Below are positions 1 to 64,000 of a DNA stretch of 64,000 nucleotides, one piece after another (position 1 is the first letter of the stretch; each line of letters starts with the position of its first letter). The notes beneath the pieces are model-generated. The model saw only the letters and a program-made list of their open reading frames with translations. It was not told the origin of the DNA and ran no database searches. The position numbers and the translations under genes are program-made. The DNA comes from Phaeosaccion multiseriatum (taxonomy: Eukaryota > Protista > Ochrophyta, other classes). The DNA lies in the NCBI GenBank assembly GCA_965112735.1, contig OZ218957.1:1302001-1366000 (forward strand), given 5' to 3'.

Positions 1-730
1 CGGCCTGCGTTCGTACAAGGATCATAGATGGGACCTGCAGAGCGAGGGGGGGGGCATTGGGGCGTTGGGGAGTCGTGGTGTGCGTCTGCTCGTCTGCTCG
101 TGGTGTACGTCCATCCCACACCACGGGCCTCTCGTCCCTCTTGCACATCCCATCTACTCACCCACCCAGCCACCCACCTACCTGGTTCCTCGCCAACACG
201 AAGCTCATGGCCAGGCCGAAGTTGCCGCCCCCCAAAATAGCCACACGCACGGGGTAGGGCAGAGAGCCCCCTACACCCCACTGCTGCGTGGTTCTCGCTG
301 CCGAGAGGCGCAGCCCGTCTCGCGTAGCTCGCGCAGGTCTGTGCTGAGCAGAGCTTCTCAGCAGTGGATTCTCTCCCCACGTCGCATTGGTACCACCATC
401 CTCCCTGGAAGTTGCGTCCTCTCCACTGCAGCCTTTCAACTTGCTTCTGCTACCCCCTCTCCTGCCCCTTCTTCTCCTACTTGTCCAAGCACCATCCCCA
501 GCGTCTAAACTTCGCGCATTCTGACAATGCCTAGTGGAGCTGCACTTTGCACAGAATCCCTGTGCTGGTGTTCTAGTACTTTTCTTTTTTTCGTTCCTTG
601 CACCCCCCTCCTTGCTGCTGCTGTACAAGGAGGACGATGATGCAAAAGGCTGCTGCAGGTGGAATGCCGCAACAACATATGTATGAATCAATAGAACGAG
701 CGCTACGCCTGCTGGGAGCAGCCTCCACAT
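1..730 (-). CDS. NAD(P)H-dependent glycerol-3-phosphate dehydrogenase, probably plastid-targeted (5' part; runs off the window start)
   Basis: ATG at 730. Signal peptide ending VVAAF (ASAFAP-like) and a Ser/basic transit region, then Rossmann motif VRVAILGGGNFGLAMSFVLARN. GT-AG intron ~181..35, next exon VPSMILVR. Confidence 0.75.
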
Positions 731-1024
731 CACCTTTCATTCATATAGTAAGGTTGAGGGTGTACGACCCTGTGATATCGCGGCTCACCAACACGCGTAC
801 CTGCTGACGCACGGTCAAATTCGATCCAAATTCTGAAACCCTCTTTCACGTGATTACGGTCCCGCCAATATGTGTGCTGAGGCAAACGAGAGCAGCAAGC
901 ACAATCACTTGTTACTTTACCTAGAGATAAATCGTTAGGAGACAGCCTTAAGGCTAATATAGAGACATCCCCACCCCACCCCACCAACCCCCCAAACACT
1001 CCTCTCCACCCTCCAACAATACAC

Positions 1025-1326
1025 ATGACCACTTGCGTTGAACGCCTCCGCGGCGAGCGCAACGAGCTCATAGAGCGCGTTCAGCGCATGGCTGGAACGG
1101 GAGGAAACTGAAGCTCGCGAGCGTTCAGCGGCCCAGGACGGACAGATCGAAGCACTGACGGAAACAGTGCGGCAGCTTACTATGCCTCGTCCCCTCGACC
1201 ACAAGAACAAGAAGCGGGGACGATGCGAGCCGGACGCCGACGCCGGGAAGTCTGGCGAAGGAGACGCCTCTCCGTCAAAGGGGGGGGCGGGGAGGGACAA
1301 GAAGCAGACGACGACCAACAACTAGT
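1025..1326 (+). pseudogene. Short coiled-coil/basic protein interrupted by a one-base frameshift (pseudogene or sequencing error)
   Basis: MTTCVERLRGERNELIERVQRM ends at a TGA ~1110. Removing one base near 1090 continues as LEREETEARERSAAQDGQIEALTETVRQL...KKQTTTNN*. Fits the alternating-strand gene pattern. Confidence 0.3.
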
Positions 1327-1700
1327 AGAGGTTCAAGATGAGCGATGATGCCTTGCCTTAGAGCTCCGGCCGGGGCGGGCTTGATTCTATTCTTTTTTAT
1401 ATACATGGCCTTGGGTTGGCTGGACATGTTTTCTCTCTCCCGGGTATTGAGCCGAGCCTTTGACTGGTCGGGGGCGGGTGACAGACAGGTAGCCCGTCGA
1501 CTGACGCCGGCGGTAGCAGGTCGCACGCCGGCTGACTCCGGTCGGTAGCAGGTAGGACGTCAGGGGTCGACTCGGTAAGGCACAGCCAGGAAAAAAAAGA
1601 TGGGAAGAAATAAACTTACTATCGTATGTACTCGTGTGAACCAGAATGAGGTGATGTACGTGGATGAAGTGATATCCTTGATGTGATGTACTCACAACTC

Positions 1701-4700
1701 CTACACCGTGGCGGGCAGCTCGTGCGCCTGAGAGACCCTTAGCAACTCCTTGAAGTTCTTGTACACGACATTGACCAAGAAGTTGTGCAACCTGCGGTCC
1801 CTGGGGCTCAGCCCGTCCACGGTGAGCGCGTCGCCGATGTGAAAGAGCGCTCTTCTGAAGGCGTCAAAGTCCAGCCCTTGCTCGGCATGGTCCGGCAGCA
1901 GCCCAGTGCGACTGGTGCTCGCCCAGAGGATGCTGCAGGCGTCGTAAAGGCCAAAGTTGCTCTGTCCTGGACGATCACCACCACTGCCGCCTCTGCTGTT
2001 GGGGCTGTTGGGGGAGGCAGAGGGGGGGAAGTCTCTCTCTACGACGCGCAGCACAAGCAGCATAACGATGAACTGACGCGCACACATGGTCTTGTCTCCA
2101 CTTGCGTTCCGAGCGATGGAGAGCGGGAGAGGGGAGGAGCCCTTCTCCTCTCGCTTTCCCTCCTGCTCCTCCTCCTCCTTCTCCTCTTTCTTCTTCCCTC
2201 TCTTGGCGTGTTGGTCGTTTTTGTCGTCGTCGTCCATGAGCTTCCACCACTCGTGTCGCGCAAAGTACTCAAACACGCGGTAGAGCGGGGTCCGGTGGGG
2301 CCGCAAGGTTTCCAAAATGGCCCTGTTCTCTCTCTCGCGTAACTCCATGCCTTGTCGGCCTTGCTCAGGCACTTCGAGAGCCAGCTTGAGCAAGTGCCTT
2401 TCGAAGGCATGGCGAAGGCGGTCGGCGATGCTTGCCACCTTGATCTGCTTCGGGGCTGCGCCACACAAGACAACATGACAGTAATACAAGCGTAACTCAA
2501 ACATACGCAAGACACGACTTGCTGTGCTGTCCTGTAGAAAGCGAGGACTAGTGACCATGACACCCGCCCACCTGCAACGGCCTTGCTCGCGGACTCGATG
2601 AGTGCGAAGCGGGCGGCGAGGTCGGCTGTCCCGGACCCATCTCGTGCGCCCTCCTCCCCGCCTTCTCTTAGCCTGCCCTCGCGCAGCTGTGGGGTGAGAG
2701 AAGGCGCGGGATGGTCGTGAGACATACACAGCTCTGCTCTTTCGACTTCCCGGCACAGTGAAGAGCCGTTCCCCTGACGCACCTGGTGCTGCTTCCTCTT
2801 GTGAGGAGTGGAGTTGGGCCGGATAGCTTTGCTCAGCCGTGCGGGCGTGGACGGGGTTGCTTGTGGGGAGGTGTCGCCCGCGTCGCCGCCGGACGTCGCT
2901 TGCTTCTAGTGCACAGACAAGAGGGGGCGGTAGGGAGAGACTGCTTTGAGCTTTGCAACGGAACCCTTGTTTGGTAGAGAGATGACCTGCCTCCTCACTC
3001 ACTGACTGACTGACTGACTGACTGACTGACTGACTGACTGACTCACTCGCTCATTCACTCCCTCACTCACTCACTCACTCACTCACTCACTCACTCACTC
3101 ACTCACTCACTCACTCACTCACTCACTCACTCATCACTCACTCACTCACTCACTCACTCACTCACTCACTCACTCACTCACTCACTCACTCACTCACCCT
3201 CTCACGCAACCCACCCACCCACCCACTCACCTGCCGCTCCGTATCCCAAAAGCCGATGAGCTCTCGAGGCACCTTAGGGTGGTACCTTGCCAAGCACAGC
3301 CGCAGGAGCAGCTCCACGAACTCTGAAAACGCCAAGGCTTTGCCTGCTCCTGCCATTTGTCCGGCCTCGAGGTCTGCAGCGCCGCGACTCACCATCATGT
3401 CCATGTCGCTCTCAGGCGCTTTGCCCTGGCCCTTGTTGGAGCGCTGCTGCTGGTGCTGCTGCTGCTGCTTGTGCTGCTGCTGCTGCTCCAATGTGTGCCG
3501 TAGAACCGCCGGCGTGACGACGGTCATCTTCTTACCCCACACACTACTCGCTTCTCCTGCCCCTCCCCCTGCCCCTGCAGTTGTTGCTGTTCCGAGGAAA
3601 ATATCGTGGAGCACTGACTGGCAGAAGGCGTGGTACTTGCTAGCCGAGGCATGCACATCATCCGATGACTCTCTGCCGCTCTCCTCTTCTGCGTGGCTGT
3701 TGCTGCCTTTGCCGCGGTTGCTGCAACGACTGCTACTGCTACTCGTCGTGCTGACGGAAAGGTCGTCCTCTTCGGCCTGTTGCCCGCCAGGCGGGGCGGG
3801 GCCGGCCTCTGAGGAAAAATTGAACCTTTTTCTCGAGCATCTACCCTCCAGCCCCAAGAGCACGTCTGTCCACTGGAAGGTACCGCTGACCAAGCCACAG
3901 TCCCACAGCAGCTGCAGGAGGCGCGGCCCTCGCATGGACAGCTGCTCACCTGCAAGAAGGACGAGAGAGCACCGCGTTACCTACTATCCTGCTTCTGCTT
4001 GTCCATCGCTCCCTCCTTTGGAATACCCCCCCCTCAACCTCTCTACCTACCTAGATGCTCGAAGCGGTAAGGGTGCCCTTGGGCGCTGACGATGGCGGGC
4101 TGCTGCCTCCGTCGCATCGTCCGCGCAGCCTTGTTCCTCTCCTGCCTTTCAAGCCTCTCCTTGAGCAGAGTGTCAAAGTCCAGCTTGGGTTTGCTGTCGT
4201 AGTTCTCAGCGCCTTCCCCTGCCGTTTTTCCATAGAGAGGGCCTTGCTGCTTCTGCTTCTGCTGGTGCTGGTGATGGTTCTGATACTGCTGCTGTTGGGG
4301 TGGTGCCTTGTCCCCTTCCTGGTCTTGCTCTTGCTCTTCCCCGCCCTCGCGCGCGCCTGTTTTCAGACGTAGCTCCTTCTCCCCCTCCTTCTCTTCCTCC
4401 ACTTCCTCCCCCTCTTCGTCCTTCTCCTCCTCTTCGTCCTCGTCCTCCTCGTCGTCGACCTTGTCGTCCTCCACTCCTTCATTCTCCTCTGCGTCCTCGT
4501 CGTCCTGCTTCTCCTCTTTGTCCTCCTCCTTCTGCCCGCCCCCCTCCTCCTCCCTTTCTTCCTCCTCCTCTTGCTCCTCCTCCTCTCCCCTCGGTGCTGC
4601 TCGCTGGCAATACATGACGAAAATCTGTACGAGAAGGTCCTTAAACTCAAGAATCAGATCCAGTACCTGGCCCTTGACGAGGGGCATGGAGGGGGGGCTG

Positions 4701-6177
4701 GGGTGGTGCCACGCTCTCCAGAACACGTCCTCCGCCTCGATAAGGCTGTCGAGGTCGACACTCGCCTCGTGCGCGCTGTCCATCGCTCGCTCCACCACCT
4801 CGTCCACTTCTGCCCAGGACGCAAAGAAGGGCTGCAGCGTAGAGAGAGGAGAGGGCCTCTCTCCCCTCAGCGCTGGGTTGGGCAAAGGTGCCTGAGCATC
4901 GTCTTTGGCAGCAGATGAAGGCGGCTGTCGCGCCGCAGCCGTCTTGCCCCCTCCTGTAGCGCCAGGCACTGTGGGTTTGCCCCCCCGCTGCTGTCCCCCC
5001 CGCATCGACAGGACCGGTTTCTTAAGAGTAGTTTTGATGGCGTTTTTCGCAGGAGGTGGGCTTTGGGTTTTCACAGGAGGAGTGCACCCGTCCTGGCCCA
5101 CCCTCTCCTCCAGAGGAGCCCACCCGTCGTCCACCCGATGGGCGGCGCTGTTGCTCCCGATGCGGCCCCTCCACGAGGGCGCATACTGGCAACTCCAATT
5201 GACGCGCAGCCTGGCCAGGCAGGCATCGAAATGCTTTCGAATGTCTACGTCGCTCGGCGCAAGGCGCGTGGCGATCACGAGGGCCTGGGCGGAGAGAAGA
5301 GAAGAGAGAAGAGAAGAGGAAATGAACAGTCTCAGTCTCTCCCCTCTTGTACACCACCCACCCAGCCCCCCCCCCTACCTCGCTCGCCTTGGCGTCTTGG
5401 CCAAGCCGCTCGAGGGCAATGCCCTTGAGAAAGAAGTAGCGCGAGTGAGAGGGCCCGAGAGCAATGACATCATCGATGTCCTGTACGAAGGGGTAAAGAC
5501 GGAGCATAAGACGCCACGCCCTGAATGGGCAAGGGAGTGCCAGGCCAGCCAAGGGGCGAACCCGCTTTTCACAGAGCTCACCTGAAGCGCAACGTGCAAG
5601 TCGTGGTACCCCCCCTTCTGAACATGCACAGCAGCTCTCCGAAAGAGCAAGGTAGCAAGCTGGGAGAAAATCTGATGAGAGTGTAAGAGTTTGAAACCGA
5701 GTGAGAGGGCAACACAGAGAGAACAGGTCAAGGCTTCCGCAATGACGCTCGCACCTCATCAATTTCCAAAGCTCCCTGGCGGAGATGCTCCACAGCCACC
5801 TTGTGCCGCTGAATCGCCACCGACGTCATCACTGCTTTCTCCGCAATATCCACCTGCACCTGCTTCTTCTCCTGCTCCTGCTCCAGGGTCACGGTCACCG
5901 CACGACCAAGGTCAATGGCCAGCGTGTAGTGCCTGACACTTTCGTCCCAGCGTTTTTGCGCAAAGGCCCTCGTCGCTCTCCGCGTAAAGCCCCTCATCTC
6001 CGCGCGTGACTTCTCCACAAACGAATCGACCACCCAGTCCCCAGGCATGTGCCCTGTATTCGGCGATACGACCGCGAGCGTGCCCAGGCTATCGCGCCCA
6101 CGCTTATACGATCGAACATTACGAGAGCCTTCCTGACTTACAGCCCCAGGCCGTTCAAGGGCGTCCATTTTGCTCAT
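1701..6177 (-). CDS. Large multi-exon TPR-containing protein with acidic low-complexity region and degenerate EF-hand-like C-terminal segments
   Basis: Spliced TPR-like helices FAQKRWDESVRHYTLAIDL, LLFRRAAVHVQKG, DIDDVIALGPSHSRYFFLKGIALERLG, ALVIATRLAPSD. Exons joined through GT-AG introns. C-terminal LAFSEFVELLLRL and LDFDAFRRALFHIG. Stop at 1701. Confidence 0.65.
2994..3197. repeat. Intronic (CACT)n/(ACTG)n microsatellite
   Basis: Tetranucleotide arrays reading (GAGT)n(CAGT)n on the sense (-) strand, near the donor at ~3230. Confidence 0.95.
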
Positions 6178-6284
6178 GCTGGGGTGCAGACTAACAACAC
6201 AGGTCTAAAAGTAAATTCTCCGACGGTGAAACGTTTTTTCGGCACATCCCTTCCGCTTTTCTTGTCGCTGTAAACTGAGTCACC

Positions 6285-7776
6285 ATGGGGGAAGAGCAGC
6301 CACAGCAGCGACGGCAGCAGCTGGAGGGAGGCTGTGCAGCGCTGCCTTCGTGGAGGCAGAATGGTGTGTCGTCGAAGAGGGCCACAACAGCACAAGGCCG
6401 CCTTTCAAGAGGGTATGGTGCGGGTCTTTCGGCGACCTTGCCGCAGGACCTCAGTAGGTATCTGGACTTCCAAGGGGCTGGGTTGGCAAGAACAGGGGCG
6501 GAGACGATGAGCTCTATTGCCTTGCGTCGCTCGAGTGGCGGCGGTGGTACATGTAACCCCTCGATATCGTGGGATGGGCTGGTGAGTGAATGAGTAGCTG
6601 GTCGGTCGTTCTGTGCATGGTGTTGGTGGGCAGACTTCGTAGGCCCCACCTCATCTCCTCCCTCGCTCTGTAACATCACTTTGTATTCTCATGTATGCTC
6701 CTTCATTTCGTGTGGCATAGTCGGTGGACCCCCGACCATTTGCGCGGTTCGATGAAAACCAGACCGTGACGACGGGAGCGAAGCCTGCAGGCTGTGGAGG
6801 CAAGCGCGTTGTACTATTAGAGGGGCATGCTACAGGGGGGATTTTTGGGCAGCCGGCGACAGAATCGGGGCAAATCCCTTTCACGATAGAGCAGGAGACG
6901 TCGGGGGCTTTGAGTCCCGCCACGGACCCTATGGAGGCCATTCAAGGCCAAGAGACGGGGATGATTGTGAACTACCCCTACTTCAACTCTTCAAAGGTGG
7001 TGGCGCCAAAAATTGTAACCATGCCTATCCCTGTCTGCTATAGGGAGGCTGGTCCTGACGCGGACGGATGCCTACTGCTGCCGAAGGAGAGGCGTGCGAT
7101 TAACGAGTACGATGCCAGGCAACAGCGCGCGCAAAGTCTGCACAGAAAAGCGCGCCAGCAGAAGATTCGTCTCCAGTACCTTGCAGCCAACCGCCACCGT
7201 GAGGGAATCACTGCAGTGGACTCGACCGAGAACCCAAACTCGGAGGTGTATGCGGAAAAGGGAGTGAGGGTGCGGCAGGGAGAGGCCCGGCAAAGGTACC
7301 TGCAAGACGAGCGGCGAAAGCGCCTGAATAGTTTGATCGGCAACGCCAAGGAGAGATTTGGTTTCGAGCCCCTCCACCACAACGAGGAGTGGCTTTCTCA
7401 GCAGCAGCTCAGCTCCAGCTCCACTGGGGTGCGGCCGTTCTTGCAGGGCAAAGGGCCCGGGGGACATATGAGCACTGCTGGCGCAGCACCAGGGCTACGA
7501 GGGAGGGCGGCAGAGGCGGCCACACATCACCGGCTCTTCCATAAAGACGAGGTGTCAGAAAAGCCGAAGCGCACTGCTCACCTGCGCTACCAGGACTGCG
7601 GCGGGAAGCGACACGACATCATTTCGGGGGTGCCTTTTGCACACAACGCAGAGTCTGCAGTGGCAGCGGCGAGGTATGGGTGGGAGGAGAGGGTCAACAA
7701 GAGGCTCGCACATCCCTCGCAAAGCAGCCTGGAGAGAGGAAGGAACACGCAAGGAGCACCCGTACATTTCAAATAG
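6285..7776 (+). CDS. Hypothetical protein (2 exons)
   Basis: Exon 6285..6581 (donor GTGAGT) joins in frame through TAG at 6720 to the 350-aa ORF ending 7776. No recognisable domain. Confidence 0.6.
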
Positions 7777-8096
7777 ACCAAAAAACAAAAACTACATTCT
7801 ACACGTTTTCTTAGAACTAAAACTCTAATGGGGGCTGGTGGTCTCCCCGTTCCTTGCGTTCGTCACGCTCCCGCGCCTTGCGCTACACCCCTCCACGGAG
7901 GGTAGGCAGGACAGGTTTGCGAGCTTCGCTCCTCTGCTCAGTGCTTTATGTACAAAACACACATGTGCTGGCGGGTAGGTGGCAGGCTCTCCATCCCCCC
8001 TTTCCCAGCACAAGAATCCACTGATCCACTGAACCTCTTTTTTTCTCTCTCTCTCTCTATCTCTCTCTCTCTATCTCTCTCTCTCTCTCTCTCTCA

Positions 8097-9845
8097 CTAC
8101 GACGAAGCCGTAAAGTTCCCAAAGTCCATCACCCCCCTGACTCGAAACTGCTCCCCACCCCCTTCCGGGTCACCGAAGCCTGCTGGCAGCCCGTCCGCCG
8201 AAACGCGCAACACCTCCGCCCACTCAGGCGAGTTCCGAAAGCCGTGCCAAATGTCATGCTTCATGATCTTCTGCACCTCCACGTACGCCTCGTCAAAGGC
8301 CCACACGTCGTCGCGCTGCGCTTCAATGCTGTCGATGAGAGTTTTACGCATCAAATACTCAATGTTGATTTCGTTGGGAGACCCAACTAAAACAAAGTCA
8401 TTAAGGACCTGGTTGTTACGTAGTGAGAAAGAAGGAACGGCAAAGGGAGAGGGGCGTCAGATCTCAGAGTTGTTTACCTGCGCGTAAGGGTAGGCACTAC
8501 AATTCCTGTGACTTTGGGAGACCAAGCAGCCCATACGTATTCGTACGCTTCACACCCGCATCATACGCTCCCCCCCTTCCACCCGATCACGTACATGGCC
8601 AATGGCCTCCTCGAGCGAGGACCTGGAACCCCTCCATGAGCGAAGGGTGTCCACTCTCAAGACGAAATATATGTTCTCCGTCTTGAAGAGCCGATCACAG
8701 TAGCGAAGCAGCGGCTGCCGCATGAGGGGGTACCTTATGACGTCAGTGAGCAGCGGTGCAACGCGATTGCCTTCGTCCTTGATCTCTGTGTCCCCTAGTC
8801 GCTCTCCTCGCTCTTCTCGCTCTTCCTCTTCATCTTCTTCTTCCTGTTGTTGCTCTTGTTCTTGTTGAAGCACCGGCTGCCGCATGTACCTAATGACGTC
8901 CGTGAGCTCAGGCTGGGCATGGCTGCTCACACTGCTGCTCGCGTTGCTGCTCTCGTCCGTGCTCTCCAAGTCCACAAGTCGGTCGTGCCGCTCTTCTTCC
9001 TCTTCATCATCATCATCTTCTTCCTCTCCTCCTCCTCCTCCTCCTCCTTGTTGCTGGAAAGACGCCTGGCGGGACCCACCATACATGGGTATAGCGGTCC
9101 CAGCAGTCAAGGAACCACCAGCGGACGGCTTGCCTTGCTCCCACTCTCCCGTAAACGTCGCGCCGTAGGGATCGTGCAAGACCCCAAAACCCTGAACACA
9201 AACACAAACATAAGAACGAAGTTGGAACGGACACCCAACCCAAGTTGCATTAGGCTACCCAAACCAACTTACATGCGGGACGCCGTGGCTCCACTGGCCA
9301 TCGTAGCGCCTACCGTCGGGGAGAGACATAGTGCCTTCCCCCTGCGGAAAGCCCTTGCTCAAGAACCCCGCGTATCTGGCTCCGTCTTGCGTCCTGAACT
9401 GCCCCTTCCCATGAGGCCTGTCCGCTACCCAGCCTCCTTCGTAGGTCAAGCCCCGACCGTTACAGAAAACACCCCGCCCGTGCCGTCGATTGGCCTTCCA
9501 CGCGCCCTCGTACCTCGAGCCGTCTGCCATTTCTTGGGCACCTGCAGTTGGTGTTATAGTTGAGTCATGTGTGATGCGCGGCGATGGAGGGAGGGAGGGA
9601 TAGGACGGGACGGGAAACAAAGTGTCCCCACCTACCTCGGCCGTGCTTCTGCCCCGCCTTCCAGCTCCCAGTGAACTTTGCGCCGTCTGCAAACACCATA
9701 TGCCCCTCCCCTTCTTGCTCGTAGTCCAACACCTGCCCCTTATAGAGTCGCCCATCACTGTACGCCAGCGTACACTGGCCACAAGCTTTGCCTGTTCGTC
9801 GTCCACGCCAGCGAGGTCAAGACAAGGAAACGCTTCGCTGAGCAC

Positions 9846-9895
<50 letters not shown>

Positions 9896-10748
9896 GGTCC
9901 GGTCCCACAAACCTGGAGAGCTACTTACCATCCACCCAATCTCCCTTGTAGCGGTCTCCGTTGGCATGCACGTACTCTCCGAAGCCATGCTGCAGGCCGT
10001 TCATGGTGCAACCACCACTGTACACGTCTCCATTGCGGTAGTGCACGCCCTTCACCTCAATGGTCGTCACAGTATCAGTCGCAGCATCACTCGGCCGGCT
10101 CTGCTCTTTCTGGACGTACTGCTGAAGCTGCTGCTGCTGCTGCAGCAGCAGCTCCTTCCGCTGCTGCTGCCGCTTCTGCTGCTTCGCTTTGAAAAGATCA
10201 TCCTCCTGCTGCAGGCTCTCCAAATACTCTCCCATCGAGAATTTCTCCCCTCCATCCACGGATGTAGCGACGCGTTCACGAATTAGATCATCCCCCTCTT
10301 CGGCCGGATGCCGGCGCCGTCTGCGAATCGGAGGGTGATTCGGTGGCGGGTCGTTGTCGTTGTCTTGTTCGTCGCATGGCGTGGCGCGGACAGGAGGGGG
10401 CAGGGGCAGTATCCCTTCGGAGGCTGGCAGGGGCTGCGCCACTGCGGATGGCAAGTCAGCATGAGTCCTCCACTCGTCTGGCAACCCAACGCTGGGCCTT
10501 CTGAGGGCCGAATTCTCCTCCATGAAGTCCACGCTACAAGCCTCCCCATCAATGGACGACGTGAAAGACACCCCTCGGTTGCGGGGGCTGGTGGTGTTGC
10601 TCGCCACCGAGCCAAAGCTACTGAGTCTTCTTCGCCAAGTCCCTCCTTTCTTTTTTTTTAGCTTGAAGAATCTCCCCATGGGCTTCGCTTTCCCAAGCGC
10701 TTGGCTTTCATTCTCAAACATCACATTCTCCTCCCCCCAAAACGACAT
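8097..10748 (-). CDS. MORN-repeat protein with C-terminal RGS (regulator of G-protein signalling) domain
   Basis: MORN repeats (GDRYKGDWVDGK, GSRYEGAWKANRRHGRG, GLTYEGGWVADRPHGKG, GRRYDGQWSHGVPH). RGS hallmarks ENIYF, DFVLVGSPNEINI, AFDEAYVEVQKIMKHDIWHGFRNS. Start codon uncertain. Confidence 0.75.
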
Positions 10749-10923
10749 CTCTCCTTGGGCTCAGCTCTCCTTGCCTTTGCCTTATACGTCCGTCTCTCTT
10801 TTCCGAATTTTAATCGAATTTTTTTGAGGGATTTTGGTTTTACGCGAGTTCGGGGTATGTCATTGATGTGCACCATCTGGTGCCATCTTCTCCTCTGCGC
10901 CATAACCGGACTCCAAATAAAAA

Positions 10924-13069
10924 ATGGCGTCCTATTTTGAGAAGAGGTCACAGTCTGGGGCGACGGCGACTCCCTCAACGATATCTTCCTCTGCAGGCAA
11001 GTCTATGTGAAGCAGCAGTTTCGAAAAGAGGTTTGGGAGGGAAGCATTCTCTACAGAATATCAGAATCTCCAATCCTCTTCCGCCTTCTTCCAGCTTCCT
11101 CCTCACAGAAAGGTATACTCATACCCCCCCCCCCCCCCCTCTCCGCGTGTTCTCTTGCCGACGCAGATGACGCAACATTAGAAACAGAAAGAAAGGTGAG
11201 AGGGAGGGTGCCGCGACGCAGTGTGTAGTTGACAGCGCCTCAGCCCCGTGCCCCGTCTCCCCCCCTCCCTCCCTCTGGCATATCCTGGACAGGCGCCATC
11301 GTCCTCCAAGCGGCGGTTTCGCTTGTGGGGCAGAAAGTCTGGGGCAGAGGAGGTGCCTGCGCCATCAGTCATTGGCGCCCCCTACAATGTGCAGCACGTC
11401 ACACATGTCAAGCCGGACGAGCGCAGCAGCACCGGTGAGGAGAAGTGCGGGTTCACTTTGGACCTTTGACGGTGAAGCAGGCTCCTTTTCATCCTCCACC
11501 AATGAACCCCACCCCCCTCGGCCCTCCTACCTCCCACCCCCAAGGCTTCGATGGCCTTCCCCCGGAGTGGCGTATGGTGCTCAAGGCGAGTGGCATCACT
11601 AAGGAGGAGGCGGTGGAGCATCCCCAGGCAGTGCTGGACGCGCTGGCTTTCCACATGGACGGACCTGCCAAAAAGCCGACCCGGCCACAAATGCCTACGA
11701 AAGACACTTTGCAGAAGAAACAGGCTGATGTGAGTATTCAGTCTACATCGGCGTGTGTTGTCGCGCTTCTCGTTGGCTTGACGCACCTCACCTCTTCGTT
11801 GATTGGTACATCTCTCTTGACCCGCAGGCGGTACGGATATGCAACGAAGATCCGACACAGTACTTTAGTGATATGCACAAGCTTGGGCAGGTGAGTGAGA
11901 AGGGAGTGCGTGCTGGGAAGTGGGAGCGCCATCATTCCGTTCCGTTCGCTCAAATAAAGCCCTATGCCCTGTTCGTACAAACGCAGGGAGCGAGTGGGAC
12001 AGTGTTTTCTGCCGTAGACAATCGCACAGGAGAGACGTGCGCTCTAAAGTTCTGCCCCATCGCCGAGCTTGCAGACCTCAAGAACGAGATCGGCATGCAG
12101 GGGCTGAGCCGCCACCCCAACATTGTCAACCTCCGGGAGGCCTTCATCACGCGGACAGAGGTACGCAGCACAGTGTCTGAGCACACGACGCTTCCCCTGT
12201 TTCCCTCGACGAGGACACGCTGATATCCGCTCTCCCCCCCTCTCTCCTTCCTACCTCGCCCTCCCCTCCCCTCCCCACGACTCCCTCTCCCGGCCTCTCC
12301 CTCCCCAAGGCCCCGCTGACCTCCACTCTCACTGCCTGTCCCTCCTGCCTCTGGCTGCCCCCCCCCCTCTTCTTCCTGCCTCTCCCTGCCGTCCCCACTT
12401 CCTCCTGCCTCTCCTCCCCCCCCCCCCCCTCTCCTTCCTGCCTCTCCCTGCCTCTCCCTGCCTCTCCCTCCCTCTCCCTCTCTCCATCATGTTGCCTACT
12501 GCCTGCTGCAGGTGGTCATTGCGATGGACTGCATGCAGGGCGGGTCCTTGACAGACATCTTGGGCCCCGGGGTGGACTTTAAGGAGGCACATATAGCCTT
12601 CGTGTGCAAGCAAATGCTCATGGCACTCGCTTTCATGCACAGTCAGTACAGACTTCACAGGTAAGGAGCAGCAAAGGGAGGAGGTGGGATGAGAAGAGAG
12701 AGGAGAGTGTACATACCGGGTAGGTGGGATGAGAGTACCGGAGAAGCGGGAGCAGCGGCGGGAGTTGGATGAGCAAGAGAGAGAAGAGTAGAGGAGAGTC
12801 CACCCCACCACTCCCTCACCTGTACACGCGTACACCGACCGTTGCTTGCCCTCCCTGCCCTCCTTTTGTGTGTGTGTGTGCGTGCTACAGAGACATTAAG
12901 AGCGACAACGTGTTGGTTGACTTGGACGGGCAGGTGAAGCTGGCGGACTTTGGTTTCGCAGCCAACCTCACCGCAGACCAGGATAAGAGAGCGAGCGTTG
13001 TGGGCACTCCCTATTGGATGGCGCCGGAGATCATTAAGGGGCTGGAGTATGACGGCAAGGTACGTCAGC

Positions 13070-13106
<37 letters not shown>

Positions 13107-13790
13107 GGCAGACGGAAGGCAGTCAGGCAGACAGACAGACAGACAGACAGACATACAGACAGACAGATAGCGAGGAGCCCTGCTCTTGACTGGCCCGATA
13201 GACAGATGGCAGGCCTTGACTAGATGCTGGCATTGCCCCTCCCCCCCCCCCTCTCTCCCTCTTTCTCTTCTTTGCAGGTGGACATTTGGAGCTTGGGCAT
13301 CACCGCTCTGGAGATGGCGGAAGGCGAGCCGCCTCTCCTGCACGAGCCCCCTCTGCGTGCCCTGCTGCTCATCAGCATCAACCCGCCCCCCACTCTGGCG
13401 GACTCACAGAAGTGGTCTCGAGGATTCTCTCACTTCCTCAACAAGTACGTCGTAGGAGTGTCGCTCACTTGCTCTATCCATCGCTCGCCTAACTTGCTCT
13501 GTCGCACGCCTCGCCTCGTGCGCACTCCCTCTTTGAGAAGGAGGAAGGCTTGAGTGACTGGGGTGTTTGCCTGCGTGCTTACCTTTTGCTCACTGGCTGA
13601 GCTGTCCTCCCTTTCATTTCAACACAACACGATCCAACACACACACAGGTGTCTAGAGACAGATGTGACGAAGCGAGCGTCCCCTGACCAGCTGCTGTTG
13701 CACCCCTTCATCGCCTCAGCGAGTAGTCAGGAGGACTTCAGCGGGTTTGTCAGGGACATGCTCACAGCTAGAGGCAAGCTTCCAAAGTAG
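10924..13790 (+). CDS. p21-activated (PAK/STE20-family) kinase with CRIB/PBD domain
   Basis: [17 protein letters not shown] + FDGLPPEW. Kinase motifs [58 protein letters not shown]. Stop 13790. Confidence 0.9.
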
Positions 13791-13959
13791 GGACGGAGGG
13801 AGGGAGGGGGGAGAGGGAAGCAGGAGGGACAGGGGAACACCACCCCTCCCGTCTCTTTCAATGTTAAGTAGTCACGTCTATTATGAGGGGTGTACATACA
13901 AGTCCAGAGCCCCTTTGAGTGAATCAATCAACCAATCAGTCAATCAATCAATCAATCAA

Positions 13960-15415
13960 TCAAAGTCCCTGCTGCCGTGTGGCGAGCTTGCGTGCAGTAC
14001 CGAGCTGCACGGCTTTACATCTCTTGGCAAAGTTGAGGGAGCACACAGACTCGCTCTGACTCTGCGGGGCGGGGTTGATGTTGACGAACATGAGGACCTT
14101 AGCGGAAGCCGTCAGAGAGTCTTGCAGCAGGAAGGTCAGCCTAGGCATATAGGCACACAATGGGAGAGGGGAGCGGAGGGCAGAGGGGGGGTGTGGGGAG
14201 GGGAGGGGTGGGGGGAGCGGAGGGAGGGGGGAGGGGAGGGGAAGGGGACAAGGGAGTGGAGTGGAGTGGAGGGGAGGGGAGGGGAAGTGAGGGGGATGGG
14301 GTAAGGGTTAGACGAGCCTGCCTCACCCCTCGCCAGCAGCACCAGCAGTCCGGCAGTGAGCAAGCGACGCCTCGACTCCACTCGACCCCCTCCCCCGACC
14401 TTTTCTTTTCGACACGACTCCTCGATTCGACTCACTTGCTATTTCTGTAGGGCACGTGCTTGGAGGAGGACACTCCGAGGGCGTTGATGACGTCACCGAG
14501 GGCCGACAGAGAGCGGTTGATGTTCTGCGCCTCCTTCAGCCGTTGGCCCTCCGCCGCCGTCGACTTGATGCGCTCTGAGCCTGTGTTGGGGGAGGAGCAG
14601 GAAGCAGGTGTGGGTGTGTGTGAGTGAGTATGGGTGTGGGTGTGTGTGAGTGAGTATGGGTGTGGGTGGATGGGTGTGGTGCGGGGCAATGAATGAAGGG
14701 CAGTGAAAGCATCCATGTCCCTCCCCTTCTCTCTCTTAGTGAAAGCATATCTCTCTCCTTCTCTCTCCCTCTCCCTCTCTCCCTCTCTTTGCCCCTCTCC
14801 CTCCCTCTCCCCCCCTCCGCCCCCCCCTCTCTCTCTACTGTGTAGGGGTAGGCTCTGTACCTGCCAAGTCAATTAGGTTGAGCTTGCCGGTGCTCACGTG
14901 ACCGCTGATCACGTCCATGGCTGTGATGCGAACCTGCTCAGTCAATCGGAGAGAAGAGAATAGGGAGAACAGACGTAAGAGGCAACCTGCTCCAACTTGT
15001 GCCCCCCCCTAATTCACCTTCATCCCCCCTGCCCCCATCCCCCACTCACTTGGAAGACCAAGTGGCTCCTTGAGCTGTGCAAGTTGACGTTGTTGTTGCC
15101 CACAGTGCGGTTCGTGCCCCCCATTGAGATGAGCTCCTCCACCTCGTCGAGGGCTTGCACCTGCGCCACCAAAAGAAAAGAAGGCGCAACATCACAAATA
15201 CGACGGAACGGAAGCCTGATTGAGCTCACCTCCACATGCCAGCAAGCGGCAATCTGCTGCTGTGTTTGACTGCTACTGTGGCCCCTACATGACTCTGCCT
15301 CACCGCCTCACCTCTGTCCCTCACCCTCACCCTCTCCCTAACCACACCCTCACTCTCACGCTCACCCTCACCCTCACCCTCGCCCTCACGCTCACGCTCA
15401 CGCTCACCCTCACCC

Positions 15416-15472
<57 letters not shown>

Positions 15473-15540
15473 TCCTCGCCCTCACTCTCACCCTCCCCCT
15501 CACCCACCTTCATCCTCACCCTCACCCTCACCCTCATCCT

Positions 15541-15603
<63 letters not shown>

Positions 15604-15606
15604 CGT

Positions 15607-15645
<39 letters not shown>

Positions 15646-18268
15646 CTGGCAGTCGACAAGCCCGTCCACATACACCTTTCCCCGCTTGTCCATGCGGATG
15701 TCCAGGCTCTCGTCGCTGCTGGTGTGCTCTCTCAAGAGGTCCTTGATCTTCTCGTTGTACACCTCTAACATGCTCACCTTGAACTGGTTGGGGTTGGTGG
15801 GGTGGTTGGTTGGGTGGTTGGATGGTTGGTTAGTTGGTTGGTTGAGGGGGAGGAGGAGGAGGAGGAAGAGAGGGGGAGGGAGGCCGCCGCGTTAGAGAGC
15901 AAGCAGTAGGCGACGGTGCCATTGGGGCCCTGAAGTGCCATCCATCTTTCTCTATACACCCATAGACTGCCATCCGTGCATGTACCTGGTACTTCTTGGT
16001 GGAGTCGTCCCTCGCCAAGTCGAAAAGTTCCTTCAGAGCGCGGAAGTTCACTCCCCTGAAGAAGAAGAGAGACGGAGAGAGAGAGAGCCAGGGCGTCAGG
16101 CCCGCCGGGACGGGAAAGCTGGTAGGGAGGAGGCCTACCCATGCCTCATGCCCATGACCCATGCCTACGCTTCGTGCCCCTACCCCTTGCTGCTGCACTG
16201 CCGCACTGCTGCACTGCTGCACTGCTGCACTGCTGCACTCCCTCTTTACCTGTCCTGCTTGGGCCCCTCCATGGTGTACGTCTTGCCGCTGCCCGTCTGC
16301 CCGTACGCAAATACACACACATTGTACCCGTTTAAGGACGAGGCCACAACGTGCTGCATCTCCTCAAACACTTGCCCCTGCCCCGTTGAGGGGCTGAACA
16401 CTTGGTCGAACTCATAGGGCGCTCCATAGAAGGAGAGCTTGTCGTGGTCGGGGTAGGTGATGCTCTGCATAGGGTCGTCGTACTCGTCGTCTCTGGCGAT
16501 GGCGGCGAGCTCTTGCTCTTGCAGCGGCCGCAAGCGGCAAAAGACGCGAATGTTGCCCTGGGGAAGCAGGGAAGGAAGGACACAGTAGTACACAGCATAC
16601 AGGACACAGGACACAGGAGACAAGAGACGAGAGAAAAGAGTGAAATAGCATCAAATCGCGAGTCCGCGGAGCTCCTCCCCCTACCCATCGCCCCCGTGTG
16701 TACATCCCCTGCGTACATCCCGTGAGTACATCCCGTGCGTACATACCTGCAGGTCTAGCACCTTCTCGTGTAGCACTCTACGCAGGGCCCTCTCCTTGTC
16801 TGCCTTGTCCCTGAGGCCCTGCATCTGCCCCAAGAGACCTCTGAGCTCTTGCCTCGCCCCCTGCAGCTCGGCCAAGAGGGCGTCATGGTCCCTTAGCGCT
16901 CCTCGGCTGCGCTCCTCCATCTCTGTGAATTGCATCTTGAGTCTACACACGCACACACACACATGCACACACACGCACACACCGGTATGAGTACTCGGCG
17001 GAGTCGTCCGGCACCGGCCCGACACACTGGCCCGACGCTCTCTGACTTCCCTTCCCCTCCCCTCACCTTTCGAGCGAGCCCTCTAGCCCCTCTCGCTCTG
17101 TCTCCACTGTGGCAAGCCGAGCACGGGTGATGGACAGCGCCTCTTCCGCCTCTCGCCGCCTCGCTTCGGATGTGTGCAACTGACGGGAGGAGAGGGGAGG
17201 GGAGGGGGGAGAGGGGAAGGGAGGAAAGGGAGAGGGGAGGGGTAAGACCTTCGCTCCTTCTCCTTTGCTTTCACTCACTCACTCACTCACTCACTCACTC
17301 ACTCACTCACTCACTCACTCACTCAATCAATCAATCACTCACCCCTCCCCCCAATTACTCCCTCACTCACACTCACTCACCCACCCCCCCACTCCCCCCT
17401 TCACCCATCCACCCATCCACCCATCCACCCACCCACCCACCCACCCACTTACTCACTCACCCACCGACCCCACCCCCCCCCCCACGCCACCCATCCACCA
17501 CTCCCTCCCTCACCTCCTGCCGTATCACGGCCACTTGCTCCGAGTCCCTTTTGAGCTCCGCCTCGCTGCCGGCGGAGATGGCAGCAGACGCCTTGGCCTT
17601 GTGCTCTTCAAGAGCGGCCTCCGCCTCCCTGACTTGGCTGCGGAGTGTCTCTTCACGAGCCTGGGCCTTTTGAGCGGCCGTGTACAGCTCCTGGCACTGC
17701 ACGGGCAGCAGAGAGAGAGAGAGAGAGAGAGGGAGCAGACAAGAGAGAAAGAGGCAGAGAATGAGAGAGAGAGAGAGGACAAAGAGACATATACTCTCAG
17801 AGCTTTTCAATATCAATGTCAAGGGGACGAGCACAGCGCCCTGTCGTTTCCTTTGTCCACAACCCGCCGCCGCACCCACCTCGCCCTCAAGCTTGGCCTT
17901 GATAAGAGCCGCCTTCTCTTTCTTCTTGCCAAGCTTGTCCTTGAGCCCCTCGAGCTCCGCCTCCAGCTCCTTTGCGTCCCTCATGCTTCTCTCCTTCTCG
18001 TGCTCTGCGTCTCTCTCGGCCCGCCTCGCGGCCTCCACTTTGGACGAGGCCTCCTCGAGCTGAGCGTGAGCGAAGGAAGGGAAGGGAAGGGAAGGGATGA
18101 CAATACAAAACAAGACCAAATCTCATTTGAGTAGGCGTATCACGTTTGACAACGCGGGAGAAGCGTAGAAAGAAGGTTACATCAGTAGAAGGCCTATCGC
18201 CTTGAGCACCGGTGAAGAACCAGACCAAGGGCAAGGCCAGGTCACACCCACCCACCCACCTACCTACC

Positions 18269-18304
<36 letters not shown>

Positions 18305-19465
18305 AATACATTATATATATGTACATACGCGCACCTTTTTCTTGAGTCTCTCATTCTCTGCTTGGTTGTCCTCGCTGACAACGGGCTGTGCCTTGGCTGC
18401 GGAGAGCTGAGCTGCCGACGACGCGAACTGCTGCGACACTTGTTGCAGCTGCGCCCACATGGACTCCTCCCTGCCCCTCGCCTTGTCGAGCTCCTCGCGG
18501 TGTCGCAGCTCCTTCTGCTCGGCTTGGTCCTGCATCTTGTCGCATCTGCGTTTCCACAGGAGGAGGAGGGGGAGGAGGAGGAGGAGTGGTTTAAGGGGGG
18601 AGGAGGAGGAGGAGGAGGAGGAGGAGTAGAGGAGGAGTAGTAGTAGTAGTAGTAGGAGGAGGAGGAGGAAGAGGAGGAGGAGGAGGAGGAGGAGGAGGAG
18701 GAGTAGGAGGAGAAGGAGTAGTTGAATGGGGGACGAGGAGGAGGAGGAGAAGGGGGGAGGTTGGGAAGGGGGGGGGGAGGAGGAGGAGGCCCGCTCACAT
18801 CGGAGACCGACGGATCAATGACATGCCCGACGACGAACAGGTCCTATTTACTCCCACCGTACAGACACAACAGGGCACGGACCTCTTCTCCGTGGAGTCT
18901 GCCCGCTGCTGCAGCAAGTCTCTTTCCCTCTGCAGAGCTTTGATTGCCGCCTTGTCCTCGTCGTTGCTCTAAAGGATGCACGAACGGGACGCACAAGACG
19001 CAGTAAGAAGCATACAGGGGATCGACCATCCATCCATCCATCCATAGACAGAGGAGGCTCTCAGTCTCACTCATATCGGACGGGTGAGGGAGAGGTGTGT
19101 GTGTGTGTGTGTGTGTTGTGCGTTGTGTGTTTAAGCCGCCACCCACCTTGCTTTCTCCCGTGTTCATCTTCTTTCTGAGAGCCTCAATCTCTCCCTGCGA
19201 CGCTGCCAGCGCCGCCTTCGCCTCCACAAACTCCTTCACGCGGAACACGCACACGCCCCAGCCACACAACACACACAACACACAGCGGGGGCCACAGACA
19301 AAGAGGAGGTGTTCGTTGGTTTGTCTGTCAGCGCTTTTCTCTCCCCCTCTCCAGTCCTCTGCCCCAGAAAGAGGGCAAAGCAAAGCAAAGCTAAGCCCAA
19401 GCCAAGCGAAGCAAACCAAGCCCCCCCTCCTCCGTCCAGCCCATGTACCACACACACACACACAC

Positions 19466-19522
<57 letters not shown>

Positions 19523-21518
19523 TACACACACACACATACACACACACACACACACACCTTCTCCATAGTGGTGGTCTTCTCCCCCCACAGCAACGAGTTC
19601 TTCTTCTCGCTGTTGATGAGGCCCTTCTTCTCCGCCAACTGACTGCGCAGCTCGTCGAGCGAGGCCTCTAATGTGCTCGTCTGAGGCGCCAAGTGATGAG
19701 CGTTCCACGCAAGCAAGGAAGGAGGGAGGGAGGGAGGGAGGGGGGCACACACGGACAACAGTCAAACGCACGCACGCACGCTCGCAGTCCCTTGAGTGCG
19801 AGATAGTTACTCACACACCCACACATCTACACACGCACACACCCACCCACCCTCCCGCCATCACGTCCACCCTAACCTACCCGCCCACTCCCCCACTCCC
19901 CCACTTCCCTGTCCACCCACGCCTACCCACTACCCTACCTGCACACCCACCCACCCACCCATTGACTTAGTACCCACCTTGTCGTGTGCCTTCTGCAGAT
20001 CCGTGGTGAGGCTCGCATTCTCCCTGGACACTTGCTGCAGCGACGCCTCCACCTGCGGCATATGCTCAAGCTGCTCGGAGAGGGCCTTGACCTAAGCGAT
20101 GACAGCCGACGAGCGATGAGCGACAGACAGGCGAGGACGGGCGAGCGCAAGAACGGACATCTCCGAGTGAGCGGCTGACTTGGTTGCCGTCTTTGCCCCA
20201 CTTGGCTGCTGTCGTTGTCTCCCTCCCTCCCTCCCTCCCTCCCTCCCTCCCTCCCTCCCTCCCTCCCTCCCTCCCTCCCTCCCTCCCTCCCTCCCTCCCT
20301 CCCTCCCTCCTCCCTCCTTCCCTACCTCCTCCCTCCTACCTGTTCTTGCTGGGTCTTGAGCTTCTGTGTATAGGCCGTGTCGTCCGCCTCTAGCCTCGCC
20401 TTGCCCCTCCTTAGGATCTGCATCTCCTCCTCCAGCGCCGCTGTGGTGCGAGCCTTAGCCGCTGATAGGTCCTCAAGCTGCGCACGACACACGCACGCAC
20501 ACACGCACGCACACACGTACGCACGCACGAGTAGAGAAGCGATCACAGCGGCGTGGAGCGTGTTATAGGGCAATCGATTATTTGGGCGGGCAGGCGGACG
20601 GACGGGTAGCAGCGGGTAGCAGCGGGTAGAGCGGACAGCAACGGGTAGGAGTTGGAAGCGGCAGCGAGAGCGAGAGAGAGACAACCAGAGAAAGAGGTGA
20701 AGAGAGAGAGAGAGAGAGAGGTGCGTCCTGTAGTGAGTGCCTTACCTCCTTGAGCAGTCTCGTCTCGCTGCTGATCTTTTCCTCCAAGCTCGCTTCTTTC
20801 TCCGCCATCTCTTCGTTCAGCAGGGCCAGCTGCGAACTGAAGCGCTCGTGCATCTGCTCAGGTTAGGTTAGGTTAAGGCATCACAGTAGTTGGTGGTACA
20901 GCACAGCAGTTGGTGATAGAGCACAGAGCCCGACGGACGGGCGGGGGGGGGGGTGAGGCACAGTGAATGCCAGGGACTGCCAGGGACTGTGCCAGAGACT
21001 GAAGCAGGCTAGCGACAGAGGACGCTTCTCACTCACTCACTCACTCACTCACTCACTCACTCACTCACTCACTCACTCACTCACTCACTCACTCACTCAC
21101 TCACTCACTCACTCACTCACTCACTCACTCACTCACTCACTCACTCACTCACTCACTCACTCAATCACTCACTCACTCACTCACTCACCTCATTGACTTG
21201 ATTCTGGGCTTCTTCCTTCTCCCGTTGGAGAACAGCTACCTGCCGTGTGCTGCCATCCTTCACAGCCATCTCGGCCAGCAGCTCATCTCGCTTTGCTTCC
21301 CCTTCCACGAGCTTTGTTTTTAGCTCTCGAACTTGCTCCTAGAAGGGGGGGGGGCAGGAACAGTAACGCAGCAGCAAGCAGCAGTTGGTGATACAGCAAC
21401 ATCGAGAATAGCAGAAATAGTAGAAGCAGAAGTAGGAGTAAGAGTAGTAGTTGTAGGAGGAGGAGGAAAGAGAGGAAGAAGAGAGGAGGAGGAGGAGGAG
21501 GAGGAAGAGGAAGAAGAG

Positions 21519-21550
<32 letters not shown>

Positions 21551-24500
21551 AGAAGAAGAAGAAGAAGAAGAAGAAGAAGAAGAAGAAGAAGAAGAAGAAG
21601 AAGAAGAAGAAGAAGAAGAAGAAGAAGAAAGAAGAACAAGAACAAGAAAGAAGGTATGTGACGCGAAAGACGTGCGTGCATGCAATGCGCAATGCGGGGA
21701 GGTCTGTAACTGCGTAACTGTCATCACCTTGAGGTCCGCGAGCTCTGCAGGCTGGGCATGTTGTGCAGCGGCAGCCATCTCCTCCATCCTTACTGCTTGC
21801 TGGCTGAGAGCTTCTTGGCTCTTCAAGAGCTCCTGTTGAAGCTCCGCAGCCTGTTGCTTGCCTTGCTCTATTTGTTCTTTGACCCTAAGGTAAGGAAGAA
21901 GGAGGAAGGAAGGAAAGAAGGAGGAGAAGCAGCGTGTGGGAATTACTCCACATAGGGTAGAGGGTGCCGGACGCCTCACACTCACACACCTCTACACATA
22001 GAGACACACAGACACACACCTGTACCTACACCTACACACACGCACACACATACACACACAAACACACACACGCACATACACACACGCGCGCGCGGACACA
22101 TACACACATTATACCTTCTGTCCGCTTCCCTCCGCACTTCCGCGAGCTCGAAGTCAAGCTTTGCCCTTAGCTGCTCCTCTTCGGCCTGAGGGACATACAC
22201 ATATTGCGGTCAAATTGGGCAAGCAAACTCCCTGGCCGAGGCTGAGGGGCGTTCTCCCTCCCCTCCTTCTCTCCTCCTCCCCCCTCCCTCTCTCCCTCTC
22301 TTCCCCCCCTCCTTCACTCGCCCCCCCTCTCTCTCCCCCTCACTCCCTCCCTTACTTCCTCTCTCCTCCCTCCCTCCCTCCCTCCCTCCCTCCCTCCCTC
22401 CCTCCCTCCCTCCCTCCCTCCCTCCCTCCCTCCCTCCCTCCCTCCCTCCCTCCCTCCCTCCCTCCCTCCCTCCCTCCCTCCCTCCCTCCCTCCCTCCCTC
22501 CCTCCCTCCCTCCCTCCCTCCCTCCCTCCCTCCCTCCCTCCCTCCCTCCCTCCCTCCCTCCCTCCCTCCCTCCCTCCCTCCCTCCCTCCCTCCCTCCCTC
22601 CCTCCCTCCCTCCCTCCCTCTCTCCCTCCCTCCCTCTCTCCCTCTCTCCCTCCCTCCCTCCCTCCCTCCCTCCCTCCCTCCCTCCCTCCCTCCCTCCCTC
22701 CCTCCCTCCCTCCCTCCCTCCCTCCCTCCCTCCCTCCCTCCCTCCCTCCCTCCCTCCCTCCCTCCCTCCCTCCCTCCCTCCCTCCCTCCCTCCCTCCCTC
22801 CCTCCCTCCCTCCCTCCCTCCCTCCCTCCCTCCCTCCCTCCCTCCCTCCCTCCCTCCCTCCCTCCCTCCCTCCCTCCCTCCCTCCCTGCTCTCTATACCT
22901 GCAGAGCAGACTCTCTCGCCGCTTGGAGCTCGCCTTCATCGGAGTTCTTACTCTCCTTCGCCATCTTCTGCAGCTTTCGCATCCCCTTCTCCTGCGCCTT
23001 TAGTAGGGCCTCCTTGCCCTGAGCGGACGGGAAGGGAAAATGGGAAAGAGGAGCGAAAGCGACGTGTGTGGCCAGGAGGTTTGGGTGTGTAGGGTGGAGG
23101 CAGCAGGACGGACGCTTACGCCACCGCAGGATTGATGTCTACTCTCGTTCTTCCATCAGCACACCGGGGCCACCTGCCAGACACCGGCCACACGAATCTC
23201 GAGCAAACCTACCTGCATTTCTGTCCTCAGCTTGTCCATCTCCACCACCACATCGCCAGCCCTCTTGCTCTCCTCCTCCACAAGCCCCTCCAACTTGGCC
23301 ACCTCCGCTTCTAGCCGTGTCACAGCCTGCTCCTTTGCCGCCCTCTCTCGGTCCAACTTGTCCCTGAGCTTGAGCTGCTGTCTCTCTTGCTTGCTCGCCA
23401 AATTGTTTTTACTCGTCTCCTCCTCCAAGGCATCCTGCTCGTTCATTTGTTCGTTCGTTTGTTCGTTCGTGGGTGGGGTGAGGGAAAGCGAGGCGAGCGG
23501 CAGAACGCGTACGGACGGACAGACAGACGGACGGACAGACAGACGGACAGACGGACAGACGGACAGAAGCACAAACAGACAGAAAGACAGTCAGAACAAA
23601 AACCATCGAAGTGAGGTAAAAGGTCCACCGTCGGTCGCGACCCCAAACCCCTGCCGCTACCGACGCCGCTGCCCACCCACCCACCTCGAGTACGTCTATC
23701 CTGGCCTCGAGCTCTTCCTTCTCCTCGCCGAGCCTCCGAATGGTGTCCTCCTTCCTGGCTACGACGTTGTCCTTGGCGCTCCTGGCCTTGCGCAGCTCCG
23801 CTTTTAGGCGCTGCGCCTCCAGCCTCGCTGTGTGCAGCTCGGCCTCGTCCTCCGGCCCTGTGTCTGGGGTGTGGCGGGGGAGTGGAGGGCTGGGGTTGGA
23901 GATTGGTCTGTCACCATCCCGACGGCTGCGGCAGAGCATACATACATACATACATACATACATAACGTACAGACGGACGGACATGTGTCTGTCTGTGCAC
24001 TCACCCGAGCCCAGATTGAGCACGTCCAAGGTGTCACCCAGACCTCCGCTGTTATTGCTATTAAAGTCAAGCCACGGTGCGGGCTGTTGTGAGGAAAGGG
24101 TGGCGTTGTTGCCGCTTCCCAGCCGATGGTGACCACCGCTGCTGCCGCTCCCCCATGCTGCACTCAATGCCCCTCGACTCGGAACTGCCTTGCCTGCTCG
24201 AATCACGGAGTGTAGGGGTAACAGGGGTAACAGGGGTAAAGGGGGGGGGATGAGGCGATGCCTGAGGAAGAAGGAAGGGCTATGGCGGGACACACCTGCC
24301 GCGGCCGCTGCCTTGCGCTGCTTAAAGAGGTTACGATAGAAGTCGTCTTTGGGGTGCTCCCACGATGACGCTGCCGTCACCTGCGGGGATGGGATTGCGA
24401 GGGTTGATACATCAGGGGTGTGTAATGCGATATGCTGACGGTGAGCTAAGGCTCCATACTCCTTTAAACTGAGGTGGATACCTGATTGTAGTAGTACGGG

Positions 24501-25000
24501 TGGCCGCTATCCTCATCCTTCAGCTGGACCCATCCTTCTGGAAGGGGAGCGAGTAGAGACTCTTCGGCAATCCAGATGTGCTCTTCATCTGCCGGCAAGG
24601 TCATCCCCAACAGGTCGGCATGCTCGCGGATCCTGTGATAATGGGAGGGCAGGCAGCGAAGAGAAGGCGAGCCGGACCACAAGAGATTCGTGAGCGATGG
24701 TCAGATTGAACTTGGCCACAACTTCACCACCGACACCACAGACGAAGCCCAGAGTAAGGAGTACGGCCAGGTGACTCGCCAAGGTCCACTGTGAGACGTC
24801 TCTTCTCACCCTTGCTTGAAGATAGCGTTTGGCACACTCTTGGGCTGCTCCAGTGACGGTTCTAGCCCTCTCATATCGTCTCCTCCAACGCTTCTCGCTC
24901 CTCCTCCCCTCCCATCGTAGTCCCCTCCCCCTTCCAGAGTTGGCTCAAAGGCGAGGTTGAGCAAGTGGTTCTTGGCCGTAGATGGCCGGCGTTGAAGCAT
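13960..25000 (-). CDS. Kinesin-14 (C-terminal motor) with long coiled coil and N-terminal CEP164-like WW domain
   Basis: Motor: [11 protein letters not shown] neck, [60 protein letters not shown]. Many coiled-coil exons 16750..23860. WW: [17 protein letters not shown]...PYYYNQ|[10 protein letters not shown]. Single-gene model inferred from compatible splice sites; not every junction was checked. Confidence 0.8.
15340..15644. repeat. Intronic (CACCCT)n hexamer array, (GTGAGG)n on the sense strand
   Basis: Array starts exactly at a kinesin 5' splice site (CAG|GTGAGG). Confidence 0.95.
21029..21188. repeat. Intronic (CACT)n array, (GTGA)n on the sense strand
   Basis: About 40 tetramer units beginning at donor GAG|GTGAGT. 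Confidence 0.95.
21475..21630. repeat. Intronic (GAG)n/(GAA)n microsatellite
   Basis: Trinucleotide run in a kinesin intron. Confidence 0.95.
22366..22886. repeat. Intronic (CCCT)n array of ~520 bp, (GGGA)n on the sense strand
   Basis: Near-perfect tetramer array just after a kinesin donor. Confidence 0.95.
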
Positions 25001-25207
25001 AGTGACGTACAAAAGACCCGGTTGCTTCCTCCCAGGGGTCTTTCCTCTCCTCACGTCCCCATTGGAGCTGTGTATTGATCGTGTATTAGGTGCTTCCCGT
25101 TACTTTGTGAGTTCTAATTTCTCTGGCCCGTCGTCGGATTTCTGTAACTTTTTTTTTTTTTTTTTTTTTGGCCCGCGAAGAGCGCGCGAGAGAGAGGGTA
25201 GCAACCA

Positions 25208-26270
25208 TGAGAGAAATGACGAGGGACAGAGAGAGGAGGCGAAGTGAGAGGCAAGAGAAGAGATTCATTCGGAAGAAAGAGGAGGAGAAACAGCGACTGA
25301 TTGAAGAAGAGCGAGGGCGCAGAGAGGAGCAGGAGCGACGGGCAGTGGAGGCAGAAGAGCGGCAGAAGAGGGTGAAGGAGCGGGAGCTGCAGCAGCAGCG
25401 GAAACAGGAGAAACGAGAAGCACTCAAGGCTAGGCGAGAGCAGGAGCAGGAGCAGAGGGAGGAGCGGGAGCGCGAGCGTCTGAGAAAAGAAGAAGAAGCA
25501 CTCGCACGCGGCCCTCCTCCACCTGTTGACCTGCCAACGCTTACCCACGCAGTCAAGACAAACGATCTTATCACCGCTGCATACATTGTGGAGGAGGATA
25601 TCGACAATACGTAAGTCTCCCTACCACACCACTCGCATCGCCCTCACTTTGCCCACACCAACAGTCTCGCCGCTCACTTCGCCTCCCACTCCCGTCTCCC
25701 TGCAATATAGCCTTGTGAACCGGGCCTCAGGCAAGGCCAAGTATACGGCTTTGAGCTGGGCAGTGCTGTTTGGACACATGGAAATGACTGAGATGCTACT
25801 GCAGGCCGGTGCAGACTCTGAGGCAAAGGATTGCTATGGGATGCGCCCAATACATCACGCAGGTAGTCACGCACGTGTGTATGTGTGTGCGTGTGTATAT
25901 GTATGTATGATGGAGGGGGTGGGTCTTTGTCGCTCTGCTTTCCCGTTTGTTGACACGGATATTCTTTCTCCCACCTCTACTCCGCACCACAGTCAACTCG
26001 AACAACCCTGAGGTAGTCAGGATGCTCTGTGAACACGGATGTGACGTCAGCGCCGAGGACCTCACGTTCTCCACGCCCCTCATCATGACCCAAGAGAGGG
26101 ACCGGATGGTCCTTCACGGGACCCAATGCAGACAGGTCTGAGGTGTGAACGAAGAAGCACAACCCCAATGCTTTACCTTACGTCCCCTCACCATGTGGTT
26201 TTGTCGGCAGATGGCGCGATGGCTGAATCTCGCTGCAGAACAGCAGCTTTACCGCACGGTGAAAAAGTAA
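25208..26270 (+). CDS. Coiled-coil plus ankyrin-repeat protein
   Basis: E/R-rich N-terminus, then ankyrin repeats YTALSWAVLFGHMEMTEMLLQAGAD, GMRPIHHA, NNPEVVRMLCEHGCDV. Four exons, stop TAA 26268-26270. Confidence 0.75.
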
Positions 26271-26545
26271 GGGGCCTGCTGCTTGCACAAGGAGGACGGA
26301 CGTAGGAGAGAGAGAGGCCGGCGTCTCGGCTCCACAGGTAAGCGGTCTAAAGGCTTTGCTACGTACTTCGAAGCAGTAATTAATTAAATAAGTCCAATAT
26401 CCTACTTACTTACAGGCTGGTGGTGCCAGCTCAGACAGACTGCAGCCCCCTTGGCTGGACGTCGCGATCAATGTCATGGGAGGGAGTTTGAACCCTCCGA
26501 TCTTCGCCCCCCCTCCCCCGCCCCATTCCTCCTTCCGCGCGACAT

Positions 26546-28571
26546 TCAGCAGAAGTCCGAGCGGAGAGCAGCGCTGCATGCGTCTGTAGCCGTCTGCGCC
26601 TCTGCGAGAGTCACGTTGACTCCAGCTCCAGCATCCAGGAAGGCAGCAATGCTGCAGCGGGACTGGCAGGTGGCCTCCTCCTCCAGTGCGATATCCATCT
26701 CGCCGTCTTCAAAGTTGGAGGCCAGCAGCTGGCATCCGGTCTGCACATTGGCGTCGTCTTTGAGAGGCGCCCGGACGAAAAACCCATTCACAGCCTCGCT
26801 ACAGGGATTATCATTGAACCCGTGGTGGAGGATGACATCTCTGCCGTTGAAGGGAGTCGTCACGACGACATCATCATGATTCGCCGCCTCGAAGAAAATG
26901 GTGCCCAAACCTTGGTCCGCCTTGAGGTTCGCCTTCTCGAAGGGCTCTCTGCATCGGAAGTTATAGGCTGTCCACAGCTGAAAGAACAGGAACTTGCCGC
27001 GAGTCTCCTCGACAGTGGGCCACTGCCCGTACTGTGCCGCGTCTGATATGGACGCAAATCCCCCCCCCGCCTCCGAAGGATTCCTGCTGCTCTCACTGCT
27101 GAGCAGGGAGGAAGGCAGCACCAATCTCTCTCTTGGGAACACCTCCAGAACTTGCTCTTGCAGGATTTGAAAGGCCTCGATGGCCGCACTCTCGCGCCCG
27201 TATCGGCCGCACACCTAATTGTTCGATGGAATTGCATGTGTAGCCAGCCACACAAGCCAGCGAGACGGGGAAAGACGGGAGCTGTGAGTGTTAAATGGCG
27301 GCGAGCGAGCAGCCATGTGTTTTGACGTGCGTGGTACTTACCGGCATAAAGTCAGCCTTCTGCTTCATTTCAAGGGCGAGAAACACGACGTGGTGGCCTG
27401 GGTTCTCGTCGCTCCACCTGTGAGTGAGTCAATCGAATGGAATGAGTATGAGTCGCTCGACATCATCGTCAGTCCCTTGCGCTGAGGACAGTCAACAAGT
27501 CAAGACGAGACGGAACGAGATGTTTGAATGAATGCGCTCCTCCCTCACCTGCGCAGCAGGAACAGACAGTCTCGCAAAGAGTCGCACGAGCTTCGATCGT
27601 CCACGAAGGGGAGGTGATACACGAAGAAGGACTTCTCGCGGCGAGAGTACTGAGGGTGCGGAGCGTGTGGGGAAGGAGGGGGGGGCAGGAGTGGGTGGTA
27701 CTGCCGTTAGTCTAACGCCGGTTCTTTTAGGGGAAGAGTGTAACCTCTCTCGTTGTTGACTCACATGAATGTCCAGCTCAAAGTACCGCAGGCCGAGCTC
27801 CAGTTGATCCGTCAAAGGAGGGTTCTCATAGGCCCAGTCGCTTATCAGGTTACCCCCGAGTGGACTCCGCTGGTGGTAGCTGTTGCAAAGCAGGCAGAAG
27901 CGATTTGAGAAGCCACTCTCCCACGAAAGTCCATCTCAAGGTACTCACTCACCTGTTGTGACTGCCCACCACCTGCAGTTCGTTGATACGAAGCGGTCTG
28001 CCACTGCGAGTGGTGCGAACAAAGGAGCAACAGGACGTCAGCAAGTGGCAAGGTTTGGTGCGTATCGCAGCGGACAACGGAGTGGGAGCTGGTGCGGGGT
28101 ACCACCACGGTGGACATCCTCTCTCTCTCTCTCTCTCGTACCTGACCGAGCCGGCAACCTCAATCGCCGTACTTCTCCCCGCCAAGTCCTTCAGATCGTA
28201 TTTATTCGCCGTGCGTATGGGGTACTGTGGTTCCCAATTGAGAAAGCAGGAAGGCAGAGTAGGAGGGTCGAGAATCAGTGAGCACTGTCTACTAGTTATG
28301 CCCCGTCACTCGGGTTGCCACTCACCGCCGCCCACAGAGCGAAAATGAAGAGGAACGCCGTGAGCAGAAAGACTGAAGCACAGGTGCAGCACCGTCCGGT
28401 GGTGGAAGAGAGGAAGCTGAAGCTCCGGCGATCAGCATCCTTCTTGCTCCACCCCTCAATCTCGCCCTTCTCCTTCTGCGGAGCCACGTCGCTCCGCTTA
28501 TTCGTCTTCTGCCTCATCGCCAAAGCCCAAGCCGTCGCTACAGGAGATACCACGGATGGCCCCATCCCCAT
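26546..28571 (-). CDS. Ca2+-dependent phosphoinositide phospholipase C-like phosphodiesterase (bacterial PI-PLC-C1 type) with N-terminal membrane anchor
   Basis: Spliced motifs LRINELQVVGSHN, YENPPLTDQLELGLRYFELDIH, VYHLPFVDDRSSCDSLRDCL, WSDENPGHHVVFLALEMK, WPTVEETRGKFLF. TM segment SVFLLTAFLFIFALW. Start uncertain. Confidence 0.7.
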
Positions 28572-29118
28572 CCCGTCAGATCTGTGATCGTAGGCAGCGC
28601 CCACCAAGAGAAAAGAGGGGATTATGAGGGGAGGGAAGGAGGTTGGAATTGTTGCTGTACTTGTTCTCTACCCTCTAGGGCCACATCACTCCAAATTCTG
28701 GATGTGTCCCGCCAGCCCCCCCCACCTCCCGCACCCATGGCCCCTCTGCCTTGCCCACTCACGTCAGCGACTCCGGGTCTGTGTCCGAGTCTGTCTCGCA
28801 GTCAATGACATCGGTAGCTAAGGAAAAAGAGTTCTGCATCGTGTCTCTCCGGACGTCCGCTCTTTCAGTTTCACTACTGCCAAAGCCTACACAACCCTCC
28901 TGTCGGACCTTCACGTTTTGCACACCATCCATTGTCCCTTTCATCATACACACTACTACTCTCGCTTCATTCTCCCTTGTAGAGCATTTTTCTATTTATT
29001 TTTGTTTACGTTTTGATGCTGCTGCTCAACTTGACATGTTGTGCCGAACCCACGCCTAAGCAATTTCATTGACTTCCCATTTTTTTTTTGCAATGCCGGG
29101 ACACAAGCCGTGACGGCG

Positions 29119-31331
29119 ATGCGTAAACGCAGCACCGAAAGTAGAGGCGGCAGCACCAGTGACGCCTTACGAGACACGCCGCTTCCTCTGAAGACGTTGC
29201 TACTTCTCACAAACGTCGACAGGGAGGGCAACCCCTTCTTCAGTCAGGCCCTTTCTCACGGACACACCTTTGTCAAGGCCCTGGCGTTGCCCGCCAAGTG
29301 TGTGGCGTGCCACCAGACAATCTGGACGACGATCAGGTACTTGGTGCTTGCTATGGTGGTTGTCCTCACCCAACCCCCCCCTGCCCGATTCCACACACCC
29401 CCCCCCTCTCACTGGCAGCAAGGAGGTGTCCTCTCACCCAACACCCTCCTGCTTTTCCGCTCACCACACCCACTGGAACCTGCAGCAACTGCTGTTGCTG
29501 CAAGTCCTGCGGCTCGTACGTGCACAGGGAATGCTGCAACTTGGAGGGCATTCAGGCTTGTCCATCCGCGCAGCAGGCAGCCTTTGTGGCACATGCTGAG
29601 TCGACCCTTGGCGTCAGGCGGGTGCAGCTTCCGGGGGATAGTAGTGTGGCTGCGGCCGGGGGGTGGGACCGCGAGCAATATGAGGATGAGCCCTCCTTTG
29701 TCCGGAGCGATGATGACAATGGTGATGATGGTGATGGTGATGATGCTGAATCAGCGGCGGGGGCAGCAACAGCAGCAGCAGCAGCAGCAGCAGTCGAAGC
29801 CCCCCCCGAGTCGACTCTGGTTCGGCAGAGCGACGAGCAGGCGGAGCGGCGGAAACGCCAACTCAAGACGCTGGGGGGGCTGACGGTTGCGGGAGGCGTG
29901 GTAGGAGGCGCGCTTGCGGGGCCTCTCGGAGTGTACATGGGTATGAAGCTGGGAGTAGTGGTGGGGGCGGGGGAGGCCATGGGGACAAACCTTTGGAGGA
30001 AGCTGCAGCAGCAGGAGAAGGAGGGAGGGGAGGTGGCCATACTGCCTGCTCGTTCGTTGGCCGCTGACACGACACGGGAGAAGGATGTGTGGGACGAGGT
30101 GTACGAACGAGTGATGGAGGGAAAGTTGCGCAAGGAGAAGGAGGGGAGGAAGGAAGATGATGATGATGATGATGAGGAGGAGGAGGTACAAGGAGAGGAA
30201 GAAGACGACCACCCCCAAGACCAAGAAGGGGATTTGGATGCTGTGCTGCGACAAGAGGGTGTCACAGAGCTCAGCAAAGAGCTCATGGCCGAGTTTTTCA
30301 AGCGCCATGGGCCTGGGCCTGCCGCAGAGAAGCCTCCCGAGGAGCTCGAGGAAGGCTACGTGGGGCTGGAGGCGGGACTGGACCTGGAGCCCTGTCTTCC
30401 ACCTCCTCCTTCGCCCTCTGCTGCTTCGGGCGGCGTCGAGGCTGACGCTAGTAGCAGCAAGGGTGCTGCTGCTGCTGCTGCTGGCGAGAAGCGAGGGGAT
30501 AGCTGGGTAGACGTACAAGAGAACGACAACCCCCTCCATGACGCGGCAAGGTGCTGCCAAGTGCTGCTCCGCGAAGTGAGGCAGCGGTACAAGTGCCAGG
30601 ACTCTGAGCAGGAGCAGTTGGTGATACAGCAGCAGCAGCAGCGACAGCAGCAGGCCGGGGGGACAGGAGGGGCAGGAGGGTTTTTGGCGTCTCGAATGGC
30701 GGTGGAGGAGGCCATGTTCTCTCGGGAAGACGGACGCCTTTACAAGTGTGTCTACAGCCACCTCGTGCGCAAGAACGCGGACAGGGACAGGAAGCTCCTG
30801 TGCTGCGACCTCAAGCTTCTCTGCGGGGACCTGGGAGACGAGGAGGACGATAAGAAGAGCGAGAGCAAGAGCAGCGAGGCCGTGTACGCCGCGCTGCAGA
30901 GCATGGTGGAGGGGCGGACGGCGTGGGGCAAGCTTCAGTGCCTGGTCAACGCCTTAGAGCACACTGTCGCCGGCCTCGAGGCGGAGGCAGCAGCACAGAC
31001 GCGGCAGATAAGGTCGGAGGGACAGGAGGAGGGGGAGGAGGGGCAGCAGCAGCAGCAGGGAGCGAACACTTCTGCTGACGCGCTGCTGGTCCAACTCTGC
31101 CGCCACCTCAAGTGCTTCGCCCAGAGAGGTCTCCAGGAGGGAGGTCAGGGAGAGGAGCGAGAGAAGACAGAGGTGTCTCTACACGCGGAAGCTGCGCTCA
31201 TCGCGGCTTTTGTCGGCGGAGAGGAGTGCGTGGGGCTTAAGGGCAGAGAGGGATATGCGCAGATCACGTTTGAGGCCTGCCTCCACATTATGCTGTTGCA
31301 GGCGGAGAGTGTGGTGCTGCTCACACCGTGA
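29119..31331 (+). CDS. C1 (DAG/phorbol-ester-type zinc finger) plus VPS9-like (Rab5 GEF) domain protein
   Basis: C1: HTFVK...CVACHQTIW...CKSCGSYVHRECC. Gly-rich hydrophobic segment GGVVGGALAGPLGVYMG. VPS9-like KLQCLVNA, SADALL, GREGYAQITFEACL. Confidence 0.65.
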
Positions 31332-31550
31332 GCAGCAGTGTAGGTATGTATATACGCATGTACGTAACGACCAGTGCCACAAAAGCACAATGAAAATAAT
31401 CCTGTTTTATGTACATGTCTTGCAAGTCATCAGGAGAAGATGGGTTGTCGGCTTGCTCCGTCACTTCAACAAGCCGATGGATCCCTTGGTCTCTGTTGGC
31501 TGCCCCCCTCAAGTCTCAGACCCTCCCATTGGCCTCTGCTGGCAGCTCAC

Positions 31551-32765
31551 TCAATATCCAGAACCTTTACTCTCCTCCACCCCCTCCTCGTCCCTCTCCT
31601 TGTCCAGCTGCTGCTGCTTCTTCTCCCTGTCCTGCCGGAACACCTCCATGATGCGCTTCTTCTCCTCCTCCTCCGCCGTACCCTTGCGTTTCTTGGACAG
31701 CTCCTTCAGCAGGCGGAGCTCTTCGGCAGCGTCCTTCTCCTCGTTCCGCCGGGCCAGGTTCTGCAGGTAGATGTGTGTTGAGAAAAGATACGGAGGAGGA
31801 GGAGGAGGAGGAGGAGGTGAGCAAGTAGTGTGTCTGCGTGTTGTCTGTGCGTTGCGTTGGCTGCGTGATGTCTTTTCGCTCTCGCTCTGACTCACTCACT
31901 CACGCACTCTCTCACGCACCCCTCACTCACCATCTGCTTCACGGCCGTCTTGGTCTTTACCACTGCCATCTGCGTCTTCTTCCCCAGCCCAAGGCTCTGC
32001 AGCGTCTCCTCCATGTTTTCTTGCCCTCCGTCCCCCCCAATCACCACGTTCTTGCCTACGAGCTTGAACTGCTCTGCCTCTCCGTCCGCCGTACACATGT
32101 GCACAAACTTCATGAGGTCGCCGCCCTTCTCCGCCAAGCTGAAGCCCCCCTCCAGCGTGTGCTCGCTGGAGAGCGTGATGCGGATGACACAGTCTGCACA
32201 CGGCTGGCCTGAGGGAAGCAGAAGCAAATGGTGTGGAGAGGGGAAATTGAGTGTCCTTGTCAAAAAGGCCGCTGTGATGACGACTATCGCCCCCTACCTT
32301 TAGTGCTGTTGGGCCCGATCGTGCTCGATATCAGATTCCTGAGCCACTCGCGAGCCTGTGATCGGATTTGAAACGGGGGGGGGGCGAAGTGAGTTCCGCG
32401 TTCCCTCGGCTCCCGCTTCACTGCGAGTGCTTCCATCAATTAAAACGCACCTGACGCAAGTGGCCCACCTCCGCCTTGTCCAGGAAGTACTCGCTCTCTC
32501 CGTGGGCCTGAATGAGCTCGAATCCCAGGAGATGAAGCATCTCTCTGCCGCCTTTGACCGCGAGCAGCTTCTCGCTAACAAATTGGTTCGCCGCTCGGAG
32601 TTGACGAAACTTCACCGCGTGCGGGTCTTTCGTGATGTTGTCAATCACCTTGTCCATAGTCTTCCCGAACACCTGCAGCGCTTCCGGGGAATTGCAGGGG
32701 AGGTGGCGAGTCACCCTGTTCAAGAGTCTCGACCGCTTGTCGTTGATCTCGGCCTGCAGAGCCAT
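31551..32765 (-). CDS. PUB-domain protein with UBX/ubiquitin-like region (p97/Cdc48 cofactor, UBXN6-like)
   Basis: PUB signature TMDKVIDNITKDPHAVKFRQLRAANQFVSEKLLAVKGGREMLHLLGF. Later exon IRITLSSEHTLEGGFS...ETLQSLGL is UBX-like. Coiled-coil tail. Confidence 0.7.
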
Positions 32766-33048
32766 GCTCCCCCCCTTGATATCCCCCCTTAAGTGTCTCC
32801 GCTATTGTAAGGTGGTGTTCGTAGACGCTGGTGTGATTGCGTTTGTGTAATCTTTTTTTTTTGCGTCCTTCCGTCCTTGTTGCGGTCGCTCGTTGTTTTA
32901 TGTTTTCGCGCTGCGAAGCACCAACTCCTCCCCCACAATCCCAAACTCTGAGCTTCTCCGTCGGACGTCGGAGCTTGAAGCGCTTCTCCCTCTCCTTGGG
33001 CAAGGTAATGTCTTCTCTGCGAGTATCCTCGTAGCACTTGGAAGTGGG

Positions 33049-44819
<11,771 letters not shown>

Positions 44820-45450
44820 ACACCGCTCCTATTAGGAAGCTCCTGCGGCCTCACTCAGTGCATGACCACTTACATAATACCCGAGAGAGAGAAGTGAGTT
44901 GAGTGAGGACGTTCTTTGAGACTCGATCCTTCTCAAGCTGCCGCTCTAGTGATAGCGGGAGGGACAACAAATGGTATCAAATATAACATGTACGCTTATG
45001 TGATTCTCGTGCCTCCAAATCCACTTTTCGATGAGCAAATGCACCCCGCTCGAAGCCGGAGTCGCTCGCCTCGGAAAGGCCTCTCCTCTCCTCTCCTCTC
45101 CTCTCCTCTCTTCTGTCGGAGCCTTTGGGAGCTGTGGCGCTGTACGGGTGACCCCAGAGGGGCTCGGGGAGCAAGAGCCTTAACCCGGTCTCGCTCTCCT
45201 ACCTCCTCGTACCTTGGCCTTACTCTTGCTTGGGTAATCAATTGGGTACTACCAACCACTGACTCGTGATGGCATGCTCAGAAAATCCCAGAGTTTGGCG
45301 GACGAAGTGGCGCCTCCTCAACCCTGCGATTCCAAACATTTGGGGGGCCGTGTCTCAGGCTGGAGGCTCGAGCCTGGCCTTGCTACCCTCTGCCCGAGAG
45401 ACGACCGCCGACCTTCGCGCAGACCGGGCCGCTTCGCCTGACTCCAGTGG

Positions 45451-46648
45451 CTATTCCGTCCCGACTCTCGTTGCGCCGGGCGAGATGAGGAGAGAGGAGC
45501 GGCGCAGGTCGAGGCGGCACTGCTCTGCTCGCGGCGGCCGCTGCTGCCGTCCATCCACTCTTTTCGAACGTCCGAAAGCAGAAAAAGCAAGCCCCGACTT
45601 CTTCTCCATCCCGCGCGTAGCAAAGTGTTGTATGGAGATGGACTGATGCTGGCCCAGTCGCCATAGCCCCTGGATCTGGGAGCTTGGGTCTTTGGCCGCC
45701 GCTCCTCCTTTGTTCAACCCCATCGCTTCCCCTCCCCCTCCGACGCGTCGGACCCGCTGGGCGATTTGGGCATACTCTCTCTCCTCGGCGATACCCCGGG
45801 CCCTCTTCCTTTCGTCTTCACGCAGAGCGAGTAGGCGTCGTTCCACTCGTCGCCGCTGTCGTAGTCGGACAAGTACTCAGTCTGACGACAGAGCTCTCCG
45901 TGATTGCAGTAAATCTCAGCGAACTTGCGACCCTCGGCGTTGAACAATACGCCGTCACCATGCTCGCGCCCCCGCTCAAAGCCTCCTTCATAGGCAGTGC
46001 CGTCTGCCCACTCTATCTTTCCCTTTCCGTGGGGACACCCGTTTTCGAATTCCCCCTCATAACTCCCCCCGTGCCTCGTGGTCATGGTTCCATAGCCTGA
46101 CTTGCGATCCTCCCTCCAGGTCCCAATGTACTTGACCCCGTCCATCGACGTCTCCTCACCTCTCCCGTGCCGCTGCCCCTCGTAAAATTCCCCATCGTAT
46201 TGAGCGCTGCAGGAACGACGACAAGCAAGGAAGGGGCCGAGTGTAAGAGAGGGCAAGGGTTAAGGAAGTGAGGAGAACCCCCTCGCTCACCTGTGGAGAG
46301 ACCTTATGGCTCCGACTCCGTGCCACTGCCCGTTCTTCCACAGCCCGTAGTAAACGCTCCCGTTTGGATAGAAGGCCGCGCCTTTGTCATGCCTTTCCCC
46401 ATCCAAAATGCTCCCATAGTACCATTCTTCGCACCCGTCAGGATGATGGGCGCAGCGTAGAAGCCAGCGCATGATCATGACCTGCACCTTCGGCTCCACC
46501 TCCAGTTCTTCAGCCTGAAAGAGGGCGGGGTTTCAACGAACACGTTCAGGGTCAGGCACTGTAAACCAGAACAACAACAAGAAAAAGAGGGGGGGAGAAG
46601 TCGTACCACCTCTCTTACCAGAATGTTCGTAGAGACTCCGCTACCCAT
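45451..46648 (-). CDS. MORN-repeat protein, possibly N-myristoylated, with an apparent frameshift near 45846
   Basis: Start MGSGVS. MORN repeats YYGSILDGERHDKG, YYGLWKNGQWHGVG, YDGEFYEGQRHGRG, YEGEFENGCPHGKG. The motif-bearing frame stops at 45714, while a coiled-coil-like frame continues to 45451. Confidence 0.7.
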
Positions 46649-46828
46649 GGTTCACTTTCAACGCGTCCTCGCTAAAGGCCGACCGCAGCAGCTCGCAGCC
46701 AAGCCGTCAGGCGGCTGGCGAGCAATAAACAAACCTAACTCCACTGCTGGCGTTTCAAACGCCCAACTGTCGACGAATGAACAACACGTGTAGATGGCAC
46801 GCTGATCGGTCGCTTCACCGAAAAAAAG

Positions 46829-48602
46829 ATGGAGCTGCTGCCGTCGCGGCGGTTCGCAGAGGGGCTTCTTCTCGCCGTGATCCTCTTTCACGTGGTGCTG
46901 AGCCCTTACGCAAAGGTGGAGGAGAGCTTCAACTTGCAGGCTATCCACGACTTGCTCTTCTTCTTCCCTCCCACCCCTGCCAACATCGCTGCCAACTTTG
47001 ATCACCTCGAGTTCCCTGGTGTGGTGCCTCGGACCTTTGTGGGTCCCATTGCCGTGGCTGTACTGACTGCTCCTTTCCGCCTCCTCACCCTACTCCTGGA
47101 GGACTCTGGCTGGTGCTGGTCAAAGGCATGGTTTCAGGTGAGAGAAGCCCCCTCCCCTGAGTCCTGGCGGCCCCTCTTTTTGTCCAACCCAGCCCACACC
47201 GCCTTGCTCCATTTCCCCACCACGGCAGATCGGATGCCGATGCGTGCTGGGAACGTGCAGCTGGGTGGGGATGAGGAGCTTTCTCGACGGGGTGTCCTTT
47301 CAGTTTGGAGCGGATGCCGCTGCTGCCACGGCTCTGGTCACCGCCTCGCAGTTTCACCTCCCTTTCTACCTGTCGCGCACGTTGCCCAACACGTTCGCCC
47401 TCGTGCTGGTGCTGGTGGGTCTTGGCAGGTGGCTCAAGGGCCGCGTGGATTCGGCCCTGGCTCTCCTGACACTGGCCACAGTTGTGTTCCGCTGCGACGT
47501 GCTGGTTCTGCTGGGGCCGCTGGTGCTGCAGCTTCTCCTGACGCGTCGCGTGGGTCTGTGGCACTGCGCTTGGACGGGTATCAGTGCGGGGCTGCTGGGC
47601 CTTGTCATCTGCGTGCCTATTGATACGTACTTTTGGCAGCAGCTCCAGCGCCGGGGTACCCTTCTGTGGGCAGAGGGCTCCGTGCTGCTCTTCAACACTG
47701 TGGAGAATCACAGCAGCGAGTGGGGCACGTCGCCGCCAACGTGGTACCTCACCTCAGCCCTTCCGCGGGCCCTGTCGCTGACATTGCCACTCGTGCCGCT
47801 GGGGTTGCTTGGACCTCCCCCTGCTGCTGCGGCTGGCCCGGGCAGAGACAAGCGGCTGGTGGACGTGCGGTTGCTGAGCTTTGTGCTCCCAGCGCTCGCC
47901 ATGGTGCTGCTCTACAGCGCCCTGCCGCACAAGGAGCTGCGCTTCATCTTTCCTGCCCTGCCTCTGCTCAACCTGGCCGCAGGAGTGGCGCTGGCCAAGG
48001 CAGTGAGGGCGGCAGGCACCGTCGGCAGCGCGAAAAAGGACGGGGACGACGAAAGAACATGGGGCAACCTTCTTCCGAAGCGCGTGGTATTAGTGTCTAT
48101 ATACGGTTGCCTGGCGGGCACGTGCGCCACATCCACACTGTTCAGCATTGCCAGCTCCTGGAACTATCCAGGTGGAGTCGCTCTGTCCAGGCTACACACC
48201 CTTGTCGAACGGCAGCAGCAGCAGCAGCAGCAGCAGCGAGAGGTGCAAGAGGGAGCGGGGCTCCGGCGGCCCCCGGTCGTGCACATCGACGTGCCCGCAG
48301 CCATGTCCGGCGTGTCTCGCTTCGGGCAACTCTTCTTGGGGCAGCATGCCACCCCCCTCTTGGAGTACTCCAAGCGAGAAGATGTACAGTCTTACGAAGA
48401 ATTCGACTGGCTCATCACAGCCGAACCGTACGCCAGTGGCAAGAGCTTGGCCCACTTCTCCGTGGTGGAGGAGGTCCAGGGGTTTGGAGGGATAGAGCTG
48501 CTGCCAAGTGAGAAGCGCCTCAGACTCCGCCTCGAGCCGCAAATGTACATCATGAGCAACAAGAAGAATACGGCCGAGACTGAGACCAAGACCGAGGAAT
48601 AA
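46829..48602 (+). CDS. ALG12: Dol-P-Man alpha-1,6-mannosyltransferase
   Basis: PYAKVEESFNLQAIHD, FDHLEFPGVVPRTF, QFHLPFYLSRTLPNTFAL, ENHSSEWG, LPHKELRFIFP, NYPGG, MSGVSRFGQ. One intron 47138..47228. Confidence 0.93.
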
Positions 48603-48639
48603 ATACCGAGGAATGAATACCGAAGCATACCCTGCTTTC

Positions 48640-51232
48640 CTAGTCCATCCACTCTTTGCCGGTGATGTTCTGCGAGGGAGGGAGGGAGGGAGAGGAGCCA
48701 CAGTGGAGAGGACGTTAGGTGAGGTCTGCGAATGCATGAGTGGCAGAGCAAGCAGGGCAAGAACCCCCCCCCCCCCTCCACACCACAGCACAACAAGAAG
48801 AAAAAACCCCTCCTCCTAAACATGTTTGCACCACACCAAATGCACCACACCCCTACCAACCAACCTGCTTGAGGCCTCCAAACAGAGACTTGTAGTCCCG
48901 CTTCTCGTCGCTGCCGGCCCATTGCTCGCTGAAGGGCACGGTGGACTTGACTTCCAGGGTCAAGTTGGCTGCCTCTGGCGTCAAGAGCGCGCCCACAACA
49001 AGCTCAGCCACGTCATCCCGAGGCACTTTGCCCTTCACCTCGTCCCCCTGGGCCAGCTCCAGAGGGGCTCCCCTGGGCTCCTCCGTCAAGGCACACGGTC
49101 GGATAATCGTGTAGGGGATGCCAGACTCCCTGATTACATCTTCTCCCTTGAGTTTATAGGTTAACAGCCCCCCGAGTTGGTCGTTCATGCGAACAGCAGG
49201 AGGCTCCTGAAGGGGGTTTAGGATTTTGGAAGGATCAGTATGGAACACCATTCTACAAGTGAGAAGAAGAAACAAGAGGAGAGACGCGAAAACACAGTAC
49301 ACTAATCTCCCTCGTGCAAGCAGGCCTCACCTTGTCGACGTCCAAGCCTGGCCTACCCGGGCGCGTAACTCCACCGCTGCTGATATGCACGAAGCGCGGC
49401 ACTGCTGGTGGTGGTGATGGGGGGGGGGGTCGAGTTTAGAGGGCAGCCAAACGAGACGTGTGCCTGGGGGAGGCGAGCTTAGCTAACGTACCTGCCGCTG
49501 TTGTCGTGGCCTTGATGGAGCTGAGCACGAGGCTAAACTCACCAGCCTCAAAGCTGTCGTTGAGCTTCCCGTCCCACTCGAACTTACTCAGCATGAGCTG
49601 GAAGCTTTGGGTGGACATGGGAAACGGTGGATGAAGCTGAGAGACCGGCAGGCGAGAAGGTAGGTGTACATACATACACAATGCATGTACGGTAGTCTCG
49701 TCCCGAGGACGGGCAGAAAGGCCACCCTTACCTGTACACGCTGGAGGTGCTCATGGGTGCGGCATTCTCCACTGTCTTTGCGCGAAATATTGGGCGAAAC
49801 TCCGACCACGGAATGAACACATCTCGCCATTGTCCTTCCTGGAGGATTCGCAGCAGAGGATGATGGAAGGCTAAATAAAAGCGGGCGAGGGAAGTATGGG
49901 ATGAGCCCGATTCTCCCGTACCGTACCTCCGTGGGGAAGGATTTGACCCAGCTCGGGCGGTCCCATCCTGGGGCATCGTACACTATGAACTTATAACTAT
50001 TGCCGTCCCCCTTGACTCGCAGTGTCAGTCCTTCGTAAGAAGACAGGTCCAGCAAAGGCTGCGGAGGGAGGGGGAGGGGCACACGAACACACACACACAC
50101 ACACACGCAATCCCACATGTCAGAGAGCGCCAAGCGCAAGACAGAACCACGTAAGTACGTACGTTGAAATTCTTCGTCCTCACGGAAGCGAACCCGCCGC
50201 TGTTGGCCGTCGTCACCTTCCCGCTGAACACTGCGGCGGGGGAATTCTCCTCCTCTCCCGCCTTGAGCGTCAGGCTCAGTGAACTCTCGCTCGCGCCGCC
50301 CATTACCACGTCGTCTAGACACCCCCACTGGCTCCAGCGCTTCTGAAAGGCGGGGGCGCAGCTGAAGATAACCTTGCCCTTGACGTCGGAAAACTTATCC
50401 ACGGCAGACACCACGTGCTCAATGCCCTTGTACTCGACCTCTTCCGGGATATCCAGCACTTCCGGTTCAAAGAACTGTGGGGGGGAGGAGGAGCAACGCA
50501 AATTGAGCGAGCAATGGTTGAGAAAGGACTCGCCAGCTTTCCCTTTTCGTGCCCTCCTACCTTAATGCCTTGGTAGTACTTGGCCCTGTCCGGACCATCC
50601 CCTTCCTTGGGTTGCACAATGGCGCTCGTGCAGCTTGCCACAGCCACCACGTCGGTGAAAATAGAGGGTCGGAGAGAGATTGGGTCTTTCACGTCCGCAA
50701 CAACCATCTCCAGTCCGTCGTTGTTCTCCGGGGAAAGCATCGCCAGGCCCTTGCTCTTGTTCCTCACCAGCGCTCTCACCCGCACCCCCCTCTTGAGGAG
50801 AAGATCCACAACCCTCTTTCCAACCCCCCCAGTTGCTCCCGTGACCAGCACCACCCCTCCGATTGGAGAGTTCGCATCCCCTTCGAGCTTTCGATCCTTC
50901 CCTCGAACCCTGCGGATTGCCCTCCGTAGAGATGGGGGCTTGGGAGCCTGCTTTGGAAAACGAGGGGAAACTCGTCAAGCTTTGTCCTTATTCTTTCCTT
51001 TCAGCACCACGCTGGCTGTACGCACATTGAAGAAGGCGATGGTGCGCACAAACCGTCCCAGCTTCCAAGGCTCCCTCTCATTGCCCCCCTTGTCATTCGC
51101 TGACAGCGCCACCCGACCCAGTGTCCTCTTGGTAAATACAGGGGAAGCGGGCTGGAGAAAGGCCGTGACACTGGCATGCAAAACTAGCAGAGCGGCGATG
51201 GGCAGCAGCACTGATCGCACTGAAGAACGCAT
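48640..51232 (-). CDS. Plastid-targeted NAD(P)-binding Rossmann plus CIA30 domain protein (HCF173/At4g18810-like)
   Basis: Signal peptide ending VTAF. PWKLGRFVRTIAFFN, VLVTGATGGVG, WGCLDDVVMGGAS, NSGGFASVR, LMLSKFEWDGKLN, YKLKGEDVIRESGIPYTIIRPCALTEE. Final exon NITGKEWMD*. Confidence 0.85.
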
Positions 51233-51356
51233 GGCGTTATATCGACAAGTGCGTGGTCCCGTCCAGGTGCACCCGTTGGTTCTCCAGAACATCCTCGCTG
51301 CCACCGCTTGGGTCCGCATCACCCTCCCTCGCTCCGCACTGCCACTTGCCTGGGAA

Positions 51357-51937
51357 ATGAAATGGATCCTGTCTTTCCTCATCGTTGTAGCAGCCGGAGT
51401 CGGGATAGCCAGAGTCTTGAAGGAGAAGAGGGTGAAGAAGGAGCGGAGGGGAGGCGAGATTGAGGAAATCGAGAGCGCAGCGTCCGTAATTTCTGTCCTA
51501 CAAGCTTGTTTGGTGAATACCAAGAGAGATAAGGAGGAGCTTCTTTGGCAACAAGGTCTAGCCGAAGCACCTAGGCCTGGTGGCAGGAACGTCAGCACGC
51601 ACGTTGATGTAGGCCTCGAGCTGGCCCATGGAGAGGCAAGCAGCTCACAGATCAATAAGCTCAGGGGCAAGGTGTTCAAGGAGCTTGCACGGCTCAGTGA
51701 AGAGATTGATTATGTGCTTAGGTACGTGAGGGGTTCGATGACTGACAATTCGCTTACGTCCTTTGATTAACTTGTAGCTCCCTTGCTTGCCTTTTGCCGC
51801 TCAGCTTCTTGGACGGGGTGTCCTCCTCTGATGATGCCGTCAAGGCAATGAGAAAGAGGGCAGTGGGGAGAGCAGTGGCCCTGTCCCAAGAGATTGACAA
51901 CACTATCACGCACTTCCGCAGCTGCACCACAGAGTGA
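51357..51937 (+). CDS. Small membrane-anchored protein with BAG-like C-terminal domain
   Basis: N-terminal hydrophobic MKWILSFLIVVAAGVGIA. Spliced ELARLSEEIDYVLS|FLDGVSSSDDAVKAMRKRAVGRAVALSQEID resembles the BAG consensus. Confidence 0.55.
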
Positions 51938-52433
51938 GGGGTGCGAGCCACACCACCGAACTACTCTTTGACACCAGAGAGAGAGCGCGAGCCTGCCGCG
52001 CCATTACTACGAGATGATGAGGATAGCGAAGGAGTCTTCCTTCTGTGGAGACTCATGGGACTGCCCGAGTCAGACTCTTGCACGAGCCCCGTCTGAAGAG
52101 GAGATATGAAACACCTTTCCGCGCCCAACCCCCTCCGAAGGAAACCCTCGTAACTCTCGGAAGACCCGCAGAGCGAAGAGCTGTCAGAGCTCCCTGATGC
52201 AGCAACCCAGCAGCGCCCTCGTCAGCTTGGACGGGAGAAGCTTTGAGGCATAGTCCACAGACAAAGGGCCAGCCAGGACACTGGCGTTTGGGCCTCTACT
52301 CGACAGGTCCTTCGTCACACATACATTGTAGGGCTCGCTTCTCTTGGGCAGGAGAGGGTTGGACCCCATAGAGACGAATAGCAGGCGTTACACCACTTGC
52401 CCTAAGACGTTTTATACATTTTAACTCGAGAGT

Positions 52434-53350
52434 TTAATATCTACAAATTGGCCTTCCTCTTCTCAGCCGGAAAGGAGCAAGGATCCCCCCCAGATAACAC
52501 CCCATCCCATCCGCCCCTCCTGCCGGCGGCTTAGTACCTAATGACACGGAAACGAGACAAGACACGGGAAGCAGTCGTAAGTACATAATACCCAGTCCAA
52601 CACGGACTTGGGAAGCAAGTGGAAGTTGAACGCACCTGTACTTGGTGGAGTAGTCCTTGGGAGACACGACCAAACCCCTCCCCTTCTTGGCACCACGATA
52701 CACAGTCTGAGGGACAGCAGGTCGGGGGGGTGATGAAGCAAGTTAGCTTCGGTGGCGTGCAAACCAACAACTCAGGAAGGCTTCCTTGCTTCCTTCCTTC
52801 GTACCTCAATGATGTCGATCATCTCTTGGTGGTTGTTCAGAGCCCAGTTGATTTTGTTGTTGTTTCCCGTCCCCAAATCAATCATGATGTGCTTGTTCCG
52901 AAAGAAAAACATGGTCTGCGGTAGTGGGAGAAAGATGGTAAGGTGCTTGAAAGGTCCAGGTCCGGAGGCGTCTCTGTCTCTGCACCTGACTTACCGTGCA
53001 TGGGTCGTAAAGCTCGTACATAGTGTTGAAGTCCGGCACCTCGGTGACGTCGACCATGTAGATGATGGCAAAGTTCTTGACGCTCTCCGCAATGCCGGAC
53101 AGAATCTGTGCAGCAGGAGGCGAGGCAAAACAAAGCAAGGCATCAACAAGGTTGCGGAGCGGAGCGGCGGCAAACAGCAAACCGCACAAGCGGGGGGGCT
53201 CCAGCAGGCCGCAGAACCTACCTCGTCCATCTCCATGCACACCTCATCGTAATCGTGCCCGAAGCGTATCACTACGACCCTCTCCTCCTCATTGAGAATG
53301 GCCTGGTCCACAGCGTACCCGGTCCGGAGGTGTGGGAGCAGGTATGACAT
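52434..53350 (-). CDS. DIM1: U5 snRNP thioredoxin-like protein Dim1/TXNL4A
   Basis: MSYLLPHL...VDQAIL.EEERVVVIRFGHD, VKNFAIIYMVDVTEVPDFNTMYELYDP, FFFRNKHIMIDLGTGNNNKINW, GLVVSPKDYSTKYRY*. Confidence 0.95.
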
Positions 53351-53592
53351 TTTGGCAGTCCTTCTCCCCCACCCCTCTTCTAAACGTCGACCTCCTCTCA
53401 GGCGTGTGCTCCTCTGAGATGGAGTGAGGACAAGAGTGTTGGGAAGGGGGGACGTTGGCGGATCACTCCGCGGTGGGTGTTTTTGGGTAAGGGGGGCTGT
53501 GAAAAAACCCTAAGCTCGTGAATCCCCGGGGGGTGTGCCCCAATTGATGGCCGGCCCTGCCTGCACTCTCTTTCTCTCTCTTCACAGCAATC

Positions 53593-55793
53593 ATGGTGAG
53601 TGGGGAGGACGGATTGTGTGTGCTCAGCGTGCTCTTTATTGGCCTGGTGATATCCTTGCTTTCCTGGTCGCGAAAGACTTGACGCAGGGAGGGAGGGAGG
53701 GCAGGGGAGAGGAGAGATCGAAGACTGACACCTCTGTGCATTTGTGCTCATCGCTGTGAACTCTCGCTGCCCCCGTGCTCAGGGTCGTGGTCCTAAGAAG
53801 CACTTGAAGCGGCTCAATGCCCCCAAGCATTGGATGCTTGCCAAGATGGACGGCGTGTGGGCCCCCAAGCCCTCTCCCGGCCCCCACAGCCAGAGGGAGT
53901 GCTTGCCGCTCATCCTCATCTTGCGCAACCAGCTCAAGTACGCCCTCACCAAGAGGTGAGTTACTCAAGCTGGACCACCTGCAGGGCTCGCACAGTATAT
54001 AGTGGGCCTGGAAGGACGCCACCCTCTCCTCCCCTCCCTTCCTGCTCACCGTGTACTCACCACTCTCACTCTCCCCTCCTCTGCGCAACCCAAACCAGAG
54101 AGGCGAACATGATCTGCATGCAGAAGCTTGTGACTGTTGATGGCAAGGTCCGAACCGACCTCAACTTCCCCGCTGGCTTCATGGGTAAGTTTGACGGAGC
54201 GCTACGGAGGAGGACTGCATATTTGGGGAAGGGGGTGAACGAAGCAGCAGGGGAAGAACGGGATGACGGGGTACGGCGAGGAAAGAGGAAAGAATGAAAG
54301 GGCGAGGGCGCTGTGCACGGTTCCGCCGTCATCCTCTTGGTATCTCGAGCAGCGGAGAGGAAATCGGAGCATAGACAAGAAGATACACCCGTCTGCCACG
54401 CCCTACGATTCCCCCCTGCCGTTCCCTTGGGAGCGGAGGGGGTCCGAGTCAGTTCCGAAAGGGCGAGAAGAGAGTGTGGTGAGCGCATGCAGATCTGGAC
54501 ATTGTGCGGCCCCATTTCTGGGGCCGCATACCCTCTCGTCAATGTCGGCAGTCAGGGCCAAACTCCCGGCGCTTGTGTGGCAGGGGTGTTTCCTCTGGGA
54601 GACCCCTGCTCCACTCTCGCCGGTTTTGTTTTGGCCCGTGAAATGACTCGCCGTATTGTAGTGTACGAGGGCCGTCTGCTCGTGAAACCCACCTCCCCCA
54701 CGTCATCTGCCTCTCGGTCCGCCTGCGCTCTTTCGAGTGTCAAGCGGTGCCAATAAGAAGAGAGGTGCACGGTCTTGTGGGCGGCACGCGGAGAAGGGGC
54801 TTTCATGCCCTCGTCCGGACAGCGCGGGAGGGAGACTGATGAAAAGGGTGGCAGGAGGAGGTGCACTGGCAGCTCTTGAACTGTCTAGCGCCCTCTCTCG
54901 TCGCCTGGTTCCGTCGCTCTCTCTCCTGGACGCTTAGTCTGTGAATTAACGTCATACGACGCCCCAGACTCCCCTCGGGGGCAGGGAAGGGCAAACACAC
55001 GCGGGGAGGGGGGTGCATGAGAGCTCAGCCTCTCGGCCCTGGCCCTGTGCGTGCGTGCCCATCTCTGTATCTGGATGGTTGGTGACAAGTCCAAGAGCTT
55101 TTTCCTCTGCTGCTTCGGAGCCCCCAGCCCTCTCTCTCCACCCGACATCACTCTCGACGCCTGAGTTTCGTCAGAGGAGTATGAACAAGGACAGCAGCGT
55201 TGTGGTTGGGCTGGGCATAGTCAACCCCCACCCCTCCCCCCTTCCGCGTCTAATGGTGCTCACCCTGTGCCTTGTCTGCGTAACCCCCCCCTACTAACAT
55301 GAACCCTTTGTTCACAGACGTTGTCCACCTGCCCAAGTCCGGCGACCACTTCCGTCTCCTGTACAGCGTCAAGGGCCGCTTCACCATGAGCCGCGTCGAC
55401 GTACGTACATCACCCACCTGGCTCCTGTGTCCCCTCCCCTCTCGCGTATAGGCTGACGGTCTTTTGTTCATCCCGACTTGTGTCCTCTCCCCTCTCCGCC
55501 GGTCCTGCAGGAAGTTGAGGCGAACATCAAGCTGTGCCGCGTGATGAAGGTCGATGTGTCCAAGAAGAGCATCCCTTACCTCGTCACCCACGACGGACGC
55601 ACCATCCGCTACCCGGACCCCGTCATCAAGGTGTGTGTGTATGTGCATGTGTGAGTGTGCATGTGTGTGTGTGTGTGCGCGCTTGTGCTGGAGAGAGCTA
55701 CCCACAGCGAAAGCAAAGGCGTCGTCTCTCTAGCCCATCTGTCTTGTCCTTGTCTTTCTCTCTCCCCTTACATTCCTTTCCCCTCTCTTGCCG

Positions 55794-55825
<32 letters not shown>

Positions 55826-56310
55826 GCAGGTGAACGACGTGATCAAGCTCGACCTGGAGACCGGCAAGCCCATTGACCACATGAAGTTCGAGGTCGGACA
55901 GCTGTGCACCATCACCAAGGGACGCAATACCGGCCGCGTGGGTACCATCAAGCACATTGAGAAGTAAGTAAAGAGGTTGCACTGTTCATTATTTTTACGC
56001 TGTTGGAGTCAGTCAGTCTGGTTGAGCTCCAATGCTTGGGATGGGATGGTCCTTGGTGACGAAGCGGAATGGAAGCTCACTACCTCCCCCCTCCCCTTTC
56101 TTTTCCCCTCGTGACGTTTCACGTATATATAGGCACCCTGGATCCTTCGACATTGTGGACATCAAGGACGAGGTTGGCAACACCTTCGCCACCCGCCTCA
56201 GCAACGTCTTCCTGGTGGGCACCGGAGGCAAGACCTGGGTGCAGCTGCCCAAGGGCAAGGGCATCAAGAAGACCATCCTTGAGGAGAGGGAGCTTCGCAC
56301 CAAGAACTAA
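53593..56310 (+). CDS. RPS4: 40S ribosomal protein S4 (eS4)
   Basis: ATG-only first coding exon, then [79 protein letters not shown]. Seven exons. Confidence 0.96.
54300..54906 (+). ncRNA. Putative ~600-nt structured RNA element within RPS4 intron 3 (function unknown)
   Basis: Nested inverted repeats: 54304-54312/54887-54895, 54313-54318/54861-54866, 54489-54494/54705-54710, 54505-54514/54519-54528, 54555-54562/54630-54637, 54580-54587/54602-54609, 54710-54715/54760-54765. No Rfam-family motif recognised. Confidence 0.55.
55292..55298 (+). promoter_or_regulatory. Consensus branch point TACTAAC of RPS4 intron 3
   Basis: Perfect TACTAAC about 20 nt upstream of the CAG acceptor at 55318. Confidence 0.8.
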
Positions 56311-56687
56311 AGTAGACGATACTTGCTGTACTTGGTCTTGCTTGTCAAAGAGCTAATGGGGGTAGGCTCCAAGCCGATTCGCCAATAAAAGAGAGAAACT
56401 GAAAACACCATTGAACCCACTCTATTATGTTCATCCCATCCACGGTACCGTTTCGCAGTTAGCCAAAGAGGGAAGAGAAGAAAATTTCGAGTGCCATCTA
56501 GAGAAGAGAAGAGAGGGGGTTTTGGTTCTCCGCCACTTCTGTGATTTTTGTGTGGCGGCTTGGCTCCTCCTAATTTCATTCCTATCAGCAGCCCCAAGTC
56601 TCCTTCCGCTTTTCTTCCTTCATGAGTGGGTAGTCGGAACAGCCATCGTGAGAGGGACTCAAGCCGAGCGCAGTACGCCGCTCGACC

Positions 56688-58046
56688 ATGGAGGAGTGGA
56701 AGCTGCAAAAGTTGCACGACACCCTAAAAAAGCTTGCCCCCAAGGGAAATCATGTGAGTTGCGAGTAGGTGCTCGTAGTTGCAGTGTGAGAGTTGAGAGG
56801 GCTCTGCCAAAGACTTATGATCTCGTGGAGCGTTTTTTTCCTTCTGTATCGCGCCGCTTGTCCGACAGAGGGCGAAGCTCGTCTTGCCGCCCTCTGGGTG
56901 GTGTACCACAGCCCACAGCCGACGGCCCACCCTTATCTTTGCTTCCTCACACGCTCTCAAATCCCGGTTTGTTCCTTCTCGTTTCGGGTCCGACAGGGTG
57001 GTCTGGGCTCTCGCTTCATGCCAGGAGGGGGGCACGCGCACCGCGAAAATGGATTGCCCAAGAATGGGCTCTACACTTACTTCGTCAAAGAGGGGCATTT
57101 CACCCAGAGCTTCTCTTTCGGCAATAGCAGTGACGACGATGATGACGAGGAGGAGAGGAGAAGAAAGAAGAAAGCGGCCAAGAAGGAGAAGAAGGCGCTG
57201 AAGAAGAAGGAACAGGAGGAGAGAGAGAGGAACCCGGCGCCAGGGAAAGACATGGAGCGGGAGGCGGCAGAGCAGGGAGAGAAGGCTGCAAATGCAGATA
57301 GCCACGTGAAACAGAAGAAGAGGAAGAAGGACAAGAAGAAGACACAGGGGGGGGGTGATAGCGCCAAGGCCGCAGCCGTAGCGAGCGAAAGAGAAAGTAG
57401 CGCCATGAATGGGGAGGATAGTGCCAAGAAGAAGAAGAAGAAAGAACCCAGCAGCCCTCCTGCTGCTACTGTTTCGGCTGCTGCTGCTACTGCTAGTGCT
57501 GCTGATGCCAAGGAGACTGGTCCGAACAGCAAGTCCGACAAGAAGAAGAAGAAGAAGCGACCCCGGGAGGAGGCGAGCGAGCTGACAATAGCAAGTGTGT
57601 CTGAGGACGAGCCTCCTTCAAGTAAGAAGCAGGCCAAGCGCCGAAAACAGGCCGTAGAGGCCCTAAACGGGGCTGCTCCACCTCCTGCTACTCCTCCCGC
57701 TGCTCTGAACGGGAGTGCCAAAGAGGCGAAGAAGAAGCGGAAAGACAAGAAGGGAAGTGGGGAAGGCCTGGCCCAGCCGAGCGAGACGAAGGAGGAGGAG
57801 ACGCAGAAGGAGGAGAAGAAAAAGAAGAAGAAGAAGAAGAGCAAGAAGGGGCCGGTGGAAGGAGGGGACGGCGACGAGCAGAGAGTAGAAGCGGCAAGGA
57901 AAACCAGCAAGAAGGAGGCTAGAGCAGCGGCAGCAGCAGCATCAGCAGCAGCAGCGGCGGCGGCGGAGACGGAGGCAGCATCAATAGAGGCCAAGACTGA
58001 CGAAAAGAAGGACAACAAGAAGAAGAAGAAGAAAAAGAAAGAGTAA
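56688..58046 (+). CDS. Lysine-rich low-complexity protein, nucleolar-like
   Basis: First exon MEEWKLQKLHDTLKKLAPKGNH|GTGAGT. Main exon GGLGSRFMPGGGHAHRENGLPKNGLYTYFVKEG followed by poly-K/E tracts. Exon 2 phase is unresolved. Confidence 0.6.
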
Positions 58047-58141
58047 GGAAGATAAAGTAATAAAAAAAACTTGTATTTACACCACACAAGTCCGAAGCAT
58101 AAGCATCACTCCTTCCTCGTAACATAGTATGTACTTGACGC

Positions 58142-59395
58142 TCACTTGAAGCCTCCGTACACGACTGTGACGGACTTGGGGTCAATGGCGTAGGCAACCT
58201 TGCCGCCCCCCCGAGGATGGGTGCCCTTGCGCAAGTCAAAGGCGACAACGCCGCAGTTGACCATCTTCTTGGCCTTGCAGAGGTGGCTGCAGCTCTGGGG
58301 CAGGTACGTCTGGGCAGGCACGTAGACAGGCAAGTAGGCAGACCATCAGGCAGGCGCACGCACGCACGGGCAAGGGAGGCGCATAGAGACGGCAAGCAGT
58401 GAGGTGAGTATGTGGGTGCGTGTGTTGTACCGGGAAGGTCTGGAGGTTGTGAACATGTCTTGCAACTTTCACTTACCCGGAAGAAGCTCCGGAAGTAGAG
58501 CGAGTGCCCCACGGCCACAACGGTGCTCTCGTCCCTCGACACGGCGAAGCGGCAAAAGTCGTCCATCCTCTTGACCCCCGTGTACTTGAGAGGTTTGGTG
58601 CCCATGTTGTACCTGCTCCCGAACTTTACCTCCGCCCCCAGCTCCTTGGCCAGGCTCCCGTCGGGTACCTCGCCCTTCTCCAAGAGACTGATACCGTCCA
58701 CGTTGAACGTCATCTCTTGGAGCCCAGAGTGCACCTCGAAAGTGTTCCCCTTGACGCGGAAACGCTCCCTGGTGGTGGTGGGGGTGAGGGGGGGAGGGAG
58801 TGGGGTAGATGCGTTTGTTTAAGGACCGCAGTTTCTTTGTTGGGCGGGGAAGGGGGAAGAGGAAGTTCAATTCAAAGGGCCCCCCTCCCAAAGGGGGGCC
58901 CAACCCCGGAAGGCCCAAAGACAAGACCCGATGCAAGATCGCCTCGCCTCTCTCGCTTCCTCTCGCGATGCTCTGAAGAGCGTCTTTACTACTTACCAAA
59001 GTGCGATGAGGCCGGTGACGATGGCCCTCCTCAGGTTGGACGTTACGAGCACGCACGAGTCCTTTTCTGCAGGGAGTCCATGCCCTCCGCCGAGCAGGGC
59101 CAGCGCATCCGCCATGATGGGGTTATCGGCCTTGGGGGGGCTGTGGATGAAGCCCAGCAGCTCCTAGGAGTTGCCGGTTGAGCAACGGGGAGCGAGATGG
59201 GCAGCGAGCGGAGGAGGGGTCAGCGGTAGGTAGTGTGGGTCAGCAACGCCAACCCCCCCCCGCTCTGGCTTGTTCCTGGACTAACCTGCGTCTGGCGGAT
59301 CCCCGTGTCACTCAAGGGGGAGTCGAAGAATACGCTGTCCCGTGACGTGAGGAGCATCGCTTCCCGGAACAGAGCCTACCGACCGTCGCCAAGTC

Positions 59396-59426
<31 letters not shown>

Positions 59427-59923
59427 AGAACAATTACGTTGCTGGCAAATTCTCGTCTCCCTCTCTCTCTCTCTCTCTCTGTTTGGCTTGCTCGCTTCCA
59501 CACTCTGCCTTTCCTGCTTACCTTGACGAGGCGGACTAGGAAGGAGGGGCCAAAACCCCTATTGAACACCTCATTCCACTCGCTCTCTCCGTGGCGAATA
59601 AAAATGACTCGTTTGGCCGGGCCCAGATTGGGCGTCCCAGGAGAAGCACCACCAGTCCCGCCCCCACGCAGATTGCCGCTCCCGCCCAGCTTCACCAAGC
59701 CAGCATCTAGTGGCGACTTCGACAGCTTCTTGTCCTTGGAGAGGGCCATGTGCACAACCCCTGTGAGCGCAAGCTTGGCCTTCCGTGCGACATTGGCACA
59801 GCCATTGACGGATGTGGTGATGATGTAGCCGAGGAGCATGAACAGCGCCAAGACTAACGCCACCAGGCTTGGAGAATCCGTCATCTTGATGCCTGAGTCT
59901 CTTCTTCCGCCTCCCCCCTCCAT
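58142..59923 (-). CDS. Histidine phosphatase / phosphoglycerate-mutase-family protein with N-terminal TM segment
   Basis: Catalytic RVIFIRHGESEWN, DSPL, VTSNLRRAIVT and VVAVGHSLYFR. Start at 59923 or 59884. Confidence 0.8.
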
Positions 59924-60271
59924 CGACGGGGAGGTGTGTGCCCCAGCGAGAGAGGTTACGTTGGGACAGACTATAATTTGTCCATCATGAACCAGGGGAA
60001 GTAGTGAGCGACACGTAGGGGTTCCCTCCTCTTTCGACTTCAGTGGGGGATGGGTCGCTTGGACAGCTCGGTGGGAGACCAGCGCGCAGAGAGAGGGGGA
60101 GGAAGAGAGAGAGAGAGAGAGATTGAAAGGAAAGAAAGCTGAAACTGAAACTGGATTGAGTTGGCGACGATTCGTACTCGATCGCGCCCTTTCCTCCACC
60201 CTGAATCCACCCTTCCTCGGCCTTCTCTTCTTCTCTCTCCTCGCGCAAGGTAATCACACCGTGCCACTGCC

Positions 60272-62941
60272 ATGTCAGGAATCATATCAAGCGTGTCGAA
60301 CTATGTGGCTTGTAAAGTCGAGCCGTACGCGATGCCTTTGGTCGAGAAAAATGTTGTTCCGGATGCGCTCGTGAGGCTCGGAGTACGGAGGTAAGAATGG
60401 GGTTTGAAGGCTCTCTCCTCCTCATGCGAGCCCTAACAGTGCGTGGTTGAGGGAGGGGTGAATGTGGTCCGATGAGTGAGTGAGTGATTGAGTGAGAGAG
60501 TGAGCGTGAGGTGCTTCGCTCTTGCTTTTTGTAACTGAGTCATTTAATTATGTCAAAGGTGGAACGGTACATGAGGGAGGAGGAGCGAGTGAGTGAGTGA
60601 AAGGTGGAGCGAGGGAGGGGGTGGGTGAGTGGGTCGGAGTAGAACAATCTTTCCGATTCCTCATTTACTCCATGCCATGTCCCACTGCCTGGTCCACTCC
60701 CTCCTTCCCCCCACTACCGATTCTACCATACCTGCAGGCAATGCGCAGCCCGACTACAAGAAGTATCGGCCGGGAAGTCAGAGGAACAGCTTGCCCGCAA
60801 GGAGGCCCTCGTAGAGGAGCTTAAGAATCAGCCAATCGCAATAGAGACAGGTGATTGAAGGGTGTCTGATATCTGCTGACGCCATTCCTATCTTCTCCTC
60901 TCCCTCTCTCCCCGTATCCCCCTCTCCCTGTCTCTCCCTCCTCCTCCCACTCACTCGCCACTTCGGCCACATCGCGCCTCTGCTCACCCCCCGTACGCGT
61001 CCTCCCTCCCCCCCCTCCCTGGTCGTGGTATGCTGGTGCAGATGCCGCAAACACGCAGCACTACGAGGTCCTGCCCGAGCTGTATAAGCTGATGCTGGGC
61101 CCTCGCCTCAAGTACTCTTCCGGGTACTGGCCAGACAAGAACACCACCTTCGCAGAATCGGAAGTGCACATGCTCGAGCTGTACTGCGAGCGGGCCGAAC
61201 TGGAGGATGGGATGCATATTGTGGACCTAGGATGCGGGTGGGGAAGTCTTAGTCTGTTTCTGGCGGAGAAGTACCCTAACTCCAAGATTACGGGCCTCTC
61301 CAACAGCGCCAACCAAAAGGCTCACATTGATGGGTTGGCAGCGGAGAAAGGGTGGGGCCACCGAGTTACGATTCACACGATTAACATCACGGAGGGGACT
61401 TTGCCGGAGGAGCTGTGGGGCACGCACGACCGAGTCATGAGCATTGAGATGTTCGAGCACATGAAGGTAGGAAAAGAGAGAGAGAGAGAGAGAGACAGGG
61501 AGAGAGACAGAGAGAGACGGAGGGAGACAGAGAGAGACAGGGAGGGACAGAGAGAGAGACAGAGGGACAGAGAGAAAGAGAGAAAGGGAGAGAGAGGCAC
61601 AGAGAGAGAGAGAGTATGCGTACCGTGTATGTGTGTCCACTGCGACGGGAATGTCTCCAATGCGAGGGGCTTGGACTGGCGGCGGAGATACATACTAATC
61701 CCGTGCGTTAGGCTCAAGTCCCTCCCTCCTCCCTCCCTCCCTCCCTCCCTCCCTCCCTCCCTCCCTCCCTCCCTCCCTCCCTCCCTCCCTCCCTCCCTCC
61801 CTCCCTCCCTCCCTCCCTCCCTCCCTCCCTCCCTCCCTCCTTCCCTCCCTCCCTCCCTCCCTCCCTCCCTCCCTCCCTCCCTCCCTCCCTCCCTCCCTCC
61901 CTCCATCCCTCCCTCCCTCCCTCCCTCCCTCCCTCCCTCCCTCCCTCCCTCCCTCCCTCCCTCCCTCCCTCTCTCCCCCCCTCCCTCCCCCCCTCCCTCC
62001 CCTCCAAAGAACTATGGGCAGCTGATGGAGAAGGCCAGCACGTGGCTCAAGCCGGAGGGAAAGCTGTTTGTGCACATCTTTTCGCACAAGGACTTCCCGT
62101 ACCACTTCGAGATCGATGACGGCTTCATGGGAAAGTACTTCTTCACGGGCGGAACAAGTGAGTACAGCAGTGAAGGAGTGAGTCGAGTGGTGGAGGGAGG
62201 GAGTAGGCGACTGTGTATGCGTGCGTGTGTGTGTGCGTGAATGGGTCGGTTGGCTTGGTCAGTGAAGTGAGTGAGCGAAGTGAGGAGTGAGGGAGTGAGG
62301 AATCCATTGAGCGAGACAGGAAGAGGGTGTGCGTGCCTTGCTCTTTCACCAAGGTGACCGGCGCTCTCATCTTATGCTGGTGCCCCCCCCCCATATAGCC
62401 TGCTCACCCCCCCCCCTCCCTCCCTCCCTCCCTCCCTCCCTCCCTCCTTCCCTCCCTTCCTCCAGTGCCTTCGGACGACCTTCTGCTCTACTTCCAGGAC
62501 CACTTCAAGATCCAGCGTCATTGGAGAGTCAACGGCACGCACTACTCCAAGACGTCGGAGGCTTGGCTAAAGCAGATGGATGACAACAAAGCAGAGGTGT
62601 GTGTGTATGTGTGTGTGTGTGGCTAAAGCAGATGGACGACAACAAAGCAGATCTGTGTGCGTGTGCTATGTGTGAGACAAACGTCACGAGAAGGGAACGA
62701 AGGTAGTCCAATAGCTCCTCCTCTGATATCTCCTCCCTCTCTCCCTCCCCGCCTCTCTCCCCCCCCGCCTCTCCCCCCCCCCAAGATTATGCCCATTCTG
62801 ACAAAGATCTACGGAGAGGGAGAGGAGACCAAGTGGTTTGTTTACTGGAGGCTCTTTTACATCGCATGCGCGGAGCTGTTCGGCTTCGCGGGTGGCGAGG
62901 AGTGGCTGGTGAGCCACTACCTCTTCCAAAAGGCGACATAG
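60272..62941 (+). CDS. SAM-dependent methyltransferase, CMAS / coclaurine N-methyltransferase-like family
   Basis: VPDALVRLGVR, ANTQHYEV, LGPRLKYSSGYW, VDLGCGWGSLSL, SIEMFEHMKNY, YFFTGGT, WRVNGTHYSKTSEAW, WRLFYIACAELFG. Confidence 0.9.
61720..62003. repeat. Intronic (CCCT)n array abutting a 3' splice site
   Basis: Tetramer array ending just before AAG|AACTAT. The same intron starts with a GA-rich tract at 61470..61613. Confidence 0.95.
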
Positions 62942-63295
62942 ATCGCAGACACAATTTTGCCTCTTTTTTGTTATATCGTACAGCCACAGCCGTCTATACA
63001 CGACTGTGCCACAACATGCTTCATGCTCGGCCCTATCTTGTTTTACGCTCGCCCTGCTTTCGGGAGACTGCCGTACGACGACACGATCCTCCTTTCATTT
63101 TCATTTCGGGGCTAATCTAAGAACCTACTTCATCCTACATGGAAGTGTGCGCTCCGAAAGCTGTCGGCTGTTATAAAAATAGCCTTCGGGAGGGGCGAGC
63201 AATACATTATTACAGAAGAAACTATCTTTTAATCTAAAAAAAAACAAGAGGGGGGAGAAATCATCTCACCAAAGTACAGCTCCAGTCCCGAGGTA

Positions 63296-63618
63296 TCAAC
63301 GTCCGCGCCTCTTCTTCTCCCTCGCCCCCACCATGCCCTCCTCCAGCACCTCCCACTCGTCCTGGTCTACAATAAAAGGATACCCCAACACCTCTCAGCT
63401 GGGTACCCCAACACCACACACCTCTCTGTAGGATATCCCATACACTTGTATGTATCCTGCGCGACAATCAAGAAGCACCTAATGCTTGACGTGTGCGCAG
63501 AGTATTGCGGTGCACTGTTGTGGTTTTCTCCCCGCCCCCCCCCCTCTCTCTTACAACTGTACCTCTCTCTGTTGTATGTATATGTGTGTGTGCTCATTTG
63601 CACCTTGCCTTCATCATG

Positions 63619-63669
<51 letters not shown>

Positions 63670-64000
63670 GTCTCTGTGTGTGTTTGTGCGCGCGTGCTCA
63701 CTTGCACCGTGCTTTGGTGACCAACGCCGTTGTGACCACCAGTGCCACAGCCGCGAGGGCGGGCAGACCGTGAGCCTTGAGCAAGCCCCCCGCCGTCACA
63801 GTCTTCTCCTCCTCCTCCGCCTTTTCCTCCAGAGCCACGTGTGCCAGGGTAAGAGCTCCGACAATGCCGCATCTGATTGGATGGGGGGGAAGGGGGGGTC
63901 GGTGGGTCAACAACCAAACAGACCAGTGAGGTTGTTTTCGCAGTGGCATGAAGAGGCCCTTTTTTCAACGTGCAGAACCAACCTACTCTCGTACGCTTTC
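63296..64000 (-). CDS. 3' end of an unidentified membrane protein gene running in from the window end
   Basis: Exon IRCGIVGALTL...LPALAAVALVVTTALVTKARC with donor GTGAGC. Probable last exon DEWEVLEEGMVGAREKKRRGR*. Confidence 0.4.

Follow-up and report, generated by a model that had tools for sequence, protein, structure and literature searches.

Strand-symmetric palindromic hairpins supply most of the unusual folding stability predicted for intron 3 of an algal eS4 (RPS4) gene

Ribosomal-protein introns commonly host small RNAs. From sequence alone, the third intron of the eS4 (RPS4) gene of an ochrophyte alga had been proposed to carry a large multi-branched RNA structure, either regulatory or a hosted non-coding RNA. 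The question at this locus is whether the intron folds beyond chance expectation and, if so, whether the fold reflects selection on the RNA. To our knowledge, both feedback at the level of splicing and structures that assist splicing have, in ribosomal-protein introns, been described almost exclusively in yeast and a small number of animals. Were an algal eS4 intron to contain a selected structure, the concept would reach a distant lineage and a protein for which no such regulation is known.

Coordinates given here are those of the window, i.e. the whole 64-kb stretch of DNA that was analysed, and all features listed lie on the + strand. Intron 3 (54185-55317) is a 1133 nt, GT..AG, phase 1 intron, the spliced joint of which was found in RNA contigs from three runs. 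It is inserted between the codons ...PAGFM upstream and D(VVHLPK...) downstream, at an ancient and widely retained position. The flanking exons match RS4NT/KOW/40S_S4_C; exon 3 (54099-54184) is defined by the RNA joints 53955/54099 and 54184/55318 and by a translation matching eS4 relatives, and exon 4 (55318-55400) by RNA-contig joints and tblastn against relatives. The five remaining eS4 introns measure about 110-207 nt, which leaves intron 3 as the only long one, as had been claimed (about 1.13 kb, several-fold longer than the others). It had also been described as free of microsatellites, which holds with the sole exception of a 16-nt (GAGGAAA)x2.3 tract. The 5' splice site GTAAGT (54185-54190), assigned from the sequence and the RNA joint, has a mean unpaired probability of 0.36. 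The TACTAAC sequence (55292-55298), located 20 nt 5' of the 3' AG (55316-55317), is the putative branch site on the basis of its consensus, with a mean unpaired probability of 0.89.

The RNA contigs showed that intron 3 is excised precisely and is removed from the great majority of steady-state transcripts, the unspliced form being minor. The k-mer depth of the spliced-joint contig was about 100-fold that of the unspliced contig, a rough figure based on contigs only. No alternative or poison joints within intron 3 were present in the RNA contigs. Intron 3 was the only eS4 intron with an unspliced RNA contig, which an assembler effect (bubble removal) may explain. Differences in depth between introns were not counted as evidence, the data being contigs only, from which the assembler may drop short low-coverage introns.

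Folding of the intron was compared with that of shuffled controls. The whole of intron 3 gave an MFE of -508.1 kcal/mol (z -5.0). For a 601-nt core, the coordinates of which were picked after the sequence had been viewed, z was -6.8 in the first test and about -5.3 against 60 dinucleotide shuffles, thereby confirming that the core is more stable than the controls against which the original prediction was to be checked. Block shuffles that preserve local composition gave similar values (z -5.7 for 40-nt and -6.3 for 20-nt blocks). The core ranked first among 127 equal windows of the 64 kb (empirical z -4.3), and its excess was -42 kcal/mol as compared to -24 kcal/mol for the runner-up among 124 other windows. 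Thus, modelling indicates that RPS4 intron 3 holds a real, unusually stable RNA-foldable region, far beyond chance. The stability was the same on both strands, z being -5.3 on the + strand and -5.4 on the - strand. Elsewhere in the window, an apparent hairpin at 3002-3105 (z -11) turned out to be two adjoining microsatellites instead.

Most of the excess was traced to a twin hairpin at 54496-54672 (177 nt), which folds at -98.0 kcal/mol as compared to -64.5 kcal/mol for its shuffles (z -8.2) and supplies 33.5 of the 42 kcal/mol, i.e. about 80% of the excess folding energy. An unbiased 150-nt scan gave z values of -8.1 (+) and -6.3 (-) at this site, and RNALfold placed it among the top three structures of the 64 kb on the + strand and the top two on the - strand. 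The core outside 54496-54672 was still above shuffle stability (z -3.4). Hairpin A (54503-54530) has the perfect 10-bp stem that had been noticed earlier (54505-54514/54519-54528), with a UUUC loop (54515-54518) and a pair probability of 0.97; its stem reaches 12 bp in the full fold and contains no G-U pair. A further GACATTG/CAATGTC stem, proposed to lie below this hairpin, had a probability of 0.00 in the pre-mRNA ensemble. The window has 3 perfect hairpins of at least 10 bp that are not microsatellites, as compared to about 1.1 in shuffled sequence with all kinds counted, and short-loop perfect palindromes of at least 10 bp were about 3-fold over-represented across the window. Hairpin B (54546-54655) corresponds to the stacked arm of about 100 nt previously placed at 54546-54653. 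It is an imperfect palindrome of 40 pairs (27 GC, 10 AU and 3 GU; probabilities 0.83-1.00), with an energy of -62.4 kcal/mol (z -6.5) on the + strand and -61.6 kcal/mol (z -7.6) on the - strand. It has several bulges, between which run unbroken Watson-Crick helices of 9, 8, 6, 5 and 4 bp. In all, 37 of its pairs are Watson-Crick; the G-U strand test gave 3 vs 0, a count too small to decide. The scarcity of G-U pairs in hairpins A and B is the mark of inverted repeats at the DNA level. Two palindromic hairpins of equal stability on both DNA strands can be enough for a very strong folding z-score, which calls for caution in reading such scores.

The overall architecture differed in part from that originally predicted. 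Two long-range helices, GAGGGCGCT/AGCGCCCTC (54304/54887) and GTGCAC/GTGCAC, had been thought to enclose about 600 nt. Their complementarity was borne out: GAGGGCGCT and AGCGCCCTC are perfect complements over 9 nt, GTGCAC occurs at 54313, 54765 and 54861, and the 5' segment comprising GAGGGCGCT and GTGCAC (54304-54318) is complementary to 54861-54895. The enclosure was not, as these pairs had a probability of 0.00 in the whole intron and in the pre-mRNA ensemble. The segment 54304-54318 is left unused in the full fold even though its duplex reaches -24.1 kcal/mol in isolation; the two pairs, at -18.7 and -24.1 kcal/mol when taken singly, are rivals of the predicted fold and form only if the 601-nt excerpt is folded by itself. 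About 3 perfect 9-nt complements are expected by chance in 1133 nt from base composition. Long-range "closing" helices read from an excerpt can thus vanish upon whole-intron folding. The intron RNA is instead predicted to collapse to a compact multi-branched fold closed by 54240-54258 pairing with 55099-55117 (17 of 19 positions complementary, -31.5 kcal/mol, probability 0.98), which encloses an 840-nt interior in the pre-mRNA fold. The score of this closing helix was equalled in 6 of 200 shuffles, i.e. it is mildly improbable by chance. Outside it, a 9-bp helix would join 54227-54235 to 55237-55245 (-17.8 kcal/mol, probability 0.46), its 3' arm ending 52 nt 5' of the branch A. An inner domain (54261-54708), present in the MFE structure and closed by 54261-54268/54701-54708 (probability 0.97), encloses the twin hairpin along with a hairpin at 54412-54442 (probability 0.97-1.00). 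The arms earlier seen at 54399-54465 and 54710-54765 were recovered, with z -3.1 for 54395-54470 and -3.2 for 54705-54770. The latter is the arm 54709-54766 (z -3.2, probabilities 0.95-1.00), which carries UUUC in its loop (54731-54734). A GA-rich/CU-rich paired arm (54816-54941) had an RNALfold z of -4.8 and a helix 54825-54835/54918-54928 of probability 0.98. The hairpin 54780-54830 matched shuffles in stability (z -0.8). The putative branch site is predicted to be left single-stranded in this fold. [quoted passage not shown]

No known RNA family or gene accounted for the structure. Rfam at gathering scores gave no match in the whole window, and a scan of the gene at E up to 10 gave no snoRNA family in the intron; the few weak matches within it were to miRNA models, far below gathering scores. 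The earlier statement that the fold matches no recognised family thus agrees with both scans. No tRNA was found by a tRNA search, the window contains no rRNA of this alga, and blastn found no part of the intron repeated elsewhere in the 64 kb. Hence neither an Rfam match nor a dispersed transposon, two of the findings that would have spoken against the original prediction, turned up in these searches, and the structure is not a repeat within the 64 kb. The 147-aa intron ORF had no homologue among 5.8 billion proteins and the six intron ORFs had no Pfam domain, and a nested gene or transposon ORF in the intron was rejected on these grounds. On inspection of the sequence, the only C-box-like element was a lone UGAUGA (54839), the next CUGA being 323 nt off without a flanking stem, and no ACA was present 3' of hairpins A and B or of neighbouring arms in an H/ACA arrangement. 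Neither a target-site duplication nor clean terminal repeats were seen in the flanks of hairpin B. The proposal of a hosted non-coding RNA found no backing in the absence of usable snoRNA boxes, of a known family and of a separate transcript among the RNA contigs.

Relatives were compared at the same intron position. The corresponding introns of two other stramenopiles, L001 (379 nt, z -0.5) and Phaeothamnion (435 nt, z -0.3), are shorter and unstructured and lend no support to the proposed regulatory role; identity to the focal eS4 protein is no higher than 71% in these two, and intron 3 is 2.6-3 times as long as theirs. Chrysophaeum and Triparma have no intron at the site. Of the 80 loci obtained by scanning metagenomes, almost every one was distant or had no intron at the site, and when the full-length sequence of a relative, taken from a metatranscriptome contig, served as query, the proteins found had an identity of 71% or less to this eS4. 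Among exon-2 fragments the highest identity was 87%, and the best fragment (P0003) has space for a long intron. Metatranscriptome runs X7-X10 contain a strain or species whose exons are about 98% identical. No contig was judged to be human; L043, although of gut-metagenome origin, is an eS4 gene of protist type whose introns measure about 35 nt.

Several explanations may be weighed against these data. That a GC-rich stretch containing purine-rich and pyrimidine-rich blocks simply folds well unaided is a reading we disfavour and consider barely credible: several arms do form between GA-rich and CU-rich tracts (54816-54941), the core was chosen post hoc and perfect 9-nt complements are to be expected, but the excess survives block shuffling, stands well apart from the next-best window and reappears in the unbiased scan. 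A selected splicing aid, in which 54240-54258/55099-55117, with or without 54227-54235/55237-55245, zips the ends of the long intron together, is unlikely but deserves more weight. Its closing helix is strong, the branch site is predicted to be accessible, and splicing of this highly expressed gene is precise. Such zipper stems are known in the yeast RPS17B, RPL7A and RPL28 introns (PMC2536676, PMC12350175, PMC12311795). [quoted passage not shown] The stem 54240-54258/55099-55117 is, by prediction, of the required length and confidence, but its linker segments of 55 and 180 nt total 235 nt, and those of the weaker 9-bp helix (42 and 52 nt) total 94 nt, both beyond the defined range. Moreover, the excess energy lies mostly in the mid-intron hairpins rather than in the closing helix, and compaction is generic to long RNAs under MFE models.

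We regard as rather improbable a feedback sensor, in which excess eS4, or a factor binding UUUC-type loops, would bind the intron, slow its removal and cut eS4 output. In its favour are the place of this sole long intron at an ancient position, the unspliced intron-3 contig in RNA, the mutually exclusive helices formed by the originally predicted pairs and the predicted fold, and the recurrence of UUUC in loops. UUUC is indeed present in the three loops for which it had been reported (54515, 54731 and 54801), and 3 of the 16 loops closed by hairpins contain it (raw p 7e-4), but its enrichment fails correction for 256 tetramers, and the motif is no more than suggestive. Against a sensor stand the lack of sense-strand bias in the pairing, the two structureless same-position introns of other stramenopiles, and the RNA contigs, which hold no alternative or poison joints and in which the lack of other unspliced introns may reflect the assembler. 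A search of papers found no eS4 autoregulation, and we know of none. Still less probable is a small-RNA precursor, in which hairpin B would give rise to miRNA- or siRNA-like RNAs by cleavage during or after splicing, or a snoRNA-like stable RNA would be released. The long, mostly Watson-Crick stem of hairpin B with small bulges suits plant- and algal-type precursors, its 40 pairs in 110 nt have the mostly paired shape of a miRNA-like precursor (~70-150 nt), and template switching can create new miRNA hairpins (PMC10710096). However, the Rfam scan at E up to 10 and the snoRNA box search speak against this, and the RNA contigs contain the whole unspliced intron only. Taken more broadly, the twin hairpin together with the UUUC-type loops as a candidate lineage-specific cis-regulatory RNA, whether a splicing-restraining sensor or a small-RNA precursor, is given a low probability, like that of the sensor itself.

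The explanation that we prefer, while placing it somewhat below an even chance, is that intron 3 contains transcribed imperfect palindromes in a moderately self-complementary 1.1-kb sequence, of DNA-level origin and serving at most passive compaction. Perfect hairpins are documented to arise by template switching (PMC8794818, PMC10710096). The hairpins were most likely born at the DNA level, either when template switching duplicated a segment in inverted orientation or as the remains of a foldback element that has decayed, and such an origin may also explain the greater length of the intron as compared to the two other stramenopiles. A transposon origin is unproven because there is no second copy in 64 kb, no target-site duplication and no clean terminal repeats. 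At the RNA level, the fold would at most compact a long intron passively, like structured yeast ribosomal-protein introns; it would not be an independent hosted RNA, and nothing points to an eS4-responsive switch. The strand-symmetric stability and the make-up of hairpin B, with 37 Watson-Crick and 3 G-U pairs, give no sign that selection acted on the sense RNA, so that the original prediction of a selected fold is not supported. With both strands giving the same signal, and with pairing that is Watson-Crick almost throughout, inverted-repeat DNA is as likely a source as selection at the RNA level. On the other side, the unbroken helices that hairpin B keeps despite its bulges could mean upkeep by selection. 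The stability of the core remainder, the rarity of the closing helix among shuffles, the raw UUUC value and the unspliced intron-3 contig were also counted against the preferred explanation. The structure is real; its function as a selected regulatory RNA is unproven.

Comparison with known systems places the intron among several partial likenesses. With Saccharomyces zipper introns it shares a considerable length, a highly expressed ribosomal-protein host gene, an end-joining helix, an accessible branch site, multi-way junctions and long internal stems. In contrast, it is about 2.5 times longer, has a linker of 235 nt against a maximum of 85, lies in an unrelated ochrophyte alga, has its excess stability mostly in mid-intron and has a predicted fold. 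Self-bound autoregulatory introns of yeast occur in RPL30, RPS14B, RPL22B, RPS9A/B, RPL7B, RPL18B and RPS22B (PMC12311795, PMC13232506); like them, the eS4 intron is structured, may form alternative exclusive helices and has a detectable unspliced form, but its structure lies far from the splice signals and eS4 is not known to be among such proteins. As in introns hosting snoRNAs or miRNA precursors, stable hairpins of fitting size lie in a ribosomal-protein intron, although here without a C/D or H/ACA arrangement or an Rfam match. An intronic imperfect palindrome of about 110 nt also recalls foldback/MITE elements, from which it differs in having no target-site duplication, clean terminal repeats or copy elsewhere in the 64 kb. 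As for template-switch hairpins, the several bulges of hairpin B mean that it is not the product of a fresh single event, but the perfect inverted repeat of 10 bp around a 4-nt spacer, the near-pure Watson-Crick long hairpin and the strand-equal stability all resemble them.

The eS4 (RPS4) gene lies on the plus strand at 53594-56310 and comprises seven exons, pieces of which matched RS4NT, KOW and 40S_S4_C and showed 82-87% identity to eS4 fragments of other eukaryotes. All junctions were fixed by spliced contigs from three public sequencing runs. Intron 3 (54185-55317, plus strand) is 1133 nt long, reads GTAAGT...AG and carries a TACTAAC consensus at 55292-55298, with the acceptor 20 nt downstream, whereas the remaining introns are about 110-207 nt each. 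The original prediction was thus right in its intron boundaries and length contrast, as well as in the absence of a microsatellite, since TRF detected only a 16-nt heptamer repeat. Intron 5 consists mostly of (GT)n and (TGC)n arrays, found by TRF at 55631-55677 and 55794-55824. A telo-box-like AAACCCTAA is present at 53505-53513, about 80 nt 5' of the eS4 start codon, within a divergent promoter of about 240 nt common to eS4 and a minus-strand DIM1 (PF02966) gene (ATG at 53350). In plants, promoters of ribosomal-protein genes typically carry this motif.

The fold of intron 3 is more stable than chance. Its core (54300-54900, 601 nt) was predicted at -292.3 kcal/mol, compared to a mean of about -250 for dinucleotide shuffles, giving folding-energy z scores of -6.8 with 20 and -5.3 with 60 shuffles; the entire intron scored -5.0. 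Purine/pyrimidine blocks do not explain this stability, because z remained at -6.3 and -5.7 against shuffles preserving composition in 20- and 40-nt blocks, respectively. When 127 equal-sized windows of the 64 kb were treated in the same way, the core showed the largest excess (-42 kcal/mol; runner-up -24) and an empirical z of -4.3.

Most of this excess (about 33 of the 42 kcal/mol) was supplied by a twin hairpin at 54496-54672 (177 nt; -98.0 kcal/mol vs -64.5 shuffled, z -8.2), and the core without it still scored -3.4. When the gene was scanned without bias in 150-nt windows, a single strong peak emerged, at 54500-54649 (plus-strand z -8.1, minus-strand z -6.3). The twin hairpin is made up of hairpin A (54503-54530), the predicted perfect 10-bp stem (54505-54514/54519-54528) with a UUUC loop, and hairpin B (54546-54655; 40 pairs, -62.4 kcal/mol), which had been described as a stacked arm of about 100 nt. 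Perfect short-loop palindromes of at least 10 bp numbered four in the window against 1.1 expected, so hairpin A by itself is unremarkable. The UUUC loops were indeed present at 54515, 54731 and 54801 (3 of the 16 hairpin loops predicted for intron 3), plus the open apex of hairpin B at 54589, but their enrichment (raw hypergeometric p 7e-4) was not significant once corrected for all tetramers. When the window was scanned on both strands with RNALfold z scores, hairpin B ranked in the top three on the plus strand and the top two on the minus strand. The sole minus-strand match above it, 3002-3105 (z -11), was rejected as an artefact of neighbouring (TCAG)n and (TCAC)n microsatellites that pair together, a trap for such scans of this genome. 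The best plus-strand match was a compact 55-nt hairpin with several G-U pairs at 60618-60672 (-31.5 kcal/mol, z -6.2).

The multi-branched form with long-range closure held in the predicted structure, but helices other than those proposed close it. The proposed closing pairs (54304/54887, and GTGCAC/GTGCAC at 54313/54861) are truly complementary (isolated duplexes reach -24.1 kcal/mol, for the 54304-54318 segment as a whole, and -18.7 kcal/mol) and form if the 601-nt excerpt is folded on its own. They were absent when the whole intron was folded, and with exons 3 and 4 included in the ensemble their pair probability was 0.00, as was that of the GACATTG/CAATGTC lower stem of hairpin A. About three 9-nt perfect complements are expected in the intron from base composition. 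The helix predicted to close the fold is 54240-58/55099-117, with 17 of 19 positions paired at -31.5 kcal/mol and p 0.98; it was equalled in 6 of 200 shuffles. A 9-bp helix at 54227-35/55237-45 was predicted to form about half of the time. An inner domain at 54261-54708, holding the twin hairpin, and arms at 54709-54766 and 54816-54941, all on the plus strand, had high probability, and the branch site was predicted to be 0.89 unpaired. In these models, the competing alternative helices are real.

Intron 3 matched no known family in Rfam up to an E value of 10, as had been anticipated, and nothing in the window reached gathering scores. It contains a lone UGAUGA, at 54839, which lacks both a terminal stem and a CUGA at a suitable position. 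On inspection, no hairpin pair was followed by ACA, and the intron ORFs returned no homologues or domains. The intron position, after ...PAGFM in phase 1, is one at which many eS4 gene fragments of diverse eukaryotes stop, and on this sequence comparison it is ancient. It is filled by 379 nt (4119-4497) in an AT-rich Logan contig of a eukaryote, as the sole intron of the gene, by 435 nt (3505-3939) in Phaeothamnion confervicola, and by introns of about 31-36 nt in five protist contigs (L038, L042, L043, L081 and L082); the position is empty in Chrysophaeum and Triparma. Neither longer intron exceeded its shuffles in folding stability (Logan contig, z -0.5 and -0.7 on its two strands; P. confervicola, -0.3). 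Apart from one closer fragment (P0003; 87% in exon 2), the eS4 proteins compared were at most 71% identical to this one; at that distance, the structure is at least not deeply conserved at the intron position.

GT..AG-spliced contigs identified runs X5, X6 and X11 as transcriptomes. X5, from another sample of the same organism, contains the exact exon 3-exon 4 joint and one 1192-nt contig (54155-55346) spanning all of intron 3 with about 30 nt of each flanking exon, with one difference (G>C at 54857) and a k-mer depth about 1/100 that of exon contigs. Thus, an unspliced form exists and splicing is efficient. No alternative joints within intron 3 and no contigs over other eS4 introns were found; since this evidence consists of assembled contigs with one depth figure each, and the assembler may have dropped short low-coverage introns, we do not claim special retention of intron 3. 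Low-depth contigs identical to the eS4 mRNA of this organism in X6 and X11, from other organisms of the same study, suggest carry-over between samples.

The excess stability was equal on both strands (core z -5.3 and -5.4; hairpin B -6.5 and -7.6). Hairpin B has 37 Watson-Crick and three G-U pairs, two of the latter in a doubtful apical stem, and hairpin A has no G-U pair. This is the look of inverted-repeat DNA and gives no evidence for the sense RNA as the selected object, as had been proposed. Hairpins of this sort are documented to arise by template switching during replication (PMC8794818, PMC10710096). No second copy of any part of the intron was found within the window and no target-site duplication was seen, which speaks against a transposon origin. 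Our tentative preference, short of an even chance, is for palindromic DNA, transcribed as part of an expanded ancient intron, whose RNA would take a compact, harmless and perhaps mildly helpful fold. That the fold arose by chance is highly improbable, given the first rank of the core among the windows and its excess over the block-composition shuffles. A precursor of small RNA is very unlikely, and an eS4-responsive or other regulatory element is only somewhat less so.

A selected splicing aid of the zipper type is likewise doubtful, though less so than a regulatory role. The effective distance from 5' splice site to branch point was 19 steps, equal or shorter in 22 of 40 shuffles; it was rejected as a sign of function, and long RNAs in general come out this compact in models of this kind. 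Zipper stems have a published positional definition with a linker limit of 85 nt (PMC12350175). By comparison, the strong helix 54240-58/55099-117 fails this limit with 235 nt, and the weaker helix 54227-35/55237-45 fails it narrowly with 94 nt.
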